In this document: positions 1-64,000 of the stretch, one piece after another
Layout of the letters: each line of letters opens with the position of its first letter
How positions within the stretch are numbered: position 1 is the stretch's first letter
Source of the DNA: Pseudomonas sp.
GTDB taxonomy: Bacteria; Pseudomonadota; Gammaproteobacteria; Pseudomonadales; Pseudomonadaceae
Direction: 5' to 3'
Length of the DNA: 64,000 nt
NCBI GenBank assembly: GCA_033852045.1
Contig: JAWSVF010000008.1
Coordinates: 77,390-141,389 of the forward strand
Translations under genes and position numbers: made by a program
The notes under the pieces: model-generated
The model's database searches: none
What the model was told of the DNA's origin: nothing
The model's input: the letters and a program-made list of their open reading frames with translations, nothing else

Positions 1-168
1 GACAAGGTACGCACTGATCCCCAGGCCCCGGGCGCCTATGGCGCGCGCATCACCTACGACATCCCCCTCAACACCGATCGACTGGCAGCGCGCAAGATGC
101 TGGACGCACTGCCCGACCATGTTGCTCCGAAAGAGCTTCCATCCGATCAGCAAGGAGTCACCCAATGA
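1..168 (+). CDS. 3' end of an unidentified CDS entering from upstream of the window
   Basis: Frame 1 is open from base 1 to TGA at 166-168. This stop overlaps (ATGA) the next start at 165. Only about 55 codons are visible and no family is recognisable. Confidence 0.4.
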   Translation, partial: DKVRTDPQAPGAYGARITYDIPLNTDRLAARKMLDALPDHVAPKELPSDQQGVTQ

Positions 169-893
169 GCCTTCCAGCGCCTATGCGCCCTACTCTTTAT
201 AGCGAGACCCTGCCAGGCGGCGGACATACCTCCTTCATTCTCAAGCGCGGTCAGTTACTGCGCATCACCGACCTTGAAGGTGGTGCCAATGTCAGCCTAA
301 TGCTCTTCAACGCCCATGAGAAAAGCGAGCGACTGAACCTGCCAGACAGCCTCAAGTGCCAACATACAGCCAAGCTCACTGCAGGCCACTGCCTGTACTC
401 CGACATGGGCCGGGTTCTGGCCGCCATCGTCACTGACACCTGCGGCTGGAGTGACAGCTTCGGGGGCGTGCTCAACGCTGAGGAGGTTCAGGAAAAATAT
501 GGTACAGGCAGCTATCAGGAACTACGTAACGGCTTCTTCCGCAACGGCATGGACAACCTGCTGGTTGAGATGGGCAAATGGAATCTCGGACTGGCGGATT
601 TACTGATGACGCTGAACCTGTTCAGCAAGGTGGCCGTGGATAACCAGGACCGCTTCGTTTTTCATTCCGGGAACTCTGCTGCGGGAGATCATATTGAGCT
701 CTACGCACCAATGGACACACTTGTGGTATTGACCGCGCTGCAACATCCGCTGGATCCCGCTCCCGCCTATGCACCCAAGCCGGTCCAGTTGGATTGGCAC
801 CAGGTAGCCGACGATGGCATCACCGTCCTGTGCCGCAAAACCCGCGCCGAAAACGTCCGCGGACTGCACAACACCGATCGCATCCACCTCTGA
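165..893 (+). CDS. DUF1989 urea-carboxylase-associated protein 1 (possible carboxyguanidine deiminase subunit)
   Basis: The 242 aa ORF has the typical DUF1989 N-terminus (LPGGGHTSFILKRGQLLRITDLEGGANVS). It is first of two paralogous ORFs directly upstream of a urea-carboxylase-type gene. Confidence 0.8.
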   Translation: MSLPAPMRPTLYSETLPGGGHTSFILKRGQLLRITDLEGGANVSLMLFNAHEKSERLNLPDSLKCQHTAKLTAGHCLYSDMGRVLAAIVTDTCGWSDSFGGVLNAEEVQEKYGTGSYQELRNGFFRNGMDNLLVEMGKWNLGLADLLMTLNLFSKVAVDNQDRFVFHSGNSAAGDHIELYAPMDTLVVLTALQHPLDPAPAYAPKPVQLDWHQVADDGITVLCRKTRAENVRGLHNTDRIHL

Positions 894-905
894 GGGGCTA
901 CAACC

Positions 906-1541
906 ATGTCATTGACCCACAGCGACAAGACTGCCGATACCGCCAGCCACATGGCCACTGTTGGCGCGGGCGAGCCCTTCATGCTCGACATAAAAGCCGG
1001 TCAGACCCTGCGTCTGCACGATCTGGAAGGCAACCAGGCAGTCGATACCCTGTTCTACAGCGCCAGCAACCCCCGCGAGCGTTATGACGTGCAACGCACC
1101 TTGCGCAAACAGAACAGCGTGTATCTGACCACCAACAGCGTGCTCTACAGCAATCTGGGCAAACCGATGCTGACCATCACAGCAGACACCTGCGGCCGCC
1201 ACGACACACTCGGCGGTGCCTGCGCCCAGGAAAGCAATACTGTGCGCTACGCACTCAACACGCGCTACATGCACAGCTGTCGCGACAACTTTCTACGTGC
1301 CTGCCTGCATGACGGCAGGCTCGGCAAGGCTGACATCAGCGCCAATATCAATTTCTTCATGAACGTGCCGGTAACCCCCGAGGGCGGTCTGACATTCGAA
1401 GACGGCATATCGGGCGCCGGCAAGTATGTAGAACTGATCGCCCATATGGACATCATCGTGCTGATCTCCAACTGCCCACAGTTGAACAATCCCTGTAACG
1501 GCTATAACCCGACACCGGCCCAGGTGCTGGTCTGGGACTGA
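906..1541 (+). CDS. DUF1989 urea-carboxylase-associated protein 2 (possible carboxyguanidine deiminase subunit)
   Basis: The 211 aa paralogue of the previous ORF (FMLDIKAGQTLRLHDLEGNQAVDTLFY ... GGACAQESN). It has the conserved position in urea carboxylase clusters. Confidence 0.8.
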   Translation: MSLTHSDKTADTASHMATVGAGEPFMLDIKAGQTLRLHDLEGNQAVDTLFYSASNPRERYDVQRTLRKQNSVYLTTNSVLYSNLGKPMLTITADTCGRHDTLGGACAQESNTVRYALNTRYMHSCRDNFLRACLHDGRLGKADISANINFFMNVPVTPEGGLTFEDGISGAGKYVELIAHMDIIVLISNCPQLNNPCNGYNPTPAQVLVWD

Positions 1542-1637
1542 AGCGCCGAAAGCTGGTTAAAAACTTGCTGCCGCAGGGACGACCCCGCGGAGTACAGAAT
1601 GGATAACCCAGGACGACCTGGCCGAGGAATATCCAAG

Positions 1638-4600
1638 ATGTTCGATACATTACTGATAGCCAACCGCGGTGCCATTGCCTGCCGGATCCTGCGAACCCTG
1701 AACGACCTCGAGGTCAAGGGTATTGCCGTCTACTCCGAAGCCGATGCGGCCAGTCTGCATATTCAGCAGGCTGATCAGGCGATCTCCCTTGGTGAGGGTG
1801 GCGCCACCGGTACTTACCTGGACGTGGACAAGATTCTGGCTGCGGCAAAACAGAGCGGCGCGACCGCCATCCACCCCGGCTATGGTTTTCTGTCTGAAAA
1901 TGCGGCATTCGCGGAGGCCTGTGAAGCCGCGGGCATTGCGTTCGTCGGTCCGACGCCCGAGCAATTACGTGTTTTCGGCCTGAAGCACACCGCAAGATCT
2001 CTCGCCAAGGAGCATGGCGTACCCATGCTCGAAGGTACCGACCTGCTCGACAGTCTGGAGTCGGCACTGGATGCTGCCGAACAGGTTGGTTACCCGGTCA
2101 TGCTCAAGAGCACCGCAGGCGGTGGCGGTATCGGCATGCGCGTGTGTTACACCGCAGCGGAGTTGAGCGAAGCCTTTGAGACGGTCAAGCGCCTCGGCCA
2201 GAATAACTTCAGCGATGCGGGTGTATTTATCGAAAAATACATCCAGCGGGCGCGTCATCTGGAGGTACAGGTTTTTGGTGACGGTCAGGGCGAGGTTCTG
2301 GCCCTGGGCGTGCGCGACTGCTCAGTGCAACGCCGTAACCAGAAGGTCATCGAGGAAACCCCCGCACCCAACCTGCCCGAAGGCATGGCAGAAGCGCTTT
2401 GTGAGGCAGCCATCCGCCTGGCCAGTGCCGTGCGCTACCGCAGCGCTGGCACGGTCGAGTTCGTCTATGACAGCGAGGCTGCGCAGTTCTACTTTCTCGA
2501 GGTCAATACCCGTCTGCAGGTCGAACATGGCGTAACAGAACAGGTCTGGGGCGTGGACCTGGTGAGTTGGATGATCCAGTTGGCCGCGGGCGATCTACCC
2601 CCGCTCTCCGAGCTTGGTGCCAACCTCAGCGCCAAGGGCCATGCCATCCAGGCACGAGTATATGCCGAAGATCCGGGTAGGGACTTCCAGCCCTGTCCCG
2701 GACTGCTTACCGCGGTCAACTTCCCAGCCGCAGATGGTCAGGCATTGCGTATTGATAGCTGGGTGGAGGCAGGCTGCGAAATTCCGCCCTACTTCGATCC
2801 GATGATCGCCAAGATCATCTGTTGGGAACCCACCCGCGAGCAGGCCAGCAACGCTTTGCATACCGCCCTTGGCGACACCCTGCTGTATGGCGTGGAGACC
2901 AACCGCGATTACCTGCGCCAGATACTCACCTTCACACCCTTCGCTACGGGCGAGCCCTGGACACGCTGCCTGGATGACCTGACCTACCATGCCAGCACCT
3001 TTGAAGTGGTAAGCGGCGGCACCCAGACCACGGTGCAGGACTTTCCCGGCCGCCTGGGTTACTGGTCGGTAGGGGTTCCACCCTCCGGGCCCATGGATAA
3101 TCTGGCTTTGCAGCTGGGCAACCGTCTGCTGGGCAATGCTCAGGACGCCGCCGGGCTGGAAATCACCATGAGCGGCCCCACTCTCATGTTCAATACTGAC
3201 GCCGTGGTTGCCGTCACCGGAGCCGATATACCGGTAATGCTCGACGGCATTGAACACCCGATGCACACCTGCCTGTGGGTGAAAGCCGGCACCCAACTGA
3301 GCATTGGTACCATCGCAGGGTCGGGAGCACGCAGCTACCTGAGCATCCGCGGCGGAATTCAGCTGCCCGACTATCTGGGTAGCAAAAGCACATTTACCCT
3401 GGGCCAGTTTGGTGGACATACCGGTCGCGCCCTGCGCGCTGGCGACGTATTGCACCTGGAAACGCTCACTGACAGCCACTGTGGCAGCGTACTACCATCC
3501 AGCTTACGCATAGAGCTACCAGAGGTACGTGAGGTACGCGTCATCTACGGCCCCCATGCCGCACCTGAATACTTTACCGAAAACTACATGCAGTGCTTCC
3601 TGGAAACCGAATGGGAAGTGCACTTCAACTCCAGCCGCACCGGTGTGCGTCTTATCGGACCGCGGCCGGAGTGGGTACGCGAGGACGGCGGTGAAGCTGG
3701 CCTGCATCCCTCCAATATTCACGACAACCCCTACGCCATAGGCGCGGTGGATTTCACCGGCGACATGCCTGTGATCCTGGGGCCCGACGGCCCCAGTCTT
3801 GGTGGCTTTGTTTGCCCGGTAACCATTATTGAGGCGGACCTGTGGCACATGGGCCAACTCAAGGCCGGCGATCGTATTCGTTTTGTCCCGGTCAGTCTGG
3901 AAACCGCGCGTGAGCTGGCCACCTCGCGCCAGAAGGATATCGCGCAGCTGAGTGCGCACTGCCCGGCATCGAGCACCCCGATCGCCCCCGAGTCACCCAT
4001 TGTTCTCGACATTGGTGATGAAGATACCCGGCTGGTCGCCAGATTATCAGGTGACACCCACCTGCTCCTGGAGATTGGCCAGCCAGAGCTTAATCTGGTG
4101 TTGCGCTTCCGTGGGCATGCCCTGATGCAGTCCCTGGAGGCGTTGCAGCTGGACGGCGTTCACGACCTGACGCCGGGAATCCGCTCGTTGCAAGTACACT
4201 ACCAACCCGAAACTCTGTCGATCGACCGGCTGTTACGGGTCGTGGAGGACGCGTGGGAGGACGTGTGCCAAACGCGCGATCTAAAGGTACCCTCTCGCAT
4301 AGTGCACCTGCCCCTGTCATGGGATGACCCAGCATGCCAACTGGCCATCGAAAAATACATGACCACCGTGCGCAAGGATGCACCCTGGTGTCCAAGCAAC
4401 CTGGAGTTCATTCGCCGAATCAACGACCTGCCAAACCTGGACGAGGTGTACCGCACCGTGTTCGAGGCCAGCTACCTGGTCATGGGTCTGGGCGACGTCT
4501 ATCTGGGTGCCCCGGTAGCCACTCCGCTGGATCCAAGACACCGCCTCGTTACCACCAAATACAACCCGGCACGCACCTGGACAGCAGAAAATTCGGTTGG

Positions 4601-5240
4601 CATCGGTGGGGCCTATATGTGCGTTTATGGCATGGAAGGACCAGGCGGCTATCAGTTCGTAGGCCGCACTTTGCAGATGTGGAATCGCTACAGGGAAGTT
4701 GAAGCCTTTGGCGGGCAGCCCTGGCTGCTCAGATTCTTCGATCAGATTCGCTTCTATCCAGTCACCGCCGACGAGCTAACGCAGATCCGCCGGGACTTTC
4801 CGTTGGGACGCCACACTCTCGAGATAGAGGAAACCGAACTGCATCTGAATGAGTATCAGTCTTTTCTGGAGCAGGAAGCCGACAGCATCCAGGCTTTCCG
4901 CACCCATCAAAAGGCTGCTTTCAATGCCGAGCGGGAACGCTGGATTGCCAACGGACAGGCCGATTACTCCAGTGAGGAGCCAACCGCAGACACGGGCGTC
5001 GATTTGCCCTTACAGGCTGGGCAGCAGGGAGTAGAAAGTCATATAGCCGGCAATCTGTGGCAGGTTCAAGTCGCTGAAGGCGCCCAGGTCAAGGCGGGTG
5101 ACGTGCTGGTAATACTCGAGTCCATGAAAATGGAGATCCCCCTGCTTGCGCCCTGCGACGGGGTGGTTGCCTCCGTGCACGTCCAGCCGGGTTCACCGGT
5201 AAAAGCCGGCCAGCGAGTCATGGTTCTGGAGGCGGATTAG
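1638..5240 (+). CDS. Urea carboxylase family biotin-dependent carboxylase (urea or guanidine carboxylase)
   Basis: - N-terminal biotin carboxylase/ATP-grasp domain (MFDTLLIANRGAIACRI..., KSTAGGGGIGM).
- Central allophanate-hydrolase-subunit-like (KipA/KipI-type) carboxyltransferase region.
- C-terminal biotinyl domain with the ESMKME motif.
- Start moved to the ATG at 1638, which has a GAGGA Shine-Dalgarno sequence. Confidence 0.9.
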   Translation: MFDTLLIANRGAIACRILRTLNDLEVKGIAVYSEADAASLHIQQADQAISLGEGGATGTYLDVDKILAAAKQSGATAIHPGYGFLSENAAFAEACEAAGIAFVGPTPEQLRVFGLKHTARSLAKEHGVPMLEGTDLLDSLESALDAAEQVGYPVMLKSTAGGGGIGMRVCYTAAELSEAFETVKRLGQNNFSDAGVFIEKYIQRARHLEVQVFGDGQGEVLALGVRDCSVQRRNQKVIEETPAPNLPEGMAEALCEAAIRLASAVRYRSAGTVEFVYDSEAAQFYFLEVNTRLQVEHGVTEQVWGVDLVSWMIQLAAGDLPPLSELGANLSAKGHAIQARVYAEDPGRDFQPCPGLLTAVNFPAADGQALRIDSWVEAGCEIPPYFDPMIAKIICWEPTREQASNALHTALGDTLLYGVETNRDYLRQILTFTPFATGEPWTRCLDDLTYHASTFEVVSGGTQTTVQDFPGRLGYWSVGVPPSGPMDNLALQLGNRLLGNAQDAAGLEITMSGPTLMFNTDAVVAVTGADIPVMLDGIEHPMHTCLWVKAGTQLSIGTIAGSGARSYLSIRGGIQLPDYLGSKSTFTLGQFGGHTGRALRAGDVLHLETLTDSHCGSVLPSSLRIELPEVREVRVIYGPHAAPEYFTENYMQCFLETEWEVHFNSSRTGVRLIGPRPEWVREDGGEAGLHPSNIHDNPYAIGAVDFTGDMPVILGPDGPSLGGFVCPVTIIEADLWHMGQLKAGDRIRFVPVSLETARELATSRQKDIAQLSAHCPASSTPIAPESPIVLDIGDEDTRLVARLSGDTHLLLEIGQPELNLVLRFRGHALMQSLEALQLDGVHDLTPGIRSLQVHYQPETLSIDRLLRVVEDAWEDVCQTRDLKVPSRIVHLPLSWDDPACQLAIEKYMTTVRKDAPWCPSNLEFIRRINDLPNLDEVYRTVFEASYLVMGLGDVYLGAPVATPLDPRHRLVTTKYNPARTWTAENSVGIGGAYMCVYGMEGPGGYQFVGRTLQMWNRYREVEAFGGQPWLLRFFDQIRFYPVTADELTQIRRDFPLGRHTLEIEETELHLNEYQSFLEQEADSIQAFRTHQKAAFNAERERWIANGQADYSSEEPTADTGVDLPLQAGQQGVESHIAGNLWQVQVAEGAQVKAGDVLVILESMKMEIPLLAPCDGVVASVHVQPGSPVKAGQRVMVLEAD

Positions 5241-5267
5241 CCTGGTAAAAGGGTCAGGCCGTGATGT

Positions 5268-6119
5268 TTACTTCGCGGCCTTGCCCAAGGCAATCTGATA
5301 AAGACGGTTTTTCTTCTGTCCGGTTATCCTGGCAGCCAGCGCCGAGGCCTGCTTTACCGGCAATTCCTCGAGCAGCAAATCGAGCACCCGTTCGGCTTCA
5401 GGATCCAGCCCCTCGTCCTCATTGCGTGGTGGCATCGCTTCAACCACCAGCACGCACTCTCCACGCTGCTGATCGCTATCGGCCCGCACCCACTCGACCA
5501 GCTCGGAAATGGGCGCACCCCGGATGGTCTCGAAGGTCTTGGTCAATTCCCTGGCCAGCACAACCTGTCGCTGCGGCCCAAGGATATCCAGCATATCTTC
5601 CAGGCACTCGAGCAACCGATGCGGCGCTTCGTAAAGCATCCAGGTTCGAGGCTCGCTGGACAAAGCCTGCAGACGCTGACGACGACCGCTGGCTTTTGCC
5701 GGAAGGAACCCTTCGAATGCAAAGCGGTCAGAAGGCAGACCTGCGGCACTCAGCGCCGCGACCAGAGCACAGGGCCCAGGTACGGGACAAACCCGCACAC
5801 CGGCTTCCCGAGCGGCACGGACAAGATGGTAGCCGGGATCGGAAATCAACGGTGTACCTGCGTCCGAGATCAGCGCCATATCTTCACCGGCGAGCATGCG
5901 CTCTACCAGCCTGGCGCTCTTGTCGCGCTCGTTATGGTCATGGCAGGCCGTAGTGGGTGTCGAAATACCGAAATGTTGGAGCAGGCGGCCGCTGTGACGG
6001 GTATCCTCTGCAGCAATAAGTCCGACGTTAGCAAGCACCTCCAGCGCCCGCGGAGTCATGTCCTGAAGGTTGCCGATGGGGGTGGCAACAATGAAAAGCG
6101 TACCGGTAGATGTGGCCAT
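5268..6119 (-). CDS. rsmI: 16S rRNA (cytidine1402-2'-O)-methyltransferase RsmI
   Basis: The 283 aa ORF has tetrapyrrole-methylase-fold motifs ([42 protein letters not shown]). It is divergent from lpoA as in E. coli and Pseudomonas. Confidence 0.9.
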
Positions 6120-6270
6120 GACAAATCTCGATCAAGGTGTGGTCACTATTGTACAGGACGTGATCCAGTACATGGCGCGAGCCCTGCCCCTTGGTTACAA
6201 TGCTGCAGATAACTTCTGCAAGAAATCCAACGGGACACATCACGTGTCCCTTGCGTAAGGATACCGCTGC

Positions 6271-8090
6271 ATGCCCTGCAATAAACGCCTGCCAATACTG
6301 TCGTTGGCACTCGCCGTGCTGCTTGTCGGCTGCGCCAGTCCACCCCAGAGTCTCAGCGAGCTTCCGCGCACGCCACAGGCATCCGCAGAAAAAATACTCG
6401 CCGATGCAGACAAGTATTCCGGGGCTGAAGCCAATCTATTGCGTCTTTACGCGGCGCAGGCAGCAAGCGACGCTGACCGGCCGGAGCAGGTCCTGTCGAT
6501 TCTCCAGCGTGTACCGCAAAGCGAACTGCCACTGGATCAGCAGGTACGGTTCAGCACACTCCAGGCCCGAAGCGCCCTTGCGCTAAAAAGACCGGAAATG
6601 GCGCTGCGTGCCCTGAGGCACCCCTCCATGAGCCAGATCGATAGCCTGCCGCTGACCGATCAGGTCGCAATCCAGCGCCTGCGCGTGTTGGCCTTGGGTG
6701 CTACCGGGGAGCCTCTTAAAGCCGCCCGTGAGCGTGTATTCATGCATGGTGTCCTATCCGGCGGTGAGCGTAACGCGAACCTTTTGGCTATCTGGGACAA
6801 CCTGCAGCAAGTGCCAACAGCGGAGCTTACAAAAGCAGCAGAGAGTGCCGACGGCGAGCTGCGCAGCTGGATTGAGCTGGCTCTGATCCAACGGGAATTT
6901 CGTAATATCGATCTACAGGTGCAGGCAATCAAGGCATGGAGAGAGCAGAACAGCGCCCATCCCGCCGCACAACCACTCCCGGACTCCATTCAGCAGTTGC
7001 TGGAGCTACACGCCAGCCGCCCCCAGCACATAGCCCTGTTATTGCCCTTCGAAGGGCCACTGGCCAGCGCTGCAGAAGCACTGCGCGATGGCTTCCTGGC
7101 CGCCCAATACCAGGCTCAGAGCAAGGGGCTGGATCAACCCCGAGTCAGCCTGTATGACAGTACCGCCTACGCCAACCTTGATCAGTTCTATGCCCAGGCC
7201 GTCGCTGACGGCGTCGAGTGGGTGATCGGCCCGCTGGATCGCGAGCGCGTGGGTCGCCTAGCAACGCGCAGTTCTCTGCCAATACCCACCCTGGCCCTGA
7301 ACTATGCAGAGCGAGAAGGTCCCTATCCACAGGGCCTGTTTCAGTTCGGCCTGGCACCCGAGGACGAAGCTCGCTCAGCAGCCATGCAGGCCTGGGAGCA
7401 GGGTCATCGGCAGATGGGCGCACTGCACACAACTACTGACTGGGGTGTTCGGGCCTATGAGTCGTTCCGACGTACTTGGGAAGAAATGGGCGGCGTTCTG
7501 GTAGGTCGCGTGGTGATTGACCAGCCGGCAGAGATTTCTGGCCAGATTGCCGATCTGTTGCAGATACGTCAGAGCGAACAGCGAGGACAGCGTGTTTCCA
7601 GAGCGCTCGACGGCAACGTTGTGGTCCAACCTACACCGCGCCAGGATCTTGATGCCCTGTTTATCGCCGTCAATCCTCAACAGGCCCGCCAGATCAAACC
7701 TACCCTGGCATTCCAGTACGCTGCTGACCTGCCGGTCTTCGCAACCTCCCACGTATACCAGGTGGGTCTTGATGGACAGCAAAATACCGATATGGATGGC
7801 ATAGTGGTTGCCGAGATCCCATGGCTACTGACCCGTGAAGATGCACTTTACAGTCAGGTCACCAACAATTGGCCCCAAGCCCAGGGTCCGCTGGGTCGCC
7901 TGTATGCCATGGGCATCGATGCTCAACGCATTTTTTCGCGCCTGCCACAGATGCAGCAATTTTCCAGCACCCGAGTTGATGGCGCCACGGGCGAGCTCAC
8001 CTTGTCCCCCGATGGTCGCATCCAACGCCAGCTAAGCTGGGGAGTAATGGAGCGCGGACAACTATCTGCCACCTCCTCCGTCCGGGTGCA

Positions 8091-8094
<4 letters not shown>
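6271..8094 (+). CDS. lpoA: Penicillin-binding protein activator LpoA (lipoprotein)
   Basis: - 607 aa with a lipobox (LLVGC).
- TPR-like N-terminal half and a periplasmic-binding-protein-like C-terminal half.
- Conserved rsmI/lpoA-yraN-diaA-BON neighbourhood. Confidence 0.85.
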
Positions 8095-9636
<1,542 letters not shown>

Positions 9637-9654
9637 ACTGAAACTTTCAGGGCA

Positions 9655-9697
9655 ACAAAAAACCCGGACCCACTTGCGTGAATGATCCGGGCTTTTT
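9655..9697. terminator. Bidirectional rho-independent terminator between the BON gene and sspB
   Basis: The stem CCCGGA (9663-9668) pairs with TCCGGG (9686-9691). It is flanked by an A-run upstream and a T-run downstream, between convergent genes. Confidence 0.55.
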
Positions 9698-9709
9698 GTG
9701 CTCCGATAA

Positions 9710-10132
9710 CTACTTGACGACTTTTAGAGAAGGCCTTTTGGCCTTTTCCTTTTTGGAAGAGTCGGCACTGGGTGCTGCATCGCCTTCAGAATCGTCAGTC
9801 GGCGGAACTGGTGAGGGCTCGACCTCAAACACCATTCCCTGCCCATTCTCGCGTGCATAAATAGCCATGACCGCCAGGGCAGGAATCCAGACCTGTTGAG
9901 CTACGCCGCCGAAACGACCGTCAAAAGTAATTCTGTCATTATCCATCTCCAAATGCCGAATCGCATTAGGAGAGAGATTAAGTACTATCTGACCAGCTTC
10001 AACAAAAGCATCCGGAACGCTGGTCTGCGGATACTGGGCGTTGACGAGCACATAGGGAGTGCAGTCGTTGTCCAATATCCATTCGTATAGCGCGCGTACC
10101 AAATAGGGTCGGCTTGAGCTCATCTGAGCCAT
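9710..10132 (-). CDS. sspB: ClpXP adaptor / stringent starvation protein B
   Basis: 140 aa with the N-terminus SSRPYLVRALYEWILDNDCTPYVLV and a C-terminal ClpX-binding tail (RPSLKVVK). Confidence 0.9.
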   Translation of the reverse strand: MAQMSSSRPYLVRALYEWILDNDCTPYVLVNAQYPQTSVPDAFVEAGQIVLNLSPNAIRHLEMDNDRITFDGRFGGVAQQVWIPALAVMAIYARENGQGMVFEVEPSPVPPTDDSEGDAAPSADSSKKEKAKRPSLKVVK

Positions 10133-10173
10133 GCGGGCCTCCTTCGGGGGGACACTGTTGGGATATGTGGGTG

Positions 10174-10803
10174 TTACTGCATTTCCTTTTCAGCAGCCGA
10201 CAGGCTCGCCAAAAAGCCCTCACGCTGGAAAATCCTGTCCATGTAATCCTGCAGCGGCTTGGCCTGTTTGGGTAATTCAACTCCCAGGATAGGCAAACGC
10301 CACAATATCGGAGCAATACAACAATCGACCAGGCTGAACTCCTCACTCATGAAGTAAGGCATCTCGGCAAAGACCGGTGCAACCCCGATCAAGCTCTCAC
10401 GTAGCTCCTTGCGGGCCTTGGTAGCGGCTGCAGCAGGCGTTTTGGGATTACTGATAGCATCAACCAGACCACACCAGTCACGCTGTACGCGGAACATCAG
10501 CAGACGGGTATTGGCACGAGCGACCGGGTACACGGGGAGCAATGGCGGATGCGGGAAACGCTCATCCAGGTACTCCATCATGATGTTTGGCTCATAGAGC
10601 ACAAGATCCCTGTCCAGCAGCGTGGGAACGGTGTTGTAAGGGTTGTTCTCCGCCAGTTCTTCCGGATGGTTATCGGGCTCGACGTTGATAACGTCGACGG
10701 TCACACCCTTTTCTGCCAGCACGATTCGTACGCGGTGACAGTAATGATCATTAGGATCGGAGAAAAAAGCCATCGAAGAACGCTTGTTGGCGGTAACGCC
10801 CAT
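10174..10803 (-). CDS. sspA: Stringent starvation protein A (GST-like)
   Basis: 209 aa with a GST fold ([21 protein letters not shown]). It lies upstream of sspB as in E. coli and Pseudomonas. Confidence 0.9.
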
Positions 10804-10861
10804 AAATCAACCCTCATCCTGTAGCGGACTGCGGTAACAACAGATCACGCGAATGCGTGTG

Positions 10862-10894
10862 CATGAAAAAAGCAGGCCGATCAAAATGGCCTGC
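10862..10894 (-). terminator. Rho-independent terminator (minus strand)
   Basis: The stem GCAGGCC (10872-10878) pairs with GGCCTGC (10888-10894). On the minus strand it is followed by TTTTTT. Confidence 0.55.
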
Positions 10895-10924
10895 GATTAC
10901 TTATAAGTGGGGATTATACCCCAG

Positions 10925-10955
10925 AAACAAGAGCGCGCCCCAAAGGGCGCGCTGA
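10925..10955 (-). terminator. Hairpin/terminator just after the cytochrome c1 gene (minus strand)
   Basis: A GC-rich stem AGCGCGCCC / GGGCGCGCT with a 4-nt loop lies about 25 nt downstream of the petC stop. The trailing T-tract is only partial. Confidence 0.45.
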
Positions 10956-10976
10956 TTTGATCAACGAATCCGCTTA

Positions 10977-11759
10977 TCAGTGAATATCTCTCCAATATTC
11001 ACGCTTGAGCAAATAGGCGAATACAAAGAAGAACGCCAGGTACAGCAACACATATGTACCAATACGATGACGCTCAAGCTTGATCGGATCACCCGAATAA
11101 GCCAGGAACGCTGTCAGGTTGCGTATGGTGGTATCGAATTCTTCTTCGCTTTGCACACCAGTGCCTTCGACAACGGTGAGCACGTCACATTGCTTGTCCA
11201 TTACGGTATCACCGGTGAGCGGGTCTTTCTGGACTTTACCGTCTTCTTTCACAGGCATGGCCTTGCAGCCAATAACCTGACGACCTTGCAGTTCTTCCAA
11301 AACGTTCGGCATGGCCGAGTTTGGGAAGACCTTGTTGTTGACGCCAACTGGACGAGCCGGATCAATATAGAAGGTCTTGAGGTAGGTATAAATCCAGTCC
11401 TCACCGCGCACGCGGGCAACGTTGGTCAGGTCAGGCGGAGCAACACCAAGCCAGCGCTTGGAGTCCTCCGGCCGCATACCGTTCTTCATGTGCTCGCCAA
11501 TCAGTGCTGAAGACGGGAAAACCATATTCTCCATCATCAGGTCATTGGGAATACCAAGATCAGTCGCGACACGCTCATAACGCTGGTACTGAGTGGAGTG
11601 ACAACCCATGCAGTAATTGACGAACGTACGTGCGCCATCCTGCAGAGAAGCCTTGTCACGCAGATCAACGTCGGCTGACTCGAGTGGATATTCGGCACCT
11701 GCAGCCAGAACCACCGAGGGCACAAGGGCAAATACCAGTGCAATCAATTGCTTTTTCAT
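10977..11759 (-). CDS. petC: Cytochrome c1 subunit of the ubiquinol-cytochrome c reductase (bc1) complex
   Basis: - Signal peptide (MKKQLIALVFALVPSVVLAAGA).
- Haem motif CMGCHS.
- C-terminal TM anchor.
- Start trimmed to the ATG at 11759, which abuts the petB stop. The longer ORF would overlap petB. Confidence 0.85.
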   Translation of the reverse strand: MKKQLIALVFALVPSVVLAAGAEYPLESADVDLRDKASLQDGARTFVNYCMGCHSTQYQRYERVATDLGIPNDLMMENMVFPSSALIGEHMKNGMRPEDSKRWLGVAPPDLTNVARVRGEDWIYTYLKTFYIDPARPVGVNNKVFPNSAMPNVLEELQGRQVIGCKAMPVKEDGKVQKDPLTGDTVMDKQCDVLTVVEGTGVQSEEEFDTTIRNLTAFLAYSGDPIKLERHRIGTYVLLYLAFFFVFAYLLKREYWRDIH

Positions 11760-12982
11760 TAGCCAGTAACCCTCTCTGGAACGGGTTTGGTCTTCTCCAT
11801 GCGGGTATAGAACGGCATCAGCAGGAAGAAGGCGAAGTACAGTACGGTGCAGATCTGTGCAATCAGCGTGCGGGTATCGGTACCCGGAATCGCGCCCAGG
11901 ATACCCAGGATCACGAAGGACACACAGAAGATCACCAGCCAAACCTTGCTCATCCAGCCCTTGTAGCGGATCGAGCGAACCGGACTACGGTCGAGCCAGG
12001 GAAGTACGAACAGCACCGCGATAGCCGCACCCATAGCGAGTACGCCGGGGAAGGCAGAGCCACCAATAGCCGGAACAGCACGCAGAATCGCGTAGAAAGG
12101 CGTGAAGTACCAGACAGGTGCGATGTGCGTTGGTGTCTTGAGCTGGTTAGCTACTTCAAAGTTGGGGTGCTCAAGGAAGAAGCCACCCATCTCCGGGAAG
12201 AAGAACACCACGATGCAGAAGACGAACAGGAATACCACTACACCGACAATATCCTTGACCGTGTAGTAAGGGTGGAACGCGATGCCGTCCAGCGGCTTGC
12301 CGTTCTCGTCCTTGTGCTTCTTGATGTCGATACCGTCAGGGTTGTTGGAACCCACTTCGTGCAGCGCGATGATGTGCAGCACAACCAGACCCAACAATAC
12401 GATCGGCAGCGCAATCACGTGCAACGCGAAGAAGCGGTTCAGTGTGATACCGGAAATCAGGTAGTCACCCCTAACCCACTGGGCCAGATCAGGACCAATG
12501 AACGGGATCGCACCAAACAGCGAGATAATCACCTGCGCACCCCAGTAGGACATCTGTCCCCAGGGCAACAGGTAACCCATGAACGCCTCACCCATCAACA
12601 CCAGGTAGATGGTCATACCGAACAGCCAGATCAGTTCGCGGGGCTTCTGGTATGAGCCATACATGATACCGCGCAGCATGTGCAGATAGATCACCGCAAA
12701 GAACGCTGACGCGCCAGTTGAGTGCATATAACGCAGCAGCCAGCCGTAATCGACATCACGCATGATGTATTCGATAGACGCAAACGCGCCTGCAGCGGAT
12801 GGCTCGTAGCTCATGGTCAGCCAGACACCGGTGATGATCTGGTTGACCAGTACCAGCATGGCCAGGGAGCCAAAGAAGTAAAAGAAGTTGAAGTTCTTGG
12901 GCGCGTAGTACTTGGTCAGGTGATCTTCGACCACCCTGTTGACCGACATACGCTCATTGATCCAGTTATTCAGCTTACCCAT
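11759..12982 (-). CDS. petB: Cytochrome b subunit of the bc1 complex
   Basis: The 407 aa polytopic protein has typical cytochrome b sequence (YYAPKNFNFFYFFGSLA, RYMHSTGASAFF, PEWYF-like VWYFTPFYAILR). Confidence 0.95.
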   Translation of the reverse strand: MGKLNNWINERMSVNRVVEDHLTKYYAPKNFNFFYFFGSLAMLVLVNQIITGVWLTMSYEPSAAGAFASIEYIMRDVDYGWLLRYMHSTGASAFFAVIYLHMLRGIMYGSYQKPRELIWLFGMTIYLVLMGEAFMGYLLPWGQMSYWGAQVIISLFGAIPFIGPDLAQWVRGDYLISGITLNRFFALHVIALPIVLLGLVVLHIIALHEVGSNNPDGIDIKKHKDENGKPLDGIAFHPYYTVKDIVGVVVFLFVFCIVVFFFPEMGGFFLEHPNFEVANQLKTPTHIAPVWYFTPFYAILRAVPAIGGSAFPGVLAMGAAIAVLFVLPWLDRSPVRSIRYKGWMSKVWLVIFCVSFVILGILGAIPGTDTRTLIAQICTVLYFAFFLLMPFYTRMEKTKPVPERVTG

Positions 12983-13575
12983 CAGACAGTCTCCGGATCC
13001 AGGCCGATGATAATGACATCATCGGACTCATAGTTATGGGGAGGAACCGGCAAGTTCAGTGGCGCCGGCTGGCCCCGGAATACCCGACCCGACATGTCAT
13101 AACGTGAGCTATGGCACGGGCAGAAGTAACCGCCCTTCCACTCAGCGCCCATATCGGCCGATGCGACTTCCGGGCGAAACAGCGGAGAGCATCCAAGGTG
13201 GGTGCAAATCCCCATCACGACCAGAACTTCCGGCTTGATGGCACGAGCAATACCTTCCACGTAGTCAGGCTGCGACGCGGCTTCGGACTGTGGGTCAGCC
13301 ACCCGATCATTCATTTCCTCGAGCGTCTTCAGTGCTTCCTGGGTGCGTCTGGAGACAAACACTGGCTGACCACGCCATTCGGCAACGATCTGCTGACCTG
13401 CCTCAAGCTTGCTTACGTTTACCTTGACCGGCGCGCCAGCCGCTTTGGCCCTCGCGCTCGGGAACCACGATCCAACGAAGGGTACTGCTACCCCCACGGC
13501 TCCGGCTGCACCCACAACACTTGTGGCTGCTACCAGGAAGCGACGCCGGCCGTTGTTTACGCCGTCATTACTCAT
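12982..13575 (-). CDS. petA: Rieske 2Fe-2S subunit of the bc1 complex
   Basis: It has a twin-arginine signal (GRRRFLVAAT) and Rieske boxes CTHLGC and CPCHSS. The start is taken at MSNDG. Confidence 0.9.
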   Translation of the reverse strand: MSNDGVNNGRRRFLVAATSVVGAAGAVGVAVPFVGSWFPSARAKAAGAPVKVNVSKLEAGQQIVAEWRGQPVFVSRRTQEALKTLEEMNDRVADPQSEAASQPDYVEGIARAIKPEVLVVMGICTHLGCSPLFRPEVASADMGAEWKGGYFCPCHSSRYDMSGRVFRGQPAPLNLPVPPHNYESDDVIIIGLDPETV

Positions 13576-13784
13576 CCAGTCGTCTCCCATCTCAGCTAAT
13601 TCAGGCTTTTAAGAGCCCTTTTAAGAGTTTTTATCCGCTTGCACAAAATGAAACCGATGTTAATGAAAAACCCCTTTTTTGACAAGGTGAACTATCACTA
13701 AACCATCCTGCGCCACTGTCTCAAACCTTCGAATTATGGGACGTTGCGGGCTGTACGCCGCCTTAGCGGCATTTTGTCGCACAA

Positions 13785-13820
13785 ACAAAAACGCCCGGCT
13801 CCATAAGGATACCGGGCGCT
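13785..13820 (-). terminator. Rho-independent terminator of the rplM-rpsI operon
   Basis: The stem CGCCCGG (13792-13798) pairs with CCGGGCG (13812-13818). A T-run follows on the minus strand, about 20 nt after the rpsI stop. Confidence 0.6.
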
Positions 13821-13840
13821 CTCGAGATAAGTCTTGCGAC

Positions 13841-14233
13841 TTAACGCTTGGAGTACTGAGGACGCTTACGCGCTTTACGCAGACCCACTTTCTTACGTTC
13901 AACTTCACGAGCGTCACGTGTGACAAAGCCCGCTTTACGCAGCACGCCACGCAGAGTCTCGTCATATTCCATCAGGGCACGTGTAATGCCGTGACGAATC
14001 GCGCCTGCCTGACCTGTAGTACCGCCACCTTTAACGGTAACGAACACGTCAAACTTGGAGACGTTCTCGGTCAGTTCCAGCGGCTGGCGTACAACCATGC
14101 GCGCTGTTTCACGACCGAAGAAGTTCTCGATGGTGCGGCTGTTGATCTGGATGTTGCCATTGCCCGGACGCAGGAACACGCGAGCGGTGGCAGTTTTACG
14201 ACGGCCAGTACCGTAGTTTTGTGTCGCCGACAT
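13841..14233 (-). CDS. rpsI: 30S ribosomal protein S9
   Basis: 130 aa ending in the [11 protein letters not shown] tail typical of S9. Confidence 0.95.
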
Positions 14234-14245
14234 AGTGAGCTCCTG

Positions 14246-14674
14246 TTAGAACTTGAGTTCTTGGGGTTGTTGGGCCGCATGGGGATGAACTGCACCTTTG
14301 TACACTTTCATCTTGCGGTACATTGCACGCCCCAAGGGGTTTTTCGGCAACATGCCTTTTACGGCAGACTCAATGATGCGCTCTGGAGCGCGAATCACGA
14401 GCTTGTCAAAACTGATCGACTTGATACCGCCCGGAAAACCGGAGTGGCTGTAGTAGATCTTGTCCTGTGCCTTTTTACCGGTCACATGTACTTTCTCGGC
14501 ATTAACGATGACGATGTAATCGCCGGTGTCAACGTGCGGAGTGTACTCGGGCTTATGCTTGCCGCGCAGACGGGTGGCAACTTCGGTAGCCAGACGACCC
14601 AAGGTCAATCCGGTTGCGTCTACTATGTACCAATCGCGTTTTACGCTTTCAGGTTTGGCGCTGAAGGTTTTCAT
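14246..14674 (-). CDS. rplM: 50S ribosomal protein L13
   Basis: [20 protein letters not shown] is the typical L13 N-terminus. The start is trimmed from the longer ORF to this ATG. Confidence 0.95.
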
Positions 14675-14957
14675 TAATCCTAGCCTCAGAGGCCGCTCTA
14701 ATAATAAGAGGGCGAATCTTACAGAATGAAATGTGTTTTTACAAGACAACAAAGCCTAGAACAGACACTCAGTGGGGGCTGCGTGGGTCTGGGTGGCATC
14801 TGCGCTGTAAACAACAACGACAGGCTAGGCATCCTGTCGAAAGTGGCGGGCATTATGCCAAGGGAGCTAAAAATTACAACCCTTATTTACAATCGATGCC
14901 ATATTAGCTCAGCCTAACGGCCTATTAACCGGACTCAACCTTATCAGGGAGCACCCC

Positions 14958-15998
14958 ATGCAATATCGCCCTCTTGGCCGCACCAAGCTCAAGGTCAGTG
15001 CACTGTGCCTCGGCACCATGACCTGGGGGGAGCAAAACACGCAGAAAGATGCATTCGCCCAGATAGACCGGGCGAAGGACGCGGGAGTCAATTTCATCGA
15101 CGCCGCAGAAATGTATCCCGTCCCGCCCAAAGGCGAAACATACGGAGAAACCGAGCGGATACTTGGCCATTATCTGGCCGAACGTGCCAATCGCGAAGAC
15201 TGGATCATCGCCAGCAAAGTAGCCGGCCCCGGGAACTGGCTACCACACATCCGTGAAGGCAAGACCAGATTCAACCGCGAGCACCTCACTGCAGCCCTGG
15301 ACGCCAGCCTCAAACGCCTGCGTACCGATTACCTTGATCTCTACCAATTACACTGGCCTGACCGCAGCACGAATTTCTTCGGTAATCTGGGCTACCGCCA
15401 CAATCCGGATGAAGAAATCACCCCCATTGAGGATACCCTTGAAGTTCTTGAAGACTTCGTGAAGGCAGGAAAGATCAGGCACATCGGCCTGTCCAACGAA
15501 ACGCCATGGGGCGTGAGCAGGTTCCTTCACCTGGCAGAAAGCCGTGGCTGGCCGCGCATTGCATCGATCCAGAATCCCTACAATCTGCTCAACCGCACCT
15601 ATGAAGTGGGCATGGCAGAGATGTCTATGCGCGAACAGGTAGGCCTACTTGCGTACTCCCCACTGGCCTTTGGAACCCTGACTGGCAAGTATCTGAACGG
15701 GCTGCAGCCCGAGAAGGGCCGGCTTACGCTTTTCAGCCGGTTTAGCCGGTATACCAACCCGCAGGCCGAAAGGGCCTGTGCCAGATATGTAAGACTGGCC
15801 CGCGAACACGGACTGGACCCAGCTCAGATGGCGCTGGCATTCGTTACTCGGCAGCCCTTTGTCACCAGCAACATCATCGGGGCCACCAATATGGACCAGC
15901 TCAACCGCAACCTGAGCAGCATCAATATGGGCTTGCCTGATGGTGTTCTGGATGCAATCGCCGAGATCCATCAAAGCCAACCCAACCCCGCACCGTAA
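14958..15998 (+). CDS. NADP(H)-dependent aldo/keto reductase (Tas-like)
   Basis: 346 aa with AKR motifs (MQYRPLGRTKLKVSALCLGTMTWG, FIDAAEMY, LYQLHWPD, IGLSNE). Confidence 0.85.
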   Translation: MQYRPLGRTKLKVSALCLGTMTWGEQNTQKDAFAQIDRAKDAGVNFIDAAEMYPVPPKGETYGETERILGHYLAERANREDWIIASKVAGPGNWLPHIREGKTRFNREHLTAALDASLKRLRTDYLDLYQLHWPDRSTNFFGNLGYRHNPDEEITPIEDTLEVLEDFVKAGKIRHIGLSNETPWGVSRFLHLAESRGWPRIASIQNPYNLLNRTYEVGMAEMSMREQVGLLAYSPLAFGTLTGKYLNGLQPEKGRLTLFSRFSRYTNPQAERACARYVRLAREHGLDPAQMALAFVTRQPFVTSNIIGATNMDQLNRNLSSINMGLPDGVLDAIAEIHQSQPNPAP

Positions 15999-16172
15999 TT
16001 GGTGCGACCTCCGCCGCCGGATCGCACCATATAATCCGGCGGCGTGTCACCCCGAATCCGGCGATCAATAGACATTCCCGCTTTTTATCGTGGTAAACAC
16101 GGCACATGCGCCAGAGTATAAGATGCTTTAGTCAATATTTGGCCGATTCATCTTATAAAAGCGATAACAATC

Positions 16173-17183
16173 ATGATCCAGCCCAATCAGTCCCTCACCC
16201 CGCTTCGCCAAGTAGCGATACTGGCAACAGACGGGGTAATCGCCTCTACGCTAATGCAGGCGAAAGACTTCTTTCACATGGCCAGCCTGCGTGACGGCCG
16301 CCGCCGTGGCCATGGACTCACACCTGGATTTCGTACTTCGATCGTGGCTCCGGACAACCTGCCCGTCACCAGTTTCAGCCAGGACCGCATAGCGACCGAT
16401 GCGACCCTCAGCGCCCTGCGTCCCCAACTGATCATGCTGCCTGCCCTCTGGGGCGACTTCGATCAGATGCTCGAACGCTATCCGGGCGTAATCCCCTGGC
16501 TCCAGGATGAACATGCCCGTGGCACGCTGATCAGCGCCGAAGCAACAGGTGTGTTCTGGGTAGCAGCAGCGGGTTTGCTTGATGGTCGCGAGGCCACAAC
16601 CTACTGGCGCTTTTTCGATGAGTTCACCCAGCGCTTTCCGCAGGTAATGCTATGTCGCGACAAACACATTACCGATGCCGACAACATCTATTGTGCAGCC
16701 GGAGTGACATCAGGCTGTGACCTGTCAATTCATCTAATCGAGAAACTGTGTGGAAGTCAGGTAGCACAGGCCGTTGCCCGGGACACGCTCTACGAAGTCC
16801 AGCGCAGCTATACCCCAGGCGTGATTGGCTTTGGTGGTCAGAAACTGCATCAGGATGTCGCCATCCTGCAGATCCAGCAGTGGCTCGAGGAGCATTTTGC
16901 GGACAAATTCCGCTTTGAAGATGTCGCCAGCCAACACGGCATGAGCATTCGCAATTTCATGCGCCGCTTCCAGGGCGCCACCGGGGACAAGCCGCTGCAC
17001 TACCTGCAGCGTCTGCGCATCGAAACCGCAAAAAACCTGTTGAGCACCACCCGGCGCAGTATCAAGACCATCAGCTATGACGTGGGCTACGACGACGCTA
17101 GCTTCTTCGCCCGTCTGTTCCGGCAGCATACTGAGCTTTCACCGAATCAATACCGCCGGCAGTTTCAGCAGAACCTGCAGTAG
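16173..17183 (+). CDS. GlxA-family transcriptional regulator (DJ-1/PfpI-like domain + AraC HTH)
   Basis: 336 aa. The N-terminal amidotransferase-like domain is followed by a C-terminal AraC-type HTH (IRNFMRRFQGATGDKPLHYLQRLRIETAKNLL ... GYDDASFFARLFRQHTELSPNQYR). Confidence 0.85.
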   Translation: MIQPNQSLTPLRQVAILATDGVIASTLMQAKDFFHMASLRDGRRRGHGLTPGFRTSIVAPDNLPVTSFSQDRIATDATLSALRPQLIMLPALWGDFDQMLERYPGVIPWLQDEHARGTLISAEATGVFWVAAAGLLDGREATTYWRFFDEFTQRFPQVMLCRDKHITDADNIYCAAGVTSGCDLSIHLIEKLCGSQVAQAVARDTLYEVQRSYTPGVIGFGGQKLHQDVAILQIQQWLEEHFADKFRFEDVASQHGMSIRNFMRRFQGATGDKPLHYLQRLRIETAKNLLSTTRRSIKTISYDVGYDDASFFARLFRQHTELSPNQYRRQFQQNLQ

Positions 17184-17247
17184 GCAGTCCCCGACGAAAC
17201 TCACACCCCGAGGCCGATTACCAGCGGGTCGGCCTGGGAGTGATCCC

Positions 17248-18351
17248 TCAGGGCTTATGGGCCCGGGCCAGGAACTCGTGGGACTGCATCTCCAGCAAAC
17301 GACTGAGAGTGCGCTGAAATTCAAAGCTCAGTCGTCCTCCAGTGTAGAGATCCTTGAGCTCAACCTCGGCGGAAAGTATCAGCTTGACGTTGCGGTCATA
17401 AAACTCGTCGACCAGATTGATGAAGCGTCGAGCCATGTCGTCTTTGCTCGCATTCATCTGCTCCACATTGGCAATCAATACCGCGTGGAAGATCTTGGCC
17501 AGCTCGATATAGTCGTTCTGGCTGCGCGGGCCGTCACACAACTCCCGGAACTCGAACCAGCCGACGTCCTCGCAGACACGAATCGATTTGACTGGACGAT
17601 TCTCGACGGTCAGCAGATCACCTTCCACGACTTCTTCGATGTCTGGTACCAGGCTCTCGAAGCTTTGCCGCAGACTCAGATCTGCGCCCTCATCCAGCGG
17701 CCAGTGATACAGCTCAGCCTGCTCCAGGGCGCGTAAACGATAATCCACACCATTGTCTACATTAACCACTTCGGTATGACTATTGAGCAGCGCAATGGCC
17801 GGCAGGAACCGGGCACGCTGCAACCCATTCTTGTAGAGACCGTCCGGGACGATATTGGAGGTCGCTACCAGGGTGACGCCGTTCTTGAACAACTCTTCCA
17901 TCAGAGTGCCTAGGATCATTGCATCGGTAATATCCGATACGAAGAACTCGTCAAAACAGATGACGCGCGCCTCATCGGCAAACTGCCTGGCAATCAAGGT
18001 AAGCGGGTTCTTTTCGCCCTTGAGCCCCCTCAGTTCATGGTGCACCCGCTGCATGAAGCGGTGAAAATGGGTGCGCATCTTGCGTTCGATCGGCAAGGTG
18101 TCAAAGAAGGTGTCGACCAGATAGGTTTTGCCGCGGCCCACTCCGCCCCAGAAATACAGCCCCTTTACTCGCTCTGGCTTTTTGCGCAAAAGCTTGTCCA
18201 AGAGACCTGAGCTGGACTGCTCGGTAGCGACCAGGTCATCAAAGAGACGCTGCAAGTGGCGTACAGCCTCTTCCTGCGCTGGGTCGTGAACGAAATCCGG
18301 ACGCTTGAGGTCCGCCTGGTAACGATCAATAGGCGTCATATTGCTGACCAT
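17248..18351 (-). CDS. zapE: Cell division protein ZapE (AFG1-family ATPase)
   Basis: 367 aa with a Walker A motif (YFWGGVGRGKTYL) and the AFG1 family pattern. It neighbours rplM-rpsI and yhcB as in E. coli. Confidence 0.9.
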   Translation of the reverse strand: MVSNMTPIDRYQADLKRPDFVHDPAQEEAVRHLQRLFDDLVATEQSSSGLLDKLLRKKPERVKGLYFWGGVGRGKTYLVDTFFDTLPIERKMRTHFHRFMQRVHHELRGLKGEKNPLTLIARQFADEARVICFDEFFVSDITDAMILGTLMEELFKNGVTLVATSNIVPDGLYKNGLQRARFLPAIALLNSHTEVVNVDNGVDYRLRALEQAELYHWPLDEGADLSLRQSFESLVPDIEEVVEGDLLTVENRPVKSIRVCEDVGWFEFRELCDGPRSQNDYIELAKIFHAVLIANVEQMNASKDDMARRFINLVDEFYDRNVKLILSAEVELKDLYTGGRLSFEFQRTLSRLLEMQSHEFLARAHKP

Positions 18352-18426
18352 CGGAGGTTGAGGGGGCCGGAACTGTACCCCCTGGGTATCGCATTTGGCA
18401 ATTGAACGATGTAATGGAAAACGCTT

Positions 18427-19050
18427 TCACGTCAACGCCTGCTCAACTGCTCCTTTCAATTCCGGCAAACGTCCGTGAAAAAAGTGACCTGTGTCGGCAA
18501 AACGCACGACTTCCACATCATTTCGACCCTCTAGCAGGCCGAAAACGGAAGCAGATGCAACCACGTCATCAGCTTCACCCATCATCACCGTGGACGGCGT
18601 CTTCAACGGCAGGAGCTCCGGGAACGGCAACCGCTCCACCGAAGGCGCAACCAGAACCAGTTTCTGGGGTGGACTGTCCAGACGATTGGCCGCCGCCGCA
18701 GCAATATAGCCCCCGAAGGAAAACCCCATTACCCACAGTGCGGGCGCAGGCAGGTCAAGTCGAGCCCAGTCAATAATGGCAAGGCAGTCATCAATTTCAC
18801 CCCTACCCTCGTCATGCTCACCACCACTGCGCCCCACCCCTCGGAAATTGAACCTGACCACATCGGCGCCCAGATCCCGCGCCGCGCGCATCAACGTATG
18901 CACTACCTTGTTAGCCATTGTGCCGCCGTGCAAGGGATGCGGGTGGCAGATGACAGCAAGTGCCACCGGATCGTCAACGCGTGTCACCAGCAATTCAAGG
19001 GGGCCAGCTGGCCCTGCAATGGTTATTCTTTCCTCAAGTTTGTCGCTCAT
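18427..19050 (-). CDS. Alpha/beta-fold hydrolase
   Basis: It has a nucleophile-elbow motif GFSFGG and an upstream HPHPLHGG segment. The start is chosen at MSDKLEE; the upstream extension looks non-coding. Confidence 0.7.
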   Translation of the reverse strand: MSDKLEERITIAGPAGPLELLVTRVDDPVALAVICHPHPLHGGTMANKVVHTLMRAARDLGADVVRFNFRGVGRSGGEHDEGRGEIDDCLAIIDWARLDLPAPALWVMGFSFGGYIAAAAANRLDSPPQKLVLVAPSVERLPFPELLPLKTPSTVMMGEADDVVASASVFGLLEGRNDVEVVRFADTGHFFHGRLPELKGAVEQALT

Positions 19051-19252
19051 TAATACCCCCGTGAACATGTCCGCTAAATCGCCTCGACCAGCAGCAATTC
19101 GGGCCTGTGGAGGAGACCCTGAGCGTTGCCGGATACAGGCTACCCCCAAAGGGTACTAGCCTTGGCAGAGAAATGTCGTTACCGTTAGTACATTAGCTGT
19201 TAAGCCGCTTTCGTGCGGGCCTGACACCCAATCGCTCAATAGGGGAAGCACA

Positions 19253-19705
19253 GTGGAAGCAAGCGAAAACCTGTGGATTGCAGTAACCATTGCTCTGGCA
19301 GCTGGCGTCATTATCGGCATCGTGCTGACTCAGATAGCCAGGCGCGTCAGTGGTTCGTATTCGTCCGGCACCCGATCACAACTGGAAAGTCTGCAGTTGC
19401 GATTCGAGGAGTATCAGCAGGAAGTTTCAAGTCACTTCAAAACCACCGCGAGCCTGGTAGCACAGCTTAATCGCAGTCATCAGGAGATTCAGGAGCACCT
19501 TTCACAGGGTGCGATGGATCTGTCCCCTGATGAAATGACCCGTCAGCGTCTGCTGGCCGCCCTGGAAGAGCCTCCTGTCTCTCGCAAAAGGCCCAATGGC
19601 GAGCCCCTGTTCGACAGCCTTGAGCCTCCGCGCGACTATGCTCCCAAGGGTCAGGACAGCCCGGGCACACTGTCGGAAGATTATGGGTTCGACCGCAAGT
19701 CCTGA
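19253..19705 (+). CDS. YhcB/ZapG-like (DUF1043) inner-membrane protein
   Basis: 150 aa with a single N-terminal TM (LWIAVTIALAAGVIIGIVL) followed by a coiled-coil region. It has a GTG start. The position next to zapE matches E. coli yhcB. Confidence 0.65.
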   Translation: MEASENLWIAVTIALAAGVIIGIVLTQIARRVSGSYSSGTRSQLESLQLRFEEYQQEVSSHFKTTASLVAQLNRSHQEIQEHLSQGAMDLSPDEMTRQRLLAALEEPPVSRKRPNGEPLFDSLEPPRDYAPKGQDSPGTLSEDYGFDRKS

Positions 19706-19761
19706 TGCATCCTGCGGTGGCCTGACACGGCCACCAACTACAATTGCGGATACCGATAAAG

Positions 19762-20898
19762 ATGTCGGGCGCTGACCCTCATTTCTTCCAACGCAGTGAG
19801 CAGGACCCGGCGCATCTGATCATCAGCGGCGACTGGGTGCTTGCTCACTACGCGGTGCTGCGCGAGCAAATCGGCCAGTCACAAAGTCAGACCTCAGGTG
19901 CACAGAGCGCCGACTTGAGCGGCCTCGGCAAACTGGATACGGCCGGCGCCCAGCTGCTCGCCGAACTGCTGGGCCCCAAGCTGCTAGCAACATTAGCCGA
20001 GCATAGTGAAGGGCTGGACTCCAAGCAGGGCACCCTGCTGCAGCGAGTCGCCCAGACCATAGATGCCGATCCACCGCACCCCGCCAGACCGGGATTCCTG
20101 ATTGTCGATCTTCTGGCTCGCGTTGGCGATGCCACGCTAAGCTTCTGGCACCACCTGATTGAACTGCTCGGCTTCACGGGCCTGGTGCTTGCCAGCCTCA
20201 GTCGCAATATCCTGCGCCCGCGAAACTGGCGGCTAACCTCGCTGGTCGCACAGATCGAAGTCACCGGCCTCAATGCACTACCCATCGTAGCGCTGCTGAC
20301 CTTTATGGTCGGTGCCGTCGTAGCCTTTCTGGGTGCGACGATTCTTGAAAGCTTTGGTGCAACCATCTACACGGTAGACCTGGTCGCATTCTCGTTCATG
20401 CGTGAGTTCGGCGTGTTACTCACGGCCATCCTGCTTGCCGGCAGAACCGCGAGCGCATTTACTGCCCAGATCGGCTCGATGAAAGCCAATGAGGAGGTTG
20501 ATGCCATTCGCGCCCTGGGCCTCAACCCAATCGACTTGCTGGTATTGCCCCGCGTGCTGGCAATGCTGATAGCGCTGCCGATTCTTACCCTGGTTGCCAT
20601 GTTTTCAGGTCTTTTGGGAGGGGCCCTTGTCTGCATGCTCTCTCTGGATATTTCCCCCACCATGTTCCTGGGCACGCTACAGCAGAACATGGATGTTCAG
20701 CATTTCTACGTTGGCATGGCAAAGGCGCCCGTATTTGCCTTTTTGATCGCCCTGATCGGGTGCCTCGAAGGCTTCAAGGTCACGGGCAGCGCCCAGTCAG
20801 TGGGCGAGCACACGACCTCTAGCGTGGTGAAGTCCATTTTTGTGGTTATTCTGGTGGATGCCCTGGCCGCACTCTTCTTCATGGAGATGGGCTGGTGA
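19762..20898 (+). CDS. MlaE-family ABC permease with N-terminal STAS-like extension
   Basis: The C-terminal 250 aa has the typical MlaE/Ttg2B permease pattern (REFGVLLTAILLAGRTASAFTAQIGSMKANEEVDA). The N-terminal roughly 110 aa resembles a STAS/MlaB domain. The start is uncertain (TTG at 19744 or ATG at 19762). Confidence 0.8.
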   Translation: MSGADPHFFQRSEQDPAHLIISGDWVLAHYAVLREQIGQSQSQTSGAQSADLSGLGKLDTAGAQLLAELLGPKLLATLAEHSEGLDSKQGTLLQRVAQTIDADPPHPARPGFLIVDLLARVGDATLSFWHHLIELLGFTGLVLASLSRNILRPRNWRLTSLVAQIEVTGLNALPIVALLTFMVGAVVAFLGATILESFGATIYTVDLVAFSFMREFGVLLTAILLAGRTASAFTAQIGSMKANEEVDAIRALGLNPIDLLVLPRVLAMLIALPILTLVAMFSGLLGGALVCMLSLDISPTMFLGTLQQNMDVQHFYVGMAKAPVFAFLIALIGCLEGFKVTGSAQSVGEHTTSSVVKSIFVVILVDALAALFFMEMGW

Positions 20899-21707
20899 GC
20901 GATACTACAAATAACGACCCACTGATTCGGGTACGCGGGCTGCTCAACCAATTTGGCACGCAGACGATTCATGAGAACCTTGATCTGGATATCCATCGCG
21001 GCGAGATACTCGGCGTGGTCGGCGGCTCGGGCAGCGGCAAGTCGGTGCTGCTGCGCTCGATTCTGGGCTTGCGCCGCCCCACCGGAGGTCGCGTCGAGGT
21101 TTTCGGCGAAGACCTGCAGACGCTTGATGACGAAGCTAGATCTCAACACGAAAGACGCTTTGGTGTGCTGTTTCAACAGGGCGCGCTGTTTTCCTCAATG
21201 ACCGTTGCTGAGAATATCGCTTTACCCCTCATTGAACACGGCGGCTTGAGTCGCGCAGACGCCGAACATCTGGCACAGATGAAGATCGCTCTTACCGGGC
21301 TCAATGCCAACGCCGGGAGCAAATATCCTTCAGAATTATCCGGCGGGATGATCAAGCGTGCAGCGCTGGCCCGCGCATTGGCCCTGGATCCGGATATTCT
21401 GTTCCTGGACGAGCCTACAGCCGGCCTCGACCCTATCGGAGCCGCTGCCTTTGATGAGCTGATACGAACTCTGCGCGATGCGCTGGGTCTGAGTGTATTC
21501 CTGGTGACGCACGATCTTGATACGCTTTATGCAATCTGCGATAGGATTGCTGTGCTGTCCCAGAAAAAAGTGCTGGTGGCCGACACCCTCGAGCGGGTAG
21601 CGGCCGTAGACGACCCATGGATTCAGGGTTACTTCCATGGTCCCAGAGGCCGCGCCGCGGCCGATGCGACCGACCGTAACAGACACCCGCCGGAGTATGA
21701 CAGCTGA
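20895..21707 (+). CDS. ABC transporter ATP-binding protein (MlaF-like)
   Basis: It has a Walker A motif (GGSGSGKS), the signature LSGGMIKR and a Walker B motif (ILFLDEP). The GTG start overlaps the permease stop. Confidence 0.9.
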   Translation: MSDTTNNDPLIRVRGLLNQFGTQTIHENLDLDIHRGEILGVVGGSGSGKSVLLRSILGLRRPTGGRVEVFGEDLQTLDDEARSQHERRFGVLFQQGALFSSMTVAENIALPLIEHGGLSRADAEHLAQMKIALTGLNANAGSKYPSELSGGMIKRAALARALALDPDILFLDEPTAGLDPIGAAAFDELIRTLRDALGLSVFLVTHDLDTLYAICDRIAVLSQKKVLVADTLERVAAVDDPWIQGYFHGPRGRAAADATDRNRHPPEYDS

Positions 21708-22642
21708 TGGAAACCCGCGCTCACCACGTGCTGATAGGGCTCTTTACGCTGCTCGCTGCCGGCGCCGCTGTCGTGTTCGCACTATGGCTTGGCAGCGCGG
21801 CGAACAGCCGCGAATACAAGGAATACATCGTCGTCTTCAAGGAGGCTGTAACGGGCCTGTCGCGTGGTAGTGCCGTGCAATACAGCGGCATCAAGGTAGG
21901 GGAAATCTACTCGCTGCAACTCGACCCCGAAGATCCACGCCGCGTCCTTGCGCAGATCCGGGTGGGCACCAATGTACCCATCAAGGAAAACACCCGAGCA
22001 CGCCTTTCCTTCACTGGAATCACCGGCAATTCGGTCATCGAACTGAGCCATGGCACCCCTTCAAGTCCGTTGCTGACCAGCATAGAGGGTACCCCTGTCA
22101 TCGTTGCCGCCCCCTCGCCTATTTCTTCGTTACTGGCGGACGGCGAAGACCTCATGACCAACGTCAACCAGCTGATGTCCAATGCCCGAAGCATCTTGTC
22201 AGATGAGAATGCCGACAGTATTGGCCGCACCCTGACCAACGTCGAGCGCGCCACGGGTGGCATTGCGGCCCAGAGTGAAGATCTGGCGCGTCTACTCGCG
22301 GAAATGACCAAGGCCAGCGAGCAAGTCAATGAAACGCTGATGCGCAGCAGTGATCTTCTGGTGAGCGCCGATCGATTGCTCAATCAGCAAGGCGCACGTA
22401 CGTTGAATCAGGCGGAGGAAGCACTGACATCGATTGCCAGCGCCAGCGGAACCCTGGAAGGTCTGCTGGACGATAACAGCGAGGCCTTCACGTCCGGTAT
22501 GCAGGGCCTTTCCCAACTGGAACCGGCCATCAATGAACTGCGCGCCACGCTTGGTTCATTACGCACCATCACACGCCGTCTCGAAGACAATCCCACGCGC
22601 TTCATACTGGGTCGCGATAGCATGGAGGAGTTCGAACCATGA
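21707..22642 (+). CDS. MlaD/MCE-domain substrate-binding protein
   Basis: 311 aa with an N-terminal TM and an MCE domain (GLSRGSAVQYSGIKVGEI). A helical C-terminus follows. Confidence 0.85.
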   Translation: METRAHHVLIGLFTLLAAGAAVVFALWLGSAANSREYKEYIVVFKEAVTGLSRGSAVQYSGIKVGEIYSLQLDPEDPRRVLAQIRVGTNVPIKENTRARLSFTGITGNSVIELSHGTPSSPLLTSIEGTPVIVAAPSPISSLLADGEDLMTNVNQLMSNARSILSDENADSIGRTLTNVERATGGIAAQSEDLARLLAEMTKASEQVNETLMRSSDLLVSADRLLNQQGARTLNQAEEALTSIASASGTLEGLLDDNSEAFTSGMQGLSQLEPAINELRATLGSLRTITRRLEDNPTRFILGRDSMEEFEP

Positions 22643-23268
22643 AACAGGCCCACCGCAAGCTGCTGACCGGTGCCGCGTTGCTGAGTACTTTGTGGCTTTC
22701 CGCGTGCACCGTTTTCCCTGAAGCCGAATCGCTTACCATCTACCAGATGCCTGCACCTGACATGAGCGCCTCGTCCAGCGCTCCTGTCCCTCTCTCGTTG
22801 CGCATCAGCACACCCAGAGCAGGCTCGGTGTTAAGTAGTCCGCGCATGGTAGTCAACCCCCGGGGAAACGAGCTGCAGAATTACAAGGGCGCACGCTGGA
22901 CCGATCCGGTACCTGCGCTGCTGCGCGACCATCTGGCACAGGCCTTCGAACAACGCGGCGCACTTACCGCAGTGAGCACGGATGAAAACGCGTTCAGCGC
23001 TGACATTCACATGAGCAGTGACCTGCGCCGTTTTCAGGTGATTTACGGAGACTCCGGACCCTATGCCTTAATCGAACTGAACGCCCGACTGATTGACCCC
23101 ACGAGCCGGAATGTCATTGCGGGCGAGACGTTTATTACCCAACAGGCATTGGCCTCTGAGGCCGTTTCCGGGGTGGTGGATGCTTTCAAACAGGCTTCTG
23201 ATGACCTAGCCGCCAGGTTGATCGACTGGACGACCAGCGAGCTCTCGGGGAGGGCTGTAAGCCCCTGA
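22639..23268 (+). CDS. ABC-transport auxiliary lipoprotein (PqiC/DUF330-like)
   Basis: 209 aa with a lipobox (WLSAC). It is translationally coupled (ATGA) to the MCE gene, the usual position of PqiC-like lipoproteins. Confidence 0.65.
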   Translation: MKQAHRKLLTGAALLSTLWLSACTVFPEAESLTIYQMPAPDMSASSSAPVPLSLRISTPRAGSVLSSPRMVVNPRGNELQNYKGARWTDPVPALLRDHLAQAFEQRGALTAVSTDENAFSADIHMSSDLRRFQVIYGDSGPYALIELNARLIDPTSRNVIAGETFITQQALASEAVSGVVDAFKQASDDLAARLIDWTTSELSGRAVSP

Positions 23269-23312
23269 AAGATATATGCTCAGTTGATGCTGCGGTCTGC
23301 GCCCTTTGCGGG

Positions 23313-23786
23313 TCAGACGCCCGCCAGGTTGAGCAGGGCCTTGAATAGAAGCAGAACCAAATAGCCGACCAGAACAACCAAACCCAGAAGTACGGTAGCC
23401 AGCCCCCAGACAAAAAAGCGACTACTGACCTCCGTTTCACGGGGGCTGTCCAGGTATTGGTTAAGCAGGCTCACATTACGATTATTGGCCTTCCAGGCAA
23501 AATCGAACAGATCACCCACCAGCGGCACGGCACCCACAACGGTATCAACCAGTACATTGAAGGCCATTTTCAGCAACAGAACCTTCGGGGCGCCCATACG
23601 TGCAGCCTCGGAGATCACCACGCTGGAAATCAACGCCGAGATGACGTCACCCACACCAGGAATGAGGCCAATCAGGCCATCCAGGCCAAAGCGAGCATTG
23701 AAGCCCGGCACCTTGATCGAGCTGTCGAGGAACCAGGCCAGACGTTCCAGCTTCTTTCGAGTTTTCTCATTACCTGTATTGCGCAT
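23313..23786 (-). CDS. DUF4112 membrane protein
   Basis: The motifs RFGLDGLIGLIPGVGD ... PLVGDLFDFAWKANNRN match my recollection of DUF4112. The start is either the ATG at 23786 or the GTG at 23798. Confidence 0.6.
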   Translation of the reverse strand: MRNTGNEKTRKKLERLAWFLDSSIKVPGFNARFGLDGLIGLIPGVGDVISALISSVVISEAARMGAPKVLLLKMAFNVLVDTVVGAVPLVGDLFDFAWKANNRNVSLLNQYLDSPRETEVSSRFFVWGLATVLLGLVVLVGYLVLLLFKALLNLAGV

Positions 23787-23998
23787 ATGCAGTCTCACTC
23801 AATTGTTAAAGTGAGACCCGCTTATACCAAATAAGATCCCAATGGCCGATCATTCCCACTCGAATATCAATGATCAGGAAATCTATTTAAATAACAGTTA
23901 GTTAGAAAGGTTAAATTTCTCAATACCATAATCTATACCATGCGCAGATTTTGTCATTTTTTGCGTCTTGTCGGCTTCACATTGAAATGCATCAAGCA

Positions 23999-24529
23999 TT
24001 AAAAATCTGAGAGCTTACTGATGGCTGTCAGCAAATGCTGATTGAACACCTCATCAGTAATGACATTGCTCTCCAAGTCGAAATGATCATAAAAACTCGG
24101 TAACGATATCGCACTGATCACATTTGCAGCAAAGTAAGGCGCAGACGCCTGCGCCGCAGCTAAAACACTTCTCGCCCCACTCTGTCCCGGCGATGTGGAC
24201 AGCATTATTACAGGTTTATTCTGAAACACTTTCATGTCTATTCGAGACATCCAATCGAACACATTCTTATACGCGGACGTAAACGAGCCATTGTATTCCG
24301 CGAACGAGATGACCACGCAATCTGACTCTCCTATAGCGCGATAAAAATCGCGAGCTAACGGTGGAATCCCCAACTCCTTTTCTCTGTCCACGCTGTAGAT
24401 GGGCATTTCAAATTCGTTCAGATCGAACAGTGTCACATCGGCCTTGCTTATTTGGTGTGCCGCATAACACGCTAGTGTTTTGTTGATAGAATGTTGGCTG
24501 TTACTTGCGCCAAAAGCCAGTACTTTCAT
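23999..24529 (-). CDS. NADPH-dependent FMN reductase family oxidoreductase
   Basis: 176 aa, flavodoxin-like (MKVLAFGASNSQHSINK ... YNGSFTSAYKNVFDW). It lies in an AT-rich segment, co-oriented with the MFS gene. Confidence 0.75.
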   Translation of the reverse strand: MKVLAFGASNSQHSINKTLACYAAHQISKADVTLFDLNEFEMPIYSVDREKELGIPPLARDFYRAIGESDCVVISFAEYNGSFTSAYKNVFDWMSRIDMKVFQNKPVIMLSTSPGQSGARSVLAAAQASAPYFAANVISAISLPSFYDHFDLESNVITDEVFNQHLLTAISKLSDF

Positions 24530-24543
24530 ATTAACTACCTTTA

Positions 24544-25725
24544 TTAGGAGTAGAATTTATCGATGATTGTTTTTTTCAGCATGGTGGCACCAGCAATGGC
24601 TAAAATGACTGTAAAAACCATCGCAGATAAATAAAAATCGCTATATCCCAACTTGGCAATGAGTAACGAGGTAATAAACGGCGACACAAATTGCCCAATA
24701 AAAATGCTGCTGGTTAATACGCCAGAGGCAAATCCACGTTTAGCGCTCGGCACTAGCCCCATACCTTTCACCATGAAGTTAGGCATTATCATCCCCATAC
24801 AAACGCCCATCAGGCTACAGCCAAGCATTACGAGGCTAAACGACGTGGCTTGTGATAACACCAACATGGCCAGACTCATAAAGAGAAAACCAACGAGTGC
24901 CACACCATAACTCTGGATTTTCTCGACCAGCTTGCCAAATAAAACCCCTGTGATTGCCGCGGTTAATGTCCCCATACCGATCGCTAATCCCGACAGGCTG
25001 GGGTCAGTAATACCAATGTCTGCCATAAAAAAAGGGATTTGGGTTGGTAAGATATAAAAAACCACCAAGTGGCAGAAAATGAATATTGCGCAACCGAGTA
25101 AAGGGAGTTTCCAGCCTTTATCGATATCGTCGCTGTTACTATCGCTTTGTTGATGGCTTTTTTGATTATCGTGAATCGAGAGAAGTACGAGTGGAACCAG
25201 CAAAATAGCAACGGCGTAGATATAAAAAGGAAGCCGTGCGCTGATGCCCGCTAAGTAGCCGGCTGTTACAATAAAAATAATACCGCCGATATTAGAAAAG
25301 GCTTGTTGCAGCCCCATAAATTGGCTGCGTTTCGCCCCCGAATAATAATCGGCAATAAGCGCGGTGACCGCCGTCATCAGCCCTGCAACACATATCCCTA
25401 AAATAGCTCGGCTAATAAGAATACTCTCAAGAGATTGCAACTGAGCCCCAGCAGATCCGGCTGTAGCAAAAACGAGTGTTGCAATGATGATTTGCTCTTT
25501 TCGACCGAATTTATCGGCTGTCCAGCCTAAAATTGGCGCAAAAATAACCACAAAAAACGCGGGGAGTGGCAGCAGCATTTTGACCAAAAAATCAGCAGAA
25601 GATGTTCCCGAGAACTCATCAGCCAACCCAGGTAACGCAGGCGCAATAGTCGCATTAGACATCACCGTGAGTGTGGAAAGCAGCAACAAACACAGCGCGC
25701 TAAGATCGAATAATTTGCGTTTCAT
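24544..25725 (-). CDS. MFS transporter (12-TM type)
   Basis: A polytopic hydrophobic protein with the MFS loop motif (GWTADKFGRKE). The start is trimmed to MKRKLFDL. Confidence 0.85.
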   Translation of the reverse strand: MKRKLFDLSALCLLLLSTLTVMSNATIAPALPGLADEFSGTSSADFLVKMLLPLPAFFVVIFAPILGWTADKFGRKEQIIIATLVFATAGSAGAQLQSLESILISRAILGICVAGLMTAVTALIADYYSGAKRSQFMGLQQAFSNIGGIIFIVTAGYLAGISARLPFYIYAVAILLVPLVLLSIHDNQKSHQQSDSNSDDIDKGWKLPLLGCAIFIFCHLVVFYILPTQIPFFMADIGITDPSLSGLAIGMGTLTAAITGVLFGKLVEKIQSYGVALVGFLFMSLAMLVLSQATSFSLVMLGCSLMGVCMGMIMPNFMVKGMGLVPSAKRGFASGVLTSSIFIGQFVSPFITSLLIAKLGYSDFYLSAMVFTVILAIAGATMLKKTIIDKFYS

Positions 25726-25821
25726 GATAGCGTTTCCTCGGCATATAAAGTCGCTTTCCAACTGCCTCCGTCTTCGCCTTTTGATGCAAAGGTAGGATTG
25801 AGTGAGTTGAAATTTTCGTCT

Positions 25822-25852
25822 ATTCTTCGACCTTAACTTAAGTTGAGGTCAA
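25822..25852 (-). promoter_or_regulatory. SoxR-type (MerR-class) promoter with palindromic operator for the MFS-reductase operon
   Basis: On the minus strand the sequence reads TTGACC-N19-AAGAAT. The 19-bp spacer contains the near-perfect palindrome ACCTCAACTTAAGTTAAGGT (25830-25849), which resembles the E. coli soxS operator. It sits between the divergent soxR and MFS genes. Confidence 0.6.
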
Positions 25853-25859
25853 GCATAAA

Positions 25860-26315
25860 ATGCGAAAAATCATCATGCCTGAATGGATTTCAGTCGGAAC
25901 CTTAAGTGAAAGAACAGGGGTATCGATATCCGCTTTACATTTTTATGAAAGGAAAGGCTTGATTCAAAGTCAGCGCAACGCTTCTAATCACAGGCAATAC
26001 CCTAAGCATGTGATTCGTATTGTGTCTTTGATTCAAGTTGCTCAACGGACAGGTTTTTCGTTAGACGATATCTTATTAGAGTTTGAAGTATTGCCCTCTC
26101 GAAGCCGAGTGACCTTACAAGACTGGGAGGCGTTGGGATTACGCTGGCAAAAAGAGCTTGATAGGAAGATTACGCAATTAACCGAGCTGAAAAGTATGAT
26201 GACAGATTGTATCGGCTGCGGCTGCTTGTCTCTTGAACGATGCAAACTTCTCAACCCATACGATGAATTAGGTGCTGAAGGAACCGGGCCAAGACGCATG
26301 ACAGAACAAGTATGA
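25860..26315 (+). CDS. soxR: Redox-sensitive transcriptional activator SoxR (MerR family, 2Fe-2S)
   Basis: It has a MerR HTH (VGTLSERTGVSISALHFYERKGLI) and the diagnostic cluster motif CIGCGCLSLERC. An alternative start is at 25875. Confidence 0.9.
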   Translation: MRKIIMPEWISVGTLSERTGVSISALHFYERKGLIQSQRNASNHRQYPKHVIRIVSLIQVAQRTGFSLDDILLEFEVLPSRSRVTLQDWEALGLRWQKELDRKITQLTELKSMMTDCIGCGCLSLERCKLLNPYDELGAEGTGPRRMTEQV

Positions 26316-26410
26316 ATTAGTACAAATAAAGGTTAACTCATATAGAAAACGAGCGTCTGAACAGCTTAAGTTGATGGATATATTTTATTCTATGGGAATT
26401 ATTTAAATAA

Positions 26411-26443
26411 AAAATGCCAGTCAGAAAACTGACTGGCATTTTC
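26411..26443. terminator. Bidirectional rho-independent terminator between soxR and guaA
   Basis: The perfect hairpin GCCAGTCAG-AAAA-CTGACTGGC is flanked by an A-run and a T-run. Confidence 0.75.
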
Positions 26444-26478
26444 GTTAGTTGGAAGGCTTAATCGCTATCTAACGAGCC

Positions 26479-28059
26479 CTACTCCCACTCAATAGTTGCT
26501 GGCGGCTTGCTGGATATATCGTAGGTGACCCTAGATACGCCAGTGATCTCGTTGATGATCCGATTGGATACGGTTTCCAGAAACTCGTAGGGCAAGTGCG
26601 CCCAGCGTGCCGTCATGAAGTCGATGGTCTCAACCGCACGTAGTGCAATCACCCACTCGTAACGGCGGGCGTCACCCACAACGCCCACGGAGCGCACCGG
26701 CAGGAACACCGCGAAGGCCTGACTGGTCTTGTGGTAGAGATCGGCACGGCGCAGCTCTTCGATAAAGATATGATCCGCACGGCGCAGGATGTCAGCATAT
26801 TCCTTGCGCACTTCAGCGAGAATCCGCACACCCAAACCCGGACCGGGGAAGGGATGACGGTAGACCATGTCGAAGGGCAGGCCCAGTTCCAGACCGATCT
26901 TGCGGACCTCGTCCTTGAACAGCTCGCGCAGTGGCTCAACCAGCTCGAAGGCCATATCGTCCGGTAGGCCACCAACGTTATGGTGGGACTTGATCACATG
27001 GGCTTTGCCGTTCTTGGAGCCGGCAGACTCGATCACATCTGGATAGATGGTGCCTTGAGCCAGGTACTTCACGCCCTGGAGCCTGGTCGCCTCTTCATCG
27101 AAGACTTCAATAAAGGTGCGGCCGATGATCTTGCGCTTTTCTTCAGGGTCAGTAACGCCCAGCAACCGGGAAAGAAACTTCTCTTCGGCATTAACGCGAA
27201 TGACCTTCACGCCCATGTTCTCTGCGAACATGGCCATCACCTGCTCACCCTCGTGCAGACGCAGCAAACCGTTATCCACGAATACACAGGTCAACTGATC
27301 ACCAATGGCCTGATGCAGCAGCGCGGCGACTACCGAAGAGTCCACACCGCCAGACAGACCCAAAAGCACATTGGCATCGCCAACCTGCGCCCGCACGTTG
27401 GCGACTGCATCCTCAACAATGTTGGACGGCGTCCACAGGGCCTCACACGCGCACAGCTCAAGAATGAAGCGCGACAGCATGCGCTGTCCCTGGCGGGTAT
27501 GGGTCACCTCCGGGTGAAACTGCAGGCCATAGAAATGGCGCTTTTCATCGCCCATTGCCGCAATCGGGCAGCTCGGAGTGCTGGCCAGAATCTGGAAATT
27601 CTCGGGCAGCTCGATGACCTTATCGCCATGACTCATCCATACATCAAGGCTGAACTGACCATCCGCGTCGACATGGTCCTCGATACCTGCGAGGAAGTCG
27701 CTTTTGCCAACTATGTCGACCCGCGCGTAACCGAATTCATGTTTGTCGGAGCCCTGAACCTTGCCGCCTAGCTGCTCGGCCATGGTCTGCATGCCGTAAC
27801 AGATACCCAGCACCGGTACACCTAGCGTAAATACGACTTCGGGAGCGCGAGGTGAGCCTGGCAGCGGCACGGACTCTGGCCCACCCGCGAGAATGATGCC
27901 CTTGGGGGCGAAATCACGAATCTCGTTTTCGTCCATGTCCCAGGCACGAATCTCGCAATACACACCAATCTCTCGTACACGGCGAGCAATCAACTGGGTG
28001 TACTGAGAACCGAAGTCCAGAATCAGGATGCGGTGGGCATGAATATCTTGATGGACCAT
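26479..28059 (-). CDS. guaA: GMP synthase (glutamine-hydrolysing)
   Basis: The N-terminus [32 protein letters not shown] and the C-terminus [11 protein letters not shown] are typical. The start is trimmed to MVHQD. Confidence 0.95.
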
Positions 28060-28185
28060 GGGGCAGGCTCTCTGAAGGACGTTGCGCAAAAAAGCGGTGA
28101 AAATAATGACTGCAGCGATCGATCCGGGAATGCTCCCTGTCATGACCCGACTGTGCAGGCCGTGACAGGGGCTCCGCGCTGTCGC

Positions 28186-29691
<1,506 letters not shown>

Positions 29692-29779
29692 TTATACCTG
29701 CCACACGCATTACGCTCAATGAGTATCGCATTACAACCTGATTATTCTCTGCAGGCCTTCGGCAGGCTAAGATGGGCAC

Positions 29780-31162
29780 ATGAATGATGACGCCCTGTTT
29801 CAACGCCTTACCAAAGAACGCGACGTGCTTAGCGTCAGCCAACTCAATGCTCGCGCCCGCAGCCTGCTCGAGGACGTATTCCCGCAGATCTGGGTCGAAG
29901 GTGAGCTGTCAAACCTCGCCCGCCCCTCATCTGGCCACCTTTATTTCAGCCTGAAGGACAGTAAGGCACAGATCCGCTGTGCCTTTTTCCGTCAGCATGC
30001 CAGTCGCGTACGCCTGGCATTGAATGATGGCCTGCAGGTAAGGGTACGCGGTCGCGTCAGCCTCTACGAAGGCCGGGGTGATTATCAACTGATTGTCGAC
30101 AGCATGGAATCAGCCGGCGACGGCGCCCTGCGCCTGGCATTCGACGCATTGAAAGCCAAGCTTCTGGAAGAAGGTCTGTTCGCCACTGAACGCAAACGGC
30201 CATTACCCACGCACCCTAAACGCATAGGCGTCATCACATCGCCCAGCGGCGCGGCAGTAAGAGACATCATCAGCGTATTTGGCCGGCGCGCACCCTTCAT
30301 CGAACTGGTCGTAATCCCTACCCCGGTCCAGGGCCGTGACGCCGCACCGCAGATTGTGCGCGCCCTCCAACTGGCCGACCGATCAGGTTTTGACGCATTG
30401 ATCGTTGCCCGCGGCGGTGGATCTCTGGAAGATCTCTGGCCCTTCAACGAAGAAATCGTTGCTCGCGCGCTGGCCGACTGCCAAACCCCGACAGTCAGCG
30501 CTGTGGGGCATGAGACCGACGTGTCGATTTGCGACTTCATTGCCGACGTGCGTGCGCCTACACCCTCTGCGGCCGCTGAACTGCTCAGCCCCGACCAGCA
30601 AGCCATGTTGCAACAGGTCGAACGCGCCCATCGGCAACTGCGCCAATGCCTGCGCGACCGCCTGGCCCGTGAGCACCTGCGCCTGGACAACCTGCGCCGC
30701 CGCCTGCGCCACCCAGGCGAGCGCCTGGCTCAGCAAGCGCAACGTCTGGATGATCTGGAGCTGCGCCTCAAGCGAAGCGTACGCCAGCAACTGAACCTGA
30801 TAGGTCAGCGCAATGAGCGATTACAAGCGCGTCTGCAGGCCCAGCATCCAGGTAGGCACCTGGCACTCCTGCGGCAACGCCTCGACCAGCTCGATCAGCG
30901 AATGCCCCGCGCCATGACGCAAACACTGCAGCAGCGCAGGCAACGTATGGAAAGCCTGGTCCAGACCCTCCATGTAGTCAGCCCCCTGGCGACGCTGGGC
31001 CGCGGCTACAGCATCCTGTTTGACCAACAGGGTAAGCCATTGCGCAGCCAAGCCGACACCAAACCGGGCCAGCGCATTGAAGCCCAGCTCAGCGACGGCC
31101 GCTTGGCCTTGCGCGTCGAAGACAATCTGGACGCTCCACACACCCTCCCACTGCTGGATTAA
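29780..31162 (+). CDS. xseA: Exodeoxyribonuclease VII large subunit
   Basis: 460 aa with an OB-fold N-terminus (VSQLNARARSLLEDVFPQIWVEGELSN) and a long coiled-coil C-terminus. It is divergent from guaB as in E. coli. Confidence 0.9.
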   Translation: MNDDALFQRLTKERDVLSVSQLNARARSLLEDVFPQIWVEGELSNLARPSSGHLYFSLKDSKAQIRCAFFRQHASRVRLALNDGLQVRVRGRVSLYEGRGDYQLIVDSMESAGDGALRLAFDALKAKLLEEGLFATERKRPLPTHPKRIGVITSPSGAAVRDIISVFGRRAPFIELVVIPTPVQGRDAAPQIVRALQLADRSGFDALIVARGGGSLEDLWPFNEEIVARALADCQTPTVSAVGHETDVSICDFIADVRAPTPSAAAELLSPDQQAMLQQVERAHRQLRQCLRDRLAREHLRLDNLRRRLRHPGERLAQQAQRLDDLELRLKRSVRQQLNLIGQRNERLQARLQAQHPGRHLALLRQRLDQLDQRMPRAMTQTLQQRRQRMESLVQTLHVVSPLATLGRGYSILFDQQGKPLRSQADTKPGQRIEAQLSDGRLALRVEDNLDAPHTLPLLD

Positions 31163-31164
31163 CC

Positions 31165-31998
31165 ATGCCGTTCAAGCGTCTATTCATTCTACTCTGTCTG
31201 GCAGCGTTCGCTTTCCCTGCCCAGGCAGAAGGCTTTATTACCCGACTATTAAACAAGCCAGTCCCCGGCGGCGTAGTTGTGGTCGCGCTGCCGGAGCAAG
31301 CCGATGCTCCTGCAGCGCAATATCGCGACCAACCGCTACTGGTGATCCGCGAGGAAGGCGAGCGCTGGATCGCCATCGCAGGTATTCCGCTAATCGTAAA
31401 ACCCGGTACCGAATACATCGAGACTGACAACGGCCAACGCATTGCTTTCACGGTTACCGACCGCAAATACCCCGAGCAGCACATAAAACTGAAAAACCAG
31501 CAGCACGTCACGCCAAATCCCGAGCATCTGAAACGCATACAGCGTGAGCTGGACGAACAGATCACCGCCTACAAGCGCTTTAGCGCCCGCCAACCCAGCA
31601 ACCTGCTCTTCGACCGCCCAGTGGAAGGCAGCCTTTCCAGTGCCTTCGGTCTGCGGCGATTCTTCAACGGTGAAGAACGCAACCCCCACTCCGGACTGGA
31701 TTTCGCCGCACCCACCGGCACTTCAATCAAAGCCCCAGCCGCTGGACAGGTGATTCTTACGGGTGATTATTTCTTTAACGGCAAAACGGTATTCGTCGAT
31801 CACGGCCAAGGACTGATCAGTATGTTCTGCCATCTATCGGCGATCGACGTGAAGGTTGGCGATGAAGTCGCCCGCGGCGGACACGTCGGCAAGGTAGGCG
31901 CAACAGGCCGAGCCACCGGCCCCCATCTGCACTGGAATGTCAGCCTCAACAATACCCGCGTAGACCCGTCGATCTTCATCGGGGCTTTCATGCCATGA
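31165..31998 (+). CDS. M23-family peptidoglycan metalloendopeptidase
   Basis: It has a signal peptide and the M23 motifs HSGLDFAAP and GPHLHWNV. Confidence 0.85.
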   Translation: MPFKRLFILLCLAAFAFPAQAEGFITRLLNKPVPGGVVVVALPEQADAPAAQYRDQPLLVIREEGERWIAIAGIPLIVKPGTEYIETDNGQRIAFTVTDRKYPEQHIKLKNQQHVTPNPEHLKRIQRELDEQITAYKRFSARQPSNLLFDRPVEGSLSSAFGLRRFFNGEERNPHSGLDFAAPTGTSIKAPAAGQVILTGDYFFNGKTVFVDHGQGLISMFCHLSAIDVKVGDEVARGGHVGKVGATGRATGPHLHWNVSLNNTRVDPSIFIGAFMP

Positions 31999-32021
31999 CC
32001 AGTATGGTCCGCAGGAAAGCT

Positions 32022-32207
32022 GGTTTGGATTTTGACTTTGGACAGCAAAATACACATCACGCTAACGCCCCTTGGGCGCAAAGTCTGGCGGGGTGGAGAA
32101 AGTGTCAAAAACATCGAGTGAGGCAGCCCCAGGCCGAGAGTCCACACCGACACGCTGCAAGTACGTCCCTGTAAGCTCGACGATGGCATCCATGCCATCG
32201 ACGGTCG
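32022..32207 (+). repeat. Intergenic repeat element, copy 1 (longer, with internal insertion)
   Basis: It shares GGTTTGGATTTTGACTTTGGACAGCAAA ... CATCAC ... GCGGGGTGGAGAAAGTGTC ... ACGTCCCTGTAAGC..ATGG with copy 2. Confidence 0.6.
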
Positions 32208-32284
32208 GCTTAGTCCTCTCGGCCTGCCTCTGCTATTAGCTAATCAGCTGCCAGCGAGAGAACCCTCAATAGGATCGTTAGATA

Positions 32285-32418
32285 GGTTTTGATTTTGAAT
32301 TTGGACAGCAAACCCCGCATCACTCCGATGCTGGTTAAGCGCACAGCCTTGCGGGGTGGAGAAAGTGTCTGAAACAGGGACGTTTCTGACAAGCCTCCAT
32401 GGATGGATTCACGGCGGC
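32285..32418 (+). repeat. Intergenic repeat element, copy 2
   Basis: GGTTTTGATTTTGAATTTGGACAGCAAA ... CATCAC ... GCGGGGTGGAGAAAGTGTC ... ACGTTTCTGACAAGCCTCCATGG. It has the same orientation as copy 1 and starts about 263 bp further right. Confidence 0.6.
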
Positions 32419-32689
32419 TTTCGTAATTCCACCAGGCTGGGAGTGACCAACCCCTATCCCCACCGAACTCTTTGGCATCCAAATCGCACTCGAAGAATCA
32501 CGCAACAATCCTCCAAAATCACCAATCAATAATCATCTAAAACCCAAATATCGCAACTTATTAGCTATTCCTGCCAAATTTAAAACACCCATTGCAATAA
32601 AAACTACCAACCGCTAACTTTCACTGCAACAACACCCCATTGAGTACCCGCCCGACCCACAAGGTATCGGGCCGAAAAGGAAGCAGACC

Positions 32690-34360
32690 ATGAGCATGCT
32701 CAAAGATCCGTCCAGCAAATATCGTGCATTCGAGCCGGTAGACATTCCCGATCGCCAATGGCCATCGCGGTCGCTCACCGAAGTGCCAATCTGGTGCAGC
32801 TCCGACCTGCGTGACGGTAATCAATCGCTGATCGAGCCCATGGACCCTGCGCGCAAGCTCAAATTCTTCCAGACCCTGGTCAAGGTTGGCGTCAAGCAGA
32901 TCGAAGTGGCTTTTCCGTCTGCCTCCAAAGCCGACTTCGATTTTGTACGCAGCCTGATCGACGAAGGCCACATTCCCGATGACGTTACTATTCAGGTACT
33001 CACCCAGGCCCGGGAAGACCTGATCAAACGTACATTCGAATCCGTCCGCGGCGCCAAGAAAGCAATTGTTCACGTTTACAACGCCACGGCGCCCAGCTTC
33101 CGCAAGATCGTCTTCAATCAGGATAAACAGGGCGTAGTCGATATTGCTGTCAACGCCGCTACCTTGATTAAGCAGCTCGCCGCAGAGCAGCCAGAGACCC
33201 AGTGGACCTTCCAGTACTCACCGGAGATTTTCACCTCGACCGAACTGGAGTTCGCCGTTGAAGTCTGTGATGCCGTGCTCGACGTATGGCAGCCGACACC
33301 CGATAACAAGGTCATTCTGAACCTGCCGGCAACGGTCGAGATTGCCACGCCCAATCATTACGCCGATCAGATCGAATGGTTTGGTCGTCACATCAGCCGG
33401 CGCGAAAGCGTGCTGATCAGCCTGCATACGCACAATGACCGGGGCACCGGTGTAGCTGCCACCGAACTCGGTCTTCTCGCTGGTGCCGACCGTGTCGAGG
33501 GCTGCCTGTTCGGTAATGGGGAGCGTACCGGCAATGTCGATCTGGTTACTCTGGCACTCAATTTCTATACCCAGGGCATCCACCCGCAACTGGATTTTTC
33601 CGACATTGATGCTGTGCGCAAGGTTGTTGAAGAATGCAACCAGCTCTCGGTACACCCAAGGCATCCCTATGTAGGTGACCTGGTCCATACTGCCTTCTCC
33701 GGCTCGCACCAGGACGCCATCCGCAAGGGTTTTGCCCAACGCAAACCCGACGCTGTGTGGGAAGTGCCCTATCTGCCCATCGATCCAGAGGACATCGGCC
33801 GCAGTTACGACGCGGTCATTCGAGTCAATAGCCAGTCAGGTAAAGGAGGTATCAGCTACTTGCTCGAACAGGGTTATGGCATCAGCCTGCCTCGTCGCAT
33901 GCAAATTGAATTCAGCCAGGTTGTGCAGGGCGAGACTGACCGCCTCGGCCTCGAAATGAGCGGCGCACAAATTCATGAGCTCCTGGATCGTGAATATGTC
34001 CAGGCAACCAGCCCCTATGCCTTGATCCGGCATAGACTGCAGGAAGAAAACGGTACCAGCGCGGTTGACGTTGAGGTTCTGAACCAGGGCGACACACTGC
34101 ATTGGCGTGGCCTGGGCAAGGGGCCCCTTGAGGCACTTGTAGCGGGCTTACCCGTATCAGTCGAGATAATGGATTATCACGAGCATTCGATTGGCTCGGG
34201 CACCAACGCCAAAGCAGCCGCCTATGTTGAAATCCGCCTGGACAACGGTCGCCCCTTGCACGGCATCGGGATCGACGAAAACCTCACCACGGCCAGCTTC
34301 CGCGCTTTGTTCAGCGCCCTGAACCGCGCCCTTCGTCAGGCCGAGGCGCAAGCCGCCTGA
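32690..34360 (+). CDS. leuA: 2-isopropylmalate synthase (long LeuA type)
   Basis: 556 aa with [13 protein letters not shown], the HTHNDRGTG motif and a C-terminal regulatory domain. Confidence 0.9.
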
Positions 34361-34376
34361 GTATCAACGGATAACA

Positions 34377-34410
34377 ACGCGCCGAGCCCAGCGTCCGGCG
34401 CGTGTTCTTT
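34377..34410 (+). terminator. Terminator hairpin after leuA
   Basis: The stem ACGCGCCG (34377-34384) pairs with CGGCGCGT (34396-34403), followed by GTTCTTT. Confidence 0.5.
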
Positions 34411-34536
34411 CAATAAATTCGATTCACTGCCCTGACACATCTGGTTAAATCCGTTGCGCTTGTCAAAAGAAATGTCGCCCCCATAATACTGGCACTTTCT
34501 GCTCTCTCTGATGCAGGCAACAAGGAGTCGTACCAG

Positions 34537-35652
34537 ATGTCTCGATCCCCTCTTCTCACGCCCATTCGCCTGGGTAGCCTCGACCTGCCCAACCGGGTAA
34601 TCATGGCACCGCTGACCCGTCAGCGCAGCAAACAGCCCGGCAACCTACCCTACGAGCTTAACGCGACCTATTATCGCCAGCGAGCGAACGCGGGCCTGAT
34701 CATCAGCGAAGCTGTACAGATCAGCCCAGAAGGTCAGGGCTACGCCTGGACTCCTGGCATTCACAGCGTAGAGCAGATTGCCGGCTGGAAGCAGATCACC
34801 CAGGCGGTACATGAGGCTGATGGCCGGATGTTCCTCCAGCTTTGGCATGTCGGCCGTATCTCTCACCCATTACTGCAGCCAGAGGGTGCCGATCCAGTTG
34901 CACCCTCGGCTATCCAGGCCAAAGCCGAGTGCTACGTACAGGAAGCCGACGGCAGCCATCACAAGGCACCAACCGCGATGCCTCGCGCACTGGAAACCGA
35001 AGAGCTTCCGCGGATCGTTGCTGATTATTCCAAAGCAACGCACAACGCGCTGGATGCCGACTTTGATGGCGTGGAAGTACATGCGGCAAATGGCTATCTG
35101 CTCGACCAGTTTCTCTGCTCCAACAGCAACCAGCGCACTGACAACTACGGTGGGAGCCTCGAAAACCGGGTGCGCCTGGTGCTTGAAGTTGTCGACGCGG
35201 TTATTGCCGCCACAGGTGACAGCGGTCGAGTCGGCATCCGTATTTCCCCCATGGGCACATTCAATGGCGTGGACGATGCGGACCCCAGGGAAACGTTCAC
35301 TCACCTCCTACGTGAGCTCAACACACGCAATCTGGCCTACTTGCATGTCAACCGACCTGACTGGATCGGCGGCGTTTATGAGGGCTTCGACGCACTTCTC
35401 GAAACCCTGCGCGAGCTGTATGACGGGCGCCTGATTCTGGCTGGCGGCATGAACGCGGAGTCTGGTGCCCAAGCTGTTGAAGACGGTCTGGCTGATGTAG
35501 TGGCCTTCGGACGTCCCTACATTGCCAATCCCGACCTGGTGCAGCGTATCAAGGCTCGCGCCCCCTGGAACGACATCAATCCGGCGACTCTCTACGGTGG
35601 TGCAGAAGTGGGCTATACCGACTATCCAACCATGGACCAGTCTGACTCCTGA
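34537..35652 (+). CDS. Old Yellow Enzyme family NADH:flavin oxidoreductase (N-ethylmaleimide/alkene reductase)
   Basis: 371 aa with the OYE motifs LPNRVIMAPLTR, LWHVGR, GVEVHAANGYLLDQF and FGRPYIANPDL. Confidence 0.9.
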   Translation: MSRSPLLTPIRLGSLDLPNRVIMAPLTRQRSKQPGNLPYELNATYYRQRANAGLIISEAVQISPEGQGYAWTPGIHSVEQIAGWKQITQAVHEADGRMFLQLWHVGRISHPLLQPEGADPVAPSAIQAKAECYVQEADGSHHKAPTAMPRALETEELPRIVADYSKATHNALDADFDGVEVHAANGYLLDQFLCSNSNQRTDNYGGSLENRVRLVLEVVDAVIAATGDSGRVGIRISPMGTFNGVDDADPRETFTHLLRELNTRNLAYLHVNRPDWIGGVYEGFDALLETLRELYDGRLILAGGMNAESGAQAVEDGLADVVAFGRPYIANPDLVQRIKARAPWNDINPATLYGGAEVGYTDYPTMDQSDS

Positions 35653-35663
35653 TTAGCGCCCAC

Positions 35664-35694
35664 AAAAAACCCGGCTTTCAAGCCGGGTTTTTTG
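35664..35694. terminator. Bidirectional rho-independent terminator between the OYE gene and der
   Basis: AAAAAACCCGGCT-TTCA-AGCCGGGTTTTTT lies between convergent genes. Confidence 0.8.
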
Positions 35695-35724
35695 TGCACC
35701 AAGACGCCAGCAACAGCCATCGGC

Positions 35725-37179
35725 TTATCGCTTCTTGTCCTTGCGCTTTTTCTCTTCCTTCTTGTGATGACTCATCAGTCGGCGCTTCTTGTTCACCTGG
35801 CGATCAGTCAACCCGGTCTTGCGATCAGCAAAGGGGTTCTCGCCGCCCTTATATTCGACCCTGATTGGCGTGCCCGCCATTCCCAGCACCTTGCGGAAGG
35901 TATTCTCCAGGTACTTGGTGTAAGACTGGGGTACGTTATCCACCTGATTGCCGTGAATAATGATGATCGGTGGATTGGAACCGCCCAGGTGAGCGTAGCG
36001 CAGCTTTATGCGGCGACTGTTGACGACCGGCGGCTGGTGATTGGCCACGGCGTCTTCAAGTATCTGGGTCATGCGGTTGGTCGGCACTTTGGTCATCGCG
36101 CTTGCGAAGGCCTTGTCGACTGACTTGTAGAGAAGGCCCACACCACTGCCATGCAATGCCGAGATAAAATGCAGATCGGCAAACTGGGCGAAGATCAGAC
36201 GGCGCTGCAATTCGATTTTGACGTATTCCTTCTCCCGCTCATCCATGCCGTCCCATTTGTTCACGGCAATAACGAGAGCTCGTCCAGCATCCAGCACGAA
36301 GCCCAACAGGTGCAAATCCTGCTCCACAACACCCTCACGGGCATCAATGACAAAGATGACGACGTTGGAATCCTCGATCGCCTGCAACGCCTTGATTACC
36401 GAAAACTTCTCGACCGCTTCCGAGACCCTGCCGCGCTTGCGCACACCCGCAGTATCGATCAGCGTGTATGGTTTTTCATAACGTTCGTAGGGAATATAGA
36501 TGGTGTCACGGGTGGTACCCGCCTGGTCGAATACCACCACCCGGTCCTCCCCGAGCATCCGGTTGACCAGGGTCGACTTCCCCACATTGGGACGACCAAT
36601 GACCGCAATCTTGGTACCAATCGCTTCTACAATACGCGGAGCCTTACCCTCTTCCCCTTCGGCCAGTGGCTCCTGGGTCAGACTGCCGATGCCGTTTTCA
36701 CCAAACACCAGCTCAAGCATCGGATTGATGTTGCGGCCATGGGCTGCGGCAATCCCGATCGGCGAACCCAGACCAAGCTTGGAAAACTCGCCCTGGATTG
36801 AATCCTGGTCGGCACCGTCTATCTTGTTGGCGATCAGATAGGTGTGTTTATTGCGCTTGCGCAGATGCTGGGCAATCAGCTCGTCGGCAGCGGTTCTTCC
36901 GGCTCTTGAATCGACCAGGAACAGCACTGCGTCGGCCTCTTCGATCGCCTGCAGGGACTGGCCAGCCATGACCGTGTCTATACCCTGTTCGTCGCCACTG
37001 ATACCACCCGTATCTACCAGGATGTAGCGCTTGCCCTGCCAGGTTGCCTCGCCATACTGACGATCACGGGTCAGACCCGCAACATCGGCAACGATAGCGT
37101 CACGACTCTTGGTCAGACGATTGAATAACGTGGACTTGCCGACATTGGGCCGCCCCACGAGGGCGATTACAGGAACCAT
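35725..37179 (-). CDS. der: Ribosome-associated GTPase Der (EngA)
   Basis: It has two tandem G domains (GRPNVGKST twice), a KH-like C-terminus and a Lys-rich tail. The start is trimmed to MVPVIALVG. Confidence 0.95.
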
Positions 37180-37210
37180 GAATACTCCGCGCACGGACTA
37201 CCGTGCAATA

Positions 37211-37251
37211 AACGAAAACGGCCGCTGCGCCATTTCAGGGGGCAGCGGCCG
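37211..37251 (-). terminator. Terminator hairpin after bamB (minus strand)
   Basis: The stem CGGCCGCTGC pairs with GCAGCGGCCG. On the minus strand it is followed by TTTTCGTTT. Confidence 0.55.
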
Positions 37252-37274
37252 GGAAAGTATAGCTTCATTTGGAA

Positions 37275-38420
37275 CTAGGGAAGCGTGAGCGCCACCAGAT
37301 CACCACTATTGCCGTACACATAGAGGGTATTGCCCAGCACGATGGCCGGCGCACGAACGCCAGCGCCATCTACCCGTACCCGGCCGACCATCCGGCCATC
37401 GGTCTGGGCCAGCAAATGCACATAGCCGTCAAAATCGGCTACTGCGATATAGCTGCTGAACGCTACCGGTGCCGTCAGGCTGCGGCGCATAAGGCTATCA
37501 TTAACCCAAAGAGATTCACCGCGCGAACGATCCAGTGCTTCAATCCGGCCATCAGCGTGGCTTACATAAACGCTACCGAAACCTTCACCAGCCCCAACCA
37601 GGCTTGACGCCTCTTTCTGCCAGCGAACAGTGCCTGTATTCACATCAACAGCTGCAAGTGCGCCCTGGTAACTGGTGACATACAGCGTTTCGTCAACCAG
37701 CAACAGCAGTCCGTCAACATCGACCATCCGCTCCAGCTCGGTACGGCCCTGGGGCTGAGCAACCCTCGCCTCCATGATCGGCAAACCGGAATCAGCCGCC
37801 AGACCAACAACGCGTCCGCTGGACAAACCAGCAAAAACCCGACCGCGCGAGATCAAAGGAGTACTGTGCCCCCGCAGGGTCAGTACCGGAACGCTGGACT
37901 CATAGACCCAGCGCTGACTGCCATCACTGATATCCAGAGCGGTAATCTTGTCATCCAGGGTCTGCACCACGACGACATCACCGTTGGTCTGCGGCGGCGC
38001 GAGAACCTCGCTCGACACCCGTGCACGCCACATTTCCGAACCGTCTTCTTCATCAAGAACGATAACATCACCGTCCAGTGTGCCGACCATGATCCGCCCG
38101 CCACCGGTACCGACGGCACCCGAAACGCGCTCGTCGAGCTTGACCTGCCACTTCACATCGCCGGTATCCCGATCCATTGCAACTACCCGACCCTTGGCGT
38201 CAGCTGCATAAAGTGTCAAACCATCAAGCGACGGCATCAGCTGGTTATACAGCTTGCCCTGGCCAGCCCCGATGTTCCGCTTCCAGTTACGCTCAAGCTC
38301 CACTTCAGCGGTGAAATCCTGCAACTCTGCCGGAGCGAGCTCTTTCTTGCCGGAACCACTGCAACCTGCAAACAGCACGGCTGCCATGGTGATAGCCAAA
38401 TACGGGAACTTCAGGTTCAC
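37275..38420 (-). CDS. bamB: Outer membrane protein assembly factor BamB
   Basis: 381 aa with a lipobox (LFAGCSG) and a PQQ-like beta-propeller repeat pattern. It has a GTG start. The position between yfgM and der is conserved. Confidence 0.9.
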   Translation of the reverse strand: MNLKFPYLAITMAAVLFAGCSGSGKKELAPAELQDFTAEVELERNWKRNIGAGQGKLYNQLMPSLDGLTLYAADAKGRVVAMDRDTGDVKWQVKLDERVSGAVGTGGGRIMVGTLDGDVIVLDEEDGSEMWRARVSSEVLAPPQTNGDVVVVQTLDDKITALDISDGSQRWVYESSVPVLTLRGHSTPLISRGRVFAGLSSGRVVGLAADSGLPIMEARVAQPQGRTELERMVDVDGLLLLVDETLYVTSYQGALAAVDVNTGTVRWQKEASSLVGAGEGFGSVYVSHADGRIEALDRSRGESLWVNDSLMRRSLTAPVAFSSYIAVADFDGYVHLLAQTDGRMVGRVRVDGAGVRAPAIVLGNTLYVYGNSGDLVALTLP

Positions 38421-39061
38421 TAGACTTCCTCCGCCAGATCATTGAGCTTCAACTGTAATTGCGGGCGTGCCTGGGGATCTTCAAGCGCTGCCAGTGCAGC
38501 CTGATAGGCAGTGCGGGCATCGGCTTCGCGGCCAAGCTCCAGCAACAAGTCACCTCGAACCTCTTCCCGGCTTGCCAACAGCGCACCGGACACTTCACCG
38601 GTCAGCAGCTCAAGCGCCTCTTCGGCGCGATCCTGTGCGGCCAATACACGGGCCAGACGTTGACGGGCAACCTCTTCCATTACCGGGTCACCTGCATCGC
38701 CAACAACCTCGTTCAGCAGGGCTTCAGCCGCAGGCAGATCTTCTGCCTCTACTGCCAGGCGCGCCTGCATCAATGCCGCAAACTGCGCGTAGCGCGTGCC
38801 GCTGTACTCTTCACGAATCTGCTCGGCGAGTTCTGCACCGCGAGCACGGTCCTCGGTACCTCCATCCCCCAATACTGATTCCAGCATGGACTGATAGAGC
38901 GCCGAAGCGTTGGCTGCCTTGTTGTCCTGGTAGTTACCCCAGCCCTGCCAGCCGAATACGCCAGCCAGGGCAATCACGACACCAGTAAGCAGAGGAACGC
39001 CGTGCTTTTTCCACAGTTCCTTGATCTTCTCTACCTGTTCTTCTTCTGTCTCGTACGTCAC
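38420..39061 (-). CDS. YfgM-like TPR membrane protein (ancillary SecYEG-associated)
   Basis: The GTG start at 39061 has the Shine-Dalgarno sequence AAGGAG and gives (M)TYETEEEQVEKIKELWKKHG plus a TM, the typical YfgM N-terminus. The longer ORF would overlap hisS. Confidence 0.7.
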   Translation of the reverse strand: MTYETEEEQVEKIKELWKKHGVPLLTGVVIALAGVFGWQGWGNYQDNKAANASALYQSMLESVLGDGGTEDRARGAELAEQIREEYSGTRYAQFAALMQARLAVEAEDLPAAEALLNEVVGDAGDPVMEEVARQRLARVLAAQDRAEEALELLTGEVSGALLASREEVRGDLLLELGREADARTAYQAALAALEDPQARPQLQLKLNDLAEEV

Positions 39062-39098
39062 CCCAGACTCCTTGCCTGAACTAAGCGGCTTCTTCCGC

Positions 39099-40376
39099 TT
39101 ATAATAATTGTTGAAGACGCGCCGGCAGCTCGTGCCAGGCAATATTTTCCTGCTGCGCATCGCTGCGTAGCGGTTTGATTCCGATCTGTTCTGCCGCCGC
39201 CTCGTCTTCACCCAGAATCAGCGCAAAGAGTGCCCCGGACTTGTCGGCCTTCTTGAACTGGCTCTTGAAGCTTCCGCCGCCACAATGCACCACCAGACGA
39301 ACACCCGGCAAAGCGTCACGCAGCTGCTCAGCAAGTCTGAAACTGGCTACCGCAGCCGCCTCGCCAAGCGTAACGAAGTAAACATCCACCTGACGCGCCA
39401 GCGCACTCGGGACAAGATCCAGTGTCTGAATCAGGAGCAGCAAACGCTCAATACCCATGGCAAAACCGACAGCCGAAGCCGGCTTGCCACCCAACTGCTC
39501 GACCAGACCATCATAGCGACCACCCGCGCAGACTGTACCCTGAGCGCCCAGCTTGTCAGTCACCCATTCGAACACTGTCAGCCCGTAATAGTCCAGCCCG
39601 CGAACCAGTCGCGGATTAATAACATAGGGCACGCCAGCGGCATCAAGTAATGCACGTAGCCCTTCGAAGTGCAGGCGAGCCTCTGCATTCAGAAAGTCGG
39701 CCAGGCGAGGCGCATCGGCCAACAGGGCCTGGGTATCGGGATTCTTGCTATCGAGCACCCGCAGCGGGTTGCTCTCCAGACGACGCTGACTGTCTTCATC
39801 AAGCTGATCGAAACGCTCACGCAGGTAAGCCACCAGCTCATCGCGGTAACGTGCGCGATCCTCGCTGCTCCCCAGGCTGTTGAGTTCAAGCGTAACCGCG
39901 TCCTGCAAGCCCAGCTGCTTCCACAGCCGCCAACTCAACAGGATCAGTTCTGCATCAATATCCGGCCCGGCGATATTGAAGGTTTCCACGCCAATCTGAT
40001 TGAACTGACGATACCGTCCCTTCTGCGGTCGCTCATGACGAAACATCGGACCTGCGTACCAGACCTTCTGGCTTACTCCGCCACCCAACAGACCGTGCTC
40101 GAGCATGGCACGCACACAGCCCGCCGTCCCCTCGGGACGCAAGGTCAGCGAATCGCCGTTGCGATCAGCAAAGGTGTACATCTCTTTCTCGACAATATCG
40201 GTCACTTCGCCGATGGAACGCTTGAACAGCTCCGTAGGCTCGACAATCGGCATACGCACCTGCTGGTAGCCATAGCCACTTAGCAGATCCGCCACAGTTC
40301 TTTCGAAGTATTGCCATAGGGCGCTGTCGGCGGGCAGAACGTCGTTCATGCCGCGCACGGCTTGCAGGGTCTTCAA
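39099..40376 (-). CDS. hisS: Histidine--tRNA ligase
   Basis: 425 aa with class II motifs ([26 protein letters not shown]). Confidence 0.95.
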
Positions 40377-40391
40377 TGCATCTTTCCTTAA

Positions 40392-41504
40392 TCAGCCACG
40401 GGCGATGGTGTTGGCTTCCAGCGCCTGTTTGGCGGCAATCTTGTCTCGTATGAGCTTTTCCAGCGTATCAACCAGATTAACGTTATCGACCTTCTGATTC
40501 GGGGTGCCGCCAACGTAGATCAGATTGTTGGGTGAGCCGCCTGTAAGACCAATATCAGCTTCTTTTGCTTCGCCCGGTCCGTTAACCACGCAACCAATCA
40601 CCGCTACGTCCAAAGGCACGACAACATCCTCCAGGCGCGCTTCAAGTTCGTTCATGGTCTTGATCACATCGAAATTTTGCCGAGAGCAGCTTGGGCAAGC
40701 GACGAAATTGATGCCCCGCGAGCGCAGGCGCAAGGATTTGAGCAGGTCGTAACCTACCTTGATCTCTTCCACCGGATCAGCGGCCAGGGAAATACGAATG
40801 GTATCCCCGATGCCCTCAGCGAGCAGCATGCCCAGGCCAACGGCTGACTTGACCGTTCCCGAACGCAACGCTCCGGCTTCGGTTATACCCAAATGCAAAG
40901 GTTGATCGATCTGGGCCGCCAGCAGCCGGTAGGCGCCCACGGCCATAAACACATCGGAGGCCTTCACGCTGACTTTGAAGTCCTGAAAGTCGAGCTTGTC
41001 GAGATACTCGACATGGCGTAATGCTGACTCCACCAAGGCCTCAGGCGTAGGCTCACCGTATTTTTTCTGTAGGTCTTTTTCCAACGAACCCGCGTTTACA
41101 CCGATACGAATCGGAATGCCGTTGTGACGCGCTGCATCAACAACTGCACGTACCCTGTCTTCGCGCCCGATATTACCCGGATTGATCCGCAGGCAGTCCA
41201 CGCCCAGCTCGGCAACTCGCAGAGCAATCTTGTAGTCAAAGTGAATATCGGCAACGAGCGGCATGGCAGTTTGCTTGCGAATTTCGCCAAAGGCCTCCGC
41301 AGCCTCCATACTCGGCACCGACACTCTTACAATGTCTGCACCCACTGCTTCCAACTGCCTGATCTGAGCAACCGTGGCGGCCACATCACAGGTCTCGGTA
41401 TTGGTCATGCTCTGAACAGAAATAGGCGCATCGCCGCCGACCAGTACCGATCCGACACGAATCTGGCGCGACACTCTACGTTTGATGGGGGATTGGTGAT
41501 GCAT
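40392..41504 (-). CDS. ispG: 4-hydroxy-3-methylbut-2-en-1-yl diphosphate synthase
   Basis: 370 aa with typical IspG sequence ([30 protein letters not shown]). Confidence 0.95.
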
Positions 41505-41516
41505 CGCGTTGCTCCT

Positions 41517-42521
41517 TCAGCCCAACCGCAGGCGTACCACGCCTGACTCGCGGACGCTTTGCGTGTTCACTGGCTCGCCATTGAAGGCAATAGTCGAAAC
41601 CGCCTCAACAGCACCTATCACTACATCGATAGGCCCCTGATGATCGATCGACAGTGATTGACCTGACTGCATCAAGCTGCTGTGCAGAGATTCGCCACCG
41701 GGGGTCGTCACCTGTACCCAGCAGTCGCCACTGAACTGCATCCGCAAACCTCTGCCTGTCGTTGATGGCTGCTCTACAGTCTCCACAACGGCCTCCTGCT
41801 CGACAACGGCAGCGCGCTCAGGCTGTTCAACTGCTGCCTGCGGCTCCGCATCGCCGGTCGCTGAACCCTCCTCGGAGGATGCAGAATCGTCCTGTGCAGC
41901 TGGCTCCTGGGTATTTCCTTCAGCATCCACCACTGAAGATAGCGGGCCTGGCATCGCGATAGAGGCATCCTCGGACAACAATGGCTCCGAGGCAAAATCC
42001 TCGGGCAGCGCCATGGCGTCCACTTCAACTTCGTCAAGAACCTGGCTGGCAATATCGGACACATCATCAACAGATCGTGTCGGCTGGCTGTCGTACCACC
42101 ACAGCAGGATCGAAGCGACAATGGCCACCGCAACAATGACGGTTGTCCAGGTCACAAGCATGCCGCCTGCCTTGCCCGGTCTGGCCATCTTGTCGATGCC
42201 GCTGACCTGACGCTCACGCACCTCTATACCGCGGGACCTGTCGTATTCAAGCACCAGACGGTTCGCGTCCAGACCCAGCAAACGTGCATAACTGCGCACA
42301 TAGCCCCGTGCGAACGTATCACCGGGTAGCTGATCGAACCGTCCGGCTTCCAGGTGGACCAGTATTTTCTCTGGAAGCCGCAAACTGGTCGCAGCCTCTG
42401 CAGTACTCAGACCCTTGGCCTCGCGTGCTGCCTGCAACGTCGCGCCCGGATGGGCCATCCTTCCGTCATCGGGCCGAAATTCACCATTTGGCGGCATCGC
42501 ATCTCGCTGCTCTGTACTCAT
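41517..42521 (-). CDS. rodZ: Cytoskeleton protein RodZ
   Basis: It has an N-terminal HTH (GATLQAAREAKGLSTAEAATSLRL), a single TM, an acidic low-complexity linker and a C-terminal DUF4115-like domain. It lies between ispG and pilW. Confidence 0.8.
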   Translation of the reverse strand: MSTEQRDAMPPNGEFRPDDGRMAHPGATLQAAREAKGLSTAEAATSLRLPEKILVHLEAGRFDQLPGDTFARGYVRSYARLLGLDANRLVLEYDRSRGIEVRERQVSGIDKMARPGKAGGMLVTWTTVIVAVAIVASILLWWYDSQPTRSVDDVSDIASQVLDEVEVDAMALPEDFASEPLLSEDASIAMPGPLSSVVDAEGNTQEPAAQDDSASSEEGSATGDAEPQAAVEQPERAAVVEQEAVVETVEQPSTTGRGLRMQFSGDCWVQVTTPGGESLHSSLMQSGQSLSIDHQGPIDVVIGAVEAVSTIAFNGEPVNTQSVRESGVVRLRLG

Positions 42522-43282
42522 GATTGATCTGCTGCCTTCAATGCTTGCGCTTCCGGACTTGTGGGATACAGGCGGCGCAACTGCAGAGCGTAGCTTGCAG
42601 CGCGATTGTGATCTTCAAACCTACGTGCCAGCTGAATACCTAGCCAGAGGCTGGCTGCATTCTGCCCGGAAAACTGGGTGAAACTGCGATAGTAGTCCCA
42701 TGACGGGACGTAATTCTGTTGGGCGAACTCGATCTTTGCCATTTCCAGCAACGCAAGAGGTTGCCGGCTATTCAAGCGCAGCGCCCGTTCAAAGCTCGCC
42801 TTGGCTTCCTCCGGCTGATTCATCCGCTGATAAGTCAGACCGATGTTTTCAAAGACTCTGGAGCGCTCACCGTACAGGTTGTCCTGGGCGGCCTGCTGGA
42901 AGTAACCGAGCGCATCCTGATAACGCTCTTCACTGAGCAGAAAAACTCCGTAATTGTTCAATATTCGGGGATTGTCTGGCTCACTGGCCAGTGCATCCCG
43001 GTAATGCTTGTCCGCCGAGGTGGTTTCACCTTCCTGCTGGAACACCATCGCCAAAGCCAGGTGCGCCGCGGCCGAGCGAGGGTCGATTTTCAACGCTTCA
43101 CTCAGCGGCGCCTTCGCACTTTCAGTTTCGCCTTCACGCAGGTAGCCCAGGCCAAGCTGAATATAAGCATCACGCCCGGCATCCGGATCAGGCTTGTTTT
43201 TCTGCGGCTGATCACTGGTTGTTACGCACCCGCTGAGGGTGAAGGCTGTGAGCAATATTACCGCGATCATCAATCTGTTCAT
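42518..43282 (-). CDS. pilW: Type IV pilus biogenesis/stability TPR lipoprotein PilW (PilF in Pseudomonas nomenclature)
   Basis: It has a lipobox (TLSGC) and TPR repeats. It is in the conserved rlmN-pilW-rodZ order. The start is trimmed to MNRLMIAV. Confidence 0.75.
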   Translation of the reverse strand: MNRLMIAVILLTAFTLSGCVTTSDQPQKNKPDPDAGRDAYIQLGLGYLREGETESAKAPLSEALKIDPRSAAAHLALAMVFQQEGETTSADKHYRDALASEPDNPRILNNYGVFLLSEERYQDALGYFQQAAQDNLYGERSRVFENIGLTYQRMNQPEEAKASFERALRLNSRQPLALLEMAKIEFAQQNYVPSWDYYRSFTQFSGQNAASLWLGIQLARRFEDHNRAASYALQLRRLYPTSPEAQALKAADQS

Positions 43283-43307
43283 CACAATCGATCCTCGGTT
43301 GGATGGC

Positions 43308-44468
43308 TTACCGGTCCGCGTTGGAAGGCTGCGCAACAGGCGACCCGTCAACCGGCAATTCTCTAAGAGCGATGTAGCGTTCACTGCGCCGGGTACGATC
43401 CATGACCTGGCCAACCAGTTGACCGCAGGCGGCATCGATATCTTCACCCCGGGTCGTGCGCACGGTGACGTTGTAACCCGCCTTGTGCAGCATATCCTGA
43501 AAGCGGCGGATACTGTTGTTACTTGGCCGCTCGTACCCGGAATGGGGGAAAGGGTTGAACGGTATGAGATTGATCTTGCAAGGGGTTTCGCGCAGTAGCG
43601 CTATCATCTCTTCCGCGTGTTCTGGCTGGTCGTTGATATCCTTGAGCATGGTGTACTCAATAGTCAGCACCCGCTTTTCGCCAAGTCTGGCCATGTAACG
43701 ATTACAGGCAGGCAGCAAGACTTCCAGGGGATACTTCTTGTTCAACGGCACCAGTTGGTTACGAAGGGCGTTATTTGGCGCATGCAGCGAAAGCGCCAGT
43801 GCCACATCAGTCACTTCGCCTAACTTCTCGATCATCGGCACCACGCCGGAGGTCGACAAAGTAACCTTGCGTTTGGAGATCCCGTAACCCAGGTCATCCA
43901 TCATCAACAACATGGCATCAAGCACATTGTCGAAATTGAGTAGCGGCTCACCCATACCCATCATGACCACGTTGGTAATCGCGCGATCACTCTTGGCCGG
44001 GATACTGCCGAAGGACTTGTTGGCAATCCAGACCTGACCGATGATTTCGGCCACGCTCAGATCACTATTGAAACCTTGCTTGCCGGTAGAGCAGAAACTG
44101 CAGTCCAGCGCACAACCCGCCTGGGAAGACACGCACAGAGTGCCGCGTCCATTCTGGGGGATGTAGACAGTCTCCACGCAGCTGCCAGAGGCAACTCTTA
44201 CGACCCACTTGCGTGTACCGTCGGTGGAGATGTCTTCGCTGACGATTTCCGGCGGACGAATCTCGGCGCAGGCTGCGAGCTTCTCGCGCAGGGCCTTGCT
44301 GACATTCGTCATGTCGTCGAAATTATCAACACCCTGGTGATGAATCCACTTCATTATCTGTCCGGCACGGAAGCGCTTTTCCCCGAGGCTCTCGAAGAAG
44401 GCTTCCATTTTCGGCTGGGTCAGACCCAGCAGATTCACTTTGCCGTTGACATTGCTTGTGGCAGTCAC
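43308..44468 (-). CDS. rlmN: 23S rRNA/tRNA (adenine-C2)-methyltransferase RlmN (radical SAM)
   Basis: 386 aa with a radical-SAM CxxxCxxC motif ([10 protein letters not shown]) and typical RlmN flanking sequence. Confidence 0.95.
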
Positions 44469-44495
44469 ATCATCACCCTGGTGTTGAAAATCATC

Positions 44496-44924
44496 TTAGC
44501 CGCGCGAGCAGAGATCGGTTTCTGCGAAAAAGTAACCGATTTCGCGAGCCGCGGAAGTAGTAGAGTCCGAACCATGTACGGCGTTGGCATCAATGGATTC
44601 AGCGAAATCAGCGCGGATAGTGCCCGCATCAGCTTCCTTGGGGTTGGTAGCACCCATCAGCTCACGGTTTTTCAATACTGCGCCTTCGCCTTCCAGCACC
44701 TGAACAACAACCGGACCGGAGGTCATGAAACCAACCAGATCCTTGAAGAAAGGACGCGCGCTGTGCTCGGCATAAAAGCCTTCAGCATCGGACTGGGACA
44801 GCTGAACCATCTTGGCAGCGACAACACTCAGACCGGCCTTTTCGAAACGGCTGATGATCTGACCAACTACGTTCTTGGCAACTGCGTCGGGCTTGATGAT
44901 AGACAGGGTACGTTCTACGGCCAT
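44496..44924 (-). CDS. ndk: Nucleoside diphosphate kinase
   Basis: [15 protein letters not shown] ... NAVHGSDS are the typical Ndk motifs. The start is trimmed from the longer ORF. Confidence 0.95.
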
Positions 44925-45057
44925 GGAAAACTCTCCAGAAATATAAATGTAAGTTGAGAAATTATGCGGAATTGTTAACCCGCGGATTATACGCAGGTTA
45001 GAGGCAAATACATACCGGCCGGCAGATTCATCGGCACAGCGCGGATGGGCTAGCCGT

Positions 45058-46215
45058 TCAGGCGCCCTGGCGTAATCGCGGGACCACCGAACAGAGTATC
45101 TGCGCAGCACGTTTCACTTCGTCGATCGTGGTGAAGCGACCCAGTGAGAGTCGAAGCGAACCCTGGGCAAGCTCATTGGTCATGCCCAATCCTCGTAATA
45201 CATAGGATGGCTCAACAGAGGCAGATGTACAGGCCGAACCGGAAGAAAGTGCCAGATCCTTCAATGCGAGCAAAAGCAGCTCCCCATCGACTCCGGCAAA
45301 AGCCAGATTGAGGTTGTGTGGCACGCGCCGCTCACGGCTACCATTGACGAACACCTCGGGCAGAGCGACCAAGCCGGCCAGCAGCAGGTCGCGCAGTTCG
45401 CTGATGCGCTGATTTTCCTGACTCATCAACTCTCCGGCCAAAGCGAAGCACGCCCCCATACCAACGATCTGATGGGTCGGCAGAGTCCCAGACCGCATAC
45501 CACGCTCATGCCCTCCGCCGTGAATCAGTGCTTCAAGACGCAGCCCTGGATCGCGGCGCACATAGAGCGCACCCACACCTTTTGGCCCATAGGTCTTGTG
45601 CGCGCAAAATGACATGAGATCGACCGGAAGCTCATGCAGATCAATCGGCAGCTTTCCGGTGGACTGAGCCGCGTCCACATGCATCAGGGCGCCCCCTGTG
45701 CGGGCGATATGCCCAAGAGCGGCGATGTCGTTGATGGTGCCGATCTCGTTGTTCACATGCATCAATGATACGAGAATGGTGTCCTCACGCATCGCCTGCT
45801 GCAGCTGCTCAGGCTCAATAATGCCCTCAGCGGAGGGCTTGAGCCAGGTCACCTCAAAGCCTTCGCGTTCCAGCTGATGACAGCTGTCGAGCACCGCTTT
45901 GTGTTCGATTTGTGACGTAATGATGTGCCGTCCGCGCTCGGCGCGACTATAGGCCGCGCCCTTGATGGCCAGGTTATCGGACTCGGTCGCGCCGGACGTC
46001 CAGATGATTTCCCGTGGATCGGCACCCACCAGATCCGCAACCTGGCGCCGGGCAAGCTCAACCGCCTCCTCGGCCTTCCATCCGAAAATGTGCGACCGTG
46101 AAGCGGGATTGGCAAAATTCCCGTCCATCGTCAGACACCCCATCATCTTTTCGGCGACAGCGGGGTCTACCGGAGTGGTGGCAGCGTAATCGAGATAGAT
46201 CGGCAACATTGGCAT
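45058..46215 (-). CDS. IscS/NifS-family cysteine desulfurase (stand-alone)
   Basis: 385 aa with the N-terminus [14 protein letters not shown], the PLP lysine region [12 protein letters not shown] and the active-site loop [21 protein letters not shown]. Confidence 0.85.
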
Positions 46216-46221
46216 CGTATC

Positions 46222-47040
46222 CTATGAACGCCCGGCTTCGCTGGAGTTACCCGGCTTGACTTCAATGCTATCGACTTCGGCCTTGAGCAGGTCGAAGTCC
46301 TCACCACCCAGTGCAGGAAGCTCCTTGGCACAGTAATCACTGCCCAGCTCACCCAGCGCCTGACACATACCTTCGAGACGACCATCCACAGCCTGCATGT
46401 GGTCAAGCATCTGTCCTATGGCGCGAGCCACCGGGTCAGGCGTATCACGGGTTACCCCATACGCATCGAAGCCCAGCTTTTCAGCCATTGCCTGACGCTT
46501 GGCGCATTGCTCGTCAGCCTTGTCCGACTCTTTCGGAATGATACGACCAGGAATACCAACCGCAGTTGCACCGGCCGGCACAGCCTTGGTAACGACCGCG
46601 TTGGAACCGATCTTGGCACCAGCACCCACCGTAAAAGGACCCAGCACCTTGGCACCGGCGCCCACGACCACGCCGTCTTCCAGCGTAGGGTGGCGCTTGC
46701 CCTTGTCCCAACTGGTGCCGCCGAGGGTGACGCCCTGATACAAGGTTACATCGTCACCGATCTCGGCTGTCTCACCAATCACCACACCCATTCCGTGGTC
46801 AATAAAGAAACGTCGACCGAGCTTGGCTCCCGGATGAATTTCGATCCCCGTGGCCCAGCGGGCGAAATTCGACACCATACGCGCCACCAGCCGGGCATTG
46901 CGCATCCACAACGCATGGGCCAGGCGATGCAGCCATATGGCGTGCAAACCGGGATAGCAGAACAGCACTTCCACTGTGCTGCGTGCTGCCGGGTCCCGGT
47001 GGAACACACTGGCAATATCTTCCTTCATACGCTTGAACAT
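46222..47040 (-). CDS. cysE: Serine O-acetyltransferase
   Basis: 272 aa with [19 protein letters not shown], hexapeptide repeats ([25 protein letters not shown]) and a C-terminal extension. Confidence 0.9.
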
Positions 47041-47042
47041 GA

Positions 47043-47822
47043 TTAACGTCTCCGCTCACCGGTCGCTTTCACGCCGATAGCTTTCTGTGTTTCGGTGAGG
47101 ATGCCACGCAGAATATTCATTTCCATCCGGTTTATCCGGATACGGCCGTACAGGCGGCGTAGCCTTGGCATCAGCTGTCTTGGTTTGTGCGGGTCAAGGA
47201 AGCCGATTTCAACCAGCACCTGCTGCAAATGGCCAAAATACTGCTCCATTTCCTCGGCAGTGGTCGGAATTTCATTCTGAGTCGCTGTGGTTTCAATCTT
47301 TTGCATGTGCGTGGGCTGATTCTGGCGCTTTAACACCAGCATGCGCAGCTCATAGGCGAGCACCTGTACCGCGGCCGCCAGATTCAAGGAGCTGAACTCA
47401 GGGTTTGATGGTATGTGCACATGAAACTGACAACGCTGCAGCTCGTCACTGGTAAGGCCGGAATCTTCACGCCCGAACACCAGCGCCACCTGTGCATCTG
47501 GCAGCTCGGCAATCTGGTCCAGCACTTTTTCTGCAGCCTCGCGCGGGTCCACCACCGGCCAGGGAATGCGCCGGTCACGCGCACTGGTACCCATGACCAA
47601 TACACAATCGGCAATAGCCTCCTCAAGCGTTGGGACAATCAAGGCGCCTTCGAGCACATCGTCTGCCCCGGCGCCGCGGGCGGCAGCATTGGGATCCGGA
47701 AAACGCTGCGGATCGACCAGCACCAACCGGGTAAGCCCCATATTCTTCATCGCGCGGGCTGCGCCACCGATATTGCCGGGATGACTGGTGTTAACCAGAA
47801 CCACTCGAACATTGTCCAGCAC
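47043..47822 (-). CDS. trmJ: tRNA (cytidine/uridine-2'-O)-methyltransferase TrmJ (SpoU class)
   Basis: The GTG start at 47822 is preceded by GGAG and gives (M)[28 protein letters not shown], the typical TrmJ N-terminus. Confidence 0.8.
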
Positions 47823-47969
47823 GTTAGCACTCCACGAAGGTTGCGCCGGTTGGCGAGGAACCGCACATCTTACAAAAGCCAGCACACAAAGGCCATGATG
47901 CATTCATGTTGGCGTGCTTATCTGCTACAATTTCCGGCTCTTCAAAACCCCCTAATCAGAGACACCCGT

Positions 47970-48785
47970 ATGCAGCCCATGTTGAACATCGCCCTGCGCG
48001 CCGCACGCAGTGCAGGAGAACTGATCTATCGCTCTGTGGAGCGGCTTGACGTTCTGACCGTCAACGAGAAAGAGGCCAACGATTACGTTACCGAAGTTGA
48101 CCGGGCTGCCGAACAGACCATCATCGGCCACCTGCGCAAGGCCTACCCGAATCATGGCATCCACGCCGAAGAATCCGGTTTTCAGCCGGGTCAGGGTGAT
48201 GGGGCCGACATTGTCTGGATCATCGATCCACTGGACGGCACCACCAATTTCGTTCGCGGCATTCCTCACTATGCAGTGAGCATAGCCTGCCGGATCAAAG
48301 GCCGGATCGAACACGCGGTGGTGCTGGACCCGGTTCGTCAGGAAGAGTTCACCGCCAGCCGTGGCCGTGGCGCATCGCTTAACGGCAAGCGCCTGCGCGT
48401 GACCTCGCGCAAGACTCTGGATGGCGCATTACTGGGTACAGGCTTCCCGTTCCGCCAGAATCAGATGGAATCGCTGGACAACTACCTGGGCATGTTCCGT
48501 AGCCTGATTGGACAGACAGCCGGCATTCGCCGTTGCGGCGCTGCCAGCCTGGATCTGGCCTACGTTGCCGCCGGGCGCTACGACGCGTTCTGGGAAGCCG
48601 GTCTGGCCGAGTGGGACATGGCTGCGGGCACGCTGCTGATTCAGGAAGCGGGCGGGCTGGTCAGCGACTTTACCGGCGACCACCACTTCCTCGAGAAAGG
48701 CCACATCGTGGCGGGCAACCCGAAATGCTTCAAGGCAGTGCTCACTGCGATCCAGCCACACCTGGCACCCAGCATGAAGCGCTAA
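47970..48785 (+). CDS. suhB: Inositol monophosphatase family protein SuhB
   Basis: MQPMLNIALRAARSAGELI ... WIIDPLDGTTNF ... are the IMPase motifs. The 5' part of the 456 aa ORF is antisense to trmJ and was discarded. Confidence 0.9.
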   Translation: MQPMLNIALRAARSAGELIYRSVERLDVLTVNEKEANDYVTEVDRAAEQTIIGHLRKAYPNHGIHAEESGFQPGQGDGADIVWIIDPLDGTTNFVRGIPHYAVSIACRIKGRIEHAVVLDPVRQEEFTASRGRGASLNGKRLRVTSRKTLDGALLGTGFPFRQNQMESLDNYLGMFRSLIGQTAGIRRCGAASLDLAYVAAGRYDAFWEAGLAEWDMAAGTLLIQEAGGLVSDFTGDHHFLEKGHIVAGNPKCFKAVLTAIQPHLAPSMKR

Positions 48786-48848
48786 GGCGCTTCAGCAGAT
48801 ACCATTAGAAAGCTTTTCGGACACTGGTAGTTCGGGAAAGCTGGAAGC

Positions 48849-48907
48849 AAAAAAGGTTCTTCGCTTTGGTCCGCATCACTTCGGACTTCAGCCAAGAACC
48901 TTTTTTT
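48849..48907. terminator. Bidirectional terminator-like long hairpin between suhB and secF
   Basis: AAAAAAGGTTCTT ... AAGAACCTTTTTTT, with A/T runs on both sides, lies between convergent genes. Confidence 0.6.
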
Positions 48908-48947
48908 AGGCCTGCACGCTCCAGTTGGGACTTTAAGCCTGACGCAG

Positions 48948-49862
48948 CTAGGGCCTGTCGTCCGCCTCTTCTTCAATCTGCGGCGGTATGAGATCTTCGC
49001 GGGTCAGGTTCATCGTCATCAGCAGACCGTTAGCCACATAGATTGACGAGTAAGTACCAATACCCACACCGATGATCAGTGCCAACGCAAAGCCCTGAAT
49101 ATTCTCGCCACCAAAGAAATACAGTGCGAAAAGTACCAGCAAGGTCGATGCCGACGTTGCCAATGTCCGCGCCAGCGTCTGGGTAGTGGAGACGTTGATC
49201 ACCTCTTCCAGTTCGACATTGCGCATCACCCGCAGGTTCTCCCGCACCCGGTCGAACACCACGATGGTGTCGTTCAGCGAGTAACCGATCACAGCTAGCA
49301 ATGCGGCCAGCACAGTGAGGTCGAAGGAAATGCCGAAGAACGAGAAAATACCCAGCGTGAAGATTACGTCGTGGACCAGCGCGACGATGGATGCCACGGC
49401 GAATTTCATCTGAAAACGCAGCGACACATAGAGCAGAATCCCGCCCATTGCCAGCAGCATACCCAGACCGCCCTGGTCGCGAAGCTCTTCCCCGACCTGC
49501 GGGCCAATGAACTCGATACGCTTGACGGTAACTTCACCGCTCTCTTCACCGCGGACAATCTCTGCGATTCGGCTACCCAGATCAGGATCATCACTAGCCA
49601 GGCGAATCAGCACGTCGGTGGATGCACCGAAGTTCTGCACTACCGCATCGTCATAACCCGCAGCACGCAAAATAGTGCGGACTTCGGAGAGATCAGCTGC
49701 AGACTCATACTGCAGCTCGACCAAAGCACCGCCTGTAAAGTCGAGCCCCAGATTGAGCTGCTTGACCGCAAGGCTGGCGATGGAGCAGATCATGAGGACA
49801 ATGGCGACGGCGTAGAACAGCTTGCGCAGCCCCATGAACTTGATGGTTTTACTGGTAATCAT
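48948..49862 (-). CDS. secF: Protein translocase subunit SecF
   Basis: A polytopic protein with typical SecF motifs (LGLDFTGG, DRVRENL). The start is trimmed to MITSKTIKFMG. Confidence 0.9.
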   Translation of the reverse strand: MITSKTIKFMGLRKLFYAVAIVLMICSIASLAVKQLNLGLDFTGGALVELQYESAADLSEVRTILRAAGYDDAVVQNFGASTDVLIRLASDDPDLGSRIAEIVRGEESGEVTVKRIEFIGPQVGEELRDQGGLGMLLAMGGILLYVSLRFQMKFAVASIVALVHDVIFTLGIFSFFGISFDLTVLAALLAVIGYSLNDTIVVFDRVRENLRVMRNVELEEVINVSTTQTLARTLATSASTLLVLFALYFFGGENIQGFALALIIGVGIGTYSSIYVANGLLMTMNLTREDLIPPQIEEEADDRP

Positions 49863-49872
49863 GTCGCGCTCC

Positions 49873-51741
49873 TCACAGCCACAGCTTCTTGATGTCACGT
49901 CCACCAATGGTCAGATTGACCATCGCCCGGGTGACCATGATGGCACTGAACATCGAAGTCAGGATGCCCAGCGAGAGCGTTACTGCAAAGCCCTTGATCG
50001 GGCCGGAACCCATGGCAAACAGAATCACACCCACAAGCAGGGTTGTCAGACTGCCGTCGATGATCGCCGAAAAAGCCTTGTCGTAGCCTTCATGAATAGC
50101 CCGTTGCGCAGACACCCCTCCGGCGATTTCCTCCTTGATACGAGAGAAGATCAGCACGTTGGCATCCACAGCCATACCCAGGGTGAGCACGATACCCGCG
50201 ATCCCTGGCAAGGTCAGCGTAGCGCCCAGCAGCGACATCAATGCCAACAACAGAACCAGGTTGAAGCTCAGGGCCACACCGGCGTAGATACCAAACACCT
50301 TGTACAGCACCAACATGAAGATCAGAACCAGCACAAAACCCGCCTGCGTGGCCGATACACCCTTGGCAATGTTCTCGGCACCCAGGCTTGGACCTACGGT
50401 GCGCTCTTCAACAAAGTACATAGGTGCAGCGAGACCGCCCGCGCGAAGCAACAGCGCCAGCTCGGAAGCCTCAGCCGGTGAGTCCAGGCCGGTAATCCGG
50501 AACTGGTTGCCCAGTGTGCTCTGAATCGTCGCCAGGCTGATGATGCTCTTTTCCTCGATAAAGGCTGGCACATCAACTTCAACCATCTCACCGTCGACTT
50601 CCTGTTGAACCTTGCGGGAAATCTGTCGTTGCTCGATGAAGATCACCGCCATACCGCGTCCCACGTTGTTGCGGGTAGCGCGCGTCATCATGTCGCCGCC
50701 CGGGCCGTCGAGACGTATATTGACCTGAGGCTGGCCGTTCTCATCATAGTTGGACTGGGCGTCGGTTACCTGATCACCGGTCAGGATAATGCTGCGTTCA
50801 ACATCCGCAGGGGGACGCTTGTCACCACGAAAGTCGAAGGTCTCGACCGTAGCGCGTGGTGCATCAGACTCTGCCCCCAGACGAAACTCCAGGTTCGCCG
50901 TCTTGCCGAGAATACGCTTGGCTTCGGCAGTGTCTTGCACGCCGGGTAGCTCCACAACGATACGGTTTGCCCCCTGGCGTTGAACCAGCGGTTCAGCCAC
51001 ACCCAACTCGTTAACCCGGTTACGCACCGTGGTCAGGTTCTGACGTACCGAGTAGTCGCGAATCTCTGCCATCTCGGCTTCAGTCAGGGTCAGGCGCAGC
51101 ACCTCCAGTTCCTCACGACTGACCGTAGTCATCTGAAACTGGTTGTAGTCGGCACTGATCAGACGCTGCGCTTCAGACAACTGCGCCTCATCGGTAAACC
51201 CGAACTGCAGCACATTACCCTGATTGGGCATGCTGCGATAACGCACGCGCTCTCCGCGCAGCAGGTTGCGGATTTCGCTTTCGTACACATTGACCCGCGC
51301 TTCTATCGCCTTGTCCATGTCCACTTCCAGCAAGAAGTGCACACCACCAGACAGGTCGAGACCCAGCTTCATCGGGCCAGCGCCGATATTCATCAACCAC
51401 TGCGGTGTGGTTGGAGCAAGGTTTTGAGCAACAACAAACTGCTGGCCAAGGGTGCGTCGCACTACGTCCTGGGCAGCCAGTTGATCTGAACGATTGACCA
51501 GGCGCACAAGACCGGAACGATCCAGGTCACCCAGATCAGTGCCCTTGGTGGCAATGCCAGCGTCCTGTAACGCGGCCTCTATCCGATCCAGCTCACGCTG
51601 CTCGATAGTCTGGCCGGTCTGAGCGCCGGAAATCTGAATGGCCGGATCGTCCGGATATAGATTGGGTAGAGCGTAGATCACGCCGAGAACCAGCACGGCG
51701 ACGATCAGCAGGTATTTCCAGAGGGGGTAACGGTTGAGCAT
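49873..51741 (-). CDS. secD: Protein translocase subunit SecD
   Basis: MLNRYPLWKYLLI ... LGLDLSGGVHFLLEVD ... with a large periplasmic domain. The start is trimmed. Confidence 0.9.
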   Translation of the reverse strand: MLNRYPLWKYLLIVAVLVLGVIYALPNLYPDDPAIQISGAQTGQTIEQRELDRIEAALQDAGIATKGTDLGDLDRSGLVRLVNRSDQLAAQDVVRRTLGQQFVVAQNLAPTTPQWLMNIGAGPMKLGLDLSGGVHFLLEVDMDKAIEARVNVYESEIRNLLRGERVRYRSMPNQGNVLQFGFTDEAQLSEAQRLISADYNQFQMTTVSREELEVLRLTLTEAEMAEIRDYSVRQNLTTVRNRVNELGVAEPLVQRQGANRIVVELPGVQDTAEAKRILGKTANLEFRLGAESDAPRATVETFDFRGDKRPPADVERSIILTGDQVTDAQSNYDENGQPQVNIRLDGPGGDMMTRATRNNVGRGMAVIFIEQRQISRKVQQEVDGEMVEVDVPAFIEEKSIISLATIQSTLGNQFRITGLDSPAEASELALLLRAGGLAAPMYFVEERTVGPSLGAENIAKGVSATQAGFVLVLIFMLVLYKVFGIYAGVALSFNLVLLLALMSLLGATLTLPGIAGIVLTLGMAVDANVLIFSRIKEEIAGGVSAQRAIHEGYDKAFSAIIDGSLTTLLVGVILFAMGSGPIKGFAVTLSLGILTSMFSAIMVTRAMVNLTIGGRDIKKLWL

Positions 51742-51802
51742 ATCGGAGCCCGATAACAATCCGGGCGCCAAAGGGCGCCCGAAGAAAGGTGGTTGGTGCG
51801 GA

Positions 51803-52135
51803 TCAGATGGCTTTCAGTGTGCCCTTGGGCAACGCTGCAACAACAGCGCCCTTCTGGAACTTCAGCTCCTGGCCTTCACTCACTTCCAGCACGATGAACT
51901 CGTCGGTGACTTTCTTTACCTTGCCGAGAATCCCGCCGCCGGTCACGACCTCATCACCTACGCCCAGACCACCAATCAGGTTTTTGTGTTCCTTGGCCCG
52001 CTTGGCCTGTGGACGCCAGATCATGAAATAGAAGATGACCAGGAAACCGACCAGGAAAATCCATTCGAAACCACCACCCATGGGTGATGCTGCTCCTGGC
52101 GTTTGAGCCATGGCGGCAGGTATGAAAAAGCTCAT
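51803..52135 (-). CDS. yajC: Preprotein translocase subunit YajC
   Basis: 110 aa with a single TM followed by RPQAKRAKEHKNL..L..GDEVVT.GGI.G. Confidence 0.9.
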   Translation of the reverse strand: MSFFIPAAMAQTPGAASPMGGGFEWIFLVGFLVIFYFMIWRPQAKRAKEHKNLIGGLGVGDEVVTGGGILGKVKKVTDEFIVLEVSEGQELKFQKGAVVAALPKGTLKAI

Positions 52136-52193
52136 GTGACACTCCTGTAGTATTTACTCGAAAGAAAGATCAAGGGCGCTTCCAGAGCGCTTT

Positions 52194-54367
<2,174 letters not shown>

Positions 54368-54518
54368 GCGGAGATGGCTTCCAGGCGGAGTAAAAGGGCC
54401 GCACATGATAGCCGAAACCCGAACACCAGGCCAAAGAAAGCGCATTTATTACAGCTTCCGCCATTGACCACCAACCCACGGGATTCGTATACTCCGCGCC
54501 GTCTGTACGAAAGCACGG

Positions 54519-54605
54519 GCCTCGATGGCGGAATTGGTAGACGCGGCGGATTCAAAATCCGTTTCTGGTGACAGAGTGGGAGTTCGATTCTCCCTCGAGG
54601 CACCA
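54519..54605 (+). tRNA. tRNA-Leu (anticodon CAA)
   Basis: - 87 nt cloverleaf folded by eye.
- Acceptor stem GCCTCGA/TCGAGGC.
- D-arm GGAATTGGTAGA.
- Anticodon loop TTCAAAA.
- Long variable arm.
- T-arm GGGAG-TTCGATT-CTCCC.
- Encoded CCA. Confidence 0.9.
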
Positions 54606-54651
54606 TCTGAACTTCTCAGGTGGCCCCAGCAAGACCCAAAACACCCTTAAG

Positions 54652-54676
54652 AGCCCGCCCCGAGCGGGTTTTTTAT
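54652..54676 (+). terminator. Rho-independent terminator downstream of tRNA-Leu
   Basis: GCCCGC-CCCGA-GCGGG followed by TTTTTT. Confidence 0.7.
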
Positions 54677-54860
54677 TACCTGCAGTTCCCAGCACTTCCC
54701 TTGCAAGCCCAAACATTTGGGGGTATACCTGGGGGCACTCTCAGTTCGGTCGAGAAAGGTACCCCCAAAATGAACGCAGCAATAGACATTCCGCCGCCTA
54801 GCCGCTTCCTCCGTCAGGCTTCTCTTACCCCCTCAATGCTCTTGCTTGGGGGTATCAGTC

Positions 54861-56066
54861 ATGCCCCTGACTGATAGTGCGATCAAAACAGCCAAGGCTA
54901 AAGAGAAGGACTACAAGCTTAGTGATGCTCACGGCTTGTATCTGCTGGTTAAACGTAACGGCTCCAAGCTATGGCGGCTGAAGTTCAGAGTTGACGGCAA
55001 AGAGAAAAGCCTGGCATTCGGCACGTATCCCACGGTCAGCCTTGCCCAAGCCCGCCAGAAGCGCGAGGAGGCCCGCGAATTATTGTCAAAAGGGACAGAC
55101 CCAAGCGCCGAGCGTAAAGCCGCTAAAGAAGCACGGCGGACCGAAGGCTTAAACTTTGAAGCGCTGGCTCGGGAGTGGTTCGAATACAACGCGCCCCGCT
55201 GGGCCGAAGGGACCCGCGGCAAAGCCGAGCTGTATCTGCAAAAGGATATAAACCCCGTTATCGGCACACGGCCGGTCAAGAGTATTACCCGCCCCGAACT
55301 GGTGGATCTTGTACGCAAGGTCGAAGCGCGGGGAGCACTCAACGTCGCCGGCAAGATCCGGCAATGGCTTCACCAGATATTCCGCTTTGGGCTGGCCACG
55401 GGCGTGGTGGATTCCAATCCAGCCACGGATCTGGATGTTGTCGCCGCCCCACAGAAAGCGACTCGTCATCATCCTCATGTAAGCTTCGCAGAGCTGCCAG
55501 AATTGCTAGGCAAGGTTGAAGGCGCTCCTATCAACGTGTTGACCCGCTGCGCTATTCGTTTACTGGTGCTAACTGCTGTTCGACCTGGCGAGCTACGACA
55601 GGCACCCTGGGCAGAATTCGATTTAGAAAGCGCTACCTGGACGATCCCGAAAGAGCGCATGAAAGCCAGGCGCCCTCACGTGGTGCCCCTGCCTCGTCAA
55701 GCCATCACCATCCTGCGCCAGCTTCAAGACCTCACTGGCGGCTATCCACTGGTATTTCCAGGCCAGAACAAGTCTGACCGCCCCATGAGCGACAACACCA
55801 TCAACAAGGCACTGCGCCTGATCGGCTACGAAGGTCGTCAGACCGGCCACGGCTTTCGCCACCTACTGAGCACAGAGCTCAATGGGCGCGGCTATAACAG
55901 CGACTGGATCGAGCGCCAGCTAGCCCATGGCGACAAGAACGAAATACGCGACACCTACAACCACGCCACCTATCTGGAGCAGCGCCGGGAAATGATGCAA
56001 GCCTGGGCTGACTCGATAGATGCGCTGTGCGACGGCGCCAACGTGGTAAGTATCAAAAGGCGCTGA
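54861..56066 (+). CDS. int: Tyrosine recombinase, P4-type integrase (DUF4102 arm-binding N-terminus)
   Basis: It has the N-terminus MPLTDSAIKTAKAKEKDYKLSDAHGLYLLVKRNGSKLWRLKFR. Catalytic signatures are VRPGELR, HGFRH and a Y in YNHATY. Confidence 0.9.
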   Translation: MPLTDSAIKTAKAKEKDYKLSDAHGLYLLVKRNGSKLWRLKFRVDGKEKSLAFGTYPTVSLAQARQKREEARELLSKGTDPSAERKAAKEARRTEGLNFEALAREWFEYNAPRWAEGTRGKAELYLQKDINPVIGTRPVKSITRPELVDLVRKVEARGALNVAGKIRQWLHQIFRFGLATGVVDSNPATDLDVVAAPQKATRHHPHVSFAELPELLGKVEGAPINVLTRCAIRLLVLTAVRPGELRQAPWAEFDLESATWTIPKERMKARRPHVVPLPRQAITILRQLQDLTGGYPLVFPGQNKSDRPMSDNTINKALRLIGYEGRQTGHGFRHLLSTELNGRGYNSDWIERQLAHGDKNEIRDTYNHATYLEQRREMMQAWADSIDALCDGANVVSIKRR

Positions 56067-56067
56067 A

Positions 56068-57075
56068 ATGACTATCGACAACTCCGACTTAGAAAAAGAA
56101 CAACGACTGTATAGAGCGAAAGCAAAAGAGACGCGCCACCTGAGCGACGCAGAATTAGCGTTTATCGATGAGCGAATAGCCGAGGGGCTTTTAAAAAAGC
56201 TGAGGGCTTGGGCTGTACATCGCTGGTGGCAGTCGTTCGGCTCACAAGGCCACAGACTGGGAACCCTTGAAGACGAGGCCAGGTTCATAGATCACCTCGA
56301 TACAATCTTCTTATTTCCTGCTCCTAGCAGCCTTTTAAGTAAGCCAATGCATGCAAGAAAGCTTCACACCAACCTGGATATCTCGATACCCGGCCGCCCT
56401 CGCGAGGTAACATTTTACGGCCCTCCACCTGCTCGACTTCTTGAGTTGATGCTTTATGGGTTTTTCAACTTCCATGACAGATTGATATGCCTCAACCGAT
56501 CTAGCCGATCGGCCAAAAGGGGTGACGCACCTGAACAATGGCAGGTTCTCCCCCGAGATTTCCAGCCCACCAACGAACTGGGGATTCGAGCCGCCCTCCG
56601 GATGCGAGGGGGATCCGGGAAAGCCTACTACTCAGCCCCCGAATCGGTATTCTCAAACCTGCCTTATACAATAAAGGAGCAATTGGCACTCAACACGTGG
56701 AGCCTCGATGATCACCAATTGTGGATGGAACAGATAGCAGACCAAGCTCTACTCCCTATCAGGGCTGGAGGCCGAGCACAGCTAAGCCTCGAACTGGGAG
56801 GCGAGTACGCACCCCACGGGAGTTACCCACTGGCGGACTTTGTGGCTACAGGGGAGCAATTGACCGGCAAACGTGCCGAGCCTATTAATGGCGACTATCT
56901 CGACTGCCGCCCGAACAACCTAACTTTGCGTTCTAGTCGTGGGCCCAGGATGAAGTGCAGCCTGTGCGACAAGCTCACGACAGCTAGGGACTCTGAACGT
57001 ATTAAAACCTTGAGTGGATCAACGGCTAGGGTTTGCTTCAAGTGCCAGGCTCGCCTTGCAGCAGGCCGGCACTGA
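56068..57075 (+). CDS. Hypothetical protein (335 aa), translationally coupled to the integrase
   Basis: The ATG is 1 nt after the int stop. No family was recognised. The C-terminus has a degenerate HNH_3-like string (INGDYLDCRPNNL) and a CxxC...CxxC zinc ribbon (CSLCDK ... CFKCQ). Confidence 0.6.
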   Translation: MTIDNSDLEKEQRLYRAKAKETRHLSDAELAFIDERIAEGLLKKLRAWAVHRWWQSFGSQGHRLGTLEDEARFIDHLDTIFLFPAPSSLLSKPMHARKLHTNLDISIPGRPREVTFYGPPPARLLELMLYGFFNFHDRLICLNRSSRSAKRGDAPEQWQVLPRDFQPTNELGIRAALRMRGGSGKAYYSAPESVFSNLPYTIKEQLALNTWSLDDHQLWMEQIADQALLPIRAGGRAQLSLELGGEYAPHGSYPLADFVATGEQLTGKRAEPINGDYLDCRPNNLTLRSSRGPRMKCSLCDKLTTARDSERIKTLSGSTARVCFKCQARLAAGRH

Positions 57076-57165
57076 GAGCTATTTGGAAAGAACAGGTATT
57101 GCACGGAATGAGCCGGCAAGATATATTTGGCCCTAGTATGTGGTAGCTACATCAGTACGAAACAT

Positions 57166-57192
57166 AAACCGGCCTCGAGCCGGTTTTTTTTC
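57166..57192 (+). terminator. Terminator hairpin 1 of a triple tandem set
   Basis: AACCGGC-CTCGA-GCCGGTT followed by TTTTTT. Confidence 0.7.
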
Positions 57193-57221
57193 GTCTAAAG
57201 CAAAAGCCACATACTCCTCAT

Positions 57222-57246
57222 AACCCGCCTCTGTGCGGGTTTTTCT
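57222..57246 (+). terminator. Terminator hairpin 2 of a triple tandem set
   Basis: ACCCGC-CTCTGT-GCGGGT followed by TTTTCTGTTT. Confidence 0.6.
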
Positions 57247-57252
57247 GTTTAT

Positions 57253-57277
57253 AGCCCGCCACTGAGCGGGTTTTTTT
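57253..57277 (+). terminator. Terminator hairpin 3 of a triple tandem set
   Basis: GCCCGC-CACTGA-GCGGG followed by TTTTTTT. It ends directly at the alpA leader. Confidence 0.65.
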
Positions 57278-57295
57278 ATGCCTGGAGAAAAGCCA

Positions 57296-57505
57296 ATGGC
57301 GCATCTACCTCGTAATACCAGCCGTTTCATTAAGTTGGCCAAGGTAAAGGAGTACACCGCCCTTTCTACCACCGAAATCTACCGTCGCATCAGTAAAGGC
57401 AGCTTCCCGGCTCAGGTCAATCTTGGACCTAAGTCAGTAGCCTGGATCGAATCAGAAGTATTGCAGTGGTGTGACGATCTGGCCGCACAGCGCGAGGTGT
57501 CCTGA
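57296..57505 (+). CDS. alpA: AlpA-family phage/island transcriptional regulator (HTH_17, excisionase-like)
   Basis: RFIKLAKVKEYTALSTTEIYRRISKGSFPAQVNLGPKSVAWIESEVLQWC matches the AlpA pattern. The ATG at 57296 has a GGAG Shine-Dalgarno sequence. The ATG at 57278 sits inside the terminator T-tract. Confidence 0.8.
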   Translation: MAHLPRNTSRFIKLAKVKEYTALSTTEIYRRISKGSFPAQVNLGPKSVAWIESEVLQWCDDLAAQREVS

Positions 57506-57506
57506 C

Positions 57507-57650
57507 ATGAAAAAAGCGACCCGTTCCAAAGAACAAAGCCGCCCTGACAAGGCTCATATTACCACTGAACAGGCTGGCAATTTGATTCGCATTATCCCCC
57601 GTCTGGTGCCTAAGGCACCCACCACCATCAATCGCTACCGCATCGTCTAA
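57507..57650 (+). CDS. Possible small ORF (47 aa), hypothetical
   Basis: The ATG is 2 nt after the alpA stop. The product is basic (MKKATRSKEQSRPDK...). It is below the ORF-track cutoff and has no homology evidence. Confidence 0.3.
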   Translation: MKKATRSKEQSRPDKAHITTEQAGNLIRIIPRLVPKAPTTINRYRIV

Positions 57651-57664
57651 CCGGGAGTAAAACC

Positions 57665-58582
57665 ATGACTATTAAAAACGGCGCTGCTGCGCTGGTGGGA
57701 TCGGCTTGCCTGAATTCAGTAGAACTGGCATTCCGCGACGCAATGCAAAACTTTTTCGGCCCCCTGAACTTCATGCCTACCGCCGACGGGAAGCGTCATT
57801 ATTTCCACATAGCAGATGACGGACCCGGCACGCGCAATGGTTGGTATGTCCTATACGTGGATGGGACCGAATCCGGTAATTATGGGAATCGAGAGACGGG
57901 GGTCTCGTATACCTGGAAAAGTCATGATTTCGCGGATCCATATAAGGCGCTAGACGCAGCGCACCGTACGTTTAAAGTTACGCGCCAGCTGAAAATAGAA
58001 CAATGTCAGCAGCATCAAGCCGCCGCGGCCGAAGCGGAACATCTGTGGGCCACAGGTCTGCCCGCTGATCCTAAACACCCCTATCTGATTGCTAACGGTT
58101 GCTCACCATTTGGTCTCCGCCAACATGGTGAGGCACTGCTGGTGCCCCTATATCAAGACCGCAAGCTGGCAAACCTGCAACGTATTTACCCTGATGGCAG
58201 GAAGCACTTTATACAGGAGGGGCGAATACAGGGATGCTACTCACCAATTGGTCGGCGAAGTCAGAGCAAATCAATCTACATCTGCAAAAGCTGGGCAACC
58301 GGCGCGATGATTCATGCTGCAACAGGCGCTGCGGTCGCTTGCGCAATGAACCCAGACAATCTGCTGGAGGTCTGGCACCAGCTGCAACTGCTCTATCCGA
58401 ATAATCCGCTGATCTGCGCTGAAAGCCATAACCGTCGAACCGACCGCAACCCTGCACGCACCGCTCGCAACAATGTGGCCATCGCTATGGGCTGCAGTTT
58501 GATATTGGCGCCGCTCCCTGACGATACATTGCCGGAGCTTTCCGATCTCAACGATTTAGCCGACTGGAGGGCCACACAATGA
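57665..58582 (+). CDS. Toprim-domain primase-like protein (P4 alpha / TraC-type), catalytic motifs apparently degenerate
   Basis: The segment GRIQGCYSPIG...IYICKSWATGAMIHAATGAAVACAMNPDNL...LICAESHN aligns by eye with the Toprim_3 pattern (..ICEGYATGASIHEATG...AGNL...IAADND). It lies upstream of, and coupled to, the DUF927 gene. Confidence 0.65.
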   Translation: MTIKNGAAALVGSACLNSVELAFRDAMQNFFGPLNFMPTADGKRHYFHIADDGPGTRNGWYVLYVDGTESGNYGNRETGVSYTWKSHDFADPYKALDAAHRTFKVTRQLKIEQCQQHQAAAAEAEHLWATGLPADPKHPYLIANGCSPFGLRQHGEALLVPLYQDRKLANLQRIYPDGRKHFIQEGRIQGCYSPIGRRSQSKSIYICKSWATGAMIHAATGAAVACAMNPDNLLEVWHQLQLLYPNNPLICAESHNRRTDRNPARTARNNVAIAMGCSLILAPLPDDTLPELSDLNDLADWRATQ

Positions 58583-60330
58583 AAGCAACCACCATCACAC
58601 CGCTGGTAGCTGAAGCCGAAGCACCAACAATTGAGCGGCCCTGTTATCGCGTCTATGAACACGCCATTACGGTGGAGGGCAATAAGCTGCGAGCCGGCGT
58701 CTGGCATCATGGTCAAACATTAGATAAATCGACTGGAGAGTATCTCCCGTTTGATGAATGGCTATGTGGACCTTTACACGTCGACGCGGTTACCCGCAAC
58801 GAGGGCCAGGACGGCGATTATGGGCGATTGCTCAGGCTGCGTAATGCAGACAACCGCGAGCTCACCTGGGCGATGCCCAATGAGCTATTAGCCGGCAAGC
58901 CTGACACGATCCTGTCAGTTCTCCTGAATATGGGGCTGGACGTGGACTACCAGCGCCGCGCCAGAATCTGCCAGTACGTGGCAGCGCAATATCCAAAAGA
59001 ACGAGTGATTGCCGCAACATCCACAGGCTGGCACACCAGTACCCTATTTATTATGCCTCGCCAGAACATCGGCACGGGTAAAGCGATATATCAGAGCGAT
59101 GCCGCCAACGTGGACGACTACCGCCAAGGTGGCACCATGGAAGGCTGGCAAGCGGGCATTGGCGAACTGTGTGAAGGAAACCCGCTGCTGCTGCTCAGTG
59201 TATGCGCTTCGCTGGCCGGGCCACTGCTGTATCACGTGCAACGTCAAGGCGGTGGCTTTCATATCGTGGGGGATTCCAGCACCGGTAAGAGTTCAGCGAT
59301 TCTGGCCGGCGCCTCGGTCTGGGGCCATGGGGAAGACTTCAAGCGCACATGGCGCGCGACTGGCAACGGCCTGGAGGGCATCGCCAGCCAACGCAATGAC
59401 ACCCTGCTAGCGCTGGACGAGATCGGAGAGGCGGACCCACGGGAAATAGGTGCCGTGGTCTATGCAATGGCTAACGGCACCGGCAAGGCCAGAGCAAGCC
59501 GTAACGGATCCGCTCGAGCGGCAAAGCGCTGGCGGGTGATGCTCTTTTCATCGGGCGAGCTGGGACTATCGGCGCTGATGGCCGAGGGCGGCAAGCGTAG
59601 CCGTGCGGGACAGGAAATTCGTCTGATAGATATACCGGTTCGCCGCCCCTACGGCGCTTGGGACAAGCTCCACGGCATGGTGGGAGGTCGGGAGTTTTCT
59701 GATGCGATACAACGCTCTAGCGTGACGCATTTCGGTCACGCCGGACCTCAATTTATCCGGAAGCTCCTAGAGATTGGCGAACAAGACCAGCTGCCTGCCA
59801 TGTTGGCGAATTTCTGCAAACACTTCCCTGCGACCAATGGTCAGGAAAGCCGCGCAGCTGAGCGCTTCGCCTTGATCGCCATGGCCGGAGAGCTGGCAAT
59901 TGAGTTCGATATTTTGCCACTACCGCCAGGCACTGCCCGAGATGCAATGCTGGAGTTGTTCGAGGTATGGCGAGCAGGACGAGGTGAAGGACCAAGCGAG
60001 GATCGGCAAATCTTGCGCTCCATAGCTGACTTCATCGCCCGTCATGCGGACACCCGGTTCTCCTCTGTTAATGATGTTCATGGTGAAGTGAGGGACCGCG
60101 CCGGCTATTGGGAGGAAACGGATGGCAGGCGTCTGTATTTATTCAATCGTCCCGGCCTGGAGGACGCCACCAAGGGCTATGACCTGAACCGAGTGGTCCT
60201 GGCGCTGGATTCAGTCCGCGCCCTCGCCAAAAAGGATACCGGCAAGCATCAAGCATTGAGGAGGCTTCCTGATGGGACCAGGAAACGGCTGTACTACATC
60301 GACCCAGCGAAACTAGAGCTGGAAAGTTGA
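58579..60330 (+). CDS. DUF927 domain protein (putative replicative helicase of the island)
   Basis: 583 aa. GWHTS...GGFHIVGDSSTGKSSAIL (Walker A) ...WRATGNGLEGIA...LLALDEIGEADPRE...YAMANGTGKARASRNG...AGQEIRLIDIP is the characteristic DUF927 core. The start overlaps the previous stop (ATGA). Confidence 0.8.
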   Translation: MKATTITPLVAEAEAPTIERPCYRVYEHAITVEGNKLRAGVWHHGQTLDKSTGEYLPFDEWLCGPLHVDAVTRNEGQDGDYGRLLRLRNADNRELTWAMPNELLAGKPDTILSVLLNMGLDVDYQRRARICQYVAAQYPKERVIAATSTGWHTSTLFIMPRQNIGTGKAIYQSDAANVDDYRQGGTMEGWQAGIGELCEGNPLLLLSVCASLAGPLLYHVQRQGGGFHIVGDSSTGKSSAILAGASVWGHGEDFKRTWRATGNGLEGIASQRNDTLLALDEIGEADPREIGAVVYAMANGTGKARASRNGSARAAKRWRVMLFSSGELGLSALMAEGGKRSRAGQEIRLIDIPVRRPYGAWDKLHGMVGGREFSDAIQRSSVTHFGHAGPQFIRKLLEIGEQDQLPAMLANFCKHFPATNGQESRAAERFALIAMAGELAIEFDILPLPPGTARDAMLELFEVWRAGRGEGPSEDRQILRSIADFIARHADTRFSSVNDVHGEVRDRAGYWEETDGRRLYLFNRPGLEDATKGYDLNRVVLALDSVRALAKKDTGKHQALRRLPDGTRKRLYYIDPAKLELES

Positions 60331-60349
60331 TGGCACGCCCTTTCACAGG

Positions 60350-60545
60350 CAGGTGACAGAGGTGATACGGGTGACGGCCCAGTGCCCTGAGGCCTACAGG
60401 CGGCACCCGTGTCGAAGTCCCGCGAGTGACAGAGGTGACCTCTCGGCAAACCTGTCACCCCAGCCACCCTCAGACAAAGCTCAAAGGTGACGGCTACAGC
60501 GCCCGCTGTTCGGGCTTGTCACCCCTGTCGCCCCTGTCACCCCTC
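60350..60545. repeat. Iteron array, putative island replication origin
   Basis: There are about 10 copies of an 8-9 bp motif in both orientations.
- GGTGACAG/GGTGACGG-type copies near 60352, 60369, 60426/60434 and 60486.
- TGTCACCCC at 60453.
- A perfect tandem TGTCACCCC-TGTCGCCCC-TGTCACCCC at 60517-60543.
- The 13-mer GTGACAGAGGTGA occurs twice.
The array lies immediately 3' of the helicase gene. Confidence 0.6.
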
Positions 60546-60568
60546 AAGAAACGCAACAGGAACCTGAT

Positions 60569-60928
60569 ATGAGCGTACTTGCAGATTTAACTGCACGCCT
60601 CGGGCTACTAGACGAACCCCAGCCCGCGCCAGTGACAACAGCGCTAGCAAAACCGAACGAAAGTGCTGCGAATGAAAGCATCGCACCCGATACCCTAAAG
60701 CAGAGCATTGAGCCATTGGGGTATACGCTGACAGCCGCCACCGCGTCACCTGAATGGCGACAGGCCAGAGACCTGTATCTTCAGCACCTAATGACATGCC
60801 GCGCCTGTCACGCGCCTACGAATCGCTACTGCAAGAGTGGTACGAACCTGCGTCAACATTACGACAACACCTCCATGCTGCCGCCTCTTCAGAGCAGTAT
60901 GGAAGAGTCTCTGGCGGACAACCTATGA
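60569..60928 (+). CDS. Hypothetical protein (119 aa)
   Basis: The ORF has an AGGAA Shine-Dalgarno-like sequence 7 nt upstream. It has a Cys pair (CRAC ... YC). No family was recognised. Confidence 0.45.
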   Translation: MSVLADLTARLGLLDEPQPAPVTTALAKPNESAANESIAPDTLKQSIEPLGYTLTAATASPEWRQARDLYLQHLMTCRACHAPTNRYCKSGTNLRQHYDNTSMLPPLQSSMEESLADNL

Positions 60929-61031
60929 ATACCGCGCATGCACATTTATCGACATTGCTATTCTAAAATGGACGGCCGAGATCACGGCCATCAGCGAAGA
61001 GGCTGGCTACACAAAAAGGAGATGTTTTGCC

Positions 61032-61214
61032 ATGCGAACGATCAAACAACAACGGGACAGCCTGCACATGTCGCTGGCGGCCAACAGGCTATTCGAGCAG
61101 GGGATGACACTCGATCAGGTAAACGAGTATCTGGCGACGACGCCGATTGAGGAAATGATCAAGGCTAACGTCGAGCACCTGGAGCGCAAGCACAATACAT
61201 ATGAGGAGGAGTAG
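61032..61214 (+). CDS. Hypothetical small protein (60 aa)
   Basis: This internal ATG of the 125 aa ORF has a good Shine-Dalgarno sequence (AAAGGAG). The product is helical and acidic. The 5' part of the longer ORF overlaps the previous gene. Confidence 0.35.
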   Translation: MRTIKQQRDSLHMSLAANRLFEQGMTLDQVNEYLATTPIEEMIKANVEHLERKHNTYEEE

Positions 61215-61274
61215 CCGCGATTGAGCTAACCAGTGGGCACGAACCTAGAGTCACGCCACCGGATAAGTGTCTTG

Positions 61275-61463
61275 CTACTTTTCGGGATCGATCTCCTTAC
61301 GACCTTCATGTGTGCGGATGAATATAATGCGGTCGTCAGGGCCATAGGTGACGAGCACGCGAGGGGGCGGGATCGGCTCATCTCGTCTGAACAGTGCCCG
61401 AACCCTGTAAGGAACGGCGTTACGAAGCAGGGAGCAGATACGGCTAAAACTGGATACGCTCAT
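61275..61463 (-). CDS. Hypothetical 62 aa ORF; C-terminal half weakly resembles a RelE/ParE toxin core (possible remnant)
   Basis: PRVLVTYGPDDRIIFIRTHEGRKEI resembles the YRLVYQV.D..V.V..V..R.E.Y core of RelE-like toxins. The ORF is about 30 aa too short and has no adjacent antitoxin ORF. Confidence 0.25.
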   Translation of the reverse strand: MSVSSFSRICSLLRNAVPYRVRALFRRDEPIPPPRVLVTYGPDDRIIFIRTHEGRKEIDPEK

Positions 61464-61547
61464 CGGATGGCGAGACCTTTATAGTAGATAGTAAACTAAC
61501 GTCTGATCATGACTTTTCGATTCTCGAGAGCATAGGGGCAACAGTCA

Positions 61548-61754
61548 ATGTCGAACCATACCAAGACACCGAAACCCGAACATGAAAAGCCGAAGCTCAG
61601 CCTGCAGTCGGGCGATCGACTCTGCGAGATCTTTTCCGACAACTCACAGCTCGTCACCGTCGACGGGGTACCAGTAGAGAAACGGGATCCGAGGTCTGTC
61701 TACTCAGTTCTAGAGTCTACCGGCCGCTCGCGGAAGGTGAGCCCAATTAACTGA
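61548..61754 (+). CDS. Hypothetical protein (68 aa)
   Basis: An ORF only, with a weak Shine-Dalgarno sequence. It is divergent from the 62 aa ORF. Confidence 0.3.
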   Translation: MSNHTKTPKPEHEKPKLSLQSGDRLCEIFSDNSQLVTVDGVPVEKRDPRSVYSVLESTGRSRKVSPIN

Positions 61755-61779
61755 TTTTTTAGTAGGTTAGCGAGAGACA

Positions 61780-61802
61780 CAGCGCGGCGCTAAACCGCGC
61801 TG
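61780..61802. other. GC-rich hairpin between convergent island genes
   Basis: CAGCGCGG-CGCTAAA-CCGCGCTG. There is no U-tract, so it is not a canonical terminator. Confidence 0.3.
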
Positions 61803-61808
61803 AGTCGG

Positions 61809-62294
61809 TCACTCTTCCTCTTGCTCGTGATCGTCGTCCTCTCCATCACGATGAGCCGCGAACAAGTCGAACCCCACCCAAATGGTTCGACTGACTGGCC
61901 CGCAGCCCATCCCGCGGGTCGTCAGCTCATAGATCAACGGAACCTCTCCCAGCTCCTCTACATGATCCGCGAGAATGTCGAAATCATCGTTGAACTCGGC
62001 ATCCCGACCAGCGGCTTCAAGCTCGTTGCGTTTTTGCTCAATGACCGCTTCAAGACTCGGATGTATGTAATCGAACTCACCGATTCCATCGATATAGATA
62101 AATCTGAGGGTCGGGACGTCGTCCCATTCCTCCTCCAGATCGTAGTCCGCGTTCGGTCCGCGGCTACCACCATATCCCGATAGAACGACGACACCTGTGA
62201 TCGGACAATGCAAAGCTGGCGGAACCTGACCAAATGGCCAATCGATATTGACGACAGCCCGTTCAAACGTCGGCGACCCGAGCTTTGGAATCAT
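61809..62294 (-). CDS. Hypothetical soluble, strongly acidic protein (161 aa)
   Basis: The ATG at 62294 is preceded by AGAGGAGG. The product is rich in D/E with the tail DGEDDDHEQEEE. The upstream 53 codons of the 214 aa ORF look non-coding. Confidence 0.6.
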   Translation of the reverse strand: MIPKLGSPTFERAVVNIDWPFGQVPPALHCPITGVVVLSGYGGSRGPNADYDLEEEWDDVPTLRFIYIDGIGEFDYIHPSLEAVIEQKRNELEAAGRDAEFNDDFDILADHVEELGEVPLIYELTTRGMGCGPVSRTIWVGFDLFAAHRDGEDDDHEQEEE

Positions 62295-62449
62295 TAAGTT
62301 ACCTCCTCTTGTAGTTTTTAGAAGGATAATATTCGAGGGCATTACCATCCAAGAGTGCACAAGAGAATGGCAAATCTGACATATCAATGTGCGCTCTCCC
62401 GCGCCGCGCCACCTTGAGCGCCTCAGCGGTTGCTGAAATACCGAACGAC

Positions 62450-63436
62450 TCACTCTCTCAGCAAAACGATGGGCTCATAGTTGATGCTGCTCATTGTTTC
62501 AAGAAAGACCGGACCAGGGATCTCGCGCTCGGCAAGGTGATCCAGAAGATATGGTCTGGATAAAGCAACGTCGCTTGCCTCGCGTAACTCTGCAGCTATA
62601 GCTTTAGCCTTTCGACGAGAGGTGCGATAACCGTTGAATTCCTCTTCAGAGTTTGCGAAATCGGTGGGCATGATTTTAGCTGCCAACATGTTGGTACCAA
62701 TCGGATCAAACAGGCTGCAATAGGTCTCGGAGATTTCTATCGCTGAATGGCGGGCTGCATTCATCTCGTCTGCTTTGAGCAGGCACTGAATACGTGCCGC
62801 ATTAGCCATCAGCAAGGCGGAGGTGAGCATCTCTAACAAGTCGGCGTTAAAGGTCTGCTCGTCCAGAAGCGCTCTGATCTCAGCTCGGAAGAACCCGGCT
62901 TCCAAAGCCAAAGCCTCCTCTGTGGTCAACCAGGCGCGCCCAGCATTGCTTCGGTGGGGTATCTGATCAGTCCGCTCCAACAAAACACCTACCCGAGCTA
63001 AATGTTCGCGCAGTCGCTCTTCTTGAGCTTTAGCGAAATGCATATCCATTTGCCTAGACAGGCCTGAAATGGAGTTTTCGATCCCTTTTAAACGCCTGGT
63101 CACAAGCACGAAGCCCACCACACTCACGCCGAGCCCCGCTGCGGCCACTCCCAAGCTTGTGAATCCCAGCAGTTGGAGTCCGCCAACCATAGCTTTGATC
63201 TGGGCAAGCTGAGCACTCGCATACGCCGACGACGCGAGGTTAGTAACGTTGAATGGCGAAAACGGAGTCATATTGGCGGCCGAGACGAGATGCTGTGCCA
63301 GCCCTGTCTCCTGGACGTGAGCGACTATTCGCCCTGACGACACATCTTTTAAGAGTGTGCCAATACGCACTATGCTGCCGTTTGCCAGGCCGCCTGCGAA
63401 TTCAGTTGGGATGCTGAAAGGTATGTTATGCAGCAT
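62450..63436 (-). CDS. Hypothetical membrane protein (328 aa; about 80 aa N-domain, central hydrophobic segment, about 215 aa helical C-domain)
   Basis: The hydrophobic stretch is MVGGLQLLGFTSLGVAAAGLGVSVVGFVLV. The start overlaps the upstream gene by 11 nt. No family was recognised. Confidence 0.65.
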   Translation of the reverse strand: MLHNIPFSIPTEFAGGLANGSIVRIGTLLKDVSSGRIVAHVQETGLAQHLVSAANMTPFSPFNVTNLASSAYASAQLAQIKAMVGGLQLLGFTSLGVAAAGLGVSVVGFVLVTRRLKGIENSISGLSRQMDMHFAKAQEERLREHLARVGVLLERTDQIPHRSNAGRAWLTTEEALALEAGFFRAEIRALLDEQTFNADLLEMLTSALLMANAARIQCLLKADEMNAARHSAIEISETYCSLFDPIGTNMLAAKIMPTDFANSEEEFNGYRTSRRKAKAIAAELREASDVALSRPYLLDHLAEREIPGPVFLETMSSINYEPIVLLRE

Positions 63437-64000
63437 GAGGCAATTCCTTTAACATCCTACCGGCGGTGTCTTCAATCAGTCCCTGGAGCACCTGATTGAG
63501 CGAGGTCCCGTCAGGATTGAACAGCACCTTTTGTCTGCTCTGAACGACAAGGTGCTCTCGCAAGTCCAGTTGCGCGTTGCTTTTGATCTTTTTCAAGCGG
63601 GCTCGCGCAAAGAAGCCAGTCGCAGCAACAACCCCCACTCCGATTATTACGGCCGGAGCTGAAACGACTGTCGTCGTCACGCCGAGTAATCCTAATACGC
63701 CCCCAACAGACGCTGTGGTGGTGGAAGCGCCTATCGCAATCGGAACGGCGGCGACTGCCGCGCCCGTAGACATCGTCGCACCGGAGATGTCCAGAAGCTT
63801 ACGCTTGACCGGGGAGCCCGCGAGGTTGCTCTGCATCTCATTAACAGGAATGGTCTGCTCGCAGATACCAACAAGGTCGGTTTGAGCCTGCCTTGTAAGC
63901 AGCAATCTCTGCTCGGATATCCAGCGCATCAGGATGGGGTTGAGCGTCTTCTCGATGAACCTATCGGTCAGAACGACGTTTGAAACGTTCATCTGGCCAA
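63426..64000 (-). CDS. Hypothetical 2-TM protein, possibly the C-terminal part of a larger protein (reading frame open to the window edge)
   Basis: - Two Gly/Ala/Val-rich hydrophobic helices (AAVAAVPIAIGAS..SVGGVLGLLGV and VVSAPAVIIGVGVVAATGFFA).
- An ATG at 63992, but no stop and no Shine-Dalgarno sequence in the 8 nt remaining upstream, so the true start may lie outside the window. Confidence 0.55.
   Translation of the reverse strand, partial: GQMNVSNVVLTDRFIEKTLNPILMRWISEQRLLLTRQAQTDLVGICEQTIPVNEMQSNLAGSPVKRKLLDISGATMSTGAAVAAVPIAIGASTTTASVGGVLGLLGVTTTVVSAPAVIIGVGVVAATGFFARARLKKIKSNAQLDLREHLVVQSRQKVLFNPDGTSLNQVLQGLIEDTAGRMLKELPHAA

Follow-up and report, generated by a model that had tools for sequence, protein, structure and literature searches.

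A mobile two-gene membrane cassette pairing a remote JukB relative with a putative dynamin-trunk-like partner on a Pseudomonas tRNA-Leu island

Juk is a two-component system of Pseudomonas aeruginosa PA14 that acts against jumbo phages, and its effector, JukB, forms tetrameric pores (10.1101/2022.09.17.508391; PMC13282480; PMC13434031). Two other described systems bear on the locus analysed here: Eleos (LeoA/LeoBC), a dynamin-like defence system in whose LeoABC form LeoC constitutes the N-terminal GTPase fragment (Michie et al., PMC4159319), and the 2TM-1TM-TIR system (Rst_2TM_1TM_TIR) of the P2-like phage AC1 (Rousset et al. 2022, PMC9122126). We analysed three minus-strand genes at the end of a 64,000-nucleotide stretch of Pseudomonas sp. 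DNA (the window): gene 1, which runs from 63426 to beyond the window edge at 64000, gene 2 (62450-63436; 328 aa) and gene 3 (61809-62294; 161 aa). A sequence-only reading had described the three as a module in the cargo of a tRNA-Leu island. The features that it listed, namely the coordinates, the overlap of genes 1 and 2, the gap before gene 3, the transmembrane (TM) segments and the acidic nature of gene 3, are all present. Its second statement, that the genes belong to no assignable family, is correct for Pfam, NCBIfam and PHROGs, where none of the three gave a usable family match, and needs amending for gene 2, which appears to be a remote relative of JukB.

A conserved gene pair on a tRNA-Leu island

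The island is integrated at a tRNA-Leu(CAA) gene located at 54519-54605 of the plus strand, as indicated by the tRNA call and an end repeat: the 3' end of the tRNA (54583-54599) recurs 17.7 kb away, beyond the window, at positions 1185-1201 of the extended contig (L001). The integrase and replication genes of the island occupy the plus strand. For comparison with P4-like and PICI-like phage satellites, its recognised genes encode an integrase, AlpA and a DUF927 primase-helicase. A type I restriction-modification (R-M) system adjoins genes 1 and 2, and the proposed cargo location is borne out. The three genes under study are real rather than chance open reading frames, because they have homologues elsewhere: genes 1 and 2 at more than 100 loci, where both are full length, and gene 3 in a sister island.

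Genes 1 and 2 overlap by 11 nt, from which the sequence-only reading had suggested translational coupling. The arrangement is kept widely. An open reading frame resembling gene 1 ends at the start of gene 2 in 91 of the 106 loci with enough upstream DNA, mostly with overlaps of 4, 8 or 11 nt, and most of the remaining loci carry a TM-less upstream frame with the same N-terminal WRD motif. The hosts span several phyla and include Pseudomonas, Azomonas, Methylomonas, Rhodocyclaceae, Desulfobacteraceae, Lysobacterales and Rhodobacterales; the pair also occurs on a contig from a metagenome-assembled genome labelled Draconibacterium. Furthermore, the pairwise protein distances of gene 1 track those of gene 2 (r = 0.90; reached in 0 of 5000 Mantel permutations). 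No conserved third gene accompanies the pair, the biggest cluster of downstream genes covering only 4 of 85 loci.

Comparison with the sister island, about 88% identical to ours, demonstrates that the pair is mobile. It lies within an insertion or deletion of at most 2,039 bp, corresponding to L001 9073-11111, a segment with no counterpart in the sister island (blastn of L035/L034 against L001). The downstream end of the inserted segment maps to 62326-62449 on the minus strand, and its right junction with the island backbone falls near 62326, so that 32 nt separate it from the downstream ATG of gene 3. Promoter and terminator scans around the cassette returned sites no commoner than expected by chance. 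Genes 1 and 2 thus form a translationally coupled, conserved and mobile two-gene membrane cassette.

Gene 3 begins 155 nt beyond gene 2. Its ATG is preceded at 8 nt by AGGAGG, and its product is strongly acidic (pI 4.15; 36 D/E against 10 K/R). In the sister island (L034/L035) a homologue about 88-89% identical at the DNA level directly follows hsdR, and genes 1 and 2 are absent. Gene 3 is otherwise confined to this island family: a single 90%-identity cluster mate was found, no relatives were detected in plasmids, phages or metagenome contigs, and the gene is missing from the more than 100 other loci that carry the pair. Because gene 3 lacks co-conservation with the pair and stands without it in the sister island, it is an island-backbone gene outside the gene 1-gene 2 module. 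Co-occurrence across islands therefore upholds the association of genes 1 and 2, and not the three-gene unit that had been proposed.

Gene 2 and its likeness to JukB

Gene 2, a presumed pore-forming effector, belongs to a family of 1306 clusters at 50% identity that has no Pfam entry. Its product opens with a beta-rich domain (63287-63436; residues 1-50), which family alignments reveal as the best-conserved part of the protein, with P10, G20, G26, G35 and Q42 invariant. A Gly-rich hydrophobic segment follows (63098-63178; residues about 87-113) in which G101, G103 and G108 are conserved, making it a candidate TM or pore-lining helix. The remainder is an all-helical C-terminal domain (62477-63034; residues about 135-320), predicted by AF2 with a pLDDT of 75-91, for which Foldseek found no significant structural match in the PDB.

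The PADLOC model of JukB (PDLC04114) recognised gene 2 at E 1.7e-6. Likewise, it matched 47 of 53 members of the gene 2 family, with a best E of 7.6e-17, colinearly over the N-terminal domain and the TM segment. Matches to the solved JukB structure (9jht) were fainter. One family profile (A4) gave a weak colinear match at E 0.015, in which the hydrophobic segment of gene 2 aligns with residues 98-163 of 9jht; profiles A1 and A6, the latter built on the N-terminal domain only, did not find 9jht among PDB sequences. The hits of the family profiles to PDB sequences were mainly coiled-coil noise, and a single-sequence PDB search with P0186 found nothing. Comparing the gene 2 model with 9jht by Foldseek placed it at rank 10, without significance (E 0.47; TM-score 0.31-0.36). 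We interpret gene 2 as a distant relative of JukB, a placement that draws mainly on the PADLOC model; the link to the JukB of PA14 itself is weak.

Gene 1 and its possible likeness to a dynamin trunk

Within the window the minus-strand frame of gene 1 is open from its stop at 63426 to base 64000, and this had raised the possibility that it is the tail of a larger protein. Extending the contig settles the point: the start lies 45 codons past the window edge, at the equivalent of window position 64127 (L001:9310-10011), so that the window holds the C-terminal 191 codons of a complete, stand-alone protein of 233 aa. Another possibility, that a separate gene upstream terminates in the ATGA at 63989-63992, was considered and dropped, since that TGA belongs to another frame and the alignment of homologues favours the 233-aa start.

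The N-terminal helix of gene 1 carries the conserved WRD motif (W16, R17), of which W16 is invariant in the family alignment. Further along lies a hydrophobic helical hairpin rich in Gly, Ala and Thr (63606-63782; residues about 116-174 of 233), with P129 invariant and G149 nearly so, and its two hydrophobic helices are followed by about 60 residues to the C-terminus. The hairpin may serve as a membrane paddle or as a 2-TM anchor; some divergent members of the family, a minority, lack it.

A bacterial dynamin-like paddle had been suggested for this region, and the PADLOC library lends weight to the suggestion. Ten of 21 gene 1 family members match positions 342-567 of the 601-position LeoBC model, with a best E of 1e-10, and 11 have no match; gene 1 itself is marginal at E 0.0035, and all of these scores may be inflated by hydrophobic, low-complexity segments. 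The matched part corresponds to the trunk and membrane-binding region of LeoB, which rules out a LeoC-like identity for gene 1 (PMC4159319). Neither a dynamin-type GTPase domain nor a match to Dynamin_N or any other Pfam family was found in gene 1, and its profile retrieved only TM noise from PDB sequences.

We turned to an AF2 model of a gene 1 homologue with 64% identity, which shows two long N-terminal helices at good confidence and, between them and two C-terminal helices, a poorly predicted hairpin. Its best natural Foldseek matches in the PDB were the stalks of Mx, SynDLP and Drp1, all at E > 0.1. For genes 1 and 2 alike, Foldseek returned nothing at E 0.001 or better from models whose membrane regions are poorly resolved (pLDDT < 50). 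Judged from the PADLOC matches, gene 1 resembles the part of a bacterial dynamin-like protein that comprises the helical trunk and the hydrophobic paddle, with the GTPase absent.

We also asked whether gene 1 could be JukA. The PADLOC JukA models matched E. coli YaaW, the positive control, at 1e-57 and none of the 21 gene 1 family members, and hhalign gave a probability of 0.1% for a relationship between the gene 1 family and YaaW. The identity with JukA was rejected.

Genomic contexts, possible functions and relation to known systems

Defence and mobility genes accompany the pair at a number of loci. Besides its place near the R-M system on the tRNA-Leu island, the pair lies within a BREX cluster, between brxC and pglX, and another locus (L066) also has pglX downstream. 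Elsewhere the pair occurs with Zorya I and a WYL regulator, or with BrxR and a dynamin-like pair beside an integrase, and in Azomonas a WYL-WCX regulator is directly upstream. Toxin genes (HicA, ParE) are near the pair at some loci, and integrases, transposases and primases at further ones; several copies reside among housekeeping genes (L006, L013-L015). Taken as a list of contexts, these surroundings are best read as pointing to defence, and the role proposed by the sequence-only reading remains the likely one for genes 1 and 2.

On balance, then, the two genes probably form an autonomous, horizontally mobile and so far undescribed anti-phage system that is membrane based. Gene 1 would sit in or on the inner membrane by its hairpin and hold or position gene 2. 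A phage-induced cue would release or recruit gene 2; candidates are deformation of the membrane where the phage injects, a membrane compartment of the phage and a protein that it encodes. Gene 2 would then oligomerise by way of its Gly-rich helix and form a pore. The pore might open in a phage-associated membrane, in which case the cell would survive as it does with Juk, or in the cell membrane, resulting in abortive infection. A broader proposal, which we put forward tentatively, is that the roughly 1,300 clusters at 50% identity, spread over several phyla, represent a widespread, unrecognised form of two-component membrane immunity in which the sensing of membrane events induced by phage, and the deployment of a JukB-like pore former, would fall to a GTPase-less dynamin trunk/paddle protein and not to JukA.

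The main competitor holds that the pair has no anti-phage role and is instead a membrane module, either for repair and remodelling under envelope stress or as a toxin-antidote or exclusion device that stabilises mobile elements. Toxin-antitoxin and holin-antiholin systems also include overlapping pairs of small membrane proteins, and some bacterial dynamins and PspA-like systems serve in membrane repair or remodelling during envelope stress. Both products of the cassette are membrane-associated and helical, weak holin-type matches were seen in library scans, and the housekeeping surroundings of several pair loci fit such a role. Dynamin-like proteins have housekeeping membrane functions, and LeoABC was first tied to vesicle release (PMC4159319). 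Against this, the pair is patchy and horizontally transferred, it is found inside BREX and beside R-M, Zorya and WYL regulators, and its sole detectable library relatives are two defence proteins. We regard a non-defence module as rather unlikely.

Less probable still, and in our view doubtful, is that gene 2 works as a conventional JukB effector recruited by a JukA/YaaW protein encoded elsewhere in the chromosome, with gene 1 as an accessory membrane anchor or chaperone. In some genomes jukA and jukB do occupy separate locations (10.1101/2022.09.17.508391), a review places JukA in about 20% of Gram-negative genomes (PMC13282480/PMC13434031), and the JukB-like character of gene 2 agrees with the idea. 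However, a search by phmmer and tblastn, of limited sensitivity since E. coli YaaW was its only query, found no YaaW-like frame within about 6 kb at 114 loci or in the window. Moreover, gene 1 occupies the upstream, translationally coupled slot that JukA has in jukAB. The pair also enters unrelated hosts as a self-contained, tightly co-diverging cassette, which suggests that genes 1 and 2 suffice for each other. Finally, a three-gene system of 2TM, 1TM and acidic proteins, varying on that of AC1 (PMC9122126), is very improbable: the genes are close together on one strand, a strong Shine-Dalgarno sequence precedes gene 3 and the 2TM + 1TM likeness is there superficially, but no third gene is ever conserved beside the pair, gene 3 follows hsdR in the sister island on its own, it has no TIR, other Pfam or PADLOC match, and a tblastn search of 50,697 phage records (AC1 perhaps not among them) with gene 2 as query retrieved no relative.

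If the membrane defence reading is right and the cassette functional, the catalogue of defence systems gains a sizeable family that Pfam and NCBIfam do not cover and to which PADLOC assigns no system, together with a second way of studying how JukB-like pores find the right membrane. It would further suggest that the half of bacterial dynamins that binds membranes has been put to new use with the GTPase left out. Should the two-component proposal also be true, JukB-type effectors would be a modular pore-forming toolkit combined with unrelated sensors, and dynamin-derived membrane modules would be able to act as GTPase-independent infection sensors. Ready-made constructs and controls exist in the natural insertion/deletion between the L001 and L034/L035 islands and in the BREX-embedded copies.

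The cassette was also set beside the described systems. For Bunzi (BnzA/BnzB), weak PADLOC BnzA matches fall on the hairpin of gene 1 and of one homologue (E 0.01 to 1e-4). They cover a hydrophobic stretch of only some 90 residues in a model of 544 aa, reach E < 0.01 in only 1 of 21 family members and are probably a compositional effect. With the 2TM-1TM-TIR system of AC1, compared by description, it has in common that a 2-TM and a 1-TM protein travel together as mobile-element cargo, and it differs in that the TIR protein is absent here and at related loci, where no Pfam TIR occurs among the annotated neighbours of the pair at the loci examined.

Eleos may be akin to the cassette through gene 1. 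Matching members of the gene 1 family align colinearly with the C-terminal third of LeoBC, comprising the middle or trunk helices, the hydrophobic membrane-binding region and GED-like helices, and the AF2 model, in which a hydrophobic hairpin of low confidence separates the two long N-terminal helices from a C-terminal pair, may recall Eleos, BDLP1 and LeoABC (PMC4159319). In contrast to Eleos, gene 1 has no GTPase domain, neck or LeoA-like partner and measures 233 aa against about 600 aa, and its individual matches are weak.

With Juk the cassette shares several features: an operon of two genes, the first for a partner of about 235 aa and the second for an effector of about 330 aa, a fit of gene 2 to the JukB model over the N-terminal domain and hydrophobic segment at nearly equal length (328 against 335 aa), and WYL regulators and R-M systems nearby, as reported for jukA loci. 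The differences are that gene 2 matches PA14 JukB itself marginally, that its C-terminal helical domain has diverged past detection, and that the partner is a protein other than JukA/YaaW. In present descriptions of Juk the sensor, JukA, is conserved and the effectors vary; the cassette would turn this round by joining an effector of the JukB type to another partner.

Gene layout and the surrounding island

Three minus-strand ORFs lie near the end of the window, at the positions given by the sequence-only reading. Gene 3 (61809-62294, 161 aa) has AGGAGG 8 nt before its ATG and is separated by 155 nt from gene 2 (62450-63436, 328 aa), which overlaps gene 1 by 11 nt. The stop of gene 1 is at 63426, and from there its reading frame stays open as far as base 64000. 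We obtained the contig extended past the window edge (L001) by exact look-up of gene 2; there gene 1 starts 45 codons past the edge and is complete at 233 aa. Homologues keep these N-terminal 45 residues, in which W16 is invariant and R17 nearly so (the WRD motif). Thus, gene 1 stands alone and is not the tail of a larger protein, as had been considered.

The 5' side of gene 1 in L001 holds a 730-bp spacer and then a complete type I restriction-modification (R-M) system (hsdM, hsdS, hsdR). A 17-bp direct repeat, TTCGATTCTCCCTCGAG, corresponding to the tRNA-Leu 3' end, is found at window 54583-54599 (L001 18838-18854) and again at L001 1185-1201. The two copies bound an integrative island of 17.7 kb, flanked by tRNA-Leu/queA-tgt on one side and a DUF3015 gene on the other; the island's cargo is the R-M system and genes 1, 2 and 3. 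Beyond tRNA-Leu(CAA) (54519-54605) come the integrase (54846/54861-56066) and replication genes, all on the plus strand.

A sister island (L034/L035), about 88% identical in DNA to the window's, has an intact hsdR 3' end directly followed, 126 nt on, by a gene 3 homologue (L034:373-870; L035:1003-1500), and lacks genes 1 and 2. By blastn, 2,039 bp of L001 (9073-11111) have no counterpart in the sister island, where 90 bp stand instead. The segment holds genes 1 and 2 with 237 bp of upstream and 124 bp of downstream sequence; its right junction falls at about window 62326, leaving 32 nt before the gene 3 ATG. Likewise, among loci with gene 2 relatives gene 3 was seen in this island family only, and no gene 3 relatives were found in plasmids, phages or metagenome contigs. 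Since the sister island has gene 3 without the pair, genes 1 and 2 are, by sequence comparison, a self-contained cassette and gene 3 is part of the island backbone. The three-gene module proposed earlier thus loses its third member, which is not co-conserved. The gene 3 product is acidic (pI 4.15; 36 D/E vs 10 K/R), and a putative DNA-mimic, anti-restriction or R-M-related role is conceivable. Several small ORFs that separate gene 3 from the DUF927 primase (window 60569-61754; 119, 60, 62 and 68 aa in L001) are kept in the sister island, and none was assigned to a family.

The stretch from the complete hsdR to gene 1 contains a 3' remnant of a second hsdR (L001:8609-9072, window-equivalent 64365-64828), which shares 86% identity with the intact end of this gene in L035. 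This indicates that the R-M cargo was exchanged through recombination, with the remnant as the presumed scar. Tandem repeats of about 10 nt, TTGCGTA(A/C), are confined to this island family: upstream of gene 1 and outside the window (L001:9153-9190), upstream of gene 3 in the sister island (L035:916-950), and as a degenerate copy at about window 62345-62365. They probably serve as a promoter or operator of the island, with the cassette seemingly inserted into or next to this repeat site.

Relatives of the gene 1 and gene 2 proteins

Neither protein matched Pfam, NCBIfam or PHROGs. Gene 2 residues 33-147 match positions 42-151 of 323 in PDLC04114, the PADLOC-DB model of the pore effector JukB (E 1.7e-6). 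This model was matched by 47 of 53 gene 2 family representatives (best E 7.6e-17), with colinear alignments spanning the N-terminal beta-rich domain, the Gly-rich hydrophobic helix and the start of the helical domain; the homologue P0240, for instance, aligns over residues 9-166 to 8-161 (E 3.9e-15). A broad family profile placed positions 93-158 on 98-163 of JukB 9jht_A (335 aa), again colinear but at E 0.015 amid coiled-coil noise, and a profile of the N-domain alone did not find 9jht. The AF2 model of gene 2 (pLDDT 63.6) reaches confidence only over residues 135-320, the C-terminal helical domain, and Foldseek ranked 9jht tenth with it, at a non-significant score. From these alignments gene 2 is a predicted remote member of the JukB superfamily, which it resembles in length and domain order; its match to PA14 JukB itself is marginal.

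PADLOC models of JukA (YaaW), the Juk sensor, matched 0 of 21 gene 1 family members, whereas E. coli YaaW scored 1e-57, and hhalign gave a probability of 0.1%; gene 1 was rejected as a JukA. Positions 342-567 of 601 in the LeoBC model, from the dynamin-like defence system Eleos, were matched by 10 of the 21 (best E 1e-10; gene 1 itself, E 0.0035), and the membrane-paddle architecture suggested earlier appears right in kind. The matched part of LeoB carries a predicted membrane-binding domain, which lies between middle domain and GED (Michie et al., PMC4159319), and it corresponds to the trunk and paddle of bacterial dynamin-like proteins. In an AF2 model of P0043, 64% identical to gene 1, a hydrophobic hairpin of low confidence follows two long helices and precedes two more. 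Foldseek found nothing significant with it, the best natural matches being MxB and MxA stalks, SynDLP and Drp1. Given the LeoBC matches, helix layout and Foldseek ranking, gene 1 is best described as a putative GTPase-less dynamin trunk/paddle-like protein.

Pairing and neighbourhoods across loci

Word-indexed searches for gene 2 homologues yielded 42 and then 110 clusters. An exhaustive profile search found 1,306 (clustered at 50% identity) with E <=1e-3, 283 of them with E <=1e-30. Nearly all of the best 150 of the 1,306 are 310-350 aa long and align over their full length. Contexts came from exact look-ups, GTDB genomes (16 loci), IMG/VR (3 loci) and metagenomes (79 loci). At least 700 nt of upstream sequence was available for 106 of the 114 loci that carry a gene 2 relative, and in 91 of these 106 (86%) the start of gene 2 meets the end of an ORF matched by a gene 1 HMM, mostly with overlaps of 4, 8 or 11 nt. 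Pairwise divergences of the two proteins correlate at r = 0.90 over 20 distinct loci (Mantel, 0 of 5,000 permutations as high). No conserved downstream gene was detected; the largest downstream-ORF cluster covered 4 of 85 loci, and one cluster was PglX of BREX.

Most of the 15 loci without a gene 1 HMM match have an upstream ORF of 220-240 aa with the WRD motif and no hydrophobic hairpin, as in L008 (L008:7294-8004). Such divergent, TM-less clades keeping the WRD helix comprise L008; L083-L086 and L095; L026 and L113-L115; and L025, L027 and L108. Some carry an N-terminal extension of about 75 aa in place of the hairpin. The existence of these variants suggests that the conserved N-terminal WRD helix, not the hairpin, may be the core of the partnership. 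A Methylococcaceae contig has a second, weakly gene-1-like ORF convergent to the pair (L017:3297-4172, minus strand, 291 aa, E 5e-6). In P0123 (L024:5635-6984, 449 aa), a gene 2 homologue, 120 aa bearing two hydrophobic helices are added in frame at the N terminus; this extension may be the partner's hairpin fused to the protein, or may come from a start over-called in high-GC DNA.

On the window's integrative island, the cassette adjoins type I R-M. The cassette of P. shahriarae (P0014; L003-5, at L003:7310-9008) lies inside type 1 BREX, with brxC on one side and pglX on the other, and L066 has a pglX homologue immediately downstream (about 6001-7005), BREX-like as judged from that side. Other neighbours are Zorya type I with a WYL-WCX regulator (L028); a WYL-WCX regulator directly upstream (L016, Azomonas agilis); HicA and ParE toxin genes near queA, a neighbour shared with the window's island (L031); flanking IS66 transposases on both sides (L019); integrases, transposases or primases (L008, L010, L023, L032, L033); and housekeeping genes (L006, L013-L015). 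L029 has an integrase, BrxR and a dynamin-like pair. The Pseudomonas islands of L029 and L012 each carry, a few kb away from the cassette, a pair of large ORFs (L029:8544-12358; L012:7137-11182); one ORF of the L029 pair has a weak Dynamin_N match, which makes this pair a possible Eleos-like system. According to the Juk preprint (10.1101/2022.09.17.508391), jukA has WYL regulators and R-M systems as its commonest defence neighbours, and both also adjoin the gene 1-gene 2 cassette, a likeness seen in individual loci.

Proposed function of the pair

Together the analyses show that genes 1 and 2 encode translationally coupled, co-diverging, horizontally mobile, membrane-associated proteins, whose detectable relatives are limited to components of two defence systems. 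We lean modestly towards a genuine two-gene defence cassette, and we infer all of its functions. Gene 2 would be a pore-forming effector. Gene 1 would take the operon slot of JukA, anchor or restrain gene 2 at the membrane and couple it to a phage-induced cue. The candidates for this cue are a phage protein, a membrane compartment of the phage and deformation of the membrane during injection. The outcome would be abortive infection or destruction of a phage compartment. That the pair is instead a non-defence membrane module, or one for element maintenance, we hold to be unlikely; that JukA acts in trans, with gene 1 as an accessory and not the sensor, is more doubtful still; and the original three-gene model, contradicted by the comparative data, is scarcely credible.

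The gene 2 family is a large one that lacks annotation, and the architecture is unexpected. PADLOC v2 would assign the pair to no system, and a literature search, sparse in subscription journals, found no paper on a JukB-like protein with a dynamin-trunk-like partner. In Juk, which acts against jumbo phages, the JukA sensor recognises the phiKZ protein gp241 and recruits JukB, whose tetrameric pores permeabilise the early phage infection vesicle (10.1101/2022.09.17.508391; reviews PMC13282480, PMC13434031). The pair is likewise a putative Juk-like two-component membrane system, but its partner protein differs.
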